Source: an uncultured delta proteobacterium (GTDB lineage: Bacteria; Desulfobacterota; Syntrophorhabdia; Syntrophorhabdales; WCHB1-27). From it: DNA of 64,000 nucleotides. Below the pieces are notes generated by a model. It saw nothing but the letters and a program-made list of their open reading frames with translations. It was not told where the DNA came from and did not search any database. The DNA lies in contig CAWEPK010000010.1 in NCBI GenBank assembly GCA_963810935.1, positions 288,001-352,000 of the forward strand, in the 5' to 3' direction. A program made the translations under genes and the position numbers. Each line of letters opens with the position of its first letter. The first letter of the stretch is position 1. Below are positions 1-64,000 of the stretch, piece after piece.

Positions 1-250
1 GGAGAAAGTCCCTCATGGCTTCCGACGTTATTTCGCAACCGCCCTCATCGAACGTGCCGGCAGGCAGGCCGCTGTGGGCCAGCGCCCCTGCCGGGCATAT
101 GGCGACGCAGTGGCCGCAGAGTGTGCACCTGTCCTGTCGCCGCACTGCCGGGGGCAACCCTGCGTGCAGCCCGGCCTCGATAATGCCTGTGGGGCACTCA
201 TCCACACACCACCCGCAGCCGGTACACCTGCCCGCATCGATTTTCACCAT
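1..250 (-). CDS. Protein with N-terminal 2x[4Fe-4S] ferredoxin domain, probably nitroreductase family (partial, runs off window)
   Basis: Manual translation from ATG at 250: MVKIDAGRCTGCGWCVDECPTG...CTLCGHCVAICPAGAL...EAMRDFL; two CxxCxxCxxxCP motifs; GGGGAGGG RBS; absent from ORF track because no stop lies in the window. Confidence 0.75.
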   Translation of the reverse strand, partial: MVKIDAGRCTGCGWCVDECPTGIIEAGLHAGLPPAVRRQDRCTLCGHCVAICPAGALAHSGLPAGTFDEGGCEITSEAMRDFL

Positions 251-493
251 TTTACGAAGCCCTCCCCTGTCTGCTTCATCGGCCATTCCGGAGATTTTTA
301 CAGATTGCCGGGAAAAAGGCAAAGGATAAAACAACGCCGTCTCCCGTGACATGCCTCTGACAATCGCACGTGAGGGATATAGACTATCGGGAATACAGCA
401 CGTGTCCGGCCCGTTATAGAAGCAGGGCCTTTTCGTGTCTTTAAAAGGGTCCGGGAAAGCGGTATACTAGGGTTGCCAAAGGAGGTGGCTGAT

Positions 494-1009
494 ATGTCTG
501 CCTATTCCGAGATGGTGATGCAGCATTACAAGAGCCCGCGCAACAGGGGAAGGATCGAGGACCCGGACGGTGTCGGCGAAGTCGGCAACCCCGTGTGCGG
601 AGACATGATGACCATCATGATAAAGGTGAAGGAAGACCGCGTTGACGACATCAAGTTCGAGACCTTCGGCTGCGGGGCAGCCGTGGCCGTATCGAGCATC
701 GTCACCGAGATGGCGAAGGGAAAAACGCTCAAAGAAGCGCTTGAGATAAGCACTGAGACCCTGGCGGCCCAGTTGGGGGAGCTGCCGAAGAACGAGCTTC
801 ACTGCTCGAACCTCGGCGCGGATGCCCTACATAAAGCGATCATGGATTATTACGACAGGCAGAAAGGCCGGCAGAAAAAGACGCGAGGGGGAAAAGTTGA
901 ATACCAGCGCGATAGCGGACAGAACTGCTACTGCCCGTATTGCGAGCACGAGCTGCCTTCCGGAGAGCCCCTATGCAGCAACTGCGGGAAATCCACAGAG
1001 GCGGAGTGA
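494..1009 (+). CDS. nifU: Fe-S scaffold NifU/IscU with C-terminal zinc-ribbon extension
   Basis: GNPVCGD, FGCGAA and HCSNL scaffold motifs; GGAGG RBS before ATG 494; C-terminal CPYC...CSNC. Confidence 0.9.
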   Translation: MSAYSEMVMQHYKSPRNRGRIEDPDGVGEVGNPVCGDMMTIMIKVKEDRVDDIKFETFGCGAAVAVSSIVTEMAKGKTLKEALEISTETLAAQLGELPKNELHCSNLGADALHKAIMDYYDRQKGRQKKTRGGKVEYQRDSGQNCYCPYCEHELPSGEPLCSNCGKSTEAE

Positions 1010-1030
1010 CCGGTTGAAAACCATGAGAGG

Positions 1031-2191
1031 ATGACGATGATCTACCTTGACAACATATCGGGGACTCCCCTGCACGCAGACGTAAGGGCAGCCATGGTGC
1101 GATACATGGAAGACGGCTTCGGCAACCCCATCAGCCAGCACAAGGCGGGGGACGCGGCGCTGGGGGCGCTCGAAGGCGCGAGGAAAGAAGTTGCTCATCT
1201 GATAGGGGCGCAGGACGAAGAGATCATTTTTACCTCGGGCGGTACGGAGTCGATCAACCAGGCCGTGAAAGGAGTAGCCTTCGCTATGGGCGGGAAAGGC
1301 CGCCACATAGTTGCGTCGAACATCGAGCACCAGGCCGTGCTGCGTTCTTTGCGCACGTTGATGAGGCTCGGGTACCACGTCACCTCCCTGCCCGTTGACG
1401 AATACGGCCTCGTCGATCCCGCCGACGTGGAGAAGGCGATAACGGACCAGACCGTGCTCGTAAGCATCATGCACGCGAACAACGAGATCGGGACCATCGA
1501 GCCGATCGAAGAAATCGCGAAGATAACGCGCAGCAAGGGCGTGCCGCTCCATACGGATGCGGTCGCTTCCGCGGGCGTTATGCCGGTGGACGTCGAGGCT
1601 TTGGGCGTTGACCTGCTGAGCCTTGCCGCCAACCAGTTTTACGGGCCGTCAGGCGTCGGCGCCCTGTACGTGCGCAAAGGCATCAAGGTGGCCCCCCTGC
1701 TCGACGGCGGCATACAGGAGAACGGGCTCAGGGCAGGGACGCAGAACATGATCGGCATAGTGGGCATGGGAAAAGCCGCGGAGCTCGCCAAGCGCGAGAT
1801 GTCGGCCAGGATGGAGCATCTTTGGGGTTTGAAGAAAAGCTTCCTCAAGCATATAGGGGAGATCGACGAGGTGGACATCAACGGCCACCCGACGAAATGC
1901 CTCCCCCATCTTATCTCCTGCTCCGTGCGCTATGTGGAAGGGGAATCACTGGTGCTCATGCTCGACGAGGAAGGCATCTGCGTCTCGACGCGCTCCGCCT
2001 GTGCAACGGGGTCGCTGCGCGCATCCCATGTCCTTACTTCCATCGGGCGCGACTACGCCTCGACCCAGGGGACCCTCATCTTTTCCTTCGGCATCGAGAA
2101 TACGATGGACGACGTCGACAGGTCGATAGAAGCCCTGAAGCGGAGCGTCGATTTTTTGAGGAGCATGTCGCCGCTCTACCGGAAAAAATAA
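1031..2191 (+). CDS. nifS: Cysteine desulfurase family (NifS/IscS-like); PLP Lys replaced by Gln
   Basis: IYLDN, FTSGGTES, MHANNEIGTI, HTDAV, STRSAC; ANQFYGP where HKFYGP is canonical. Confidence 0.9.
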   Translation: MTMIYLDNISGTPLHADVRAAMVRYMEDGFGNPISQHKAGDAALGALEGARKEVAHLIGAQDEEIIFTSGGTESINQAVKGVAFAMGGKGRHIVASNIEHQAVLRSLRTLMRLGYHVTSLPVDEYGLVDPADVEKAITDQTVLVSIMHANNEIGTIEPIEEIAKITRSKGVPLHTDAVASAGVMPVDVEALGVDLLSLAANQFYGPSGVGALYVRKGIKVAPLLDGGIQENGLRAGTQNMIGIVGMGKAAELAKREMSARMEHLWGLKKSFLKHIGEIDEVDINGHPTKCLPHLISCSVRYVEGESLVLMLDEEGICVSTRSACATGSLRASHVLTSIGRDYASTQGTLIFSFGIENTMDDVDRSIEALKRSVDFLRSMSPLYRKK

Positions 2192-2474
2192 CCGTTTTCG
2201 CTTGCGGCAACAGGCAGGCTTTATCCCTATCATATAAACCTCCTCCGCCAAAAAGGACGAAAACTTGACATTTTAACATTATTCCTTCAAAATAGTCGTG
2301 ATCCGCTAAGTGCGCCCCAGTCCCACACAAAGCTTTCTGAAGCAATAGAAAACGAAAAGATAGACTCAGTTCTACTTGATGCAGACCGATTGTACGGAAC
2401 GGACCGGAAAGGGAATGCCCAGGCAAGACCGGTAAATCCGCAGGAATCGATTTCTAAAAGGAGGCTGAGAAAAG

Positions 2475-4997
2475 ATGGCCGGAACAAGGATCGAAAGCAA
2501 ACCGGAAAGAATACGCTCCCTTGAGGCCGCGGCAGGCAGCCCGCAATCTGCGGCATATGGGCGGGCACCCGTTTGCTGTCCCGGACCGGGGCGGCAGGCA
2601 CAGCAGATGCGCTCCACGCGGAAGGATAAGTGGGCGCAGGGCAGTTTCGAGTTCACGGGGCGGCCTTCCCCAAAAGATCGATCGAACACGCCCGCCCGGG
2701 CGGCAGAGCCTGACATTTATTACAAAACCGTCTTCGAAACGATGACGGAAGGCGCGCTCATTCTCTCGCCCGACGGGGTCATAATCCACAGCAACCCCGG
2801 ATTTTCGGATATTGTCAATCTTCCGCCGCAGAAGCTCGCCGGCACCTCTATTTCCCGGCTCGTCCTGGACGAAGACCGCGCGCTTCTCGAAGGGGTGCTG
2901 AAGAACGGCCGTGAGGACCAGACACAGGCAGAGGTAGTGCGCCTGTCGGCCGGCTCCTGTGTGCGCTCAGTGCGGTTGTCCGCCACCGCCCGGACGATGG
3001 GAGACCAGGCGAGGATCTGCATGGTCGTCACCGACATCACGAGTAGGATGGAGGCCGAGGACGCGCTTAAGCAGACAAAGGACCGGCTCAACCGCGCCGT
3101 CGAGACGCTCCAGGAATCCCAGGCAAAATATATTGAGCTGTTCGAGCATGCAAACGACATCGTGTTCACCCTCGACCTTCAGGGCAAGTTCACGTCGGCT
3201 AACGGCATGACATACCGGAAGCTGGGCCTGGAGCCGAACAGCATCATCGGGAAGAATTTCCACGATATCTTTACGTCGGAACATCCGAAGTTCGCGTCCG
3301 GGCTGATCGAAAGGGTCCTGGCAAACAAGCCGCACCTGCTCGAAGACCAGCCGTGGGAGCTGGAGGCAGCCGCGGCGGACGGCTCGGTCATAAATTTCGA
3401 GATGCGCGCGCATTTCATGCTGGACAAGGAGAGCCTCGTCGGGATCCGCGGCGTAGTCAGGGACATCACGGAGCGCCAGCAGGTAGAAATGGAGCTGAGC
3501 CGGCTTGCCACCGCCATAGAGCAGGCAGTGGAAAGCGTGATCATCCTCGATAAGAACGGCAAGATACAATATGCCAACAAGGCATTCTTCCGCATCAGCG
3601 GCTATTGTAAGGAAGAGGTCCTGGGCAGGACCACGGCCTTTCTGAAAAGCAACAAGAAGGACGACGAGACCTTCTATCGCGGCATGTTGAGCACAGTCAG
3701 CACGAAGAGCGTATGGACCGGCCGCATCTCCAACAGAAAAAAAGACGGGTCGATGTACGAGGCCGAGACGACTATTTCGCCGGTGAGAGACAAGTCTGGT
3801 AAGGTAGTCAACTATGTGGCCGTCGAGAGGGACGTCACGGAAGAGGTAAGACTGGAGCGGCAGTTGAGACAGATGCAGAAAATGGAAGCCATAGGTACGC
3901 TCGCGGGCGGCATAGCCCACGACTTCAACAACATCCTTTCGGCGATCATCGGCTTCTCGGAGATGTCCATCGAGGATATCGACGAAGGACACCCGGCCAA
4001 ACATTACGCCTCCCAGATACTGCGGGCGGCAACGAGGGGAAAGGACCTTGTCCGCCAGATCCTCGTTTTCAGCCATCGAAACGAGGAGGAGCGGAAGCAC
4101 TTCAAGCTGGGCGGCATTATCAAAGAGGCGCTCAGGCTGCTCCGCGCCTCTTTGCCCTCCACCATTGAGATCGCGGAGCATGTGGAGGAGGAATCAGGCG
4201 TCATCTTCGCCTGCCCCACGCAGATACACCAGGTGCTCATGAACCTTTGCACCAACGCGGGCCATGCCATGAGGATAAGGGGCGGCGTTCTCGACGTATC
4301 CCTTTCCGACTTCGTGCTCGACTCGGCGACAGAGGCGCCATATCTAGGGATGGAGCCGGGCTCGTACCTGAAAATATCGGTGGCCGATACGGGCGAAGGA
4401 ATAACCCCCGATATCCTCGACCGTATCTACGATCCGTTTTTCACAACTAAAAGCCCGAGCGAAGGGACCGGCATGGGGCTGGCGGTCGTGCACGGCATCG
4501 TGAAGAGTCACGGAGGCGCCATAACGGTCAAGAGCACGCCCGGAAGGGGCTCCGTCTTCAACGTCTACTTCCCGAGGATCGACCAGACATTCGTCGAGGA
4601 GACGGAGGTACAGCTCGTGCTCAGCACGGGGACCGGGCGGATACTTCTTGTAGACGACGAGGACCTGCTGGTCGAGATGGGTGCATCGATGCTTCAGCGC
4701 CTGGGATACGAGGTGCATGCCGTGCGCGATAGCCTGGAAGCGCTCGAGATCTTCCGCCAGGACCCCACCAGGTTCGACCTCGTTATCACGGATCAGACCA
4801 TGCCGCGTCTGACGGGGACGGAGCTGGCCAGGGAACTGGCCGCCCTAAGGCCCGATATCCCCGTTATCCTCTGCACGGGCTTCAGCGAGATGGTGAGCCG
4901 TGAAACGGCCAAAGACATGGGCATCCGCGATTTCCTGACTAAGCCCGTCTCGCGCAGCGAGCTTGCGGAAAGCATAAGACGCGTGATGGAAAACTAA
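2475..4997 (+). CDS. Multi-PAS hybrid sensor histidine kinase with receiver domain (start uncertain)
   Basis: Three PAS repeats, GIAHDFNN H-box, FFTTK/GTGMGL ATPase boxes, C-terminal LVDDE...TDQTMP receiver. Confidence 0.9.
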   Translation: MAGTRIESKPERIRSLEAAAGSPQSAAYGRAPVCCPGPGRQAQQMRSTRKDKWAQGSFEFTGRPSPKDRSNTPARAAEPDIYYKTVFETMTEGALILSPDGVIIHSNPGFSDIVNLPPQKLAGTSISRLVLDEDRALLEGVLKNGREDQTQAEVVRLSAGSCVRSVRLSATARTMGDQARICMVVTDITSRMEAEDALKQTKDRLNRAVETLQESQAKYIELFEHANDIVFTLDLQGKFTSANGMTYRKLGLEPNSIIGKNFHDIFTSEHPKFASGLIERVLANKPHLLEDQPWELEAAAADGSVINFEMRAHFMLDKESLVGIRGVVRDITERQQVEMELSRLATAIEQAVESVIILDKNGKIQYANKAFFRISGYCKEEVLGRTTAFLKSNKKDDETFYRGMLSTVSTKSVWTGRISNRKKDGSMYEAETTISPVRDKSGKVVNYVAVERDVTEEVRLERQLRQMQKMEAIGTLAGGIAHDFNNILSAIIGFSEMSIEDIDEGHPAKHYASQILRAATRGKDLVRQILVFSHRNEEERKHFKLGGIIKEALRLLRASLPSTIEIAEHVEEESGVIFACPTQIHQVLMNLCTNAGHAMRIRGGVLDVSLSDFVLDSATEAPYLGMEPGSYLKISVADTGEGITPDILDRIYDPFFTTKSPSEGTGMGLAVVHGIVKSHGGAITVKSTPGRGSVFNVYFPRIDQTFVEETEVQLVLSTGTGRILLVDDEDLLVEMGASMLQRLGYEVHAVRDSLEALEIFRQDPTRFDLVITDQTMPRLTGTELARELAALRPDIPVILCTGFSEMVSRETAKDMGIRDFLTKPVSRSELAESIRRVMEN

Positions 4998-5052
4998 AGA
5001 GCAGGTCTGAAAAACCGGTGGCCGGACGGACAGGGGCGGTAAAGGAGGGGCG

Positions 5053-5643
5053 ATGGACATCAAGGGCAAGGCGATCGACATTTGCCTGCGACCTAAGGAA
5101 ATCTGGCCCGAGATCAAGCGGGAGCACTCGGGCTCGAGAGAGCTCTTCGAGTCTTACGCGGCCGTCCTTGCCGGCATGCCGGCCGCCGCCCATCTCATAG
5201 GTGCGACCGTTGTTGGCATCTCTTTCCTGGGCGTCCGCTACCGCGCGCCGTTTATCCCCGCCCTGGGTTACGCGGTCCTCTCCTACTGTTTCTCCCTGGC
5301 CGGGCTTTGCATCTTCGCCCTTGCGGCAGCCAGCCTCGCCCCCAGGTCCGGCTCGGGACATACGTTTCAGAACGCACTGAAGCTGGGCGTTTATTCCTCC
5401 ACGCCTTGCTGGATAGCAGGTGTTCTTTTTGTCGTCCCTGTCCTCATGCCTGTTGTCGTTCTTTTTTCCCTGTACGGCTTCTACCTTCTCTACCTGGGGT
5501 TGCCCGTGCTCATGGAGACGCCGCCAGGGAAAAGGCCTTTCTATCTTGCCTCTCTCATCGCAGTCGGTTTTGTCATCTCCGCAGTTGCCTGCCTACTTGC
5601 GGCCTCATTCTTTCCCCAGGGCCGCAACATAGGCGTCGTCTGA
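5053..5643 (+). CDS. Yip1 family membrane protein
   Basis: P..W..I..E N-terminus, YSSTPxW, LYxxYLLYLGLPVLM motif; GGAGG RBS. Confidence 0.8.
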   Translation: MDIKGKAIDICLRPKEIWPEIKREHSGSRELFESYAAVLAGMPAAAHLIGATVVGISFLGVRYRAPFIPALGYAVLSYCFSLAGLCIFALAAASLAPRSGSGHTFQNALKLGVYSSTPCWIAGVLFVVPVLMPVVVLFSLYGFYLLYLGLPVLMETPPGKRPFYLASLIAVGFVISAVACLLAASFFPQGRNIGVV

Positions 5644-6004
5644 TGCATTCTCTTGGGCCAATAAATCAAGGAGGGGCTCACGACCCGGAATCCGGATCGT
5701 GAGCCTGCGGTTTGGAGAGAAGCATTTGGAGGCGGAAGCGGAAGGCCTCTCGGCCTTATACAGGAGATAAAGCAAGTCGCATGCCGCAACGCAGCCACGT
5801 GCGAATTATCCTGTGCAAACGGCCATTTATGGCCAAGTGCCGTGCGGGCGATCAAAAGCGGTTTGGGCGCTTTCGGTAATAGCCGGTCCTTCTTTGGAGG
5901 CGCAGGGTACCCTGCGGGCAGCGGGACGCCGGCAGACAGGTGCATTTTTCGCCTTCAGGAAACCCGTGTGCTAAAAAAGACGCCGGGTGTGCGGAAAAGG
6001 GCCG

Positions 6005-6331
6005 CTATTCTTCCTCGACCCCGATCTTCCGGCCGTCTCCTCCCGGCGTCCGCCCCTCGTTGATGAAGGCGGCAAAAGGCGTATTGAAGAAGCGAATCTC
6101 GGAATGCTCCTGGTACTCCCTCTGCTTTCCGCTCTTGCCGAGGTCCAGGATCACGCCCTTCAGGACAAGAAAAGCCTCCTTGTCCACGCTCGCCTCTTCG
6201 CACCATCCTTTAAGCGTATCGTCCCCTTCACCGACTACGAACTGATACTTCTTCTTCAGCAGGAGCGCGTTGACGCGCTTCACGTGTTCCCTGTTGCCGA
6301 TGTCCATTATGTATTTTCTTTTGCAGAACAT
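6005..6331 (-). CDS. Hypothetical protein
   Basis: 108-aa ORF with protein-like composition filling an intergenic gap. Confidence 0.5.
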   Translation of the reverse strand: MFCKRKYIMDIGNREHVKRVNALLLKKKYQFVVGEGDDTLKGWCEEASVDKEAFLVLKGVILDLGKSGKQREYQEHSEIRFFNTPFAAFINEGRTPGGDGRKIGVEEE

Positions 6332-6464
6332 AGGAGAAACATGGCCCCGAAACGCAATGATGTCAAGGCGTTATGACAGGGGCCTTTCGGACGAAAAATA
6401 AAATCCGCATGGATAGGGCGAAAAAGTCGTTTCGCGCTCGTTTCGCGGTCTCTAATAGGGCATA

Positions 6465-6485
6465 GGCGGGACTCGAACCCGCATC
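6465..6485 (-). other. Isolated tRNA/tmRNA-like T-arm fragment
   Basis: Minus strand GATGCGGGTTCGAGTCCCGCC; 19/21 identical to the tmRNA T-arm in this window; no full cloverleaf. Confidence 0.4.
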
Positions 6486-6848
6486 GTTAAATCACCTATC
6501 CCCTGTAATTGCAACTGTTTATGAAGATAGAAGCGGCAAAAAACGTCGCCCTGATGTCGCCCCATGGCGACGCCGACCGAGGAAAGTAGGTGCATTCTTT
6601 TTAGGCCGCTCTTACCCACTAAAACCATGGATATTCCAAAATTTTGAGTACACTATAAAGGTCTCGGGATGGATATCACGAAACGATTGCGGATTATAAC
6701 AATGTATTCATGCTCTGCCCGGTAACGCCTGTGCGGGAATCCGGCCACGAAGGCATAGAAAAGGCTTGAGGGACTGGTTGGTGCACCCCTAAACGCAACC
6801 CGCTTTGCCCCCCCTTGAATCCGCATTTTCGCTGGTCTATATTTTTGA

Positions 6849-7238
6849 ATGTCGTCAAGAAGACTTGTATTGGTAGTTGATGATGAATCCATGGTCGAGG
6901 AGATAATCGAGGCGCACGTGGGTGACTTGGGGTGCGAACACGCCTCCTTTAATGATCCGCGATCAGCAATGGCGTTTTTCAGGCACAACTACAAAAACAT
7001 CGATCTCGCAGTTATTGACCTTACCATGCCCGGCATGACCGGCAATCAGATGGCTCAAGAGATGTATGAAATGGCACCTGATCTGCCAATAATCCTTATG
7101 ACGGGTTATTTGACGGTCGATAGCATTAACCCCAATGTCAGCCTTCTTCTTCACAAGCCTATACTGAAGGCGGAACTCATTGAAGCGATGAAGAGATTTC
7201 TCGGCCCTTCGATGTGCGTGGTAGAGGAGGCAGGATAA
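6849..7238 (+). CDS. Single-domain response regulator (receiver)
   Basis: LVVDDE, DLAVIDLTMPGMTG, ILMTG, KP motifs. Confidence 0.85.
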   Translation: MSSRRLVLVVDDESMVEEIIEAHVGDLGCEHASFNDPRSAMAFFRHNYKNIDLAVIDLTMPGMTGNQMAQEMYEMAPDLPIILMTGYLTVDSINPNVSLLLHKPILKAELIEAMKRFLGPSMCVVEEAG

Positions 7239-7444
7239 CGGGAATCAGGTAGACGGAAGTGAACCCCGAGTTGTTCTGGCTAGACGAAGCCCTACGCTTT
7301 CTGATCCCGGTGTGCGTAGCGCTCAATGCCACTCCTACCTGAGAGTCAAAGCAAGTATACCTGCCGTCAATGTTTAGGGCGTTCCCGTGCGTTGCCAGTC
7401 TTGAATCCCTTTACCCGTTTTTCAGGAGCCTGTAAAATAATACC

Positions 7445-10081
7445 ATGACCCACAAACAGCAAACGGGGAAATACCTTTTAGCTGTCTCTCTGGTAGTTGT
7501 TGCGACTGTCCTTCGATGGGCCATGGGGCATTTCTTGGGGACAACGGCCCCGTTCCTAACCTTCTACCCCACCGTCATACTTGTTGTTCTTATATGTGGG
7601 CTTGGCCCCGCCATTGTCACCGTCGTTCTGAGTGGGCTTATAGTCGATTTCCTATTCTTGCCGCCTATCTATTCATTCAAGATCGAACCCCATGGAGATG
7701 CTCCCGCCCTCCTTTTCTTTCTCATGGCCGGGGTATTTCTCGCCATCATAGCCCACCGGCTCAATATTATAAGGATGCTAAACGCACTGAGGCGCTACGA
7801 GCTCCTGGCCGGCAACGCCCGTGACATCGTTCTGTTCATCCGCCGTGGAGACGGTCACATACTGGAAGCCAATCAAGCCGCAACGAACGCATACGGTTAC
7901 AGCCGGGACGAGATTCTCTCACTGACAATATACAATCTGCGGGTTCAGGACAACTATTTACTCACCGACTCCCAGATGGATAAGGCCGATTCATCAGGCA
8001 TTCTGTTCGAAACAAACCATAGGCGAAAGGACGGGACGACTTTTCCCGTGGAAGTCAGTTCACGGGGCGTCTACATCGACGGCGAGCGAGTCCTGTTAAG
8101 CGTGATACGAGACATCACCGAGCGCAAAGAGGCAGAAAACAAGCTTCGAGAGAGCGAAGAGATGCTGGCTCGCGCCCAGCAGATGGCCCATGTAGGCCAC
8201 TGGTGCCGTGAAATCTCCACAGGAAAAGGGCGCTGGTCAGATGAAACCTACCGTATCTTCGGACTCGAGCCACAGGAGTGCGAGCCGACTCGCCAGTTCT
8301 TTCTTGAATGTGTTCACTGCGATGACCGGGCGCGAGTCGATAAGGCCCTCCGTGATGCTGCCGAAGATGTGCAGCCTTACGACGAGATATTTCGGATTGC
8401 CTGTCCTGACGGCAGCGTCCGCTGGGTGCACTCAAAAGGTGAAGTTACCCGTAACCCGGAAGGCAAGCCCTCATTGGTCTTCGGCACAAGCCTCGATATC
8501 ACCGAGCGTAAGCAGATGGAGGAAAAGCTACGCAAGTCTCATGACGAGCTTGAGCAGCGGGTGGCCGACAGAACGGCAGAGCTTGCAAGGCTTGCAGCGG
8601 CTATGAATAGCGCGAGCGAAGGGATCGTCATAATGGATACCGATTGGCGCATAGAATACGTCAACCCCACCTTCACCCGGTTATGCGGCTACGAAAGCGC
8701 AGAGGTCATCGGCAGGGACATAAAGTTTTTCCGTCCTGAAAAGATGGATCACGCAGTGTACGACAGGGTACGAGAATCAGCTAAGTCAGATAAACCCAAC
8801 ATCAATCGTTACCCTTTGAGGAAAAAGGATGGAAGGAACTTTCAAGTAGAGAGCACAATCACACCCATCAAGGACTCCGCCGGGAATATCACAAGCTATG
8901 TGGTCGTATGGAGGGATATAGGCGAGCAGATAGAGCTTGAAGAGCGACTCCGCCAGTCCCAGAAGATGGAAGCCGTCGGCACCCTCGCCGGGGGCATAGC
9001 CCATGACTTCAACAATATGCTCGCCGTCATCATAGGGAACGCTGAGCTTGTTCTCGACGACATAAACGAAGACAGCCCCAAACACAACATCGACCAGATA
9101 TTGAAGGCTTCCAAGAGGTCAAAAGACCTCGTTAAGCAGATTCTTACGTTCACTCGTAAGGACGAACCGCAACGGAAGGAGCAGCACCTTATCCCCCTCA
9201 TTCAAGAGTCTTTCAACCTCCTGAGAGCCTCGATCCCCTCGACTATAGAAATGAAACTCAACATCAAGGCTAAAGCTGACACGGCCAAGGTGAATGAAGC
9301 GCAATTTCAACAGGTGCTGATAAACCTGTGCACAAATGCAGAACACGCCATGAGAGAAACCGGCGGCACTCTCTCAATATCCCTCGAAGATGAAACCCTT
9401 CATCTTGACGGCTCGCATGACTCGGAACCTCATCGATATCTCAGGCTCGCGGTGAGTGATACGGGCGCGGGTATGGACGAGGCGGTGAGAAAAAGGATAT
9501 TTGATCCGTTCTTCACCACCAAGGGTCTCGGAGTGGGGACGGGTATGGGTCTGGCCGTTGTCCACGGCATAGTGCAGTCCCATAATGGTTTCATTTCAGT
9601 TCAGAGTGAACCGGGGAAAGGTTCCACCTTCAGCATCTTGTTTCCCGAGGCCAGAGGTAAGATAGTTTCTGATGTCGAGCCTGAAGTTGCACCCATTGGC
9701 GGAGAAGAACGAATCCTCTTTGTGGATGATGAAATCCCCGTGGTGGAAATGACGACCAGCATACTCAAACGCATGGGGTATGAGGTTATTTCATTCATCG
9801 ACTCTCAAGATGCGCTGGACGCATTTGCCAATGCCCCGGACGATTTTGACCTCGTGATAACCGACCAGACCATGCCGAGAATAACGGGTGTTGAACTGAG
9901 CGAGAGATTGAAAGCAATACGCCCGGATATCCCGGTCCTTCTCTGCACCGGCTACAGCCACGTAGTATCATCCGAGCAAGCGAAGGCTCAGGGGATAGAC
10001 GGCTATGTCATGAAACCGCTCGATAGGCGCGAACTGGCTGAGGCAATACGGAAGGCATTAGATCGGGGGGGCATTTGTTGA
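7445..10081 (+). CDS. Membrane (DUF4118-like) multi-PAS hybrid histidine kinase with receiver
   Basis: N-terminal TM helices, three PAS domains, AHDFNN, FFTTK, receiver FVDDE/TDQTMP. Confidence 0.9.
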   Translation: MTHKQQTGKYLLAVSLVVVATVLRWAMGHFLGTTAPFLTFYPTVILVVLICGLGPAIVTVVLSGLIVDFLFLPPIYSFKIEPHGDAPALLFFLMAGVFLAIIAHRLNIIRMLNALRRYELLAGNARDIVLFIRRGDGHILEANQAATNAYGYSRDEILSLTIYNLRVQDNYLLTDSQMDKADSSGILFETNHRRKDGTTFPVEVSSRGVYIDGERVLLSVIRDITERKEAENKLRESEEMLARAQQMAHVGHWCREISTGKGRWSDETYRIFGLEPQECEPTRQFFLECVHCDDRARVDKALRDAAEDVQPYDEIFRIACPDGSVRWVHSKGEVTRNPEGKPSLVFGTSLDITERKQMEEKLRKSHDELEQRVADRTAELARLAAAMNSASEGIVIMDTDWRIEYVNPTFTRLCGYESAEVIGRDIKFFRPEKMDHAVYDRVRESAKSDKPNINRYPLRKKDGRNFQVESTITPIKDSAGNITSYVVVWRDIGEQIELEERLRQSQKMEAVGTLAGGIAHDFNNMLAVIIGNAELVLDDINEDSPKHNIDQILKASKRSKDLVKQILTFTRKDEPQRKEQHLIPLIQESFNLLRASIPSTIEMKLNIKAKADTAKVNEAQFQQVLINLCTNAEHAMRETGGTLSISLEDETLHLDGSHDSEPHRYLRLAVSDTGAGMDEAVRKRIFDPFFTTKGLGVGTGMGLAVVHGIVQSHNGFISVQSEPGKGSTFSILFPEARGKIVSDVEPEVAPIGGEERILFVDDEIPVVEMTTSILKRMGYEVISFIDSQDALDAFANAPDDFDLVITDQTMPRITGVELSERLKAIRPDIPVLLCTGYSHVVSSEQAKAQGIDGYVMKPLDRRELAEAIRKALDRGGIC

Positions 10082-10437
10082 CTTCTCCGCCTCTTGAGCC
10101 GCCCGCCGATCAGTAACGCATGGGGCTGAGACCCTCTGCACCTGCACCCACCCATGACCCCCTCAAAGAAAACGAACGGTTATAGTCCAGCCCACCGTCG
10201 ATGAAATGGTTTGGCATCCGTGAGGCGATCCATTATCCTTTTATAGCCCACTTGACGTTTTCATCAAACCGCGCAGATAGGAGGGGATTCATAAAGGCAG
10301 CAAGGAAAAGCATTACCGAGCCAGACAGGAACAGAAGTGTCGCCTATCTCCGGGGAGCGACGGACAGAACATAGAGAAGAATAAGGCGGACATTCTTTAT
10401 CTCGCCAACGAGAAGAAAGTGAGCGGACCACCGGCCG

Positions 10438-10890
10438 TCAAGGGCTGAGGATTTTGTGCCAGAACGCCTTTTCCGTGTTGAAGCCGCGGCGGGCCTGGTC
10501 CAGAGGCATCATATGGGCGTCTTGCATGCTCGTGCCTCCCGTCGCTATTTGCAGATTCCCCGCCGCATCGCATAGATAGTAAATCTGCTCGTTGGTCTCG
10601 AATATAAGGGTTGTCATCAGGACGCGTTTCCCCTGATCTATGACATCGATGCGATGCCGGACCGTACGGGCCCGGTCGGTAAAAGACCGGAACACGGAAG
10701 GGACCTGCTCATCTCCGGCGGCCTTTAAACCGAGCAATGCGGCAGTGAAATGGTCGATGCCGGCGCTCGTGCCTTTCTGCAGGACGGCCTGTATCTCCGG
10801 GTCGAGCTCGTTGCCGGAAGCGCTCACCGATAGAAGCGGCAGCCCCAGCATAAGCGCCGCCGATATACCGAGTAAAAGAGCTCTTTTCAT
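10438..10890 (-). CDS. Hypothetical exported protein
   Basis: Signal peptide MKRALLLGISAALMLGLPLLSVSA. Confidence 0.6.
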   Translation of the reverse strand: MKRALLLGISAALMLGLPLLSVSASGNELDPEIQAVLQKGTSAGIDHFTAALLGLKAAGDEQVPSVFRSFTDRARTVRHRIDVIDQGKRVLMTTLIFETNEQIYYLCDAAGNLQIATGGTSMQDAHMMPLDQARRGFNTEKAFWHKILSP

Positions 10891-10925
10891 TGCTTTCGTG
10901 TCTCTCATCGCTTTGGGGCCGCGGC

Positions 10926-11513
10926 CTACCAGTCCGGCATGGTCCGCGAGACAGGCGGGCCGTATTTGAAGGCAAAGTATCCCGTCCCCTCGGACTGCCA
11001 CTGGGCCAAGTCGCTCTCATAGCGCCTTATATCGTATTCGAGGAGCGCCTGGAGGTAAGTAAGGTCGATGGGGCTTGTCGACGTCATGCGGCGCACAATG
11101 TCGGCATTGCGTATCGGATAGTATGACTTGCCTACGGCCAGGTAGGCTTTGACTGCGTCCGCCGCCTCGGCATATCTGGCCTGCCGGTAAGATATGAGCG
11201 CCTTGTACGCCAGGACGCGAAGATAGACGTTCGACCCTCCCTTAAATGCCCCGGCCTTTTCAACAAAAGCGGCGGCGTTCGTCAGGTCGTTCACATTATA
11301 GGCAGCGGTAGCGGCAAAAGCATACGCGGCTGCGCTCGGCTGGGCTTTGGCAGACCTCATGAATAGCTCCTGGGCGACCGCGAATTCCCCGTCGTCGAGC
11401 GCACGCTTGCCCTCGTGCATATCGCTTTTCGCGCGCAACGAGGGCTGAGAGCAGCCAAGGGCAACCACGGTAAGAAGGGCCAGAATCGCTACAGCACGGG
11501 TTGTTTTTGCCAT
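10926..11513 (-). CDS. Lipoprotein with TPR-like helices
   Basis: AGGAGG RBS, lipobox ALGC, Ala/Tyr-rich helical repeats. Confidence 0.7.
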   Translation of the reverse strand: MAKTTRAVAILALLTVVALGCSQPSLRAKSDMHEGKRALDDGEFAVAQELFMRSAKAQPSAAAYAFAATAAYNVNDLTNAAAFVEKAGAFKGGSNVYLRVLAYKALISYRQARYAEAADAVKAYLAVGKSYYPIRNADIVRRMTSTSPIDLTYLQALLEYDIRRYESDLAQWQSEGTGYFAFKYGPPVSRTMPDW

Positions 11514-11663
11514 CTTCCGCACCTCCTCGGCGCTAACAATGTATCATTTCCTGTATTATAACGGCGTATTGATCCGGGGACAAAAAGCAATCTAAGTACC
11601 CGCGCGCTTTTGTCAAGCAGCGGCAGGCCCGCAAAAGGCGTCAGCCGGAAAAACAGCCGGACC

Positions 11664-11996
11664 TTAATAAACGACCTCCGCGCCCGGGCAGTTCTCCTTC
11701 AGCCACTCAACGTAGTCGCGGCTGCACTGCGCCCGGCGTGCTTCGGGGACAGGAGGCATGCAGTTCACATACCTGGTTTTGGGACAGGTCTTCTTCTGTC
11801 TCTCCTGTGGATCGGTCTTCCCGGTTTCGGGGAGCACCCTGCCCTGCGGCATCACCGCCGTCGAGGGGCCCGAGGACCGCTCGGCCTGGCAAAGCAGGAC
11901 GGCAGCCGGTCCGGCAGCATGCGCCGGTGCAGCAGGTCCGAGGCATGACAATCCGCCGACCAAAGTTAACAGAATGACGGGCCCGAGATACCTCAT
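11664..11996 (-). CDS. Small exported Cys-rich protein
   Basis: Signal peptide ending AHA; C-terminal CP..YVNCMP..C..Y..W..NCP. Confidence 0.55.
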   Translation of the reverse strand: MRYLGPVILLTLVGGLSCLGPAAPAHAAGPAAVLLCQAERSSGPSTAVMPQGRVLPETGKTDPQERQKKTCPKTRYVNCMPPVPEARRAQCSRDYVEWLKENCPGAEVVY

Positions 11997-12170
11997 GACA
12001 GATTTCTATCATACCGGCGGGTTTTTGTCATCTTTTCCGTCGACCGGGGCTGCTTTTAGGGCCTTTAAAAATCGCCTTCATTTTCGACCTTCATTAATGG
12101 TAATATCATCCCTGATACGGCGGGACGGAAACTACGCAAGCTAATGCCGGGCGAGCCGGGAGGTGCTGTC

Positions 12171-12701
12171 ATGGGGTCGTGGATGACGTGCGTTTGCGGT
12201 GGACTTATTCACCTCAACATGTTCGCGGGCACGCATATCTGCCAGTTGATAGAAGATGCGGACTACGACATGGTCGAGGACCCTGTCGACAGGGAAAAGA
12301 TAGAAGATCTCTATTTTAAGAAAGGTGTAACCGTCTACAGGTGCCTCACGTGCGGCCGCCTGGCAATAGACTGGGAGGACAACGGCAACGTCACGTTCTA
12401 CCTGCCCGAGCTGAAGCGGCCGGAAGCCGCACTTGTCGAATCGGAGAGGGGCGGGGCAGCGCCGGAACAACCGCAGGCCCGACCTACCGATGAGCGGCTA
12501 GCCGAACTCGAAGCCCTGGCGGAGGCCGAGTATGACCGGATGTACGACTCAAGAAGCCCCACAGGCGCTTACTCATCCGCGAAAGAGGCGTTCTACGCGG
12601 CCATCACCCTTGCAAGGCAACTGGGCCTCGAAGAGGACGCGAAGCGGCTGGAGAAACGCCTTCAGCACGTGAAGGATGTCTTCAGGCACCAGTTCTCATA
12701 G
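12171..12701 (+). CDS. Hypothetical two-domain protein (CxC/CxxC metal-binding N-terminus, helical C-terminus)
   Basis: GGAGG RBS before ATG 12171; CVCG...CLTCG, Pro/Ala linker, helical tail. Confidence 0.65.
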   Translation: MGSWMTCVCGGLIHLNMFAGTHICQLIEDADYDMVEDPVDREKIEDLYFKKGVTVYRCLTCGRLAIDWEDNGNVTFYLPELKRPEAALVESERGGAAPEQPQARPTDERLAELEALAEAEYDRMYDSRSPTGAYSSAKEAFYAAITLARQLGLEEDAKRLEKRLQHVKDVFRHQFS

Positions 12702-12725
12702 AGATTCTCCTGCGGCTCTGTTTTT

Positions 12726-13340
12726 TCAGCCCTCGGCTACGTCACCTTTAGGATAGCTTTTCATGCGGGCGCTCATCGCCTTTCCCAGCCAGGCGATGGT
12801 CGTGCCCAGGTCCAACATGTTCCGCAGGCCCTCCTGGTCGCCGGCCACTTCGCCTTTCTCAAGGCCGAAACCGAGGTTCCAGTACGTCGACCCGGGGATG
12901 ATGGCGCCTGACATGAGGAAAAGGTGGTTCATGGTGTCGAAGGCATGCGTGCCCCCGCCCCGCCGCACCGCCGCTACCGACGCCCCTATTTTTCCCCTGA
13001 GCAGGCCTCCGTTCGCAACGCTGACAAGGCCGACGCGGTCGATGAGCGCCTTCATCTCTGCCGTCACGTCCGTAAAATAGGTCGGGCTTCCCAGGATAAT
13101 GGCGTCTGAGGCAAGTATCTTTTCGAGGCAATCGTTGAAGACGTCCGTTTTTACGCTGCACCGGCCGTCCTTCGTATTGAAACAGCGGTAGCAGGCCGTG
13201 CATCCCCTGATCTTCTTTCCGCCGAGATGGATAAGCTCCGTCTCCCATCCTGCCTTCGATAACGGCTCCAGCACCTTTTTGAGCAGTATCTCTGTATTCC
13301 CTCCCCTGCGGGGGCTTCCGTTTATTGCTACAGCCTTCAT
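12726..13340 (-). CDS. Iron-sulfur flavoprotein / flavodoxin family (NADPH-dependent FMN reductase-like)
   Basis: INGSPRRGGNT, CTACYRC...C, GSPTYF, RRGGG. Confidence 0.9.
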   Translation of the reverse strand: MKAVAINGSPRRGGNTEILLKKVLEPLSKAGWETELIHLGGKKIRGCTACYRCFNTKDGRCSVKTDVFNDCLEKILASDAIILGSPTYFTDVTAEMKALIDRVGLVSVANGGLLRGKIGASVAAVRRGGGTHAFDTMNHLFLMSGAIIPGSTYWNLGFGLEKGEVAGDQEGLRNMLDLGTTIAWLGKAMSARMKSYPKGDVAEG

Positions 13341-13583
13341 GGTCTCTCCTCCAGGATATAAATAGTCACGCATGGGCCGGACAGCGCCCGGCAACGGCGA
13401 TAAAACAGCGCGCGTATATGGAGATTGTACCACTTTCGAGCTGCGACAGGCCAGGCGTTTTGCAATCGCGGCATCGACGGCAAAGAGATGGGTGTCGAAA
13501 AACATTTGACGTTTCGTGCAGCCTCGCGTATAACCGAAGAATGCCTGACGTTTGAGCGGGCCGTAGCCCGAAAGGAGCATACG

Positions 13584-14051
13584 ATGACAGGAAAAGCGAT
13601 TCAGGACTATTACCCTGAAGAATTTGCCCATTGCTTCGGGTGCGGGCCAAACAACAAAGACGGCTGGCAAATCAAGAGTTATTGGGAGGGCGAAGAAAGC
13701 GTCTGCCATTTCGCGCCGAAGCCCTTCTATACCGGCGGCTCGCCGGGGAACGCCTACGGCGGCTTTATCGCATCGCTGATCGACTGTCACAGCGCAGCAA
13801 CCGCCGCTGCCGCAAAATTGATTGAAGACGGTTTCAAGCTGGGCGACCGGCCCCTTTACCGCTTCGTAACCGCATCTCTGAAGGTGGACTATCTGAAGCC
13901 GACACCCATGGGGACCGTCCTGGAGGTTAAAGGCAGGGTCAAAGAGATCAAAGGCCGCAAGGTCACGGTTGCAGCGACCCTCTCTGCGGAAGGCGCAGTC
14001 TGCGCCCGGGGCGAGGCACTCATGGTGCAGCTGCGCGAAGACAGCGTATAA
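13584..14051 (+). CDS. PaaI family hot-dog thioesterase
   Basis: HCFGCGPNN, YGGFIASLIDCH, VTASLKVDYLKPTP. Confidence 0.85.
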   Translation: MTGKAIQDYYPEEFAHCFGCGPNNKDGWQIKSYWEGEESVCHFAPKPFYTGGSPGNAYGGFIASLIDCHSAATAAAAKLIEDGFKLGDRPLYRFVTASLKVDYLKPTPMGTVLEVKGRVKEIKGRKVTVAATLSAEGAVCARGEALMVQLREDSV

Positions 14052-14080
14052 TAAGAGAGGTCCAAAGAGAGGAGGCATCA

Positions 14081-14617
14081 ATGAGAAAGGCGGTCGTACT
14101 ATACTGGACCCATACGGGAAACACCGAGAAGGTGGCGATGGGCATCGAGCGAGGCCTGAGGGGCGGCGGGTTCGACACGGTCATCAGGAAGGTGCAGGAC
14201 GCCGAGGACGTAGATTTTTATGATTATGACCTGGTCTGCTTCGGCGTCCCTTCCTATAGCTGGCATCCTCCCAAGGCTGCCGACGATTTCCTCAAGGCAA
14301 AGTTCGCCCGCTACAAGTCGGAGGGAAGAATAAAGCTGAATGCTCCCCCGGTAAAAGGAAAGAGCGCCCTTGTTTTCTGCACCTATTCCGGTCCGCACAC
14401 GGGCATAAGAGAGGCCATGCCGGCAGGCAAGTATGTAGGTCAGTTCTTCGAGCACCTCGGTTTCGTCGTTGTGGATGAATGGTACGTCCTGGGCGAGTTC
14501 CACGGATCGGAAGAGAACAGCACGCTCGGGAGGATGGGAGATACCAGGGGCCTTCCGACCGACCAGGACATCAACCGGATAGAAGACCAGGCCAGGGCGC
14601 TCGCCGGCAGGATATAG
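14081..14617 (+). CDS. Flavodoxin domain protein
   Basis: YWTHTGNTEKVA FMN loop, YDLVCFGVPSY. Confidence 0.8.
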   Translation: MRKAVVLYWTHTGNTEKVAMGIERGLRGGGFDTVIRKVQDAEDVDFYDYDLVCFGVPSYSWHPPKAADDFLKAKFARYKSEGRIKLNAPPVKGKSALVFCTYSGPHTGIREAMPAGKYVGQFFEHLGFVVVDEWYVLGEFHGSEENSTLGRMGDTRGLPTDQDINRIEDQARALAGRI

Positions 14618-14677
14618 GGGCCGAGGCCGGCCCGTGCGCTCCTTCACTTTACCGCGCCGAGGATGCCGCGACGTGCT

Positions 14678-15364
14678 CTACGGTTTTCCCACCCAGGCGG
14701 AATAACCGCCCGACGTGTAGATGCACGCGAGGGGGTTATTGCCGAACACGCGGTCCTTCACCGCAAGCACAGTGCTCGGCGCCTCAGCATACTTGAAAAA
14801 CAGGGAATCGTGGCCGACGCATAGACCCAGGACGACGTTGAAGTCCGTGTGCGCGTTGTTCAGCAACATGGCCTGGAGGACCGGGTTGCACATCGGTTCC
14901 CGCTCGCCTATGAAGATCTTCTGATCGTCCCTCACGCCGATCGTTTCTTTCGGGACAGCCCCCGCCTTGCACGCAACAGAGGCCGTCTCGAAGCCATGGC
15001 TCTTTAATATGCGGTCGACAACGGCCGCCTCATCCGCCAGGCCGATGCAGAAGGCCAAGCCGATCTTCGAATAACCCATCTTGTGCGCAAACTCGCAGAT
15101 TTCGAGCATCCTCGGCTTGACGGGGTGCATCACGTAAGGCTTCTTCTCTCTGCCCGCGTAGCACTCCCCCTCCTGGATAGTTGCCTGCCGGGCAAACTCC
15201 GCGATCTCTTCCTTGCGGTACTCCTCCTGCGCTTTGCGCACATCAGCCTTTCTGCCAAGTGTCGGGCACGCCTTGCCGCCTGTGCCTTTGGGGTCCCTGC
15301 ACGCTCTCATGCCCTTTGGGACTTCGCAGACCGCGCACTCCGGTAGGGATTTCTTCGCCATCAT
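14678..15364 (-). CDS. DUF1847 family Cys-rich protein
   Basis: IGLAFCIGL, CNPVLQA, GLCVGHDSLF, VKDRV motifs. Confidence 0.85.
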   Translation of the reverse strand: MMAKKSLPECAVCEVPKGMRACRDPKGTGGKACPTLGRKADVRKAQEEYRKEEIAEFARQATIQEGECYAGREKKPYVMHPVKPRMLEICEFAHKMGYSKIGLAFCIGLADEAAVVDRILKSHGFETASVACKAGAVPKETIGVRDDQKIFIGEREPMCNPVLQAMLLNNAHTDFNVVLGLCVGHDSLFFKYAEAPSTVLAVKDRVFGNNPLACIYTSGGYSAWVGKP

Positions 15365-15601
15365 GGGCCTCCGTATTCGAGAATTGCCAAATTATATACC
15401 TCCGGCATCCAATTTTCTGCCTCATCCGTTTGCGTTTCTTCACCCGCAGCAGCGCGCTTGCAGGTTTCTCACCTTAATGATCGCACGTGTTTTCGCCGGT
15501 TACAAGGGTCCCCTTCAGGTAGCTCGAATCCTGGACAAGGTTATCTTGACGGGGTTTGCGAGGTCAAGCTATTATTGTGACATCGTAAGAAGGGGACACA
15601 A

Positions 15602-15976
15602 ATGATAGAGCAATGGCTGGAAGAGATAAAACGGACCGCCGATCCGGCTGAGCTGGGGATGATCCTCGTGCACAACGGCATCGTGAGGGGCACGTCGAAG
15701 AAGGGCGAAGCGGTCACGAAGATGCGCCTGACCTACGATGCCCCGGGCCTGGAAAAACTGATCGGAGAATACAGGCGGAAGGAAGGCATAGTCGGAATCA
15801 AGGCCTGGATAAACAGCGGAGAACTCAGCGTGGGCGACGACATTATGCTCGTACTGGTCGCCGGGAGGTTCAGGACCGATGTGCTGCCTGTTTTCGAATC
15901 CCTTATCGGCAAAATAAAGGGCGAGATCGTCAGCGAGCGTGAGATAAAACCGGACCCTCAAGGACAGGACCTTTAG
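15602..15976 (+). CDS. moaE: MoaE-like molybdopterin synthase subunit
   Basis: GMILVHNGIVR, GELSVGDDIMLVLVAG.FR. Confidence 0.75.
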   Translation: MIEQWLEEIKRTADPAELGMILVHNGIVRGTSKKGEAVTKMRLTYDAPGLEKLIGEYRRKEGIVGIKAWINSGELSVGDDIMLVLVAGRFRTDVLPVFESLIGKIKGEIVSEREIKPDPQGQDL

Positions 15977-16568
15977 GCAGGGTCAGACGGTTGCCCGGAA
16001 AGCGATGCCACTATCAGGTAGTGATAGGGCCCGAGGTCCTGCGCCTGCCCGGTCTTGAAACCGAAGCGCTCCAGGACGGTTTTGGTTTCGTTTTCGGAAA
16101 GCCGTATGCGAGCGGGCGGTCCCATCCCATCTTCGACCTTCTTGAACTCCACGACGGCAAACTTTCCGTCCGGTCTCAACACCCTGGCCGTTTCCCGCAA
16201 TGCCACCTCGCCCGTGCCGTCGCGCAACAGGTCATGCAGCACCGTTGCCATGAGGCAGATATCGACAGAGTCGTCGGGCAGCGGTATGCCTTTGTTCGCA
16301 TCCGCAAAGATAGTCTTGATATTTTCCAGGCCCAGGCTCGCGGCCCGCTCCCTGACCCTGGCAAGCCCCTCTTCCCAGGCATCCATGGCATAGACAGCCC
16401 GGCCGGACCGATGGCCTCCGCCAGGGCAATGGTATAATCCCCTTTGCCGCAGCCAACGTCAAGCAGGGCAGTCGATTCTCCTACCCGCAACTCGTCGAAG
16501 AAACGGGCACGGTCGATCATCTCGAACGTGCCATGGCCTGCGCCCGGCGGTTTATGGTCCTCTGCCAT
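15973..16568 (-). CDS. Class I SAM methyltransferase (one base missing near 16400 as assembled)
   Basis: LLDVGCGKG in one frame joins (V)YAMD...VLHDL...RVLRPDG in the next frame. Confidence 0.8.
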
Positions 16569-16676
16569 CAATATATCCTCCTTTTATCTTATGCGGCCGG
16601 GCGGCAAAGGTCAACCGCTGCCGGCAACCTAAGGTGTCTTGCTCATCGACCCTCGGCCGGAGAGCTTGATATCCCC

Positions 16677-16706
16677 TTGACAATGTTATGAACATATGTT
16701 TATAAT
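16677..16706 (+). promoter_or_regulatory. Sigma-70 promoter overlapped by a 20-bp palindromic operator
   Basis: TTGACA(16677)-N18-TATAAT(16701); TTATGAACATATGTTTATAA at 16686-16705 is palindromic with one mismatch. Confidence 0.7.
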
Positions 16707-16712
16707 ATCGAC

Positions 16713-17015
16713 ATGCCGAGACCAAAGAAATATAGATGTGTAAGCTGTCGCCCGGATGCCACGTATTTCAAGCCCAGGGGTATACCGCTCACTCAGCTCG
16801 AGGAAGTCTGCCTGAATATGGATGAGGTGGAGGCCCTGAGGCTTTGCGACCTGGAGGGGCGCTATCACGAGGCGGCGGCTGCACAGATGAAGGTATCGAG
16901 GCCCACTTTCGGCCGGATCATCAAGGAAGCGAGGCGAAAAACAGCCGAAGCCCTTCTGGGGGGCAAGGCCCTTAAAATAGAAACGAACATCAACAATGAG
17001 GAGGATACGCAATGA
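16713..17015 (+). CDS. DUF134 family DNA-binding protein
   Basis: MPRPKKYR, FKPRG, EALRLCD, MKVSRPTF HTH. Confidence 0.9.
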   Translation: MPRPKKYRCVSCRPDATYFKPRGIPLTQLEEVCLNMDEVEALRLCDLEGRYHEAAAAQMKVSRPTFGRIIKEARRKTAEALLGGKALKIETNINNEEDTQ

Positions 17016-17392
17016 AAGTATGTTTTCCGGTCGAGAAGAATGAAGGAATGAACAGCATGGTCTACGGCCATTTCGGCTCGGCCCCGGCGTTCGTCATGGT
17101 AGATACGGACGAGAAAGGCCTGACGGTCGTCGACAACAGGGACGTCAACCACGTGCACGGCGCGTGCAACCCCATCCAGGCAATTGGCGGCCAGGCGGTC
17201 GATGCGGTCGTTGTCGGCGGCATAGGCGCAGGCGCGATAAACGGGCTTAACGCGAAGGGCATCCAGGTTTATCGGGCCTCCGTGGGGACGGTCGGGCAGA
17301 ACGTTGAGCTTTTCAAAGCGGGCAAGCTCCCCATGCTTACGCTCCAGCACGCGTGCGGCGGGCACAGCACCGGCGGCTGCGGCCACCACTAA
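17012..17392 (+). CDS. NifB/NifX family (dinitrogenase FeMo-cofactor-type) protein
   Basis: HFGSAPAF, VVVGGIGAGA, His/Cys tail. Confidence 0.85.
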   Translation: MKVCFPVEKNEGMNSMVYGHFGSAPAFVMVDTDEKGLTVVDNRDVNHVHGACNPIQAIGGQAVDAVVVGGIGAGAINGLNAKGIQVYRASVGTVGQNVELFKAGKLPMLTLQHACGGHSTGGCGHH

Positions 17393-17409
17393 GAGAACGA
17401 GGGGGGACT

Positions 17410-17642
17410 ATGCCGATCTATGAATACGTCTGTAAGAAATGCGGAGAAGTAACGGAGCACCTGGTGCTGGGCAAGGCGAAGACCCTGCCTGCAAGGGATG
17501 CGGAAGTCAAGAGGTCGTAAAGCTCATGTCCGCGGCGAACGTCGGGGCCGCTTCCCCGTCGTTCTCGCCGCCCCAGGCAAGCGGCGGCTGCTGCGGCTCG
17601 CCAGGCTCCTGCGGGAACCCGGGAAGCTGCTGCTCCGGTTAG
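17410..17642 (+). CDS. FmdB family zinc-ribbon protein (frameshift near 17472 as assembled)
   Basis: MPIYEYVCKKCG continues in another frame as CKGCGS...KLMS...CCG..CG..CC. Confidence 0.8.
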
Positions 17643-17819
17643 GAAGGGGAACTGTCCCTCGGATAAGGTGCTGTAGTAAAGAGCGGGCGCAGGTAATATC
17701 GAACACTGTAAAAGATATTGCCGGCGCCCGTTTTATATTGCCGGGCAGACCCACTTCAGATCGCCCGGCTGCATCTCTTCCGTCACGCACTATTCTCGGG
17801 CCATTGACATTAACGTTAT

Positions 17820-17836
17820 GTTAAGCTAAGATTAAC
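17820..17836 (+). promoter_or_regulatory. Candidate enhancer (UAS) GTTAA-N7-TTAAC upstream of dsrA
   Basis: GTTAAgctaagaTTAAC about 80 bp upstream of the -24 element; same motif and spacing at 34171-34187. Confidence 0.55.
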
Positions 17837-17915
17837 CTTAACGGGGTGTCCCTGCAAAAAACTCTATTTCCAAGTATTTACACGTTCCATTCGGTCCATT
17901 TAGGGGCCAATATCA

Positions 17916-17931
17916 CGGCATATACCTTGCA
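17916..17931 (+). promoter_or_regulatory. Sigma-54 (-24/-12) promoter for the dsr operon
   Basis: CGGCATATACCTTGCA: GG-N10-GC with TTGCA -12 element. Confidence 0.7.
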
Positions 17932-18051
17932 TTCACATATCGGAGAGATTACAAACAGGATATATTAACGTCCGCTCAGATATATGGACCGCGCCCTCCA
18001 AAACCGGGGTGCCGGCCATGCAGCGGCTTTATGACTACCCAGGAGGACCCC

Positions 18052-19212
18052 ATGACTGACGACACCCCCCTGCTCGACGACCTCGAGAAGGGACCATGGC
18101 CGAGCTTTGTTAAGGAGATGAAGCGGGCTGCAAAGAAGAACCCCGCGGCAAAAGATCTCCTTAAGATCCAGGAGCGCTCCTATCATGACCGGGTAACCCA
18201 CTGGAAGCATGGAGGCATAGTGGGGGTTACAGGCTACGGGGGAGGCGTAATAGGCAGGTACTGCGATGCGCCCGATGACTTCCCATTCGCCGCTGCCTTC
18301 CACACCATGCGGATCAACCAGCCCGCAGGCTGGTTCTACACAACGGACGCCCTCCGGAAGATCTGCGACATATGGGAGAAGTACGGAAGCGGCATGACCA
18401 ACTTCCACGGCTCCACAGGGGACGTCATCCTCCTGGGCACCACCACGGAGAACCTCCAGCCCTGCTTCGACGAGCTTACCGAAGCAGGCTTCGACCTGGG
18501 CGGCTCCGGCTCCGCGCTTCGCACCCCCGCTGGCTGCATAGGCCAGGCCAGGTGCGAGTATGCCAATATCGACACCTTAGACCTTATCTACGACCTCACC
18601 ATGACCTACCAGGACGAGATACACCGCCCCCGCTGGCCCTATAAGTTCAAGATCAAGGCGTCCGGCTGCCCCAACGACTGCGTTGCCGCCATAGCAAGGG
18701 CGGACTTCACGATCATAGGCGCCTGGCACGACTCTCTCCGTATAGACCAGGAAGGGGTAAGGACCTATGTGAAGGATGGTCTGGACATAGACTCCCTCGT
18801 AGTCCGCAAGTGCCCCACCGAGGCCCTTGACTGGGACGGTACTACCTTAAAGCTCATCCCTGAGGACTGCGTCCGCTGCATGCACTGCATAAACACCATG
18901 CCGAAGGCCCTAAGGCCCGGCATAGTCAAAGGGGCAACCATCCTGATAGGCGGCAAGGCCCCTATCTTAAAAGGCGCCAACCTCTCCTGGGTGCTTGTCC
19001 CCTTCATGGAGATAAAACCCCCCTATACGGAAGTAAAGGACCTCCTTGCCAAGATATGGGACTGGTGGGACGAGCACGGAAGGACGCGCGAGAGGGTAGC
19101 CGAGACCATACAGAGGATCGGCCTGAAGGAGTTCCTAAAGGCGGTCGACCTTCCCCCCGTGCCCCAGATGGTCAATAAACCGAGAGCCAATCCCTATGTG
19201 TTCTTCAAATAA
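18052..19212 (+). CDS. dsrA: Dissimilatory sulfite reductase alpha subunit
   Basis: [27 protein letters not shown], CxxxxxC and GCPNDC siroheme-FeS ligands, CVRCMHC; AGGAGG RBS. Confidence 0.97.
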
Positions 19213-19222
19213 GGAGACAACC

Positions 19223-20288
19223 ATGAGAAAGACCGATATAGGACCCCCCGACTTCAAAACGATGCTCCCCGACGTGATCAAGGACAACTACGGCAAATGG
19301 AAGTACCACGAGATCGTAAAGCCGGGCGTCCTCCGCCATGTCTCGGAATCAGGCCAAGAGGTCTACTCCATCCGTGCAGGCTCCCCCAGGCTCGTCTCTA
19401 TAGACTTCATAAGGGACCTCTGCGATGTGGCCGATAAGCACTGCAACGGCCACCTCCGCTTTACAAGCCGCCACAACATAGAGTTCATGACCCCGGACAA
19501 GATCAAAGGTGGAGCCTATTATCGCAGACCTCACAAAACTGGGCCTCCCCATAGGCGGGACGGGCAAGTGCATCTCGAACATCGTCCACACCCAGGGGTG
19601 GATCCACTGCCACAGCGCGGCAACCGACGCATCGGGCATAGTAAAAGCAGTCATGGACGCCTTCCACGACCAGTTCACCGAGATGAAGCTACCGAACCAC
19701 CTTCGGATATCCCTTGCCTGCTGCATCAACATGTGCGGTGCGGTCCACTGCTCCGACCTTGCCATAGTGGGCGTACATACGAAGCCCCCCCGGCCCGACC
19801 ATGAGAGGGTGCTCGCCCAGTGCGAGATACCTACAACCATACAGTCCTGTCCCACAGGGGCGATCCGAAGGCACCCGGATGCTGACATAAAGAGCGTGGT
19901 TGTCCGCGAGGACCTCTGCATGTACTGCGCCAACTGCTTTACCGTCTGCCCGGCCATGCCGCTTGCCGACGGGGATACGGACGGTGTCGCCATTTACGCA
20001 GGGGGCAAGGTGCCCAATGCCAGAAAGCCCCCGATGTTCTCCCGCATGGTAGTCCCCTACCTGCCCAATAACCCTCCCAGGTGGCCCGAGGTAGTGGACG
20101 TCCTCAAGAGGATAGTCGATGTCTATGCATCATCCGCCAGGCCGACCGAGAGACTGGGCGAGTGGATCGAGAGGATAGGCTGGGAGGCCTTCTTCAAAAG
20201 GACCGAGATACCCTTCACCGAGCAGCACATAGACGACTTCACCCATGCAGTGGAGACTTACAGGACTACCACGCAGTTTAAGTGGTAG
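19223..20288 (+). CDS. dsrB: Dissimilatory sulfite reductase beta subunit (one extra base near 19502 as assembled)
   Basis: [19 protein letters not shown], then shifted frame [31 protein letters not shown]. Confidence 0.95.
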
Positions 20289-20293
20289 GGGGA

Positions 20294-20431
20294 ATGATGC
20301 ACTTTCTTCCTTTTTATGAGGGGGTGGCTCCGGCGGCTTCGCCGCTGGAGGGGGCGACGATAGCCCCGGTAATTGCCGACTTTACCCATGTAGTCGAGAC
20401 TTATAGGACTACCACGCAGTTTAAGTGGTAG
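20294..20431 (+). CDS. Putative 45-aa mini-protein ending in a copy of the DsrB C-terminus
   Basis: [45 protein letters not shown]; preceded by AGGGGGA. Confidence 0.35.
   Translation: MMHFLPFYEGVAPAASPLEGATIAPVIADFTHVVETYRTTTQFKW
20315..20377. repeat. 63-bp palindromic interspersed repeat, copy 1
   Basis: 55/63 identical to 27374-27436; hairpin CTCCGGCGGC-TTC-GCCGCTGGAG. Confidence 0.85.
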
Positions 20432-20456
20432 GGGGAAATGATCAGGAGGTTTAACA

Positions 20457-20773
20457 ATGCCTAAGACAAATTAGGTGGAAAAGAAATAGAGATCGATGAG
20501 GACGGCTTCATCCAGGAGCCGGAGAAATGGAACAAAGAGGTGGCGGAAGACTTGGCAGTAACCGAGCATGCCTCTCCCATGGGAGAGGAACACTGGAAGC
20601 TCGTCAACTATCTGAGGGAATACTACCTCAAGTATGAGATCGCCCCTCCCGTCCGTATGCTGGTGAAGCAGACAGGCTTAGACCTCAAGAAAATATATAC
20701 GCTGTTTCCCGGCGGACCGGCGAAAGGGGCGTGCAAAATAGCGGGCCTGCCCAAACCGACGGGCTGCGTGTAG
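20457..20773 (+). CDS. dsrC: DsrC sulfur carrier (one base missing near 20470 as assembled)
   Basis: MPKT..LGGKEIEIDEDGF...LFPGGPAKGACKIAGLPKPTGCV with both C-terminal Cys; AGGAGG RBS. Confidence 0.93.
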
Positions 20774-20786
20774 GGGGCAATACGGC

Positions 20787-21689
20787 GTGAGTATTTTTCT
20801 GGCCATATTGACCTATTTCGGTTACGTCTTCGTAGTGACCATGTACACGGTCAAGGCCGTGAAGTACGTGAGGCGCCCGCGTCACCTGAGATGGGACCTC
20901 TACCCGGTCATGCACGAGGAGAGGTACCGTTACGGCGGCTCTTATTTCGAGGAGATCAATGGTGCGGCCGGGGCGCGCAAGAAACACCGGCTGCGCAGCA
21001 TCTTTTTCCTTTTGAAAGAATATGTGACTATGGGGGAGTACTTCAAGCGGCGAATAAGCTACTGGCTGGCCCTCTACCCCTGGCACATAGGCTTTATCCT
21101 GATAATCGGCTTCCACATCTGCACGTTCTTCGCCGCTGTCGTCATGCTCCTCGGCGTGCCCGTATCGGCAGGATCACCGGTTGCTGCGGGGCGGGTATTT
21201 TACTACGTCGTCCTCTTTACAGGCGTCGTAAGTTTCGTGAGCGGCATCATCGGAAGCATAGGGATGGTAATCAACAGGCTGACTGCCGCCGACCTGAAGG
21301 ATTACGCGACCCCTCAGAACTACTTCACCTATATCTTTTGTCTCGCCATTTTCGGGAGCGGGCTCTACGCCTGGTACTTCGACCCGACTCTCTCGGAGTA
21401 CAGGGATTTCTGGGTCGGACTGATCACGTTCAAGCCCATTATGGTCGCTCCCGCGGGAACGCTCCATATAGTCTTATTCGACCTCTTTCTGGTTTATCTC
21501 CCTTTTACGCGCTCGATGCACTATATCACCCGCATATTCGCCTTCCTCTTCATAAGGTGGGATGACGAGCCCAACCTGCGGGGAAGCCGCCTCGAATCCC
21601 AATTGATCCGCCAGATGGGACAAGGGGTGAGCTGGGCGGCGCCGCACGTACAGACGGGCGGGACATGGGTGGACCAGGTGAAGTCATGA
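20787..21689 (+). CDS. dsrM: DsrM-like NarI-type membrane cytochrome b (copy 1)
   Basis: HLRWDLYPV, multiple TM helices with His ligands (WH..H, H...H), adjacent to a DsrK-like gene. Confidence 0.8.
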   Translation: MSIFLAILTYFGYVFVVTMYTVKAVKYVRRPRHLRWDLYPVMHEERYRYGGSYFEEINGAAGARKKHRLRSIFFLLKEYVTMGEYFKRRISYWLALYPWHIGFILIIGFHICTFFAAVVMLLGVPVSAGSPVAAGRVFYYVVLFTGVVSFVSGIIGSIGMVINRLTAADLKDYATPQNYFTYIFCLAIFGSGLYAWYFDPTLSEYRDFWVGLITFKPIMVAPAGTLHIVLFDLFLVYLPFTRSMHYITRIFAFLFIRWDDEPNLRGSRLESQLIRQMGQGVSWAAPHVQTGGTWVDQVKS

Positions 21690-21705
21690 AGGTTGGAATA
21701 AGTCT

Positions 21706-23304
21706 ATGAAGAAGAGAATAACTGTCCGGGACATGTCGAGAGCGGACCGGCAGCTTGCCACGCTTGCGCCGTCCGGCTTTATGCCGCTGCCTCCCCCTTA
21801 CGACGGTCCAAACGTGATAGGCGAGCTTTCAGACGAGCAGAAGGCTCGGTACGAGGCCTCCCTCGACGGCGTCATAGCTGTAGGGGTGCGGAAACCGCAA
21901 AGCCCCGCCGAAGAAGAGGCGTTCTGCCGCGGCTTCCTCTCGGGCCTCGCGAAGCTCATGACCAAAGAAAACAACTGGACGTTCCTCCAGCCCCTGATGC
22001 ATTCGCTGGACTACTGCGTCAAGTGCCAGCTTTGCAGCGACTCATGTCCCGCGTATCTGGGTAGCGGCAAGCAGGAAATATACCGGCCGACCTTCCGGCC
22101 GGAGGTCCTCCGCCGCATCATCAACAAATATCTCAAGGAAGAGGGCGGTCTGCTCCGCAAGCTGACCGCGAGCGACATCGAACTGAACTTCACCCTTCTG
22201 GCAAGGCTTGAAGAGCTTGCCCACAGGTGCACGCTGTGCCGCCGCTGCGCGCAGGTCTGCCCGCTTGGCGTCGATAACGCGCTGATCTCGCGGGAGATCA
22301 GGAAGCTTTTCAGCCAGGAGATGGGCATCGCCGCGAAAGAGCTGCACGAGCAGGGCACCGTGCAGCAGTTGAAGGTGGGTTCGAGCACGGGCATTACGCC
22401 CAAGGCGCTGGCCAACATCATCGACTTCATGGAAGACGACATAGAGGAGAAGACGGGCAAACGCATAAAGATACCCGTAGACAAGGAAGGGGCCGACGCC
22501 CTTCTCGTGCACAACGCGGGGGAGTTTCTCGCCTGGCCGGAAAACCCGGAGGCGTTTGCGATCCTTTTCGACGCGATGGGCATCGACTATACCCTTTCCA
22601 GCGATCTGGTAGGCTACGATGCGGTCAATTACGGCATATGGTATGATGATGTGCAGGCAGCACGGGTGGCGGTGCGCCACGCGGAGGCTGCGAAGCGCCT
22701 GAAGGTGAATAAGATCTACGTCGGTGAATGCGGCCATTCGCACAAGGCGCTCCTCGTGATCGCCGACCGGATACTGACAGGCGACCTCAATATACCGAGG
22801 GAAAGCTTCCTGCCTCTCATGGAGCGGTTCGTCACGAGCGGAAAGGCAAAGTTCGACCCGTCGAGGAACGCTTTTCCCGTGACCCTCCACGACCCGTGCA
22901 ACATGGTCCGCCTTATGGGTATCGTCGAGCCGCAGAGGAAGATACTCCGGGCGATTTGCCCGGATTTCAGGGAGATGACGCCCCACGGCGTAGAGAACTA
23001 CTGCTGCGGAGGGGGCAGCGGCTTTGCGATCATGCAGTCGATGAACTTCCCAGACTGGCGCAACGCCATATCGGGAAGGATGAAGATGAAGCAGGTCATA
23101 GAGGCTTTTGCTGATAGACCCGATCCGGGCGTCAAAAAGTACGTCTGCGCCCCCTGCTCGAACTGCAAAGGCCTCTTGAGGGACCTGATCACTTATCACG
23201 GCGCGTATGAAAAGAGCGGCATATTCTACGGGGGCCTGGTAGAGCTTGTTGTCAATGCGATGGCGGACCTGAAGAAGCCGTACATCGATTGGGAATGGCA
23301 CTAA
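21706..23304 (+). CDS. dsrK: DsrK-like / HdrD-type Fe-S oxidoreductase (copy 1)
   Basis: Two CxxCxxCxxxCP motifs, GECGH, HDPC, CCGGG, CAPCSNC. Confidence 0.85.
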   Translation: MKKRITVRDMSRADRQLATLAPSGFMPLPPPYDGPNVIGELSDEQKARYEASLDGVIAVGVRKPQSPAEEEAFCRGFLSGLAKLMTKENNWTFLQPLMHSLDYCVKCQLCSDSCPAYLGSGKQEIYRPTFRPEVLRRIINKYLKEEGGLLRKLTASDIELNFTLLARLEELAHRCTLCRRCAQVCPLGVDNALISREIRKLFSQEMGIAAKELHEQGTVQQLKVGSSTGITPKALANIIDFMEDDIEEKTGKRIKIPVDKEGADALLVHNAGEFLAWPENPEAFAILFDAMGIDYTLSSDLVGYDAVNYGIWYDDVQAARVAVRHAEAAKRLKVNKIYVGECGHSHKALLVIADRILTGDLNIPRESFLPLMERFVTSGKAKFDPSRNAFPVTLHDPCNMVRLMGIVEPQRKILRAICPDFREMTPHGVENYCCGGGSGFAIMQSMNFPDWRNAISGRMKMKQVIEAFADRPDPGVKKYVCAPCSNCKGLLRDLITYHGAYEKSGIFYGGLVELVVNAMADLKKPYIDWEWH

Positions 23305-23317
23305 GGGAGGGAGTGCT

Positions 23318-23653
23318 ATGGCAGAGCAAAAGGTGTTCGTATTGGGCCGGGAAGGGATAAGCGGCGAAGACGAAACACTCGGGTTCGAGATATTAATGGC
23401 AATGGTCCGGAGCCTCTCCAGCCGCGAGGAGCTTCCGGCCGCGATCGTTTTCTGGAATACGGCGGTGCGGCTTCTGACCGACGCGTCGCCCGTGTTGGAG
23501 CAGCTCAAGGCACTGGAGGAGAAAGGCGTCGCCCTGGTCGCCGGCAAGCTTTGTCTCAGCGAACTGGAGATAACGAATCTTGCCGTAGGCAAGGCCGGAA
23601 CTATGGACGACATCCTCGACCTGTTCAATAAGTACGGGGTGGTGAGCTTGTGA
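23318..23653 (+). CDS. DsrE/YedF-like sulfur relay protein
   Basis: LG.IL..., FWNTAVRL, L..LEEKGV....KLCL, VG..GTM..I pattern of the DsrE/YedF domain. Confidence 0.75.
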   Translation: MAEQKVFVLGREGISGEDETLGFEILMAMVRSLSSREELPAAIVFWNTAVRLLTDASPVLEQLKALEEKGVALVAGKLCLSELEITNLAVGKAGTMDDILDLFNKYGVVSL

Positions 23654-23684
23654 TAAGAGGATTTACAGGGGCTTCCGGGGAGCG

Positions 23685-24665
23685 ATGACCCTCCCCCTTC
23701 TCTCGGTCCTCGGCCTTGCGGCCCTCGGCTGGGCGGGCGCGCAGCTCCCCGGCCTTACCGCTGTCGCAGTCCCTTATGCGGCCCTTCTGCTTTTCGCAGC
23801 AGGCTTCGTCTACCGTCTCGCTGCCTGGGGGACCTCCCCCGTGCCTTTTCATATCCCCACAGTCTGCGGCCAGCAGCGGTCCCTGCCCTGGATAAAGTCA
23901 TCAACGATCGACAGCCCTTCCACCCGGACGGGCGTCTTCTTTCGTATGGCCCTCGAAGTCCTGTTGTTCCGTTCCCTATGGCAGAATGACAGGATGGAGA
24001 TGAAAAGGCACGAGAAGCTGATCTACGGCTCCAACCGCTACCTCTGGCTCTTCGGCCTCATGTTTCATTGGTCGCTCCTTATAATTCTCTTCCGCCACAT
24101 GCACTTTTTCATGGAATTCCCCGGCATCAGTCGGGTCGAGTCGATAGACGGCTTTTTCCGCATCGGCCTGCCTGCCCTCTATATGAGCAACGTCTTCATC
24201 GCTGCGGCACTTATCTTCCTTTTCGCAAGACGCCTTACCCCCAGACTCCGCATGATATCCCTGCCGCAGGATTACTTCTCCCTTTTCCTTCTCATGGCAG
24301 TAATCGCTTCCGGCACGCTCATGCGCTATTGTTTCAGGGCCGACGTCGAGCGCGTCAAGGAAGTGGTGACGGCCCTCGTCTCCCTAAAGCCGATAGCCCC
24401 GGCCGGGATAGGCGCGTTCTTCTATATCCATCTTTTCCTGGTATCAATTCTCTTCGCCTGGTTTCCATTCAGCAAGCTTATGCACGCACCGGGCGTTTTT
24501 TTGAGCCCCACCCGGAACCTGAAGAATGACAGCCGCGCGAGAAGGCACGTCAACCCGTGGAACTACCCCGTAAAGGTGCACACTTACGCGGAGTATGAGG
24601 AAGAGTTCGGCAAGGCTATGGAGGAAGCAGGCCTGCCCGTGGATAAGGGGGGCACGCATGGCTGA
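23685..24665 (+). CDS. dsrM: DsrM membrane cytochrome b (copy 2)
   Basis: SPVPFHIPTVCGQQRSLPWIK, EVLLFRSL, FHWS, PFSKLMHAPGVFLSPTRN. Confidence 0.93.
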   Translation: MTLPLLSVLGLAALGWAGAQLPGLTAVAVPYAALLLFAAGFVYRLAAWGTSPVPFHIPTVCGQQRSLPWIKSSTIDSPSTRTGVFFRMALEVLLFRSLWQNDRMEMKRHEKLIYGSNRYLWLFGLMFHWSLLIILFRHMHFFMEFPGISRVESIDGFFRIGLPALYMSNVFIAAALIFLFARRLTPRLRMISLPQDYFSLFLLMAVIASGTLMRYCFRADVERVKEVVTALVSLKPIAPAGIGAFFYIHLFLVSILFAWFPFSKLMHAPGVFLSPTRNLKNDSRARRHVNPWNYPVKVHTYAEYEEEFGKAMEEAGLPVDKGGTHG

Positions 24666-26237
24666 GCCGAAACAGGAAGAGATGCTTCAAGGCATCGACT
24701 ACAAGGCATCCGGCTGGATGGCCCCATCCGCCCCTTTCCGCAAAGGGACATACTCCTACGGCGCGCCGGTCAAGCACCAGAAGTACCTGGAGCTGCCCAA
24801 CATAAGGGAGTGGCAGCCGACGGATGCGGACTGGAAGCTCCCGGAAAACTGGAAAGAGATCGTCCTCTCCGGCATGAAGAAGCTCCTTGCCCGCCACCGC
24901 TCGTTCAGGCTTTACCTGGACATCTGCGTCCGCTGCGGCGCCTGCGCGGACAAGTGCCATTACTACATCGGCTCCGGCGACCCTAAGAACATGCCCGTCA
25001 TCCGCGCGGAGCTTTTACGCTCCGTTTACCGCCGCTACTTCACGACCGGGGGCCGCCTTTTCGGCCGCCTGGCAGGCGGGCGAGAGCTTACCGAGGACGT
25101 GATCAAGGAATGGTTCTACTATTTCTACCAGTGCTCGGAGTGCCGCCGCTGCTCCGTCTTCTGTCCCTACGGCATCGATACCTGCGAGATCACGATGATG
25201 GGCAGGGAGTGCTCAACCTGGTGGGCATCAACATCCAGTGGGTGGTGGAGCCTGCCTCCAACTGTTTCAGGACGGGCAACCACTTAGGGATTCCTCCCCA
25301 TGCAATGAAGGAGACCCTCGAATTTGCCGTAGACGAGCTGGAAGGCATAACAGGCATCAAGGTGGACCTCCCCATAAATAAAAAGGGCGCGGAAATCCTT
25401 TTTGTAGCCCCTTCGGCGGACTTCTTCGCAAGCCCCCACTGGTATACGCTTTTGGGCTACCTGGCCCTCTTCCATGAGATAGGCCTCGACTACACGTGGA
25501 GCACCTATGCGTCCGAAGGGGGCAACTTCGGCCTCTTCCATTCTTCCGAGCTTGAAAAGCGCCTCAACGCAAAGATTTACGCGGAGGCTAAAAGATTGGG
25601 AGTCAAGTGGATACTCGGCGGAGAATGCGGACACATGTGGCGCGTCATCCACCAGTACATGGATACCATGAACGGCCCGGCCGACTTCCTTGAAGAACCG
25701 GTATCTCCCATAACCGGTACGAGGTTCGCGAACGCCCGCTCCACGAAGATGGTCCACATATCGGAGTTTTCCGCAGACCTCATAAAGAACGGCAAGATCA
25801 CCCTCAACCCGTCCCGGAACGACAAGTACAGCATCACGTACCACGATTCGTGCAACCCGGCCCGCGCGATGGGGCTTTTTGAGGAGCCCCGCTTTATCCT
25901 GAATAACGTCGCAAACTACTTCTACGAGATGCCGGAGAACACAATAAGGGAAAAAACTTTCTGCTGCGGCGGCGGTGCGGGTCTTGGGGCCGACGAGAAC
26001 ATGGAAATGAGGCTCAGGGGAGGACTCCCGAGGGCAAACGCGGTCAAATACGTACATGAGCGCCACGGCGTAAACATGCTCGCCTGCATGTGCGCCATCG
26101 ATAAAGCTTCGCTCCCTCCCCTCATGGAATACTGGGTGCCGGGGGTCGAGGTATGCGGCGTCCATGAACTGCTCGGGAATGCCCTCGTGATGAAGGGGGA
26201 GACGCGGACGACCGATTTGCGGGGCGAGCCGCTATGA
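24658..26237 (+). CDS. dsrK: DsrK (copy 2; one base missing near 25209 as assembled)
   Basis: CVRCGACADKC, CSECRRCSVFCPYGID, then shifted frame GECGHMWR, HDSCN, CCGGGAG. Confidence 0.93.
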
Positions 26238-26611
26238 GACCGGCCGCCGTCATCATCGCCATCTTTTTGGTTCTCCTCGCCCTGCCCTTCGTCTATAATA
26301 CGATAAGCAGGGGAGCGCCCCCTGTCCTCGTCCCGCCGCCCGGGGGCGAGAAACAGTGCGTCGAGCCGGTGGAGTACATGCGCAAGCACCACGTCGAGAT
26401 TCTGAAAGATTGGCGGGATGAGCGCGTGCGCGACGGGAAGGTTGCATACGTCTCCTCGACAGGTAGGTCCTATACGATAAGCCTCACCGGGACGTGCCTT
26501 GGCTGCCATTCCAACAAGGCGGAATTCTGCGACCGCTGCCACAACTACCTGCGGGTAGAGCCTAACTGCTTCGACTGCCATGTCGTGCCGAAGGCAAAGG
26601 GGGCCGGATGA
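26234..26611 (+). CDS. dsrJ: DsrJ triheme cytochrome c
   Basis: Three CxxCH motifs, CVE..YMR..H..L..WRD. Confidence 0.93.
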
Positions 26612-27312
26612 ATAGAAGAGACTTCCTCCGCACCCTCGCAATTATGGGTTTTGCCATCGTCGCTCCCGCCGATATACTCAAGGCTGCGCAGCCGGGCAGA
26701 CGATGGGCGATGACGATCGACCTGTCCGCGTGCTCCGACGGGTGCACTGATTGCATCTCGGCCTGCCACACGATCCACAATGTACCCGATATCGCCGACC
26801 CCAAACGGAAGATACGGTGGATATGGACGTCGCCGTTCGAGGACCTTTTCCCGGAGGCCCCGGCCTATAAAATGCGCGGTCCCGTCCTCGCACTCTGCAA
26901 TCACTGTGAGGAGCCGCCCTGCGTGCCCGTCTGCCCGGTCAAGGCCACATTCAAGAGGGCAGACGGCATAGTCATGATGGATTACCACAGGTGCATAGGC
27001 TGCCGGTACTGTGTTGCCGCCTGCCCTTACGGGGCGCGCAGCTTCAACTGGGAGGACCCGAGGCCGTATATCCGCAAGGTCGATCCCGGATACCCCACCC
27101 GGACAAGGGGTGTGGTGGAAAAGTGCAATTTCTGTGAAGAACGGCTGGTAAAGGGGCTTATGCCCGCCTGCGTGGAAGCGTGCAGTAAGGGGCTTGCCTT
27201 CGGCGACCTGAACGACAGCGGGTCTGCCGTAAGACGCCTTCTTTCATCGAGGCACGCGATGCGGCGGAAGGCCTACCTGGGCACGAAACCAGACGTGTTT
27301 TACCTGATATGA
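26608..27312 (+). CDS. dsrO: DsrO periplasmic Fe-S protein
   Basis: Tat RRDFL, NrfC-type Cys motifs ([26 protein letters not shown]). Confidence 0.92.
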
Positions 27313-27320
27313 GGGCAATA

Positions 27321-27485
27321 AATGACCCTGCTGCTTGCAGCAGGGTATCCAGGACAACGAGCTAAGGCGAGTCTTTGAGGGGGAGGCTCCACCGGCTTTG
27401 CCGGTGGAGGGGGCGACGCTAGCCCCAGTAATTGCCACGGAGCGAAGCGAAAAGAGGTCTCCCTGCAGCAAGCTGCAGGGAATCC
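27321..27485. mobile_element. Non-autonomous palindrome-flanked element resembling IS200/IS605 ends (PATE/REP-like)
   Basis: Hairpins ACCCTGCTGC-TT-GCAGCAGGGT (27325-27346) and TCCCTGCAGC-AA-GCTGCAGGGA (27460-27481), each followed by ATCC; no transposase. Confidence 0.55.
27374..27436. repeat. 63-bp palindromic interspersed repeat, copy 2
   Basis: 55/63 identical to 20315-20377; hairpin CTCCACCGGC-TTT-GCCGGTGGAG. Confidence 0.85.
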
Positions 27486-27507
27486 ACCAGTTGAGGAGCG
27501 GCAGGCG

Positions 27508-28660
27508 ATGATTGAAAAAGGGCTGAAAGGCGGCGGCGCTTATTGGGTGTGGCTCTCCTTTCTTTGCCGCACTCACAGTTGCGGGCTTCATCGCCTGGCT
27601 TCAGCAGTGGGCATACGGCCTCGCCGTCACCGGCATGGGCCGGACGGTCTCCTGGGGGCTTTATATAGCCAACTTTACCTTCTTCGTCGGCGTAGCGGCA
27701 TCTGCGGTGACCGTCGTCCTCCCTTACTACCTCCACAACGTAAAAGAGTTCAGGCGCATAGTCATCCTGGGCGAGTTCCTGGCCGTCTCGTCGGTCGTCA
27801 TGTCGCTCCTTTTCATTATCGCGGACCTAGGCCGTCCGGACCGCGCATTCAATATGATCGTCCACCCGACGCCCACGTCCCTGCTCTTTTGGGACATGAT
27901 CGTCCTCAATGGATACCTCATCCTGAACCTCGTGATCGGCTGGTCCACCCTGGACGCGGAAGCCAAAGGAGAGAAGCCGCTGGCATGGGTCCGCTTTTTT
28001 ATCATTTTGTCGATCCCGTGGGCGGTCAGCATCCATACGGTGACTGCCTTTATTTACCAGGGGCTCGTTGCCCGCCCGCTCTGGCACAGCGCTTTGTGGG
28101 CGCCGCGATTCCTCGCCTCGGCCTTCGCCTCCGGCCCTTCCCTGCTTATCCTTCTGGCCCTCTTCCTCAAAAAAGTGAGCCGCTTCGACGCAGGGTCGGA
28201 TGCAATCCGCAAGGCGACGACGATAGCCACGTATGCACTCCTCGTCAATATATTCCTGCTGCTGGTCGAGCTGTTTACGACGATTTACGCTGCCGTGCCC
28301 GAGGACACGGAATCGCTGAAGTACCTTTTCTTCGGCATCGACGGGCACAATGCCCTCGTCCCCTGGATGTGGGCTTCGATGGCGCTCATGGGCCTATCTG
28401 CATGCGCCCTTCTCTTCGAGAGGCTGCGGAACAACGAGGCTGTTCTCGTCTTTATCTGCCTCGCCATATTTATAGGCGTCTGGATCGATAAGGGCCTGGG
28501 GCTGGTAGTGCCGGGCTTCATCCCCTCCCCCCTGGGAGAAATCATCGAATACGGCCCCACGTTCCCTGAATGCCTCATCACGGCAGGGGTGTGGGCATTA
28601 GGAGCGCTGATCGTGACGGTGATGTACCGTGTAGTCGTGAGCGTCAGAGAAAGTGCTTAG
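27508..28660 (+). CDS. dsrP: DsrP NrfD-family membrane subunit (one extra base near 27563 as assembled)
   Basis: MIEKGLKG..YW.W, then shifted frame VSWGLYIANFTFFVGVAAS, DLGRP, SIPWAVSIHTVTAF. Confidence 0.92.
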
Positions 28661-28696
28661 TTTTCTTTTTGCTTTTAGAACAGGGAGGTAGTGGTT

Positions 28697-29497
28697 ATGA
28701 ACATTTCGAGAAGGGACCTTTTGGGAAGCATGGGAGGGCTCGTCCTGGGCCTCGGCCTGGGAGGGCTAGGCACGGGCATCACAAACGGCATAGCAGCCGA
28801 GGCGCAGCCGCAGGCCGCCGAGCTGCCGTGGCCCTATAAGAAGCTCGACCCCGACTCTGCTGCGGAGAGGGCCTACGAGGGATACTACAAGGGCGCCTGC
28901 TGCTTCGGCGGCTTCGACGGCATCGTGGGTGAGCTGCGCAAGGAGGTGGGCGCGCCGTACACGACCTTTCCTTCGTCCTTGATGGCCTTCGGCGAAGGCG
29001 GCGTGGCCGGCATGTCAACCCTCTGCGGGGCGCTGAACGGGGCGGCCATGGCCATATTCCTGACCGCGGGCGGCATGGACAAGGAGAAGAAGGACAGGGC
29101 CTTCAAGCTCATAAGAGAGCTGTACACGTGGTACGAGCAGGAGCCCCTGCCCGACTACAAGCCGAAGAACCCGAAGTTCCAGATCGTCGCTTCAGTCTCC
29201 CGCTCGCCTCTGTGTCACGTCTCGGTCACGAACTGGTGCAAGGTGTCGAAGTTCAAGTCCTTCTCTAAGGAGCGCGCGGAGCGTTGCGCCTGGATATCGG
29301 CTTCCGTCGCCCACCGTGCGGTCCTGCTGCTCAATGATAACCTGGCAGGCTCGTTCAAGACCGCCCACGGCTTGACCGCCCAGACGCAGACTTGCCGTAG
29401 CTGCCATGACCAGGGAGGAATGCTGGAAAACTCGCGGGGAATGATGGATTGCGGAGGATGCCACTTTACTCCCAAAACGAAGCATCCTAAGATATAG
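28697..29497 (+). CDS. Tat-exported split-Soret-type cytochrome c (C-GCAxxG-C-C family)
   Basis: SRRDLL Tat motif, LPWPYKKLD, LCGALNG, SPLCH..V..WC, ERC, two C-terminal CxxCH. Confidence 0.85.
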   Translation: MNISRRDLLGSMGGLVLGLGLGGLGTGITNGIAAEAQPQAAELPWPYKKLDPDSAAERAYEGYYKGACCFGGFDGIVGELRKEVGAPYTTFPSSLMAFGEGGVAGMSTLCGALNGAAMAIFLTAGGMDKEKKDRAFKLIRELYTWYEQEPLPDYKPKNPKFQIVASVSRSPLCHVSVTNWCKVSKFKSFSKERAERCAWISASVAHRAVLLLNDNLAGSFKTAHGLTAQTQTCRSCHDQGGMLENSRGMMDCGGCHFTPKTKHPKI

Positions 29498-29559
29498 TAA
29501 CCCTTTGAAGCGGGGCGAGTCGTCAGGCACGCCCCAATCCTGTTCGTAGGAGAGGTGTT

Positions 29560-30972
29560 ATGGCGGATAATAAGAAACCCGTAGCGCAGCAGGGAGCAAA
29601 GCCAGGCGCCGGCGAGGCGCAGCCTCCTTCCATGGGATGGAAGGAGCTTTACTTAAAGGAAGACTGGTGGGCGATCTACCTTGGGCTCGGCATTGTGGTG
29701 GTTGCGCTCATCGCTTTCCTGAGCGGCAGTACTGTCGTTAAGGCGCTGTCCGTCAACCCGGGCGGTCTGAAATGGTCGTCCCTCGACCAGCTCGGAACCC
29801 ATTTCAGCAATAACATCCAACTTTACGTCCTGCAATTGATCTGCTGGCTCATCATCCTTGGAATACCGGCGAGAATAATGGGCATAAAGGGGTCCAGCTT
29901 TGTCCCGTCCTTCATAATCCTCTATATACTCTCGGTCATCATGTTCGCCATCGGCGGATGGGTGGACGCTGGCAAATACAACATGGAGCCGCCCCTCCTC
30001 GCGCTGATTCTCGGCCTTCTGATAGCCAATATTGTACCCCTTCCACAGTGGATCAATGCGGGCTTCCGGGTCGAGTATTACGTGAAGACAGGCATCGTCC
30101 TTTTGGGAGCGACGTTCCCTCTCACGCTCGTCTTCTCCGCCGGGCCGGTGGCCCTCTTTCAGGCGACGGTCATTTCTCTTATCACCTGCCTGGTGATATA
30201 CTTCGCCGCCACTAAGCTGCTGGGCCTTGATAAAAAACTTGGCGCGCTCCTCGGCGTCGGCGGCGCGGTCTGCGGTGTCTCCGCATCCATCGCAATCGCG
30301 GCGTCGGTAAGGGCAAAGAAGGAACACCTATACATGACGGTGACCCTCGTCGTTATCTGGGCGCTCGTCATGGTTTTCTTCATCCCCTTTATGTCCAAGG
30401 TCTTCAACCTTAACGCCGGACAGGCGGGCGCATGGGTGGGGACCTCGGAGTTCGCCGACGCGGCAGGCTTCGCGGCAGCATCCGCTTATGGCCGGATGTC
30501 GGGCAATGAGAACGCAGCCCTCCAGGCGTTTACCCTTATGAAAGTTATCGGCAGGGACATCTGGATAGGTATCTGGTCCTTTATCTTCGCCCTGATAGCC
30601 TGCCTCAAGTGGGAGAAAGAAGAATGCGGCGTAAGGCCGAGCGCAATGGAGATATGGTGGAGGTTCCCCAAGTTTGTCATCGGTTTCTTCGTTGCCTCCT
30701 TAATAATGACGGCGGTGACTGCCGGGTACGCGGCACCCGTGTTCAATAAGGTCGTCAAACCTGGGTTGATCGGACCTATCGCGTCACTGAGAGGCTGGAC
30801 CTTCATATTCTGCTTTATGAGCATAGGACTGACGACCAGGTTCAGGGAGCTGAAGGGAGCCGGTGTGAAGCCCTTCGGTGCGTTCACCCTAGGCGTGATC
30901 ATCAACGTGGTGCTAGGCTTCCTTCTCTCGGTATACGTTTTCGGCGATTATTGGACGAAGCTCGTTAAGTGA
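29560..30972 (+). CDS. YeiH-family (putative sulfate exporter) membrane transporter
   Basis: EDWWA, KTGIVLLGA, VCGVSASIA, KVIGRDIWIG, RFPKFV. Confidence 0.85.
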   Translation: MADNKKPVAQQGAKPGAGEAQPPSMGWKELYLKEDWWAIYLGLGIVVVALIAFLSGSTVVKALSVNPGGLKWSSLDQLGTHFSNNIQLYVLQLICWLIILGIPARIMGIKGSSFVPSFIILYILSVIMFAIGGWVDAGKYNMEPPLLALILGLLIANIVPLPQWINAGFRVEYYVKTGIVLLGATFPLTLVFSAGPVALFQATVISLITCLVIYFAATKLLGLDKKLGALLGVGGAVCGVSASIAIAASVRAKKEHLYMTVTLVVIWALVMVFFIPFMSKVFNLNAGQAGAWVGTSEFADAAGFAAASAYGRMSGNENAALQAFTLMKVIGRDIWIGIWSFIFALIACLKWEKEECGVRPSAMEIWWRFPKFVIGFFVASLIMTAVTAGYAAPVFNKVVKPGLIGPIASLRGWTFIFCFMSIGLTTRFRELKGAGVKPFGAFTLGVIINVVLGFLLSVYVFGDYWTKLVK

Positions 30973-31229
30973 GAACTATAAGGCAGCGGATTGATAATCC
31001 GACACCGGCCGGCGAGAAGTGCGACCCGGCCGGCCGGTGCGCGGGCTGCGCGCACTTCGAGGCGGACCCGGCCATGGTTGAGTCCGCGTTGCCGGGGATG
31101 ACGGTTCTCGCATCGGCCTACTCGTCGGTAAGCGCCGGTGTGGGGCTGTGTATGCTCCACGACCTCGTTGTCTCCCCGTGGAAGGGGTGCGGGGACTTCG
31201 AGGAGCGGGGCGGCGGCAGTCCGGCATAG
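30969..31229 (+). CDS. Small 4-Cys protein (HiPIP-like CxxC...C...C spacing)
   Basis: CAGCAHF...GLCMLHD...CGDF; GTG start overlaps the upstream stop. Confidence 0.6.
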   Translation: MRTIRQRIDNPTPAGEKCDPAGRCAGCAHFEADPAMVESALPGMTVLASAYSSVSAGVGLCMLHDLVVSPWKGCGDFEERGGGSPA

Positions 31230-31254
31230 CGTACAACGTGGAAGGAGGGGTCTC

Positions 31255-32301
31255 GTGGAAGACGAGATAAGCAGGAGAGATTTTCTCAAGACGACCGTCG
31301 GCGCTGGGGCGGTATTGATGGCAGGAGGTGTCATGGGAGGGGCAAAGACGGCTTACGGCGCAGTAAAAATGGCGGAGCTCGACAAGCTGAACATCACGAT
31401 CATAACCGACAACTATTACGACGCCCTCAGGCCCGACGCGCCAATAACGAAGAGGTTCCGCACGCAGCCCGGCAAGTGGATGCACGCAGAGCACGGCCTC
31501 TCGTATTTTATCGAGACGGCGGGCGGCGGCAAGACCGGCGTTTTCATGTTCGACTACGGCCTCGATGCGCAGGGCGTGAAAAGGAACATGGACGTGCTCG
31601 GCCTCGATGCAGGCAGGGCGGAAGGCTTCGGCCTGTCGCACGGCCATTTCGACCACTGGGGCGGCTTCACTCAGATGCTCGCCTTGAATAAAGACAGGAT
31701 AAAGAAGGGGGCGCCGCTCTACCTGGGCGAGGGCGCGTTCGACCAAAGATATTCGTTGGTGCCGGGCACCAGCCAGAGACTCGATATCGGCCGCTTGAGC
31801 AAGGCCGACATAGAGGCAACGGGCCTGGTTCGGGTCGTTGAGGTCAAAGCCCCCACGGAGGTTATGCCGGGCGGTTATTTTTCGGGCCACGTCGAGCAGG
31901 TGACCGAGTACGAGAAAGTGCCGCCTGTCCTTCTTGTCGAGCAGAACGGCGCAATCGGCGTCGATTCCTTCCCCGGCGAGCAGGCAATGGCGTTCAACGT
32001 CAAAGGAAAGGGCCTGGTAATCGTTTCGAGCTGCGCCCACAGGGGCATCGTGAATACGGTGAAGCACATCCGGAAGATGTCGGGGGTCGAGAAGGTCCAC
32101 GCGGTAGTCGGCGGCTTCCACCTGGTAAACGCTAAGCCGGAAGTCATAGAAAGGACCGTAGCCGACATGAAGGCTATAAACCCGGCGTATCTCGTCCCGG
32201 CCCATTGCACGGGCTTCGAGGCGACGATTGCCTTTGCGAAGGCCATGCCCGACAGCTTCATACTCAACACGGCGGGCACGAAATATACGTTTTCGGCATA
32301 A
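31255..32301 (+). CDS. Tat-exported MBL-fold metallo-hydrolase
   Basis: SRRDFLK Tat motif, AEHGLS, LSHGHFDHWGG, CAHRG, GGFHL, HCTG. Confidence 0.88.
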   Translation: MEDEISRRDFLKTTVGAGAVLMAGGVMGGAKTAYGAVKMAELDKLNITIITDNYYDALRPDAPITKRFRTQPGKWMHAEHGLSYFIETAGGGKTGVFMFDYGLDAQGVKRNMDVLGLDAGRAEGFGLSHGHFDHWGGFTQMLALNKDRIKKGAPLYLGEGAFDQRYSLVPGTSQRLDIGRLSKADIEATGLVRVVEVKAPTEVMPGGYFSGHVEQVTEYEKVPPVLLVEQNGAIGVDSFPGEQAMAFNVKGKGLVIVSSCAHRGIVNTVKHIRKMSGVEKVHAVVGGFHLVNAKPEVIERTVADMKAINPAYLVPAHCTGFEATIAFAKAMPDSFILNTAGTKYTFSA

Positions 32302-32439
32302 TCGTTTTTGCGTTCCCGAAGGGGTGCGGATTGCATGCCCTTTCCGGGCAATCGTTATAGTGTTTATGTAAGCAATCGCGGTTCGGCCGGCTGTCCTGCA
32401 TGGACGAAAACGTTTGCTTGACAAACAATGCGCATATAG

Positions 32440-32451
32440 TTAGTATACTAA
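32440..32451. promoter_or_regulatory. Candidate MarR operator 1 overlapping the -10 region
   Basis: Palindrome TTAGTATACTAA about 17 nt after TTGACA (32418). Confidence 0.65.
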
Positions 32452-32467
32452 TTATTAGGAGATTGGC

Positions 32468-32899
32468 ATGTCACGTCTCGATCCATATGAAAGCCTGGGT
32501 TTCCACTGCGGCCTGACGTTCAAGGCGTTCATCTCATCCGTAGAGCGCGGCCTGAAAGGCACAGGCGTGAGCCCGGCCCAGTTCCTTGCGCTTGCGCACC
32601 TGATGGCCCTCGGCCCGCTGTCGCAGACAGAGCTAGTCGAGCGTCTTTCCATAACAAAGGCAACGGGTGTGCGTCTCGTCGATCGCATGGAGCGCGACGG
32701 CTGGGTAGTGCGGCAACCGGACCCGGCTGACGGGCGCATAAAGCGTGTGGTTGCTACACAGAAGGCGGTAGAAGTCTGGGGCGAGGTATCCAAGACGGGC
32801 CGCGAGGTACTGGAGAGGGCTTACCGGGGCGTCCATCCCGCCGAGATAGAGACGGTCAAGCGTGTGCTGGGACGGGTTCGGAAGAACCTGGGCGCGTGA
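32468..32899 (+). CDS. MarR family transcriptional regulator
   Basis: LSQTEL...LVDRMERDGWVVR..DPADGR winged helix. Confidence 0.92.
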   Translation: MSRLDPYESLGFHCGLTFKAFISSVERGLKGTGVSPAQFLALAHLMALGPLSQTELVERLSITKATGVRLVDRMERDGWVVRQPDPADGRIKRVVATQKAVEVWGEVSKTGREVLERAYRGVHPAEIETVKRVLGRVRKNLGA

Positions 32900-32915
32900 T
32901 TTTTTTATCACGATA

Positions 32916-32929
32916 GTTAGTATACTAAC
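32916..32929. promoter_or_regulatory. Candidate MarR operator 2 upstream of chrA
   Basis: Perfect palindrome GTTAGTATACTAAC with the same core as at 32440. Confidence 0.65.
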
Positions 32930-32950
32930 GGCATATCGGGGAGGCGACTC

Positions 32951-34126
32951 ATGGAAGATCAACCATCTCCGGGCAGCCTGTTCGTGAGGTTTTTGAAATT
33001 GGGCTGCACGGCTTACGGCGGGCCGGCCATGATCGGGCAGATCAGGCAAACGGCCGTCTCAGCGCACGGCTGGCTGAAAGATGAGGAATTTTTACGCGGG
33101 CTCGCGTTCGTGCAGGCGATACCCGGGGGCACCGTCCCCCAGATGGTGGCTTACGTTGGGTATCGTGTGGGCGGTTTTGCCGGCGCCTTAGCTGCCGCCC
33201 TGGGGTACCTTATCCCTCCTTTCGCGGCGCTGGTGGTCCTCTCAACTGTATACTTCAGGGCCGGATCGCTCTGGCTGAGAGAGCCTCTCTTCAAGGGCCT
33301 TTCGGCAATCGCGGTCGCCATCGTGCTCAATGCGTGCCTGACCCTCGGAAAGCCTATACTCCGTGACTGGCAGGCCGTCCTCATCGCCGTTCTCTCTTTG
33401 GTCGGATTCTTTCTCAGGCTGAACGTCCTGGCGATCCTTGCGTTCGCCGCCCTCGCCGCTCTTTTTCTCTATAGAAAGGGTGAGGATACCGGAAGCCCGC
33501 GCAGCGGCGGGGATGCGCCGCAACTGCGCAAAAAAGATTATTGTCTTCTCGGACTCCTTGCAGCATCGATCTCCGGTCTTTTCGCGGCCGCCTATCTCAT
33601 AGACCCGCCGCTTGCCCGCCTGAGCCTCCGGCTCGTCAAGATCGGCGCCCTGATGTTCGGCGGCGGCTACACCGTTATTCCCCTTATCCAGTACGAGGTT
33701 GTCGACGAGTTTCACTGGATCGCCACAAAGGAGTTCCTTGACGGTATCGCCCTCGGCCAGTTGACCCCAGGTCCCATGATGATCACCGCCTTCATCGGCA
33801 ACCATCATTCCGGGCTGCTCGGCGCAACATTGGCTACAGTGGCGCTCATGTCCCCGTCCTTTTTCATGCTGATGCTTTTCCTGCCGTACCACGACCGGCT
33901 GAAGGGGATAAAGGCAGTGGCGAAGCTGGAACGCGGCATACTCGCCTCTTTCGTCGGCATGCTCGGGCTCGTCCTCTACGGTTTCGAAAGGACGGCTTTC
34001 ACCGACGTTTTCACCGTTCTGCTCGCTGCGGGCGCTTTTTTCGCTCTCGTGAAGAAGGTCGGCCTCCCGTGGATCGTGCTGGTTGGGGGCGGCCTGTCCC
34101 TCCTTATCTTCGGGCATACCGTATAA
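32951..34126 (+). CDS. chrA: Chromate efflux transporter (CHR family)
   Basis: Duplicated halves FLKLG..AYGG / KIGALMFGGG, Q..PG motifs. Confidence 0.88.
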   Translation: MEDQPSPGSLFVRFLKLGCTAYGGPAMIGQIRQTAVSAHGWLKDEEFLRGLAFVQAIPGGTVPQMVAYVGYRVGGFAGALAAALGYLIPPFAALVVLSTVYFRAGSLWLREPLFKGLSAIAVAIVLNACLTLGKPILRDWQAVLIAVLSLVGFFLRLNVLAILAFAALAALFLYRKGEDTGSPRSGGDAPQLRKKDYCLLGLLAASISGLFAAAYLIDPPLARLSLRLVKIGALMFGGGYTVIPLIQYEVVDEFHWIATKEFLDGIALGQLTPGPMMITAFIGNHHSGLLGATLATVALMSPSFFMLMLFLPYHDRLKGIKAVAKLERGILASFVGMLGLVLYGFERTAFTDVFTVLLAAGAFFALVKKVGLPWIVLVGGGLSLLIFGHTV

Positions 34127-34170
34127 CACCGCATTTGGAGCGCCTTCTCTGCCGCCACGGCTATCTTGAC

Positions 34171-34187
34171 GTTAATTCGTTATTAAC
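34171..34187 (+). promoter_or_regulatory. GTTAA-N7-TTAAC motif upstream of the sigma-54 activator
   Basis: GTTAAttcgttaTTAAC immediately after TTGAC, with further TTAAC copies to about 34217. Confidence 0.55.
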
Positions 34188-34231
34188 GTAAGTTATTAAC
34201 ACCAGTTCAGCGTTAACAAAACGGAGGGGCG

Positions 34232-35602
34232 ATGAAGGCCGATATTCCCGAATATTGGAAGACCGTCGTCGATACGATGATGGACGGAGTGATCGTCGTC
34301 GACGGGGAGGGCACGATAGTATCGATAAACAAGGCCCTGGAAAGGATAACGGGATATTCGGCAGCCGAGCTCGTAGGCCAGGATTGCCTGATACTCGATT
34401 GCGATACGTGCTTTTCCGAGAACCGGAAAGGAAAACGGGAGAGGCAGTGCCCCCTTCTGTGGAACGGGTCGGTCGTAAGGCATCGCTGCAGCATCAGGCG
34501 GAAAGACGGTTCGCTTCTTTACACGCTGAAAAACGGGGCCTTGCTGAGGGACGCCGGCGGGGACGTAGTCGGAGGGGTCGAGACGCTCACCGACATCACG
34601 GACCTCGTGGCGAAGGAGCAGACAATAAAAGAGTGAAGGTACCTCCTGTCGCCGGGCGACGGGTTTGCGGGGATAATCGGCCAAAGCTCCGTAATGCTCG
34701 ATGTCTTCGAGCTGATACGCAACGCGGCCGCTTCCGATGCGCCCATAATCATTTACGGGGAGAGCGGGACCGGAAAAGAGCTGGTGGCAAACGCCGTTCA
34801 CGCATCAGGCGGCAGGAATAGCGGGCCCTTCATCAAGGTGAGTTGCGCAGCGCTCAACCAATCATTGCTTGAGAGCGAGTTATTCGGCCACGTGAAGGGC
34901 GCTTTCACCGGCGCCGACAGGGACCGAAAAGGAAGGTTCGAATCGGCCAATAAGGGCGACCTCTTTCTGGACGAGATCGGCGATATCCCGCTTTCCACGC
35001 AGGTCAAGCTCCTGAGGGTGCTCCAGGAGAAAGAGATCGAGCGGGTCGGAGACCAGAAACCGATAGCCATCGACGCGCGTGTGATAGCCGCCACGCATCG
35101 CGACATAGAGCGCATGTGCCGGGACGGCGCCTTCCGGGACGACCTCTACTACCGGCTTAGCGTTATACCCATCCGCGTGCCGCCTTTGCGCGAGCGCCGG
35201 GACGATATACCCCTTCTGGTCGATCACTTCATCAAGACGATAAGGCTGAGAAGCGAAAAAGACGTCTACGGGGTGAGCGAGGAGGCGATGGAGCGGCTGA
35301 TGGCCTACGCATGGCCGGGCAACGTGCGGGAGCTGATAAACGTGCTGGAATATGCCTTTGTGGTCTGCCGGGACACCGCCATATCGACGCAGCACCTTCC
35401 CGCACTGGCCGGAAAGGAAGCCAATCGCCGCGACACGGCCGTTACGGAAGACGGCCGGAGGGAACAGCTCATTAAAGCGATGGAAGAGGCGGGAGGCAAC
35501 AGGCAGAAGGCTGCGGACATCCTCGGGATAAGCCGCGTCACCCTCTGGAAGCTCCTCAAAAAATACGGCGTCAAACCGGAGATGAAATTTACCACCCCCT
35601 GA
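34232..35602 (+). CDS. PAS-AAA+-Fis sigma-54-dependent activator, interrupted by an in-frame TGA at 34634
   Basis: Cys-rich PAS (34232-34633) is in frame with GESGTGKE, GAFTGA, LDEIG and the Fis HTH. Confidence 0.88.
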
Positions 35603-35673
35603 CGTCTGGACGCCCCGGTAGGCATGGACCGATTGGCGTGTCTGTCCTTTTCGCCGGCCTGCGCTTCTTTGCG

Positions 35674-37100
35674 CTACTTCACCTTTACCCTTATCTTCGC
35701 TATGATTTTCTTTTTCAGGTCCGCCGCAACAAGGGTGATGCGCTCGTTAGGCGGGACCGTCGCGATGATCTCAGCGAAGCTGTCCAGTCCGGAAATCATC
35801 TGGCCGTTGACGTCGACGATTATGTCCCCCACCTCCATCCCTGCCTTCGCAAGCGGACCTTGCGGATCGATTTTAGCAACGACGACCCCCTGTTGCGGCC
35901 TGACTCCACTTGCCCCGCCTCCTGAGGCGTCATCGGCCTGAATTCAGCTCCCAATCGCTCGCGGGCCGACACCTCCATGATCTTATCGGCTTCAGCCATA
36001 CTCGCGACTCTGGCAGTCAGCTCCTGTTTCTTGCCCTCCCTGAGCACCGTGATTTTGACGTCGGTGCCTACCGGGGTCATGGCGACTGCGTTCTGGAGGG
36101 CGACGGGGTCCGCGATTTCTTTGCCCTGGTAGGCCGTTATCAGGTCGCCTTTCCGGATGCCGGCCCTGTCCGCAGGGCTGTCCTTCGTTATTTCTACGAC
36201 GAAGGCGCCTTTGACCCCCGCAAGTCCCAGTGATTTGGCTTTTTCGGGCGTCAGGCGACCGATTGTCACTCCCAGCCACGCCCGCTCGACCTTACCATAT
36301 GCGATGAGGGTCTTCCCTATGTGAAGGGCAATATTGCTGGGAACGGCGAAACCCAGGCCCTCGGAGCCGCCCGATTCGCTCGCTATCGCAGTATTGACCC
36401 CGATAACCTCACCCTTGAGGTTGAGGAGCGGACCGCCGCTGTTGCCCGGGTTCAGGGCCGCATCCGTCTGGATGAAATCCTGGTAGCTCATCGGGTCGAG
36501 GAGGCCGGTCCTGTGCTGGGCGCTTATGATGCCTTGCGTGACCGTCTCGTTGAGTCCTCTCGGCTGGCCTATCGCCACTACCCACTGGCCGACCGCCAGC
36601 TTGTCGGAATCTCCGAAAACAACGGGGGTAAGGGGTTCTTTCGTTTCGATGCGGATGACGGCCAGGTCCGTTTTCTCGTCGCTTCCCACCAGCTTCGCCT
36701 CATAAGTGCTTCCGTCGTAAAGCCGTACTTCGATCTTTGTCGCTCCGCTCGCGACGTGGCTGTTCGTAAGGATGTGGCCGGCCGTATCCATTATTATGCC
36801 GGAGCCTATCCCGCGCAACTCCCCTCGGTGTCTCCCCGGCGTCCTCGGCCCGAACCGGCGGGCGGACGGCTCCTTTTCGGACGGGATCAATTGGCTCTTC
36901 ATCTCGGCACGCTCCGTCACCTCTATGTGGACGACCCCCGGGATGTTCTTTTTGGCTACGTCCTCTATGGCCGTAGTGACATCGACCGATGCGGCGCCTG
37001 CCGTCGTGCAATAAAGGCCGCCGGGGGCAATGCACGAGAAGAGAAGAAGGAAAAACAAAGCCGCTCGAAGAGCGATGGCTGAAAGAGACAGTCCCGACAT
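35674..37100 (-). CDS. degP: DegP/HtrA serine protease with PDZ domains (frameshift near 35912 as assembled)
   Basis: TNSHV, TDLAV, LNPGNSGGPL catalytic triad; second PDZ continues in another frame to the stop at 35674. Confidence 0.88.
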
Positions 37101-37335
37101 GATATCCTCCCTTTGCTTTCGATTACCGGTTATCAGCTTATGTTCGCAGGACCCGAACTGTCGTTCATTTTTGCACGTACCCTTTCCCGAAATATATACA
37201 TGAGCGAGGCGAGCTTCAATCATTGGGGCTTAGCGCCCCCTCCACGGCAAAGCTCGACCCTCCCCTCCTTACGTCGGGCACCTCCTGGTGACCCTTTCCT
37301 TATTATTTCGGGCAGGTGCCCCGGCTTACGGCCGC

Positions 37336-38367
37336 TTAAGGCAATAATGGAAGGGAAACTTTGAAGGTCGCTCCCCTTTCGGAAGGCTGCAAGACCGCCA
37401 CTTCCCCGCCGTGGGCCTCGACGATCTTGACGACGATAGCGAGACCCAGCCCTGTGCCGTGCCGCTTGGTTGTAAAGAACGGGGCGAAGATCTGTTTCGT
37501 CTGCTCCGGCGGTATCCCGGCCCCCCGGTCCGTCACTTCGAAGAACACCTTGTCTCCCCTGGCAGCGGTGCGTACCAGCACAGGCTCGCCCTCCGGCGAC
37601 GCGTCGATGGCATTGCTCACAAGGTTGAGGAAAACGCGCTCCATCCCTGCACAATCTAAGGCAGCAGGCGGCAGGGCCGGGGCAAGCTCCAGCCGGACTT
37701 CAACCCGCTTCGCCTTTGCCTTGTGTCCCAGCATCTCTACGCTTTCCCGCACTAGGCGGTTCATGTCTTCTTTAGTCGATCTGATCTCCGGGGGCCTCGA
37801 AAAATCGAGCATCTCCTTGACCATCTCCTCAAGCCTTCGCGTGCCCTGAATGATGAATTCCAGCTTCTTCAGGCTGTCATCGTCGATCCCCGGTTTCTCC
37901 TGCAGGAGGCGCGCAAAGCCGCCCATCGCCGTGAGGGGGTTGGCTATATCGTGCGCTATGCCGGACAGCGCCCTACCCATGGCCGCAAGGCTCTCAGCTT
38001 CGTGCAGTTCCTTCTCTCTGGCCGTCTCCCGGTCGGACATATAGCCTAGGATCGCCCCGACCGCGTTGTACACCACTATTTCGATCACCCTGTTGAAGTC
38101 GACTGGGGACATATGATGGCCCCAGGCCAGGACGATAAAAGGAATGTAAAGGGCGGTAACGCCCAGGGAGGTTTGCAGGGCTCCCTTGAGTCCGAACCAG
38201 AGGCCGGCAAGTATCAGGGGCAGGAAGTATATCTCGCGGAAAAGGGTGCTGTAATAGACGTACTCGGGATAATCCTGATATTGAAAGAAGGTGTAATAAC
38301 AGGAAAACGTGATGACCGCGACCAGCGCTAATATGAGGATGACCCGTCTTCTTACGCCGTTTTCCAT
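37336..38367 (-). CDS. Membrane sensor histidine kinase
   Basis: Four TM helices, IAHDIANPL, NAIDA, FFTTK..GTGLGL. Confidence 0.9.
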   Translation of the reverse strand: MENGVRRRVILILALVAVITFSCYYTFFQYQDYPEYVYYSTLFREIYFLPLILAGLWFGLKGALQTSLGVTALYIPFIVLAWGHHMSPVDFNRVIEIVVYNAVGAILGYMSDRETAREKELHEAESLAAMGRALSGIAHDIANPLTAMGGFARLLQEKPGIDDDSLKKLEFIIQGTRRLEEMVKEMLDFSRPPEIRSTKEDMNRLVRESVEMLGHKAKAKRVEVRLELAPALPPAALDCAGMERVFLNLVSNAIDASPEGEPVLVRTAARGDKVFFEVTDRGAGIPPEQTKQIFAPFFTTKRHGTGLGLAIVVKIVEAHGGEVAVLQPSERGATFKVSLPLLP

Positions 38368-38491
38368 GCTGTCTCACGATCTTTGGGGCCCGACGCGACT
38401 AAGATAACATGCTGCCCGGCCGTATAGCTGTCAATTGCAACAGGAGTACCTAGATTATGTCCGTGAATCTCATCTCCATGGAAAAGGCGCC

Positions 38492-40413
38492 ATGAACGGC
38501 AGGTTGGGCCCTGGAGCACAGGGGCGGGGTCACGGCAGTCAACCGGTTTCCAATTTTCCGTGGAGGGGCATTCTCTGGCTCCTTATCCTCCTGTTCCTTC
38601 TCGGGCCCTGGTTGTCGCGGGCGTTCATGGGCCAGGGCGTCGAGATAGGCTACAGCACATTCCGCAGGCCCATCTCCAGGCAGGCAATGTAGCTAAGGTC
38701 ACGATACGGGGAGACAGGATTTCCGGGGAGCTACGGCAGTCCGCCGAAAAACAGGTCCCGCAGGGCAAACCGATAGCCTACACGAAGTTCATCACGTATG
38801 TCCCGTCCTTCGGCGACAACAGCCTTTTGCCCATGCTCGAAAGCAAGAAGGTGGAGATCAATACGGAGCCTACCGAAGACGCGGCCTTTTGGAGGGAAGT
38901 GCTCGCGGGAATGCTGCCTTTCCTCATCATTGTCGGTTTGGCCGTCTTCTATTTCAGGCGCAAGGGGTTGGGCGGGACACAGGGCATTTTCTCCTTCGGC
39001 GGGAGCCGGGCCCGCCTCTATGAAAAGGGGAAGGAAAGGACGACTTTCAGCGATGTGGCAGGCTCGCTCGGGGCCAAGGTCGAGCTCCAGGAGATAATAG
39101 AGTTCCTTAAGGACCCGGAGAAGATCCAGCGCCTGGGAGGGAAGGCGCCGAAGGGTGTCCTCCTAGTCGGTCCGCCCGGCACCGGCAAGACGCTGCTCGC
39201 CAGGGCCGTGGCCGGTGAAGCCGACGTGCCGTTCTTCAGCATAACCGGATCCGATTTTATGAAGGTGTTCGTGGGCGTCGGCGCTTCCCGTGTACGCAGC
39301 ATGTTCGAGGACGCAAAGAAGATAGCGCCCGATATCATATTCATCGACGAGCTCGACTCTATCGGCAGAAAGCGGGGGGCGGGCATCGGCGGCGGCCAAG
39401 ACGAGAGGGAGCAGACCCTCAACCAGCTCCTTTCGGCGATGGACGGCTTCAGCCCCAACGAGCACGTAGTCGTAATGGCGGCCACCAACCGCCCCGACGT
39501 CCTCGACTCAGCCCTTCTGCGGCCGGGCCGGTTCGACAGGCGCATCACCGTGGACCTCCCCAGCCTGAAGGACCGCCTTTCCATCCTCAAAATCCACGCG
39601 AGGAACAAGCCCCTGTCGCCCGATCTCGACCTCGAGGAGGTCGCCCGCGGTACGCCGGGTTTTTCCGGGGCAGACCTCGAAAACCTCCTCAACGAGGCGG
39701 CCATCCTTGCCGCCCGCCGCAGCAAGGACAGGATAGAGCAGAAGGACATCGACGAGGCGATGGACAAGGTGCTGATGGGCCTCGAGCGTGAGAATATCGC
39801 TATAACCAACGAGGAGCGCGGCCTTCTGGCGTACCACGAAGGGGGCCACGCGGTTGTCGCTGCGGTATTGCCGGGCGCGGACCCCATCCATAAGGTCACC
39901 ATCGTGCCCAGGGGGCAGGCTATGGGCGTGACCCGGCAGCTTCCGGAGACGGAAAAGTATATTTACGAGAAGAAGTATATGCTCGACCGCCTGACGGTCA
40001 TGATGGGCGGACGGGCCGCCGAAGAGGTGGCGCGGGGGACTGCGACGAGCGGGGCCGCGCAAGACCTGAAGCAGGCGACGCTGCTTGCACGAAAGATGGT
40101 GCTCGAATGGGGGATGAGCCCGAGACTCGGCCAGATGGCCGTCGGGGAGCCCGGCGAAGACGTTTTTTTGGGCTACGAGCTGGGCCAGCGGCGCGAGTAC
40201 AGCGAAGAGACCGCGCGCGTCGCCGACGAGGAGATCAAGAGGATACTCAAGGAATCATTTGACCGCGCAGTAGAGACGCTGAAAGAACACCGTGACGGCC
40301 TGGACCGGGTCGCAAAGGACCTTATGGCGAAAGAAGAGCTTACGGGAAAAGAAGTCCTCGATCTGGTCGGGATGCACAAAGACGCGCGATACGGCGGACA
40401 AAAGGGGGCGTGA
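38492..40413 (+). CDS. ftsH: ATP-dependent zinc metalloprotease FtsH (frameshift near 38667 as assembled)
   Basis: GPPGTGKT, IFIDE, ATNRPDVLD, HEGGH; first TM helix lies in the upstream frame. Confidence 0.92.
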
Positions 40414-40501
40414 CAGGCCGGTCTCTCATTATGGCCGGCCCGGCGGAAGAGGCGCCTTTAAGGGCCTTTTTCAGAATTGCAGCTTCGCGGAAAGATTGGG
40501 C

Positions 40502-40912
40502 TTATTTGAGCTTGCCTATCGCGCTCCGGGCGCGCGCAAAGGCATCATCAAGCTCTTTGACCGATTTAACCGCCCCGCTTTCGACGTTATCTGCCAGTTT
40601 TTTCAATTCCTGTCCCGCGTCCAGGAGCCCTTCTTTGACGTCTGCAGACGCGGCTTCCGATTCGAGCCGGACGAACGCTGCCGCCTTGCGGATCTCGTCA
40701 CCTGCCTTTTTCACGTCTTTCTTCACAAAGCTCTCGCGGGCCTTCTGGAGGTGGCCTGCGGCCTCTTCCTTGAGCGATACGAGCGACTGCCTGTCCACGC
40801 ACACCTTGTCGCCGCCGGGAGCAGCCTGCGACTGGGCGTGAATCGAGACCGGGAACACCAGGACAAGAGAAACGAAAGATGCCAATCCAATGCCTAAGCA
40901 CTTAAGAACCAT
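40502..40912 (-). CDS. Exported helical hypothetical protein
   Basis: Signal peptide ending SIHA; amphipathic helical body; GGAGG RBS. Confidence 0.65.
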   Translation of the reverse strand: MVLKCLGIGLASFVSLVLVFPVSIHAQSQAAPGGDKVCVDRQSLVSLKEEAAGHLQKARESFVKKDVKKAGDEIRKAAAFVRLESEAASADVKEGLLDAGQELKKLADNVESGAVKSVKELDDAFARARSAIGKLK

Positions 40913-40994
40913 GACTGCCTCCATGTTGAAAGCAATGCAAACCTCACGGCAATCAGGACACATGCAATCTACGACGGCATGCTCAGAAGGCGTG

Positions 40995-41664
40995 CTATCC
41001 GCCTTCACCCGGCCCCATTGCCTCACCGCCCATATCGTGACCCGCCGTCATTCCCTGCCCCATCCGGCCCATGCCGCCCCCGTAACGCGACATGACCATA
41101 ACGTCCAGCCGCTGCATCTGCTCCGGCGTCAGGATGCTTCGGGCATCGATCATCGCTTGGGCCCTTCTCAACGTGAGGCGGTCCCGGATCGATATCATCT
41201 CCTTCTCCTTGGCCATGAGCGCCGCCGGATCGGCCTTGGGGTCGGTATATAGTCTGTGCATCTCAAGCCATTTCTCGGCCAGATCGAACTTCAGGTTGCG
41301 GGTGTCGCTGTAATAAAGGTTCCAGATATCGCGCATCCTGGCTGTCTGTTCTTTTGTGAGACCGAGATAGGAGGCCATCTGCTGCCGGCGGGCATAGCCC
41401 GGCATAGGGCCTCCTGGGCCCCGGCCGAAGCGGTCCGGCCCATATTCCTCCCCGGAGAAGACGGACGGGGGCGGGCCAAGGGGCGGGGACTGCGCGCCGC
41501 CAGGGGGCGATGCGGGACTGCCGCGTATTGGCGCCGATCACGAGCTGAATGCCATCGCCGGCGCTCGTATCGATTGCGCCGGCCTGCACCGGGTTAAGGA
41601 ACACGCAAAGAACAGCCGCAAACGCAAAGAGTGGAAGGGCTTTCCCATCGGCCTTCAATGTCAT
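40995..41664 (-). CDS. Spy/CpxP/ZraP-like periplasmic protein (frameshifted as assembled)
   Basis: Signal peptide in 41664 frame; LGLTKEQ and ILTPEQ (LTxxQ) motifs and Gly/Met-rich tail in the other frame. Confidence 0.75.
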
Positions 41665-41848
41665 TCGACACCTCCGTCACACATTCTTACCGAAGAAACA
41701 TAAGTCGGGGGACCTGGCAAGGCAACAACCGTGGGCGGAAGGGGCCCCGAAGGGATGAAAAAAGGAACAAAACAAGTTATGATATAAGGGCTTAACGGCA
41801 CCGCGCATCTATGGCCCGGTGCGTGAACCGGCTGATTTTAGGAGTACA

Positions 41849-42466
41849 ATGTCAACAATCAGTATAATGAAAGAATACGGAAAATCGGTGTTTATCGCCC
41901 TCTTGCTGGCCCTTTTTGTGAGGAGCTTCGTAGTCGAGGCGTTCAGCGTGCCTTCCGCCTCGATGACGCCCACCTTGCTGGCAGGCGATTACCTGCTGGT
42001 CAACAGACTTTCTTATGTAGTGAAGGCGCCTTTCACCGACCTCGTTCTTTTGAACCTGGGGGACCCGAAGCCCGGCGACACGGTCGTCTTCCGCTACCCG
42101 ATGGACCACACCAAGGACTTTGTCAAAAGGGTGGTGGCAATAGGGGGCGATACCGTTGAGATCAGAGACAAGGTCCTCTACGTAAACGGGAAGAGGGTGA
42201 ATGTGGCCGCCGTACAGTTCACGAGCCGCCAGGACCTTCCCGCTTATCTGTCTCCACGGGACAACCTCCGCCCGGTAACCGTACCCGCCGGCTCCTGCTT
42301 CGTCATGGGGGACAACAGGGACGATAGCCTGGACAGCAGATACTGGGGGTTCGTGAAAAAAGACGACCTGATCGGAAAGGTCGAGATCCTTTACTTTTCT
42401 TATGACCTTGGCGCCGACCCGCTTCACGCCGTCAGGTGGCAGAGGATCGGGCGCCTCATAAAATAA
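41849..42466 (+). CDS. lepB: Signal peptidase I
   Basis: PSASMTPTL, FVKRV, GDNRDDSLDSRYWG. Confidence 0.95.
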   Translation: MSTISIMKEYGKSVFIALLLALFVRSFVVEAFSVPSASMTPTLLAGDYLLVNRLSYVVKAPFTDLVLLNLGDPKPGDTVVFRYPMDHTKDFVKRVVAIGGDTVEIRDKVLYVNGKRVNVAAVQFTSRQDLPAYLSPRDNLRPVTVPAGSCFVMGDNRDDSLDSRYWGFVKKDDLIGKVEILYFSYDLGADPLHAVRWQRIGRLIK

Positions 42467-42502
42467 CGGCAGGCCGGGGACGGCTCCTGCCGGTCCGTCT
42501 CT

Positions 42503-42793
42503 TTACCGGGACCGCTTCGCCTTTCCGCCGGCCGTCTTTTTGCCGGCGCCCGACAGGCAGTCCGCACATATCCATCCGTCGCCGACTTCTTCAGCGCCGG
42601 CTATCGGCTTGACCCTGACGCAGTTCAGGCACCTTATCTCCTGGACCCCTGCCGCCATCAACTGCACCTTTCTGGGCAAAGGCTCTTTTCTCAATACCAG
42701 CGTCCTGTCCTGATACTCAAGCTCGGCCTCCGGCGTTTCTTCGATCTCGTATTCCTCTTCCTGGCGTCCGGCTGCATTCATTTTTCTGCTCAT
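42503..42793 (-). CDS. Hypothetical acidic protein with CxxC...CxxC zinc finger
   Basis: CLNC...WICADC. Confidence 0.55.
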   Translation of the reverse strand: MSRKMNAAGRQEEEYEIEETPEAELEYQDRTLVLRKEPLPRKVQLMAAGVQEIRCLNCVRVKPIAGAEEVGDGWICADCLSGAGKKTAGGKAKRSR

Positions 42794-42984
42794 AATGTCA
42801 CCTGCTCCTCCCGGCCGGCCGGGGTTGCGCCTGACCTGCCCGGGATCATTGTACTCCATATCGTATGGGGTACTTTCTGTATTTCTTATCGAGTACAATA
42901 TAGTACGCCGAGATTAAAACCGCATTAGGCGCGGATTAAAATCTATCTTTCGCCCGTTAATTTTTGCAAAATTCACTCCTCCCG

Positions 42985-44119
42985 TCAATCCAACGACTTC
43001 TGGAACCTGAAAACGCTGACGCCGAGCATGATGACGCCGAGCAGCGCCATACCCGCCATATCCTGCCAGAGGACGCTTAACCCGGCGCCCTTGAGATAGA
43101 CGGAGCGCAGGACCTCCTGAAAGTAGCGCAAGGGGTCGAGGTAGGTCAGCCATTGCAACGCCTCCGGCATGTTGCTTATCGGCGTGCCGAAACCCGAAAA
43201 GATGATCGAGGGGATAAAAAAGAAAAAGGCGGTCGTCATCGCCTGCTGCTGCGTCCTCGACACCGTGGAGATGAAAAGACCGATGCCGAGCACGCTCAAA
43301 AGGAACAGGACCGTGCCGAGGCCCAACACGCCTATGCTGCCGCGCAGGGGGACGCCGAACCAAAGGCTTCCGAAGACCGATACGAGGATTGCGTCGAAAA
43401 GCCCGATGGCGAAGAAAGGAACTGTCTTGCCCAGTATAAATTCGATACGGCGGATGGGGGTGACCATGATCTGCTCGAGCGTGCCTATCTCGCGCTCCCT
43501 CACCACCGCAAAGGCGGTCAGGTTTATGACGATCACCATGATCAGGTTGCCGATGACGCCGGGTATGAAGAACCAGCGGTCCGATATGTCCGTATTGTAC
43601 CAGGGCCTGCGGTCGAGCATGATGCGAGGCAGGCCTGCCGCGACTGCCGGCTGCAAGCGCCTCAAACGGTCCGTCTGGTAGTCCCGGCCGAAGACGGCGG
43701 CCACCTGGTTTACGTAGCCCAGGCCGATCAGGGCCGTGTTGGAATTGCTGCTGTCAACGATCACCTGTATGTGCGCCGCATTACCCTTCTCCAGGTCCCT
43801 CGTGAATCCGTCGTTGATCTGCATCGCTATGGTAATGTCCCCGGCGTCGATCAGGCCGGGGATCTCCCTGCGGTCGGCCGGCAGGGTACGTACCTTGAAA
43901 GTATTGGCTTGCCTTGAAGCGGGAGATGAGGTCGCGGGTGGCCTGGGTGTTATCGTAATCGAGTATCGCGGTCGGAACATGCTTTATCTCAAGGGTGGCG
44001 GCATAGCCGAAGATCAGCATCTGTATGATCGGTGGGCCGAAAAGCAGAAAGCGCGTCCGCCTGTCCCGGAAAACCTGGATGAATTCCTTTATGAGCATAT
44101 GGCGCAGACGACCGAGCAT
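42985..44119 (-). CDS. ABC-2 type permease, YbhR-like (frameshift near 43900 as assembled)
   Basis: LIKEFIQVFRD in one frame; REREIGTLEQIMVTP, SGFGTPI in the other. Confidence 0.88.
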
Positions 44120-44126
44120 ATTCCCT

Positions 44127-45260
44127 CTATCCCAGCTTTTTCTTGAAGACGCGTGTGGCGGCGAAAACGAGAAGGCACGCGAGGACCGCCAGCGCAATAA
44201 GGTCGTTCCGCATCACCGTCACTGCCGAGCCCTTGAGAAAGACGTTCCGTATGACGGACATATAGTACCGGGCGGGCATCAGGTAGGTAATCCCCTGGAC
44301 AACGGCGGGAAGCTGGTCGAGGGGGAAGAGGAACCCCGAGAGGAGGAACGCGGGAAGGAACGTTACCAGAAGCGACGCCTGGCTTGCCGCGAGCTGCGAC
44401 TTCGCCACGACCGAAATGAAATACCCCAGGGAAAGGACGACTATCAGGAAAAGGGCGGAGCTCATTAAGAAGACGGCCCAGCTCCCCCGGAAGGGCACGC
44501 CGAACCATAAGATGCCGAAGACCGTGCACAGGCAGGTGTCGAGCATCCCTACGGCAAAATAGGGCGTAAGCTTGCCGAGCATCAATTCGAGGGCGGTCAC
44601 AGGCGTAGAGATAAGCTGCTCCATCGTGCCCCTCTCCCATTCCCTGGCGATGGTGAGGGCCGTAAGGAACGTTCCGATAACGGCCATCACGATGACTACG
44701 ACGCCCGGCACAATGTTGGCTGCGCTTTCGAGGTTCTCGTTGAACCATGTCCTCGCGTCTACGGTGAGCGGCGCCTGGACCCATGTTTGCCCGTGGCGCA
44801 AGGCCCAGTTCATCTGCACCTGCTGCGAATAGGCCTGGACTACCGCCTCGCTGTACGCGATTGCCAGGTTCGCGGTGTTGCTGTCCGTCGCGTCGATCAG
44901 CGCCTGTATGCTTACAGGCCGGCCTTCGCTCAGCCGCTGGGAGAAGTCGTGCGGGATGACGACTGCGAGCTTGCACTTCCCTTCATCGAGGGCGCGCACA
45001 ATCGCAGGGTAGTTATCGACTGTGCGGACTACCTGGAAATACTCCGATGCCTGGAAGCGCTTCAACAGGTCCTGGCTCGCCTGGCTGCCCTCCCGGTCGA
45101 AGCAGTATACGGGCAGGTGCTTCAGGTCCACGCTGACGCCATACCCGAAAACGAGCATCATGACGATAGGCATGGCGACGACTATGCCGATGCTCCTCGC
45201 GTCGCGGGCTATCTGGAGCACTTCCTTCCATGCGACAGCCTTCAGCCGGTGCAGTTTCAT
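44127..45260 (-). CDS. ABC-2 type permease, YbhS-like
   Basis: KEVLQIARD, AREWERGTMEQLISTP, LLSGFLFP. Confidence 0.92.
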   Translation of the reverse strand: MKLHRLKAVAWKEVLQIARDARSIGIVVAMPIVMMLVFGYGVSVDLKHLPVYCFDREGSQASQDLLKRFQASEYFQVVRTVDNYPAIVRALDEGKCKLAVVIPHDFSQRLSEGRPVSIQALIDATDSNTANLAIAYSEAVVQAYSQQVQMNWALRHGQTWVQAPLTVDARTWFNENLESAANIVPGVVVIVMAVIGTFLTALTIAREWERGTMEQLISTPVTALELMLGKLTPYFAVGMLDTCLCTVFGILWFGVPFRGSWAVFLMSSALFLIVVLSLGYFISVVAKSQLAASQASLLVTFLPAFLLSGFLFPLDQLPAVVQGITYLMPARYYMSVIRNVFLKGSAVTVMRNDLIALAVLACLLVFAATRVFKKKLG

Positions 45261-46219
45261 TGCCTGGTCGCTCCACGGCCGTGCTCGTCCCTGCGGCTCG
45301 TAAGGGAGACGAAGACGTCTTCGAGGGTGGGGGCGATTTGCCCGATCCTGCGGACGGCCACGCCCTTTTCGGAAAGATACCCCTTGAGGACGGGCGCGGA
45401 TTCTGCGGCCGCGGCTACGACGACGTGGATCGAGTCGCCGAAGATGGCGGAGTCAAGCACCACTGGGTGCACCTGCAAAAACTCCAGCGCTTGCACTACC
45501 CGGTCGCATTCGAGGTTTAGCAGCTCGCCTTTCATTTTTTCCCGCTTCAGCTCCGACGGCGAGCCTGCCGCGACGATCCGCCCGGCGTCGATGAGGACCA
45601 GGCGCCGGCAATACTCCGCCTCGTCCATGTAATGGGTCGTCACGAAGACCGTCGCCCCGTCCGATGCCATGCGCTGGATCAGCTCCCAGAATTGCCGCCT
45701 GGAGATGGGGTCCACGCCGGACGTCGGCTCGTCGAGGAAGACTATCCGCGGGTGGTGAAGCACTGCGCAACCGAGCGCGAGGCGCTGTTTCCATCCGGTC
45801 GCGAGCGTCCCCGTGATGGTCGATTCGCGGCCTTTCAGCCCCGCCATCCCGAGCACCCATTCGATCCGCTCGGGCAGCATAGAGGCGGGCACGCTGTACA
45901 TGCCGGCGAAAAAACGGATGTTCTCTATCACTTTCAGGTCGTTGTACAGCGAAAAACGCTGGGACATATACCCTATCTGCTGGCGGACGGCCTCGGGCCT
46001 GCGGCTGACGTCGATGCCTGCGACGGCCGCAGAGCCGGAAGTCGGGCGCAGCAACCCGCACAGGATGCGTATCGTCGTGGATTTGCCGGCGCCGTTGGGC
46101 CCGAGAAAACCAAATATCTCACCAGGGCTTGCCTCCAGGCTCACGTGGTTTACTGCGGTGAACGACCCGAACCTCTTCACCAGGTCGCGCACGACTACCG
46201 AGGGAGCTTCGCTAGGCAT
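45257..46219 (-). CDS. ABC transporter ATP-binding protein
   Basis: GPNGAGKST, LDEPTSGVDP, TTHYMDEAE. Confidence 0.95.
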   Translation of the reverse strand: MPSEAPSVVVRDLVKRFGSFTAVNHVSLEASPGEIFGFLGPNGAGKSTTIRILCGLLRPTSGSAAVAGIDVSRRPEAVRQQIGYMSQRFSLYNDLKVIENIRFFAGMYSVPASMLPERIEWVLGMAGLKGRESTITGTLATGWKQRLALGCAVLHHPRIVFLDEPTSGVDPISRRQFWELIQRMASDGATVFVTTHYMDEAEYCRRLVLIDAGRIVAAGSPSELKREKMKGELLNLECDRVVQALEFLQVHPVVLDSAIFGDSIHVVVAAAAESAPVLKGYLSEKGVAVRRIGQIAPTLEDVFVSLTSRRDEHGRGATRQ

Positions 46220-47159
46220 GACCAGCCCCCGCGATTGCCTGGACGAAAAGGTCTTCTATCGTGGCTGTCGTTTGCTCAATGCGGTCAAAGGGCGCGTTGA
46301 GGGACGCCAACCGCGCCTGCAATTCGGGGACGCGCTTTGAGGCGTCGTCTACCAGGAGCCGCAGCCTGTCCCCCACAAGCAGGATGCTCGACACACCAAC
46401 CGCGCCTGTGAGGGCGTCGTCCAGCCGCCTCGGCTCCGGGGAGATCACCGAGACGACCTCGCCTGCGACCTTTTTCCTCAGCCCTTCGGGCGTATCGACG
46501 TACAGGAGCCGCCCCTGGTGGAGCAAGGCCACGCGATGGCAGCGCTCCGCTTCGTCGAGGTACGACGTCGAGATGAGGATCGCGATCTTCTCGTCGAGCA
46601 ATGCATAGAGGATAGCCCAGAAATCGCGGCGGGAGACCGGGTCTACACCGTTCGTCGGCTCGTCGAGGAGGATCACCCTGGGCGTATGTATCAGCGCGCA
46701 GACCAGTCCCAGCTTCTGCTTCATGCCTCCGGAAAGCTGCCCGGCAAGGCGCTTGCCGAAAGGGGCCATCCCTGCGGCTGCGAGCAGCCTGGATGCGCGG
46801 CGCTCCATATCCGCCCGGCCCAGGCCGAAGAGGCCCGCGTAAAAGCGGATGTTCTCTTCCACAGTCAGGTCTTCGTAGAGGCCGAACCGCTGCGACATGT
46901 AGCTTACCTGGTGCTTGACGCCTTCGGGATCGCGGGTGACGTCAAAGCCGGCGATATCCGCAGATCCGGAAGTCGGGGTAAGCACACCGGCAAGCATCCG
47001 GATCGTCGTAGTCTTGCCCGCACCGTCAGGCCCTACGAGGCCGAATATCTCCCCGTGGCCGACGTCGAAGCTTAAGGTATCTACTGCGGTAACGCCGGGG
47101 AATTCCATTGTCAGCCCGGCTGCTGCTATGGCGCGGCCGTTGCCTTGCTCCGTGCTCAA
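46212..47159 (-). CDS. ABC transporter ATP-binding protein
   Basis: GPDGAGKTT, LSGGMKQ, LDEPT. Confidence 0.95.
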   Translation of the reverse strand: MSTEQGNGRAIAAAGLTMEFPGVTAVDTLSFDVGHGEIFGLVGPDGAGKTTTIRMLAGVLTPTSGSADIAGFDVTRDPEGVKHQVSYMSQRFGLYEDLTVEENIRFYAGLFGLGRADMERRASRLLAAAGMAPFGKRLAGQLSGGMKQKLGLVCALIHTPRVILLDEPTNGVDPVSRRDFWAILYALLDEKIAILISTSYLDEAERCHRVALLHQGRLLYVDTPEGLRKKVAGEVVSVISPEPRRLDDALTGAVGVSSILLVGDRLRLLVDDASKRVPELQARLASLNAPFDRIEQTTATIEDLFVQAIAGAGHA

Positions 47160-48163
47160 CGGCCCGCCCCTTCGATTACTGCGTCGGCGGGCATGCCCGG
47201 CTTCAGCTCATGGTCGGGGTTTTCCAGGTCTATCTTAATCCGGTAGACGAGGGTAACACGCTCTTTGTGGGTCTCCACGCTTTTCGGCGTGAACTCCGCG
47301 ACGGACGAGATGAACGATACGCGCCCTCTGTATTTCTTTCCCGGGAACGTGTCCGTCGTTACCGTCGCGGCCTGTCCCCAGCGCACGCGCCCAAGGTCCG
47401 TCTCGTTGATATAACCGCGCAGCCAGAGATGGTCGATGTCGGCAATCGTCACTACCGGGGAGCCGGGCAGCATGACTTCCCCCAACTCGGCCTGCCGAAC
47501 GGTGACCACGCCTGTCTTCGGCGCATAGAGCGACGTGTAGGAGAGCCGGATGCGCGACAGGTCGAGGCTCTGTCTGGCCGTCTGCACGTTCGCCCGGTTT
47601 ATCGCAATCTGCTCCTTACGCGTACCCTCCTGAAGCTCGTTGTAGGATTGGGCGGTGCGCTCGTAGGCGGTCCGCGCCCGCTTCAGGTTCGTTTCCGCCG
47701 TATCCCTCGTCTCCGCTGAGACAAGGGCATTTTTCGCGTATAGCGCTTGGTTGCGCCGGAACTCGACTTCTTTCAGCTCCAGGTCCGCTTTGGCATCGAG
47801 CACGGATTGCTCGGCGGCTTTGATCTCCTGCCCGCGCGTCCCGGCAAGGGCGAGGTTCAGCTCGGCTATCCTGGAGTTGAGCAAGGCCTCGTCTATCTTT
47901 ACCTGCTGCTCGTAATCGCCTCTGTCGAGCCGCGCGACAAGGTCTCCCGCACGTACATACCGGCCTTCCTGCACTGGCAAGTCCTCCAGGCGGCCCTGCA
48001 CCTTGAAACCCACGAGGCTTTCGTGGGCCTCGATGTTGCCGGAGACGGTCAATGCATTGCCCTGCGGCTTGCGCGCTGCGAGGAGAACGAGCAGAACGAT
48101 GAGGCAAGCCGCGATTGCGGCGATTATGACTATCGTAACGATCTTTTTTCGCGTGGCCGGCAT
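47156..48163 (-). CDS. HlyD/YbhG-type membrane fusion protein
   Basis: N-terminal TM, SGNIEA, AEFTPKSVET, LKPGMPAD. Confidence 0.92.
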   Translation of the reverse strand: MPATRKKIVTIVIIAAIAACLIVLLVLLAARKPQGNALTVSGNIEAHESLVGFKVQGRLEDLPVQEGRYVRAGDLVARLDRGDYEQQVKIDEALLNSRIAELNLALAGTRGQEIKAAEQSVLDAKADLELKEVEFRRNQALYAKNALVSAETRDTAETNLKRARTAYERTAQSYNELQEGTRKEQIAINRANVQTARQSLDLSRIRLSYTSLYAPKTGVVTVRQAELGEVMLPGSPVVTIADIDHLWLRGYINETDLGRVRWGQAATVTTDTFPGKKYRGRVSFISSVAEFTPKSVETHKERVTLVYRIKIDLENPDHELKPGMPADAVIEGAGR

Positions 48164-48216
48164 TAGCCTCCCTCCAGTCAGCCGAGCTTTCGAAAACCCC
48201 GGCTGCCTCCTGACGA

Positions 48217-49875
48217 CTACCAGTCAGGGAGCCGAACGGGCGATTTCGCTTCCCATGCGGGTTTCGCGTAAGCCGCCGGATCGAGCAGCTTCCCCCAATC
48301 GGTCCGTTTGGCCATCTCTTCTTTCACGTCGGGAGGGAAAAGCTCCCTGCCTTCCCTAATCTCCCATCCGCCCCCAAGCCCCCTGTAGACCGCCACCAGG
48401 TTGGACGACAGGTTGCCCAGGGTGACGGCCAGGCTGTCCTGCTCGTTCAGAAGGGCCTGCTGCGCCAGCAATACAGCAGTGAAGTCCCGTATGCCTTCCC
48501 GGTATTGCTCCACCACCATGTCGAGGGCGGACTTTGCGGCTTCGGTCCCGGCACGCAGGTGCGCGGCCCTTTCCTGCGCCTTCAGGAAGGCAACCAGGGC
48601 GTCCTCCACTTCCCTTTGGGCTTTGAGGACGGTGTTGCGGTACGTGATCAAAAGCTCCTCGAACCGCGCGTCCTGCGCCCTGACGTTATTTCTGATCCGG
48701 CCGTAGTTGAAGATGCTCCACTGGACCGAAGGGCCGAATTGATAATTTCGGCTCTTCCAGGCGAACATGTCGCCCAGGCTGAAGTTGTTCACGTCACTCG
48801 AAAGGAAACCGAACATTCCCGACAGCGAAAAAGCGGGGTAAAGGTCCGCCTTTGCCACGCCTATCTGGGCGCTCTGCGCAGCCGCCTGGTATTCGGCGCT
48901 CCTGACGTCGGGCCTTCTGCGAAGCAGGTCATTCGGGATCCCGACAACTATCTCCGGCGGCGAGACGGGTATCTCCGAAGGGGCTTTCAGCTCCTGTGCG
49001 AGGTCGCCCGGCGGCAGGCCCAGAAGGACGCAAAGCCCGTTCTCGGCCTGGCGGAGTTGCGTCTCAAGGGTGGGTATCGACGCGAGGGTATCGCTCAGCG
49101 CGGTCTTTGCCTGCTCAGTATCGAGCCGTGACGCCCTGCCGTGCATGAGGCGCTCCTGTGCCACCAACAGGCTCTCCCTCTGGACCTCCACGTTTTTACG
49201 GGCGATGGCAAGCCTCTTCTCGATGGTCCTTATCATAATGTAGGAGTTTGTCACGTCGGCGGTCAGGCTCACGAGGGCGCTGTCGTAATCGGCAACCGAT
49301 GCTGCGAGGCTTGCATCCGCAGACTCGATATTACGCCGGAACCTGCCCCAGAAGTCGATTTCCCAGCTTGCGTTCAGACCTACCTGATCCTGCCAGTAAT
49401 TAAAAAGACTGCTCGAAAGACTGTGCGGGATTACAGGGGATTGAAGGAGGGCACCCAGCGGGTAGCGGTCGCTCAGGCGGATGTCCTGTACCGCACCTGT
49501 TGCCTGCTGCGTCTGGGGATAGAGCCTGCCGACGGCGATGCCGAGAATGGCGCGGGCCTCCAGGACCCGGACCCCGGCGACCCGGAGAGACAGGTTGTCG
49601 CGGTATGCGCGGTCGATCAAGCCGTCCAGAAAAGGGTCGTTGAATGCCTTCCACCATTCCTTATACCGGGCAGGCCCGGTCTTGACGCGCGGATCGCCTG
49701 CGTCGATCCAGTTCCGGGACACAGGGGCCTCAGGCTTCACGAAGTCCGGCCCGACCGCGCACCCGGAAACAAGAAACGCAGAGAGAAGCAGGGCAGCGAC
49801 CGGCGCAAGCCGGACCCTCGCCTTCCTTACCGCGTCACAAGCCTTCCCGTCTTCAATGAGCCTGTTTCTTTCCAC
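48217..49875 (-). CDS. Outer-membrane efflux lipoprotein (NodT/TolC family)
   Basis: Lipobox VSGC, WEIDFWG, LLRRRPDV, YRGLGGGW. Confidence 0.93.
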   Translation of the reverse strand: MERNRLIEDGKACDAVRKARVRLAPVAALLLSAFLVSGCAVGPDFVKPEAPVSRNWIDAGDPRVKTGPARYKEWWKAFNDPFLDGLIDRAYRDNLSLRVAGVRVLEARAILGIAVGRLYPQTQQATGAVQDIRLSDRYPLGALLQSPVIPHSLSSSLFNYWQDQVGLNASWEIDFWGRFRRNIESADASLAASVADYDSALVSLTADVTNSYIMIRTIEKRLAIARKNVEVQRESLLVAQERLMHGRASRLDTEQAKTALSDTLASIPTLETQLRQAENGLCVLLGLPPGDLAQELKAPSEIPVSPPEIVVGIPNDLLRRRPDVRSAEYQAAAQSAQIGVAKADLYPAFSLSGMFGFLSSDVNNFSLGDMFAWKSRNYQFGPSVQWSIFNYGRIRNNVRAQDARFEELLITYRNTVLKAQREVEDALVAFLKAQERAAHLRAGTEAAKSALDMVVEQYREGIRDFTAVLLAQQALLNEQDSLAVTLGNLSSNLVAVYRGLGGGWEIREGRELFPPDVKEEMAKRTDWGKLLDPAAYAKPAWEAKSPVRLPDW

Positions 49876-50539
49876 TCATCGTCACCGTCTTCGGCAGCTT
49901 AACGCTTGCCCTTCCCTTGTCGGTCATCACGCCCCCGAGCACTATGCCCGTGACTGTGAGAAACGCTTCCCGGGGCGTAAGCCCAAGCTCCTCCAATTTC
50001 TGCGGGTTCATTATGCCCTGCACGGTCGCCGACAGTATCTCGATAATGAGGTCCGCCGGGATCTCCTTTGAAACCAGCCCGGCCTTCCGCCCTTCGTCCA
50101 GCACCTTGCCGAAATAGCGGCGCACCATCTCGTGTCGCCTGGTCTGCACGAGCCTGAACATGTCGGGTTGTTCACGTTGTATATCCCGTAGGAACGCAGG
50201 CTGGATTTCCTCCGTGTGCCGTCGAAGACAAATATAAAGTGCTTGCAGCGTAGCCGGGAAATCGGAAAAACCGGCCGCGGTAATCCGCCCTAAATCGGCG
50301 TCGACCTCACGCAGTTTTTCGAGCAGGACCGTTTCGAGCAATGCGACCTTGCCGGAGAAATGGCGGTAAAGCGTTTTTTTGCTGATGCCGAGCTCCGCGG
50401 CGAGATCGTCCATCGTTACCCCGCGAAATCCATGGGTGAGAAAATGGCGCCTCGCCTCCCCGACGATGCGGTCCCGAACAGACTCGGGCGGACGCGTAGG
50501 CCGGCTTTTTTCGCGTGATCCTGACATGTAGGCGCTCAT
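49853..50539 (-). CDS. TetR/AcrR family regulator
   Basis: F..GF..VTMDDLAAELGISKKTLYRHF. Confidence 0.93.
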   Translation of the reverse strand: MSAYMSGSREKSRPTRPPESVRDRIVGEARRHFLTHGFRGVTMDDLAAELGISKKTLYRHFSGKVALLETVLLEKLREVDADLGRITAAGFSDFPATLQALYICLRRHTEEIQPAFLRDIQREQPDMFRLVQTRRHEMVRRYFGKVLDEGRKAGLVSKEIPADLIIEILSATVQGIMNPQKLEELGLTPREAFLTVTGIVLGGVMTDKGRASVKLPKTVTMSGKKQAH

Positions 50540-50546
50540 ATACCCT

Positions 50547-50574
50547 GGAAACGATTTTAGTACTATCAGTTTCC
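50547..50574. promoter_or_regulatory. Possible TetR operator
   Basis: Imperfect inverted repeat GGAAAC...GTTTCC just upstream of the tetR start, next to a TTGACT -35 (minus strand). Confidence 0.4.
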
Positions 50575-50591
50575 GGAGTCAAGGAAAAAGG

Positions 50592-50656
50592 ATGATGTGT
50601 AAAAGTTAACCTCTTCCCGGACACTTTCCGGGAAGAGGTTAACTTTTACACATCAT
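50592..50656. repeat. Perfect 30-bp inverted repeat with 5-nt spacer
   Basis: ATGATGTGTAAAAGTTAACCTCTTCCCGGA-cactt-TCCGGGAAGAGGTTAACTTTTACACATCAT. Confidence 0.95.
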
Positions 50657-50659
50657 GCC

Positions 50660-51181
50660 TCAATTTGTCTGGCGGGAATATGGGGCACAGGTTTGTTCTT
50701 CTTTGATGACTTGAGGCGGCTCGCCGGTTGCTGGTTTCATGGTTGTCACAACACTTAGCTTACCGCTATTTAAATCGAAAATATTGTGTGTCGAGATTGA
50801 ACCTTCTTTAGATTCGCTCATTACGTTGCTCCATGAGATCTTATTGCCGTCAAGCTCAATTGCTGCCGTATAATTTGCTATCTGATTTATCCCAAGAAGC
50901 CCGAAATCTTTGCCTTTGTTATTAAGTATTCGGAATGACACCGTTTTCTTAACAAAATCGAATGTATATATATTGCGCGGGGTGAGTGTATCCATTGCCG
51001 AGACCAGATCGGCATCATTGCCCGCTATTGCCGGACCAAGAAGGTTCGCCAATTCAGATTTACACTCGTAGACTGGCGAGTCGTTCGCATAAGAAGGTGC
51101 GCATTGAGACATCAGAGCAAACCATAGCAAAGGCATAACTATTACAAGATAACGGTAGCAACGACTGTATAACGCATGCAT
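50660..51181 (-). CDS. Hypothetical exported protein, AT-rich relative to neighbours
   Basis: 173-aa ORF with hydrophobic N-terminus and a Cys pair; GAGGA RBS. Confidence 0.65.
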   Translation of the reverse strand: MHALYSRCYRYLVIVMPLLWFALMSQCAPSYANDSPVYECKSELANLLGPAIAGNDADLVSAMDTLTPRNIYTFDFVKKTVSFRILNNKGKDFGLLGINQIANYTAAIELDGNKISWSNVMSESKEGSISTHNIFDLNSGKLSVVTTMKPATGEPPQVIKEEQTCAPYSRQTN

Positions 51182-51469
51182 GGTGTATCCTCCTCTTACT
51201 CAAGGCCATGCGATCCTATTATCCGGTGGGTCGCGTGACAGCTTTTGCGCTCCTGAGTTTCCTCCTTTATGGGAGGACCCCAATTTGTTGTGCTCCTATT
51301 CGACCATGGCCGTTTTCATGTTGTCAAACAAAAAGCGCGCGGGTAAAACTATCACGTCCGGCGGATTGTGGGCCTTGAACCGTTCGAGGATAATGGTTGC
51401 AGCTTGAACCATGCGGGAACTATCATTATGATAGGGCTTCGGGAATCAATCAAGAAGGAGGACTCAGTC

Positions 51470-51664
51470 ATGCAGGTGAAAGTGTTCTCGAGTAAAGGTG
51501 ATGCCCCAGTACTGGAAACTGAGATTAATGCGTGGCTTAAGAAGAATGAAAACGTTCAGGTAAGCCACGTAAAACAAAGCTACGCTTCTGACGGTCAGGG
51601 CGTTTTCTACATACTTATGTCGGTCTGGTATACAGTAACTTTACCTGAATCGTCTCCTATCTGA
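51470..51664 (+). CDS. Small protein with MQVKVF...LE.EIN.WL pattern (Cse60-like)
   Basis: AGGAGG RBS, 64 aa. Confidence 0.65.
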   Translation: MQVKVFSSKGDAPVLETEINAWLKKNENVQVSHVKQSYASDGQGVFYILMSVWYTVTLPESSPI

Positions 51665-51773
51665 TCGCGCCATCATAGGTACAGTCATTCCGACCGAGAA
51701 AAAGGGCGTGGCGAGGGTCTGACGGCTCTGCGGAACCTGTCTGAGGTTAGATTCTCTTCTTTGCCCTGAGCAT

Positions 51774-52010
51774 CTAAAGACGGCTGAGTCTTCCCCCGAT
51801 GAATTGACCCACAAAAAACGACCCTGCAAACAACGGGAATGTTACAGGCTGCCAGCCAACACCGGGCAGCAAGCGTAGGGCTATGATTAAGGGCACCGGA
51901 AGGTGGACGGCGAGGAACCATTGGCCGGACAGTCTCCGCGTGCGTGACCGCCAGTAACCGAAGGGGAGGTTAAGCAGGATAACAACTCCTGCGAGGAGAG
52001 CAAGATTCAT
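51774..52010 (-). CDS. Small membrane protein
   Basis: LNLPFGYWR...WFLAVHLPVP...GQFIGG; three hydrophobic segments. Confidence 0.75.
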   Translation of the reverse strand: MNLALLAGVVILLNLPFGYWRSRTRRLSGQWFLAVHLPVPLIIALRLLPGVGWQPVTFPLFAGSFFVGQFIGGRLSRL

Positions 52011-52193
52011 GAAGAGGTATTGTAAGTATACTACATCGGCATGCATAAATCAGAGGTCGTTTTCTGCGAATAGGTGAACTTATGCCCATGCGCATCATAC
52101 CGATCCGATATGAGGGGCGTGGCAAGGTGCTGGGCGGCTGTGGAGAGTCCCTTTGCGGGGCTTCTAACTATGTTCTTCTCTTCTGAAACTGGC

Positions 52194-52682
52194 TTACGCC
52201 TTCCTTAAATACGAGATCAGCCCAATGCAGTCCTTCGCTCCAAGGCGACCGATTGCCATTGTTGCATAGACGGCGTTTGCTATCTTACCATTCGGATCGA
52301 TAACAAAACCGCTCGGCTGGAGGTATCCCTTCTCGCCTTCGTAAAACACGCCGGTCTTCGATGATATCTCCTTCGCATTAAGCCCGTATGCCAGAGGGAA
52401 GGAAATCTTGAGTTCGTCTGCCATCTTGCGTGTGTCTCCAAGGCTGTCTACAGACCCGGCTAACAGTCCTATATCCATCTTCCGAAGCTCGTCGGCGGCG
52501 TTCGTGAAGTCAACTAACTGTTGACGGCAGATCGGTCACCAGTAACCGCGATAAACGAGCAGAATGCGCCAGCGTCCACCCATGTCTTCAGGAAACACTA
52601 TCCTTTCCCCGTCGATCACATTGAACTCAAGGCTGGGAAACTTGTCCTCCGTATCCAACAGCCTTACTGCTTCCCGCGCCAT
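52194..52682 (-). CDS. Peroxiredoxin-like (AhpC/TSA) selenoprotein with UxxC motif
   Basis: ATG 52682 with AGGAGG RBS reads MAREAVRLLDTEDKFP...VYRGYW-TGA-PICRQQL in frame with the 52194..52478 ORF; TGA at 52536-52538 occupies the first Cys of CxxC. Confidence 0.88.
52509..52525 (-). promoter_or_regulatory. Candidate bacterial SECIS hairpin
   Basis: GTCAAC-AGTTA-GTTGAC stem-loop beginning 10 nt after the UGA. Confidence 0.55.
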
Positions 52683-52819
52683 ACCGCACCTCCTGACATC
52701 ATTTGGCCTTCCAATCTCTGTTCTAATTTAAGCCCCCGGATGTCTGTTGTCTAAAAGAGTCTCCTCGTGCTCGGTTATTTGAGGAAGGGTTAACGGAAAC
52801 AAAATGCTGTCTTATCTAC

Positions 52820-53320
52820 TTACCTCTCCCACTCATAGAACTCGGTCGCCTTGGATTCAAGTTCTCTCCTTGCCGTCATCTTCTTCACGTCTAGAACGAT
52901 TGCCCTTGCTTCAAGGAAAGATGATTCGGATGGCTCAAAGTTATCCTTGCCGTAGTACTTCATGAATTTGATGAATACGTCCCGAAACTCCTTCGGGTCT
53001 TCAATGTACCTTGCCGTGCCGTATGCGATGACGCTCTCCCATTTGCCGTGACAATTCTGCCTGTCTTTGAAATCTTCCGGAGACCCGTAGTACTTCATGA
53101 TCGTATAGACAACGGATGGGTTCCTTTTTATGTAATCAGCCTTCTTTCCGCCGAGGCCGCAGTGAAAGTAGAACTTCCCGTTCTCGTAGGCGTGATTCAG
53201 CGGTATGGCATAGGGTTCGCTTTCGTGACTGAAGGAGAGGATGCCGTGGTATGTCCCTTTGATGATAGCTTCGCACTCTGCATTGTTTCGTTCCGGAGGT
53301 CTGATCCTGAACTTCGCCAT
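52820..53320 (-). CDS. Pyridoxamine 5'-phosphate oxidase-like / NimA family flavin-binding protein
   Basis: PYAIPLN, FYFHC..GKK..I..NP.V, WESVIAYG. Confidence 0.85.
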   Translation of the reverse strand: MAKFRIRPPERNNAECEAIIKGTYHGILSFSHESEPYAIPLNHAYENGKFYFHCGLGGKKADYIKRNPSVVYTIMKYYGSPEDFKDRQNCHGKWESVIAYGTARYIEDPKEFRDVFIKFMKYYGKDNFEPSESSFLEARAIVLDVKKMTARRELESKATEFYEWER

Positions 53321-53417
53321 AGGTTCTCCTCGTCTAACGGTGTCCTTAGGTTCCTTCCAGTCCTTGCCTTCCTCATGTGAAGGAAAAGACTGGAGAGAAG
53401 TCTACCACGACGGCGGT

Positions 53418-53448
53418 AAATAGTGCGAAAAGGGCTTTCGCACTATTT
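53418..53448. terminator. Intrinsic terminator downstream of tmRNA
   Basis: AAATAGTGCGAAA-agggc-TTTCGCACTATTT. Confidence 0.75.
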
Positions 53449-53482
53449 TGACCTCTGTAACCTATTAAACTTACAAAGTAAA

Positions 53483-53833
53483 TGGTGGAGGCGGCGGGAA
53501 TCGAACCCGCGTCCAGAGAACAAGAACCTAAGGAGCCTACATGCTTAGTCGGTGTTTTAAATCTCGGAATCGAGGACACCCACCGACCGGTTTCCTCTCT
53601 TCCCAGCCTGTAAAGTTTCGCCTTTCTTCACAGGTATCGCGAAAGGCTATCCCACTTGCATTACACCCGGTTGGACTAAGAAGCGGGAGGAAAGTCCAGC
53701 GAATGTGGCCGGTCTAAGCGGCCAGTGCGTAGTCTGTTTCTGCGTTTGTGTTTAGTTTCCACCTGATAACGGGCAGATAGAACCCCGGCATGCCTCCTTG
53801 ACCCTTCTTTCCCTGTCGAGACCATTCGCCCCC
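53483..53833 (-). ncRNA. ssrA: tmRNA; tag peptide (A)AETDYALAA* at 53714-53743
   Basis: 5' GGGGGCGAATGGTCTCGAC, 3' GCGGGTTCGATTCCCGCCGCCTCCACCA, YALAA tag, adjacent smpB. Confidence 0.97.
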
Positions 53834-53835
53834 AT

Positions 53836-54288
53836 TTATCTGAGACGTCCTTCACGGTCGTTGATGCGCTTCTCGTCTTTAGCCTTTATGTCATGGCGCT
53901 TATCGATGTTGGTCTTTCCTTTCGCCAGGCCTATCTCAAGCTTCACCTTGTTCCTGTCGTTGAAATACATCGAAAGCGGGATGAGCGTATAGCCCCTTTC
54001 CTTGACCTTGCCATAAAGGCGTCTCAACTCGTAGCGGTGCATCAGCAGCTTCCTGTCGCGCTTCGGCTCGTGGTTATATATATTGCCGCACGAATACGGG
54101 CTGATATGCGCGTTCACCAGGAAAAGCTCCCCGCCCTTCACCCGCGCGAAGGCATCGTTCAGGTTCGCCTTGCCTTCCCTTAGGGCCTTCACCTCGGTCC
54201 CTGTCAGGGCAACGCCCGCCTCGAACTTATCCTCCACGCTGAAGTTATGGTAAGCCTTTCTGTTAGTGCTGATTGTCTTCACGACCAT
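53836..54288 (-). CDS. smpB: SsrA-binding protein SmpB (start 54288 ATG or 54282 GTG)
   Basis: NRKAYHNF, EAGVALTGTEVK, RKLLMH, AKGK. Confidence 0.97.
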   Translation of the reverse strand: MVVKTISTNRKAYHNFSVEDKFEAGVALTGTEVKALREGKANLNDAFARVKGGELFLVNAHISPYSCGNIYNHEPKRDRKLLMHRYELRRLYGKVKERGYTLIPLSMYFNDRNKVKLEIGLAKGKTNIDKRHDIKAKDEKRINDREGRLR

Positions 54289-54355
54289 ATTATAACACAT
54301 CGGGGGACTAAATGAGGGGTTGCGGCACGAAAGGCCGGGGACACAGGAAACCCTT

Positions 54356-56557
54356 TCACGCCCGGAAAACGGGGATCTCGATGACCATCCGGGTCCCTCT
54401 GGGATGGTTGTCCTGCGCGTTGATCCTGCCCCCCAGCTCCATGATGATCGAGTTGACGATGGCTAACCCTAAGCCCATGCCGTCATGGTTTTTTGTGAAA
54501 TATGGGTCGAAAACGCGTGATTTGTCCTCGTCTTTTATGCCCGGACCCGTATCGGACAGCTCTATGCGCACGATGCTTTTGGCCTTGTCGTACCGGGTGC
54601 CTGCGCTGATCGTCCCGGCGTCCGTGCCTATCGCCTTTATCGAGTTCGTCACCAGGTTGATGAGCGCCCTCTTCATCTTGTCCCTGTCCATCCTGACGGG
54701 CGGCACCCAGTCTCCCTCGAAAAGGAACTCTATGGCCGGAAAAAGGCTCCGGTAGATGGACAGCGTCTCCTCGACCACCGCGTTCAGGTCTTCCATCACG
54801 AGGCTCGACGTATTGGCCGCCGTAAGCTTCGTGAGCTCGTTGACCATGGCGGTTATGTCGTTCGACGAGCTGAGGATGACCGACGTGGTCTCGTCGAGCA
54901 CCTCCCTCTCCTTGCCCTGCGCGCTGGGCAGCACGCGCCGCCTGAGCCTCTCGGCAGAGAGCTTTATGGGCGTGAGGGGGTTCTTTATCTCGTGGGTAAG
55001 CCTCTTTGCTATCTCCCGCCACGTAGCCAGCTTTTCCGCGCGCACGATATGGGTGATATCGTCGAACGTGACGATGTAGCCTTCCGCCTTGCCCGCCTCG
55101 TTGCGCAGCGTAGTCAGAGAGGCGCGCAGGTGGAGGTTGTCGTTATGGACGGAAAGCCTCATCTCCGTGGAAAGCGCCTCGCCTTCCTGCCGTATGCCCC
55201 GGAGGAACGCCTTCACGATCTGCCTGAACTCCCTGCCCGCAAAGCGCCTTATGTGGCTGTAAAGCCAGTCGTCTTCCCCGACCCTCAGGATGTTCTTGGC
55301 CGCCCGGTTCATGAGGAGCATGCGGCCTCTTACGTCCGTCGTTATGATGCCCGTTGCCACGTTGTCGAGGATGACCTCCATGTATTTCGTCTTTTCCTCG
55401 ATCTCGTCCTTAGCGATCTTCAGCTCCCTGGCCATCCTGTTGAAAGCGGAGACGAGCGTTCCTATCTCGTCCTTGCCCCTTTCCTCTTCCAGGTTGATGT
55501 CGAACCTTCCGCCCGCTATTATAGCGGCCCCTTCCTTCATCCTCTCCAGCGGGACCGTTATCTCCGTGGCCATCTTGATGCCTATCCAGATGGAGAGAAA
55601 GATGGATAATATAGTGATGAGGAAAAGGGGGATCACGAAGCTGTATTTGAGGATCTTCTTGAAGGGCCTCGCATCCTTGAATTCTCTGAAAGTGGACGAT
55701 ATCTGCCTGACGCTCTGCTGGCCCCGCACCCCTATCTTCTCACCGAGAAACAGCAGCGCTCTCGGCCGGCCCGAATCGTCCGGTATGGCAGTGAGGAAAA
55801 GGAGCAGCTCGCCGTCCCCCAGAGGGACTATCTGTCTCGAATCCTGGCTCTTCCTTAGCGCCTTCGACTTCTCGATAAGGAGCTTGCTCATCCGCTCGTC
55901 GAGGCCGCTGTAGCTGCTGATCGGCTGACCTGAAAGGTCGAGCAGCGCGAGGTAGCCCAAGAAATTAGCTTTTCCCTCCCTCCCGATGAACGATTTGAGC
56001 GCCCGGCTGTCGTCGAGCAAGTCCTTCTCTCTTATCTCACGGGCGAGCACCTTCCCCATGCGCTCGTACCTGCCGAACAGGTCTTCATAATAGAACTGCG
56101 AGAGGTCGCGGGCGGTTTCCAGGGTGTTTTCCACTTTCTGGCTGAACCACTTGTCCATGCTCGTATAGAAAAAACCGGTAGTCAGGATGAAGAGCATGAA
56201 GGATGAGATCATGGAAGTGGAGAAGACCGTCAAGGTGAGCTTTGTCTTCAGCCCGGAGCCCCAGATGCCCCTTTTCTTTTCGATGTATGTCTTGAGCAGT
56301 ATGCGGCTCGCTATGAAGATGAGCAGCATGATCAAAAGGAAGTTCAGGTTGAGGATAGCGATAAGGAGCTTGTTGTCGAGGACGGGCATGAACTTCTGGA
56401 AGAATGGCAGGTTGGTTTCCAGGTAGACGAGGATAAGGCAGGCCGCTATGCACGCCAGGCCGTATGCGATGTTCGCGCGGTGCTTCCACGCGAACCTCTT
56501 CTCGCCGGTCGGTTCCGTCGTTTTTCCCTGTCCGCCGGGCTTTTCCGCCTCTGTCAT
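54356..56557 (-). CDS. NtrY-like HAMP-PAS sensor histidine kinase
   Basis: TM region, HAMP, PAS, WREIAKRLTHEIKNPLTPIKLSAERL. Confidence 0.9.
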   Translation of the reverse strand: MTEAEKPGGQGKTTEPTGEKRFAWKHRANIAYGLACIAACLILVYLETNLPFFQKFMPVLDNKLLIAILNLNFLLIMLLIFIASRILLKTYIEKKRGIWGSGLKTKLTLTVFSTSMISSFMLFILTTGFFYTSMDKWFSQKVENTLETARDLSQFYYEDLFGRYERMGKVLAREIREKDLLDDSRALKSFIGREGKANFLGYLALLDLSGQPISSYSGLDERMSKLLIEKSKALRKSQDSRQIVPLGDGELLLFLTAIPDDSGRPRALLFLGEKIGVRGQQSVRQISSTFREFKDARPFKKILKYSFVIPLFLITILSIFLSIWIGIKMATEITVPLERMKEGAAIIAGGRFDINLEEERGKDEIGTLVSAFNRMARELKIAKDEIEEKTKYMEVILDNVATGIITTDVRGRMLLMNRAAKNILRVGEDDWLYSHIRRFAGREFRQIVKAFLRGIRQEGEALSTEMRLSVHNDNLHLRASLTTLRNEAGKAEGYIVTFDDITHIVRAEKLATWREIAKRLTHEIKNPLTPIKLSAERLRRRVLPSAQGKEREVLDETTSVILSSSNDITAMVNELTKLTAANTSSLVMEDLNAVVEETLSIYRSLFPAIEFLFEGDWVPPVRMDRDKMKRALINLVTNSIKAIGTDAGTISAGTRYDKAKSIVRIELSDTGPGIKDEDKSRVFDPYFTKNHDGMGLGLAIVNSIIMELGGRINAQDNHPRGTRMVIEIPVFRA

Positions 56558-57273
56558 GCTCCCGTCTCCTTCACCATGGCAAAGTTTACCATCCTGCCCG
56601 GCCGCCCGTCACGCCGCGCCGAGAAAAAGAGGTCCGCCCTGCAAGACGTACAGATGTCCACGTCGTCGATGCGGCCGACGCCGACGCTTGCCAGGGTCTC
56701 GCGGTTCGCCTGCCTCAAGTCGAGGGATGTCGCGCCTTCCCTCTCCCCGAAGATGCTGTCGCCGAACCCCGCCTCATGAAAGGCGGCGGCTACGTCGCTT
56801 CCGATATTATAGCAGCATCGGCCGATGCCGGGCCCTATAATAGCGCCGAGCTGCCCGGCAGCGTGCCCCCGGCCGGCAAGCGCCCCCACTGCCCTGCTGA
56901 CGATGCGCGCCGCTGTCCCGCGCCAGCCCGCGTGTACGATGGCGCAGGCCGAGCCGTCTTGTGCATAGAGGATTACCGGCAGGCAGTCGGCCGTCTTTAT
57001 GACCCCTATGACCCCCGGCTCGAAAAGGACAAGGCCGTCTCCCACGGCCGGCCTCATTCCCGCTTCTATTACATGGACGTCCGCGCCGTGCACCTGGTTG
57101 AGGACGACCATCTCTTTTGCGCCAAGGGCGGCAATGAATGCGTCCCTCCGGGCGGCGTCGGCCAGTATGGCCTCCGACGGGCGCGTCATGAAACCCGCCG
57201 CAATCCCCGCCTCATCCAGGGCGGCGAAACCGAAGTAAGGGAAACCGGTTATCTCTCGAAGCTCATACTGCAT
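56554..57273 (-). CDS. pgeF: YfiH/PgeF (laccase-domain) protein
   Basis: QVHG, TADCLPV, HAGWRG, GPGIGRCCY, FFSARR. Confidence 0.92.
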   Translation of the reverse strand: MQYELREITGFPYFGFAALDEAGIAAGFMTRPSEAILADAARRDAFIAALGAKEMVVLNQVHGADVHVIEAGMRPAVGDGLVLFEPGVIGVIKTADCLPVILYAQDGSACAIVHAGWRGTAARIVSRAVGALAGRGHAAGQLGAIIGPGIGRCCYNIGSDVAAAFHEAGFGDSIFGEREGATSLDLRQANRETLASVGVGRIDDVDICTSCRADLFFSARRDGRPGRMVNFAMVKETGA

Positions 57274-58159
57274 GTTCCCTCACGAACGTCTCCACGTCGG
57301 GCGCCACCGGCGCCTCCACCGTTACGCGGCTGCCGCTTGCCGGGTGGTCGAAGCTTATGCGGTAGGCGTGGAGCAGCGGCCTGTCAGCCAGGCTTTTCGC
57401 CCGCTTCCCGTAAAGCTCGTCGCCTACTATCGGATGTCCCAGGCGCGTCATGTGGACGCGTATCTGGTGCGTCCTGCCTGTCTTCGGATAGACCTCGACA
57501 TAAGTGAAGCCTTTCAGCCTTTCAAGCACTTTGTATCGCGAAAAGGAGTACCTTCCGCCCTTCGTCACGAGATCCATCCGCTTCCTGTCCGTCGGGTGCC
57601 TGCCGATCTGCCCTTCCACTACCCCTTCATGGGCGCTCACGGCCCCTTCGACAACCGCCCGGTAGGTCTTTTCCACTATCCTGTCGTGGAACTGACGGGA
57701 AAGCGCCTCCTGCGTCCGGGCGTCCTTCGCCACGATTATGACGCCCGTCGTGCCCCTGTCGAGCCTGTGGACGATGCCCGGCCTTTCATCGCCGCTGCCT
57801 ACGTCTTTGAGGTAGCTGAGTATGGCATTGACGAGCGTCCCCCTTGCGTGGCCCAGGGAGGGGTGGACGACCATATCTTTCGGCTTGTCGATCACGAGAA
57901 GGTAATCGTCTTCGTAAAGGATGCTGACGGGGATGTCTTCGGCAACGAGCAGGACAGGCCCTTCCGCGACTATCTCGCCTTCGATCTCTACGTCCCGGCG
58001 TACCTTGAAGGACGATTTGGGTACCTTGTCCCCCACCCTTACGTGACCTTCTTCGATGAGCCTTTTGACCTTCGACCTCGGCAGGGAAAGCCTCTCCGAG
58101 AGATAAACGTCGATCCTTACATTGTCAGCGTCCGCCCGGAGGCGGAACTTATCTTCCAT
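57263..58159 (-). CDS. rluD: RluA-family 23S rRNA pseudouridine synthase
   Basis: S4 domain, IVHRLDRGTTG, TGRTHQIRVH, PIVGD. Confidence 0.92.
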   Translation of the reverse strand: MEDKFRLRADADNVRIDVYLSERLSLPRSKVKRLIEEGHVRVGDKVPKSSFKVRRDVEIEGEIVAEGPVLLVAEDIPVSILYEDDYLLVIDKPKDMVVHPSLGHARGTLVNAILSYLKDVGSGDERPGIVHRLDRGTTGVIIVAKDARTQEALSRQFHDRIVEKTYRAVVEGAVSAHEGVVEGQIGRHPTDRKRMDLVTKGGRYSFSRYKVLERLKGFTYVEVYPKTGRTHQIRVHMTRLGHPIVGDELYGKRAKSLADRPLLHAYRISFDHPASGSRVTVEAPVAPDVETFVREHAV

Positions 58160-59537
58160 CCCGAAGTGCTTCCGAGACGGCGACCGGCAGGTAGGCTTCA
58201 TCCTCTTCCTGCACCGTACGCGCGTCGATGAGAAAACGTCCTTTCTCTATCCGTCCGATAACGGGGACTTCGAGCTTCCTCATGGCCCGCTCGAACTTCT
58301 CGACGGAAAAGCGTGCGGGCAGAAGCGACAGGCCGAAGGACAGAATGGAGACATCGGGGAGGCTGCCGCCGCCCACTTCAGAAGAGAGTTTCACCACTTC
58401 AACGGCTACACCCGGCACCGCCTTTTTGATGCCCCGGGCGATACGAACCGCCCTCCGCTTAACAACGGCGACGTCCTCGTGGAGCATGCGCAAGACAGGT
58501 ATCTCCCGCCCGGCCTTCTCCTTGTCGAGGTGCAAGAGTAGCGTCGCCTCAAGGGCGGCGAGCGTGAACTTGTCGGGCCGCAGTGCCCGCGTCAGCGGAT
58601 TCCTTTTCATGGCCGCTATGTACTCGTCCTTGCCGGTGAGGATACCCGCCTGGGGGCCGCCGAGGAGCTTGTCGCCCGAGAACGAGACGACGTCCGCTTT
58701 TCGGGCCTCCTCCGATACCAGCGGCTCGCCGTGCCCGGTGAAAGTGCCGGAGTCGGAGAGGAGTCCACTGCCTGCGTCGTAATAGAAAGGGATATGACGG
58801 CTAGCCGCGACTCCGGCAAGCTCGGCGCTCGTCGCCTCGTGGACAAACCCCCTGATCCTGTAGTTGCTCGTGTGGGCCTTCATGATGAGCGCCGTCTTCT
58901 CGCCTATGGCCTGCTCGTAGTCCTCCACGAAGGTCCTGTTCGTGGTGCCCACCTCCCGCAGGACGCACCCGCTTCTTTCCATGACCTCCGGTATCCTGAA
59001 GGCGCCCCCTATCTCGATCAGCTCGCCTCTGCTTATGATTACCTCACCGCCGAGCGCAAACGTATTGAGGGCAAGAAGGACCGCAGCCGCGTTGTTATTG
59101 ACTATCAGCGCAGATTCCGCGCCCGTCAGCCTGGCGAGCAGCGAAACGCAGTGGGTGTAGCGGTCGCCCCGCTTGCCTTCGGCTAGGTCATATTCCAGGT
59201 TGGAGTAGCCGGAGGCTACTTCCACCAGCCGTGCAACCGCGTCTGCTGCGAGGGGCGAGCGGCCGAGGTTCGTATGTATTATCACGCCCGTACCGTTTAT
59301 TACTTTTTTGAGCGCCGGCTTAATCGACAGGGCGGTCCGCTTCTCCGCATCCTGTATGAGCGCCTCCGCCGTCGGTATATCCTTGACGCTTCCTGCGATG
59401 ACCGCCGCCCGCAGCTCTTCGAGCACCTCGCGCAGCCGGTCCTTTGCCAGTTGCGCGGGGTAGGCGGACAGCGCCTGCCATGCCGCGTGCTTCAGCAGGT
59501 CGTCCACTTTGGGTATCTTGCGCAGCAGGTCCTTCAT
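58149..59537 (-). CDS. selA: L-seryl-tRNA(Sec) selenium transferase
   Basis: VINGTGVIIHTNLGR, VNNNAAAV, EVGTTN, FSGDKLLGGPQAG. Confidence 0.96.
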   Translation of the reverse strand: MKDLLRKIPKVDDLLKHAAWQALSAYPAQLAKDRLREVLEELRAAVIAGSVKDIPTAEALIQDAEKRTALSIKPALKKVINGTGVIIHTNLGRSPLAADAVARLVEVASGYSNLEYDLAEGKRGDRYTHCVSLLARLTGAESALIVNNNAAAVLLALNTFALGGEVIISRGELIEIGGAFRIPEVMERSGCVLREVGTTNRTFVEDYEQAIGEKTALIMKAHTSNYRIRGFVHEATSAELAGVAASRHIPFYYDAGSGLLSDSGTFTGHGEPLVSEEARKADVVSFSGDKLLGGPQAGILTGKDEYIAAMKRNPLTRALRPDKFTLAALEATLLLHLDKEKAGREIPVLRMLHEDVAVVKRRAVRIARGIKKAVPGVAVEVVKLSSEVGGGSLPDVSILSFGLSLLPARFSVEKFERAMRKLEVPVIGRIEKGRFLIDARTVQEEDEAYLPVAVSEALRDGR

Positions 59538-61234
59538 CGTCCGGCGATCGTCTTTAGAATTTTGAAGAGGTTCATCCGCAATATACCGGTCGGCCATTCA
59601 AGCTCCTTTTTTTCGCCGATTGTGCTGATGTTCTTCTCCATGTCGATGCGCAGCTCCGCCATTCTTTTTTCCCTGTCGGGACCATCCATCTCCATGACCC
59701 GGTCGATCTCCCTGACCGCATCGAGCGAAAAGCCTATCTTCTTTTCGACTTGCCTGTATGTCTCCGCCGGGATGAGACCGTGCGCCATTTTCACGTTGTT
59801 CAGGGCAAGGGCCGCGCGATACGTACTGTCCACTATTTCGTCCCGGTTCATCCACTGCGTCTCGTAATTGAGAAAATACTTCCAGCCGGGGTTTTTCATC
59901 GCCTGTCTGTGCGACTCGACGTCCCTGAAGAAGAGCTTGTAGCCGTGCTCTTCGGGGGACTCGAAAACCATGCTTCCCGGATCGACGAAGGGGGCCAGAG
60001 GCGAGATGAACGGAGTGGTCACCTTTGACTTTCCGAGGCCCTTCAGAAGATCGTCGCAGTAATCAACCGTTTTCATTACCGACCCGTAGTCCTGGTAAGG
60101 CAACCCGATCATAAAAAACAGGTCGATCCGCCTGCACCCATATTGTATCAGAGTCTCGATCAGGGCCTCCATACTTTTGTTCGAATAGGGGCGGCCGAAG
60201 GCGTGCCGCACCTTCTCGTCGTGCGACTCCGGGGAGAGCTCTACGTTAAAGTTTCTTACTGCCTCGGCGATCATCCTGACGTGGGAGGTGTCCGGCGGGG
60301 TGAAGAACTCGAAGACAAAGTCGTTGCTCACGCGCTCCTTCCTGAGCAGTGATAACAACCTCTCTCCATACTCCGGCCCGTTCTGGAAAAGGTCGCCTAT
60401 AAGGAAGATAGGGCCCCTGAGGTGGGCCGCCACCTCCTTTATCTCGCCGACGAGAAGCTCGGGCGATTTAAAAGCGGCCCTCTCCCTGCACCCCATGTTC
60501 CTGAAGGCAAAGCGGGAGCCGCCGCACGTCTTGCAGTTGTACGTGCAGCCTCTGCAAGTAAAAATCGCGGTTATGGGGTAGCGCGGCCAGTTGACGAATG
60601 GGACATAGCCTGCGAAGTCCCTGTACCGCATGACCTTCCTGATGATGTGTCCGTAGTCCGTGCGGCTGTAATCGAGATCGTCCGGCACGAACGTCAGCGG
60701 GTTGACTGTAACAGTCCCTTTGTCGCGGAAGGATACGTTCGGGACGTCGTAGGGAAGCTCGCCTTTTTTAATGGCCTCCATCAGCAGACGCAGCGGCTCC
60801 TCCGTCGAATCGCCCCTCACAACGTAATCGACCGTCGGGTAGCGCTCCAGCAGCTCCTTATGGAAATAAGTGGAGGAGAGCCCGCCGAAGATCACGGGCG
60901 TTCCCGGATGGTGCTTCTTCACGATCTCGGATAAGGCTATCGCGCCCTGTATGTGGGGCATCCAATGGAGGTCAATGCCGAAGGCCCGTGCAGCGATGCG
61001 CTTGATCTCGGCTTCCGGGTCATAGCTCTTACTCTTCAGCATCTTGTATGCAACGTTGACGATCCTGACGGACAAGCCGAACCTATCCAGGTACTCCGAG
61101 AGGCTGGCAAAGCCGATGGGGTACATCTCGAAGATCGGCGTGGAAGGGATGACGTCGCTTATAGGCCCGTGGAGTACCGATTCCTTGCGGAAATCGTAGA
61201 CGCTCGGCGGATGGAGAAGAACAAGGTCAATCAT
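59534..61234 (-). CDS. B12-binding domain radical SAM protein (TIGR04190-like)
   Basis: LLHPPSVYDFR, GIDLHW, RGCTYNCKTC, PLAPFVDPGS. Confidence 0.88.
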   Translation of the reverse strand: MIDLVLLHPPSVYDFRKESVLHGPISDVIPSTPIFEMYPIGFASLSEYLDRFGLSVRIVNVAYKMLKSKSYDPEAEIKRIAARAFGIDLHWMPHIQGAIALSEIVKKHHPGTPVIFGGLSSTYFHKELLERYPTVDYVVRGDSTEEPLRLLMEAIKKGELPYDVPNVSFRDKGTVTVNPLTFVPDDLDYSRTDYGHIIRKVMRYRDFAGYVPFVNWPRYPITAIFTCRGCTYNCKTCGGSRFAFRNMGCRERAAFKSPELLVGEIKEVAAHLRGPIFLIGDLFQNGPEYGERLLSLLRKERVSNDFVFEFFTPPDTSHVRMIAEAVRNFNVELSPESHDEKVRHAFGRPYSNKSMEALIETLIQYGCRRIDLFFMIGLPYQDYGSVMKTVDYCDDLLKGLGKSKVTTPFISPLAPFVDPGSMVFESPEEHGYKLFFRDVESHRQAMKNPGWKYFLNYETQWMNRDEIVDSTYRAALALNNVKMAHGLIPAETYRQVEKKIGFSLDAVREIDRVMEMDGPDREKRMAELRIDMEKNISTIGEKKELEWPTGILRMNLFKILKTIAGR

Positions 61235-61326
61235 CGTATTTTGTAACATATCGTGCATAGCGAATCAATCGGGGCCGCGACCGGCAGCGGCTTGCAAATA
61301 CAGCGCCGGTTGAATATCATATACTG

Positions 61327-62118
61327 ATGAGCGACTTACTTGAATTCGCAGTCGACCTCGCCTTCGAGGCGGGCAGGATACAAAAAGAACGCTACCGGCA
61401 GCGCCACTCGATCTTCCACAAGGGGGAGATCGATATAGTCACGGACGTCGACCTTGCATGCCAGGAACGTCTCATCTCCCTGATTGCACAGCGCTTCCCC
61501 AAGGACCGCGTCATAAGCGAGGAGAAGGAGAACGTTTACGAAGGGGAAGGCAACAGGTGGATCATCGACCCCATCGACGGGACTACCAACTACGCGCACG
61601 GTTACCCGTTCTTTTGCGTGTCGGTAGCTTACGAGACGGCGGGCAGGGTCACCTGCGGCGTAGTTTACAACCCCATATTCGACGAGCTTTTCTTCGCCGA
61701 GGAGGGAAAGGGGTCGTACCTGAACGGCATGAAGCTGGAAGTATCGGAGACCGGCGATCTGAAGAAGTCCCTTCTGGTCACGGGCTTCCCTTACGATATA
61801 ACCACGAGCAGCATGAATAACGTCGACAATTTCGTCTCCTTTCTCCATCGCGCCCAGGCAGTGCGGCGGGATGGGTCAGCCGCCCTCAACCTCGCGTATG
61901 TGGCCGCAGGCCGTTTCGAGAGTTTCTGGGAGCTGAAGCTGAACCCGTGGGACGTAGCCGCAGGGGTGCTCATCGTAAAGGAAGCGGGCGGAGTCGTCAC
62001 CGATTTCGGCGGCAGCCCGTTCAGCATATACGGCGGACAGATAGTCGCCTCGAACGGCGTAGTCCACGAGGAGATGCTGCGCGTCCTTAAAGGGGACGGC
62101 AAGAAGAGGCAGGCTTGA
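61327..62118 (+). CDS. suhB: Inositol monophosphatase family
   Basis: WIIDPIDGTTNYAHG, GSAAL, WDVAAG. Confidence 0.93.
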   Translation: MSDLLEFAVDLAFEAGRIQKERYRQRHSIFHKGEIDIVTDVDLACQERLISLIAQRFPKDRVISEEKENVYEGEGNRWIIDPIDGTTNYAHGYPFFCVSVAYETAGRVTCGVVYNPIFDELFFAEEGKGSYLNGMKLEVSETGDLKKSLLVTGFPYDITTSSMNNVDNFVSFLHRAQAVRRDGSAALNLAYVAAGRFESFWELKLNPWDVAAGVLIVKEAGGVVTDFGGSPFSIYGGQIVASNGVVHEEMLRVLKGDGKKRQA

Positions 62119-63017
62119 AAAAAGGCCAGGACATAAAGGACAGGCTTGGCGAATGCCGGATAGATCTCGAGGACGCGAGGGGCCTTGCATCCGCAAGGGA
62201 ACAGATGCTCATCGACAATGTAAAGGAGCTTAACGAGGTCTACAGCGCCTTAAGCGACAAAATGCGAGAGGTCCGGGAAAGGGACGAGCGGATCAGGGCG
62301 CTCGACGAAGTGCTTACGCGGGCCAACCGCCTCTCCGCCCTGGGCGAGCTTGCGGCTTCCATTGCCCATGAGATAAAGAACCCGTTGATCGCCATCCAGG
62401 GCTTTGCCCGAAAGGTAGAGGATTCAGACAACCCCGATAACATAAAGAGATATGGCGGCTATATCGAGCACGAGTCGCAGAGGCTCTCAGCCGTGCTCGC
62501 ACGCCTCCTCGATTTTTCGCGCATGTCGACGCCTGTCAGGGAGAAACTGGACGTGAATGTCGTCCTGGACGACACGATCCTGTTCATGGAGCACCACCTG
62601 ACCCGCTTCAGGAACATCGCCCTGACCGTGGAAAAAACCGAAAGCCTGCCTGCCGTTTACGCGGACAAGATACATATACAGCAGGCGATGGTGAATATCA
62701 TGATGAACGCTGCCCAGGCCATGCCGGAGGGAGGGCCCATAGTCGTGCGCACCGGGATGAGGCCGCCTGATCACGTCTGGGTATCGGTGACCGATGCCGG
62801 CGCGGGGATTGCACCAGAGCACATAGAGAAGATCTTCGATCCCTTTTTTACGACAAAAGAGAAGGGGCAGGGAACGGGTCTGGGCCTATCCCTGACCAAG
62901 AAGCTGGTCGAGGCAAACAGCGGCGCCATCGAGGTGGAGAGCGTGCCCGGCCGGGGCAGCACCTTCCGTATACTGCTCGCAGTAAGCGCGTCCACGACCG
63001 AGCAACAGGCGCGATAG
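62115..63017 (+). CDS. Cytoplasmic histidine kinase
   Basis: Coiled coil, IAHEIKNPL, NAAQA, FFTTK..GTGLGL. Confidence 0.9.
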   Translation: MKKGQDIKDRLGECRIDLEDARGLASAREQMLIDNVKELNEVYSALSDKMREVRERDERIRALDEVLTRANRLSALGELAASIAHEIKNPLIAIQGFARKVEDSDNPDNIKRYGGYIEHESQRLSAVLARLLDFSRMSTPVREKLDVNVVLDDTILFMEHHLTRFRNIALTVEKTESLPAVYADKIHIQQAMVNIMMNAAQAMPEGGPIVVRTGMRPPDHVWVSVTDAGAGIAPEHIEKIFDPFFTTKEKGQGTGLGLSLTKKLVEANSGAIEVESVPGRGSTFRILLAVSASTTEQQAR

Positions 63018-63092
63018 GCGCTAAGACCTTCCATCCCCGCCTTGTTTATGGTATCCTGAATCTATATTTTCGGTTCAAGAAAGGTGTATTAG

Positions 63093-63617
63093 ATGAAGTT
63101 CAGCATTATCCGGTCCGAGCTTGGTGCTATTATCCTATTTGCCCGGAACGGCCGCCTTTCCGGCGTTGACCTCTTCGCCGGGGGCCTGAGCGAGGCCCGC
63201 GCCTGGGTAGCCGCTGCCTTGCCCGGCGCCAAAGAGGACGGCGCCCATTTCGAGCCTGTCGCCGACCTTTTGGCCGGCTATCTCGACGGCGCGCGCGTGG
63301 ACTTCAGGGTTCAGGTGGACCTCGAAGGGCTTCAGCCTTTCACAAGACGCGTGCTCGAAGAAACCAGAAAAATACCTTACGGCAAGGTGGCGAGCTACCG
63401 GTCGATTGCCGTGCGTCTCGGCGCGCCCCAGGCCGCAAGGGCCGTGGGCCAGGCGCTGGGGCGAAACCCTGTCCCCCTCGTCATACCGTGCCATCGCGTT
63501 ATCAGGAGCGACGGCTCTCTCGGCGGCTTCGGTATGGGCCTCGATGTAAAGACGAAGCTGCTTTCCATAGAAGGCGTGGACGCGCAAGATCTGCGGAAAT
63601 CGACTATCTTCTCCTGA
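63093..63617 (+). CDS. ogt: Methylated-DNA--protein-cysteine methyltransferase
   Basis: IPYG, RAVG.A...NP..LVIPCHRV. Confidence 0.93.
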   Translation: MKFSIIRSELGAIILFARNGRLSGVDLFAGGLSEARAWVAAALPGAKEDGAHFEPVADLLAGYLDGARVDFRVQVDLEGLQPFTRRVLEETRKIPYGKVASYRSIAVRLGAPQAARAVGQALGRNPVPLVIPCHRVIRSDGSLGGFGMGLDVKTKLLSIEGVDAQDLRKSTIFS

Positions 63618-63638
63618 TCCCGCCCGGGAAGGTTGACT

Positions 63639-64000
63639 ATGAGACAATGGTTCGTAGTGAACACCAAGCCGAAAAACGAGAACCGCGCGTCCCATAATCT
63701 ATCGAACGCCGGTTACGACGTGCTCAACCCCAGGCTCAAGGTGCGCAAATACCGGGACGGCAAGTTCGTAGAGCTCGTCGAGGCGATGTTCCCGAATTAT
63801 ATATTCACAAAATTTCACGCCATAGACGACTACCACATGGTTAAGTACGCAAGGGGCGTCAACAAGATCGTTACCTTCGGGGGGAAAATGGTCCCCCTCC
63901 AGGAAGAATTCATCGAGTTCATCCGGGGCAGGCTCGTGGACGGCGTAGCACACATCGAGAAGAAGCGGTTCAAAAAGGGGGAGAAGGTTTTTATCAAGGA
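63639..64000 (+). CDS. RfaH/UpxY-like NusG paralogue (partial)
   Basis: Manual translation MRQWFVVNTKPKNE...MFPNYIF...VKYARGV..IV.FG; runs off window. Confidence 0.85.
   Translation, partial: MRQWFVVNTKPKNENRASHNLSNAGYDVLNPRLKVRKYRDGKFVELVEAMFPNYIFTKFHAIDDYHMVKYARGVNKIVTFGGKMVPLQEEFIEFIRGRLVDGVAHIEKKRFKKGEKVFIK

Follow-up and report, generated by a model that had tools for sequence, protein, structure and literature searches.

The dsr cluster of the window

The window, which is the whole stretch of 64,000 nucleotides that was analysed, carries a dsrAB-dsrC-dsrMK-like-dsrMKJOP cluster (Table 1). It belongs to a genome that is 93% complete with a contamination estimate of 7% (G000 below; C3, C5, C8 and C10 are contigs, and other G numbers denote relatives). 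The dsrM-like and dsrK-like pair at 20787-23304 is additional to the regular dsrMKJOP behind it and scores below the NCBIfam cut-offs, and dsrK is frameshifted at about 25100-25260. The frames of dsrB and dsrC were compared with the contigs of four public sequencing runs from one study, each separately assembled. One base too many in dsrB near 19499-19503 is absent from the C8 paralog and from the contigs of all four runs, and a C lacking in dsrC after 20471 is present in three of the four, the fourth having no cover there. Since the other runs do not have these breaks, the extra base and the missing base are both likely assembly errors. The runs may include the campaign of the source sample, so that their contigs test the assembly and not the spread of a feature.

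Table 1. Genes and sequence features around the dsrB tail and the repeats of the window
Feature	Position	Strand	Remarks
dsrA	18031..19212	+	TIGR02064, 561 bits, above cut-off
dsrB	19223..20288	+	TIGR02066, 369 bits for the 3' part
Left flank of the joining site (ATAGA, ending GA)	20229..20233	+	GA as at 22/44 sites
Working dsrB tail, stop and short spacer (upstream copy)	20234..20299	+	
45-codon frame (predicted)	20294..20431	+	27 codons from the repeat, remainder from the tail copy
Two-hairpin intergenic repeat	20297..20376	+	HMM match 20305-20376; 5' boundary approximate
Displaced copy of the dsrB tail and spacer, abutting the repeat 3' end	20377..20442	+	Spanned by X3 contig 22
dsrC	20457..20773	+	TIGR03342, 93.9 bits
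Second member of the repeat family, with longer 5' module, between dsrO and dsrP	27316..27494	+	Without tail copy

A duplicated dsrB tail and a 45-codon frame

The last 17 codons of dsrB with the stop and one preceding base (20234-20288) occur a second time at 20377-20431, at a spacing of 143 bases. The sequence that follows the stop, GGGGAATGAT, is likewise repeated behind the copy with one additional A. As originally predicted, the copies differ by four mismatches (TTC/TTT, GCA/GTA with a change from A to V, GTG/GTC and TAC/TAT), and the ATG at 20294 opens 45 codons that end with a stop at 20429-20431. The duplication is not a chance similarity: it aligns locally with a score of 104, and the 99.5th percentile for 2000 random positions is 34. 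No Pfam or NCBIfam match was found for the 45-aa peptide.

The original prediction had asked for reads to confirm that the duplication is real. Contig 22 of run X3 spans 20119-20427 with one letter differing, which identifies the duplication as no misassembly, and the copy is connected to dsrC by contigs of two further runs, X2 and X4. The frameshifts in dsrB and dsrC that other runs lack, together with the contamination estimate, could be taken as signs that a repeat-rich, error-prone assembly had produced the layout. However, a separately assembled contig spans both junctions, and the same junction, joined to different tail alleles, is found again on C8 and at two places in G001; misassembly is given next to no credence here.

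A two-hairpin repeat family

The spacer between the two tails is one of about 125 HMM-profile matches in G000 to a repeat of about 75 nt with two hairpins. In the window the repeat is made up of an ATG/T-rich 5' module, hairpins at 20328-20350 and 20351-20367, and a fixed 3' end, TAAT-TGC, and it folds with -44.9 kcal/mol (z -2.3). Its hairpins are internal, and no terminal inverted repeats joining its two ends were found. Among the 21 further genomes of the same taxonomic family, 20 carry the 3'-end motif, and across the order 59 of 96 do; repeat-rich genomes of the order have about 40-50 copies of the motif, others being repeat-poor or repeat-free. Matches to the repeat pattern come from records titled Syntrophorhabdales or related labels, and the repeat is a family belonging to that order. 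Rfam gave no match at the gathering score, the single match reaching 21.4 bits against a cut-off of 58.6. A literature search, with subscription papers outside its coverage, returned no description of the repeat or of displaced synonymous tails behind palindromic repeats, and the lineage is unnamed in the accessible part of PMC10591310.

The repeat is open in one frame, which frequently begins with ATG, and similar N-termini of 27 residues are encoded by 19 of the 31 G000 copies that have the T-rich 5' module. Since 27 of the 45 residues of the predicted peptide thus come from a genome-wide repeat, they are not specific to the dsrB locus. The hairpins of the second member in the window resemble IS200/IS605 ends, and the start of dsrP behind it looks frameshifted.

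Duplicated gene ends behind the repeat

Repeat 3' ends were pooled from G000 and from the loci around repeat matches in relatives, with sequence duplicates removed. The relatives contributed 30 of the 49 G001 matches and every exact motif match in G002, G004, G008, G009, G017, G007, G021 and G019, and the pool also took in at least 98 stretches from a collection-wide scan. Short flanks led to the loss of 11 of the 223 ends, leaving 212 unique ends in a pool that is biased towards repeat variants fitting the motif used for the search.

Upstream sequence was found copied directly after TAAT-TG(C) at 49 of the 212 ends (17 of 86 in G000), while the same filter let through 9 mismatched pairs and 2 random positions, out of 2000 in each control. 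The 49 ends represent 45 distinct sites, which include the ends of hemY/hemG-like, infA-like, purH-like and dapF-like genes as well as the 3' parts of tRNAs; gene labels of this kind, ddl-like among them, were mostly assigned from translations. The junction lies at TAAT-TG(C) to within about one base. On the gene side, GA stands directly before the joining site in 22 of 44 cases, against a background of 8% (P 4e-13). Outside arrays the copies are 13 to 105 nt long. The unit of gene end, spacer and repeat, measured from the site to the repeat end, is 100-160 nt long at 42 of the 45 sites, with a median of 131. Tandem arrays of two to five identical units also occur (for example G000 C10:27182-27571 and L213). 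Relative to local GC skew no strand bias was seen (24 versus 23), which a lagging-strand enzyme might have produced.

Several individual sites are worth recording. At G000:C5:1600-1760 (L291), where the repeat is antisense within an operon, what has been displaced is the start of a ddl-like gene, and the working gene begins anew behind the repeat. The tRNA junction at G000:C8:693691-693825 and that of L228 are the same site in two genera, and at G000:C3:84535 another tRNA is cut within the T-loop motif.

The diverged copies allowed a count of codon differences. Reading frames were set by a codon model and hand curation, those of L054 and L086 being set by hand contrary to the model, and L168 (indel), L215 (doubtful), tRNAs, identical pairs and the IS-interrupted C8 copy were left out. 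At 16 diverged loci there were 37 synonymous and 9 nonsynonymous differences among 218 codons, in alignments that end where similarity ends and at loci that are not fully independent. Were one copy merely decaying, 38-42% of the differences should be synonymous, compared with the 80% observed (P 1e-7 to 4e-9). The IS-interrupted C8 copy, outside this count, has 6 synonymous and no nonsynonymous differences. The differences are of all types and fall at third positions. Synonymous to nonsynonymous ratios at in-frame and other sites were 29:5 and 8:4, with no significant difference (P 0.21). The synonymous bias that had been noticed in the window is therefore real, but it is found family-wide and is not about dsrB. 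Most simply read, the downstream copies would once have been working ends of the gene in a different allele. At the hemY-like gene, it is the downstream copy with which the empty allele of G002 is collinear. The three empty relatives of C8:260881 side with neither copy (a mixed result), and at the ddl-like locus G002 carries the repeat without a copy.

One alternative is that the repeat jumps behind a stop codon in a single step and makes a long, variable target duplication, with arrays and divergence arising later. Long, variable target duplications are made by the IS1634 family. A single step would suit the many pairs that show no difference over 13-65 nt, the native sequence into which the downstream copy runs on and the existence of empty sites, as well as the 3-26-bp duplications that YPAL makes beside stop codons (PMC2229807). 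The excess of synonymous differences over the roughly 40% predicted by decay of one copy argues against it, as does the narrow size range, which belongs to the total unit and not to the duplicated part. The repeat also has no terminal inverted repeats. Orthologs, moreover, share the 5' position of the repeat while the 3' junction is different or absent, as at dsrB (G001 C2, G012, G017), at the dapF-like gene (G000 versus G001) and at the ddl-like gene (G002). We consider a one-step insertion improbable.

dsrA and dsrB loci in related genomes

A second dsrAB of G000, on C8, is 98.8% identical to that of the window and has the same working tail and repeat with a different tail copy, an IS200-like element sitting at the TAAT of its repeat. 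The C8 tail copy is 3 codons apart from the empty G002 allele at the same locus, whereas the working tail is 5 codons apart. In G001 three arrangements were found: dsrB-repeat-dsrC without a copy, which is the ortholog of the window locus; dsrB-repeat-copy-repeat-copy; and dsrB followed by a DsrD-like gene. G002 dsrB has neither repeat nor copy. Overall there are three dsrB junctions (one in G000 and G001, one in G012 and one in G017), each after GA, and empty dsrB alleles in G002, G004, G009 and G021. Both states occur in the sister genus, G004, G009 and G021 being empty; in G012 and G017, repeat and copy are present at the two other junctions and lead on to native spacer and an intact DsrD-like gene.

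The three dsrA paralogs of G001 are identical over 540 nt up to the junction on C3. There the downstream copy is the tail of the other paralogs, and the upstream tail differs from it by 5 synonymous and 0 nonsynonymous codons. Of all the loci, this one most clearly illustrates a downstream copy that had been the working end of another allele. The dsrAB paralogs of G001 (L031, L032 and L033) show no difference in the 540 nt compared of both genes, but their tails and neighbouring genes (a dsrC cluster, an RsbRD-like gene and a DsrD-like gene) are not the same. This identity reflects either strong gene conversion or polishing across copies.

What the window copy has in common with the working tail is ACC, a codon derived from GCA and the spacer after the stop. 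The changes private to it are GTC and GTA, the latter turning Ala into Val at a codon that specifies Ala in all 15 other tails that include it. The three synonymous changes out of four in the window are thus divided between both copies and give no sign of selection on the peptide.

The 45-codon frame and DsrD

DsrD (PF08679) is a winged-helix protein of about 70-78 aa and an allosteric activator of DsrAB, and in Bilophila it is fused to the DsrB C terminus (PMC8794893). Behind dsrB, 28 of 29 loci in relatives encode a conserved winged-helix-like protein of 67 aa (for example L033:3904-4104), which we call DsrD-like from this position and from winged-helix matches. Against solved DsrD (1ucr) it reached an E value of only 0.18, its best scores being against Z-alpha domains, and the protein of this order itself escapes PF08679. 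A PF08679 search of G000 gave no match, but the control was silent too. Searches of G000 with the G001 protein and with an 18-row profile, which finds the protein in G001, G002, G003 and G017, returned no DsrD-like gene. In G001 and G002, DsrD-like, dsrN-like and dsrC genes form a separate block (L321, L322). This block is missing whole from the 93%-complete G000 assembly, so the absent gene does not establish a loss of DsrD.

The original prediction had placed the 45-codon frame in a "dsrD slot" and considered a peptide mimic of the DsrB tail that would replace DsrD in modulating how DsrAB(C) assembles; the reading weighed here also takes in DsrAB activity. The position behind dsrB is right and is the only likeness to DsrD, with no family match and no sequence similarity; the label is misleading, since relatives have the tail copy plus a DsrD-like gene. 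The original prediction had proposed to look for the frame in relatives. All six dsrB tail copies, which come from four genomes including G000, are in frame with an ATG, and the G001 ortholog of the window locus has no copy. Besides the in-frame ATGs, a mimic could draw on the nearly unchanged tail residues, on the lack of a DsrD-like gene in the G000 assembly and on the Bilophila fusion, which suggests that DsrD binds near the DsrB C terminus (PMC8794893). Against this, the same layout and synonymous bias occur at unrelated genes, tRNAs being among the 45 distinct sites. G012 and G017 have both the copy and a DsrD-like gene; G001, G002 and G003 have DsrD-like genes, and it is a whole block including one that G000 lacks. 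The orthologous dsrB-dsrC locus of G001 manages with the repeat alone, and G002 dsrB with neither element. The peptide itself varies in length (20-57 aa) and N-terminus, its window version changed an otherwise invariant Ala, and it gave no alignment with the DsrD-like protein of the order (G001). A regulatory mimic therefore appears highly improbable.

A further possibility is that the frame is translated for the sake of expression. Ribosomes would restart at the repeat ATG, read through the hairpins and terminate where the native gene does, so that coupling to the next gene is kept and polarity limited, and in-frame junctions would be kept more often. The six in-frame dsrB copies (4 genomes, 3 junctions), one of which takes its ATG from an IS end, would suit this, as would a G-rich stretch before ATG 20294/20297 and the finding that no terminator-like site was predicted in the spacer. 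Of the 19 sense-gene sites that follow GA, 15 are in frame where trinucleotide phase predicts 9.8 (P 0.011), but a tetranucleotide-phase null expects 11.6 of 19 (P 0.06), and the excess fades. Among all sense sites 24 of 37 are in frame, and GA falls at codon positions 1-2 half the time. The repeat-borne ATG frame is not enriched at duplicated sites (14/34 versus 36/78, P 0.68), nor are one-base length variants avoided there (9/34 versus 23/78). Moreover, the six dsrB copies, with their three junctions, are not independent, antisense and tRNA cases cannot fit, and dsrB-repeat-dsrC in G001 has no copy. Translation for coupling is in our view distinctly improbable, and a role of translation in any form, which would mostly be operon coupling, is unlikely.

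Origin of the copies

The tail copy is probably a scar, formed when the fixed 3' end of the repeat was joined to a site that lies 143 bases upstream, within a matching gene copy. Because the repeat lies in the same layout between duplicated ends of many unrelated genes, it is most likely that the copy is a recombination scar and not a peptide replacing DsrD. Of the two readings first offered for the 45-aa ORF, a scar of element insertion or allele recombination is thus retained, and a DsrB-tail mimic replacing DsrD is given up. We view the repeats as a new family with behaviour of a known kind, a variant of REP/BIME gene-end capture.

In the mechanism that we propose, a nick-and-strand-transfer enzyme, probably of the Y1/HUH type, would join the repeat 3' end to an upstream site. 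On a sister copy the product would be tail-repeat-tail-repeat, as in the BIME amplification model (PMC3333891 Fig. 7B). In that model, TnpA-REP nicks a low-specificity dinucleotide and host polymerase extends; a further nick on the 3' side of the REP then attacks the earlier one, which adds a unit, and flanking gene fragments are captured (PMC3333891). Such addition of units fits the arrays, and four rayt 3' ends have been built into BIMEs (PMC2817692). This product would then become tail-repeat-tail' by homologous recombination with paralogs or strains free of the repeat, in which the gene body and the copy supply the homology. In this scheme tail' would have been a working gene end until displaced, which would account for the synonymous differences, and recombination with such paralogs or strains would also explain the junction common to C10 and C8.

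At the window locus, the derived codons and the spacer that the copy shares with the working tail suggest that it arose from the same allele. The second repeat was then likely lost and the copy is now drifting, and the junction was likely carried later to the C8 dsrAB paralog through gene conversion; this order of events rests on few codons. The 45-aa frame would be a by-product. Several observations count against this reading: the junction is imprecise by about one base and the joined sites differ (GA versus GC), all six dsrB tail copies are in frame with an ATG, GA sites show the in-frame excess described above, the empty relatives at C8:260881 side with neither copy, there is no strand bias, the IS200-like element inserts 3 bases short of the junction, and no enzyme was found at the loci searched.

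Candidate enzymes were looked for beside the repeats. A search of 505 ORFs adjacent to repeats yielded only housekeeping clusters and IS200-like TnpA. No copy of the repeat was found in 30 Y1-transposase loci, taken from among the matches in incomplete genomes, or in 10 reverse-transcriptase loci, and none beside the long Y1 gene of G000. This gene (G000:C8:712011-712952) encodes a Y1 (HUH) protein of about 315 aa, has terminal inverted repeats of its own and was missed by the Pfam genome search; subclass 2.1 of PMC6006769 serves as a comparison. The IS200-like element of G000 (C8:661695-662341 and six others) is 647 nt long and contains tnpA only, with 4 of its 7 copies in a repeat 3' end. 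It inserts after TAAT, 3 bases ahead of the usual junction, and its end tetranucleotides fit the guide-pairing rule of IS608. Models based on reverse transcription were set aside, there being no RVT_1 match in G000 or G002 and antisense cases among the sites.

A tentative and rather unlikely alternative is that the repeat "homes" between alleles without a RAYT. A nuclease would link the 3' end of the repeat with GA in a homologous gene copy, some 130 nt further upstream, which would spread the repeat across paralogs and strains and swap gene ends; in-frame junctions would give short repeat-plus-tail peptides, kept at dsrB in six of six cases.

Comparison with known systems

Read as a recombination scar, the layout comes closest to REP/BIME elements with TnpA-REP (RAYT). 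Shared properties are intergenic hairpin repeats in about 100 copies (here 125 HMM matches), local tandem amplification of a unit with a gene 3' end and spacer (PMC2817692; PMC3333891 Fig. 7), a low-specificity dinucleotide site away from the hairpin, and IS elements that target the repeat. There are also differences. REPs have the tetranucleotide GTAG at the 5' foot of the hairpin, whereas GGTGG/GGAGG is found in the window and the HMM consensus. TnpA-REP cuts at C^T (PMC8266576) or CA, while the joints seen here lie after TG/TGC on the repeat and mostly at GA on the gene, and known TnpA-REP exchanges the same dinucleotide where the joined sites in our data differ (GA versus GC). BIMEs contain REP-iREP pairs instead of single repeats arranged head to tail. 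In REP systems a cognate tnpA-REP gene is flanked by the repeat, and none such was found in the Y1 loci examined. Capture at about a quarter of the copies and displaced synonymous alleles likewise set the present family apart.

YPAL/RU-2 of Yersinia resembles the repeat in having no terminal inverted repeats, internal hairpins, a place behind stop codons, a flanking duplication of variable length and an open frame that is carried along (PMC2229807). YPAL is about 168 bp long and makes duplications of 3-26 bp (PMC2229807), compared with about 75 nt and copies of 13-105 nt in our data, and it is unlike the present family in the narrow unit size, the arrays and the re-joining at resident copies seen here.

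A MITE would have terminal inverted repeats and a short, fixed target-site duplication, and neither was found. A non-autonomous derivative of IS200/IS605 would be expected to share the cut site of a resident TnpA element and to make no target duplication; the cut site differs, and a shared hairpin top is the sole likeness. Prophage e14 in icd is an integrative element that replaces the 3' end of a gene; as in our case, the working tail lies upstream and the displaced synonymous tail downstream of the insert. Unlike e14, the repeat has no integrase or cargo, has many unrelated targets and can have variable junctions at one gene. Diversity-generating retroelements have a reverse transcriptase nearby and make adenine-specific changes, while G000 and G002 gave no RVT_1 match and the changes seen here are of all types.

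Implications

The interest of the finding is low for DsrAB regulation and moderate for the mechanism of mobile DNA. For sulfur biology, a false lead is removed, and the frame behind dsrB should not pass for a DsrD substitute. As the order's own DsrD-like protein is missed by PF08679, marker-gene surveys would score these genomes as dsrD-negative. Automatic gene prediction will report ORFs of this repeat-plus-tail kind at many loci. The near-identical dsrAB paralogs are built-in recombination partners. For mobile DNA, the sites provide an unusually clear natural record of how a short palindromic repeat spreads, a long-open question for REPs: the donor end is fixed, the preference for targets can be measured, the units fall in a narrow size range, and alleles are known in both the filled and the empty state. 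Such a record puts the nick-and-join model within reach of a test and directs attention to an enzyme yet to be found.
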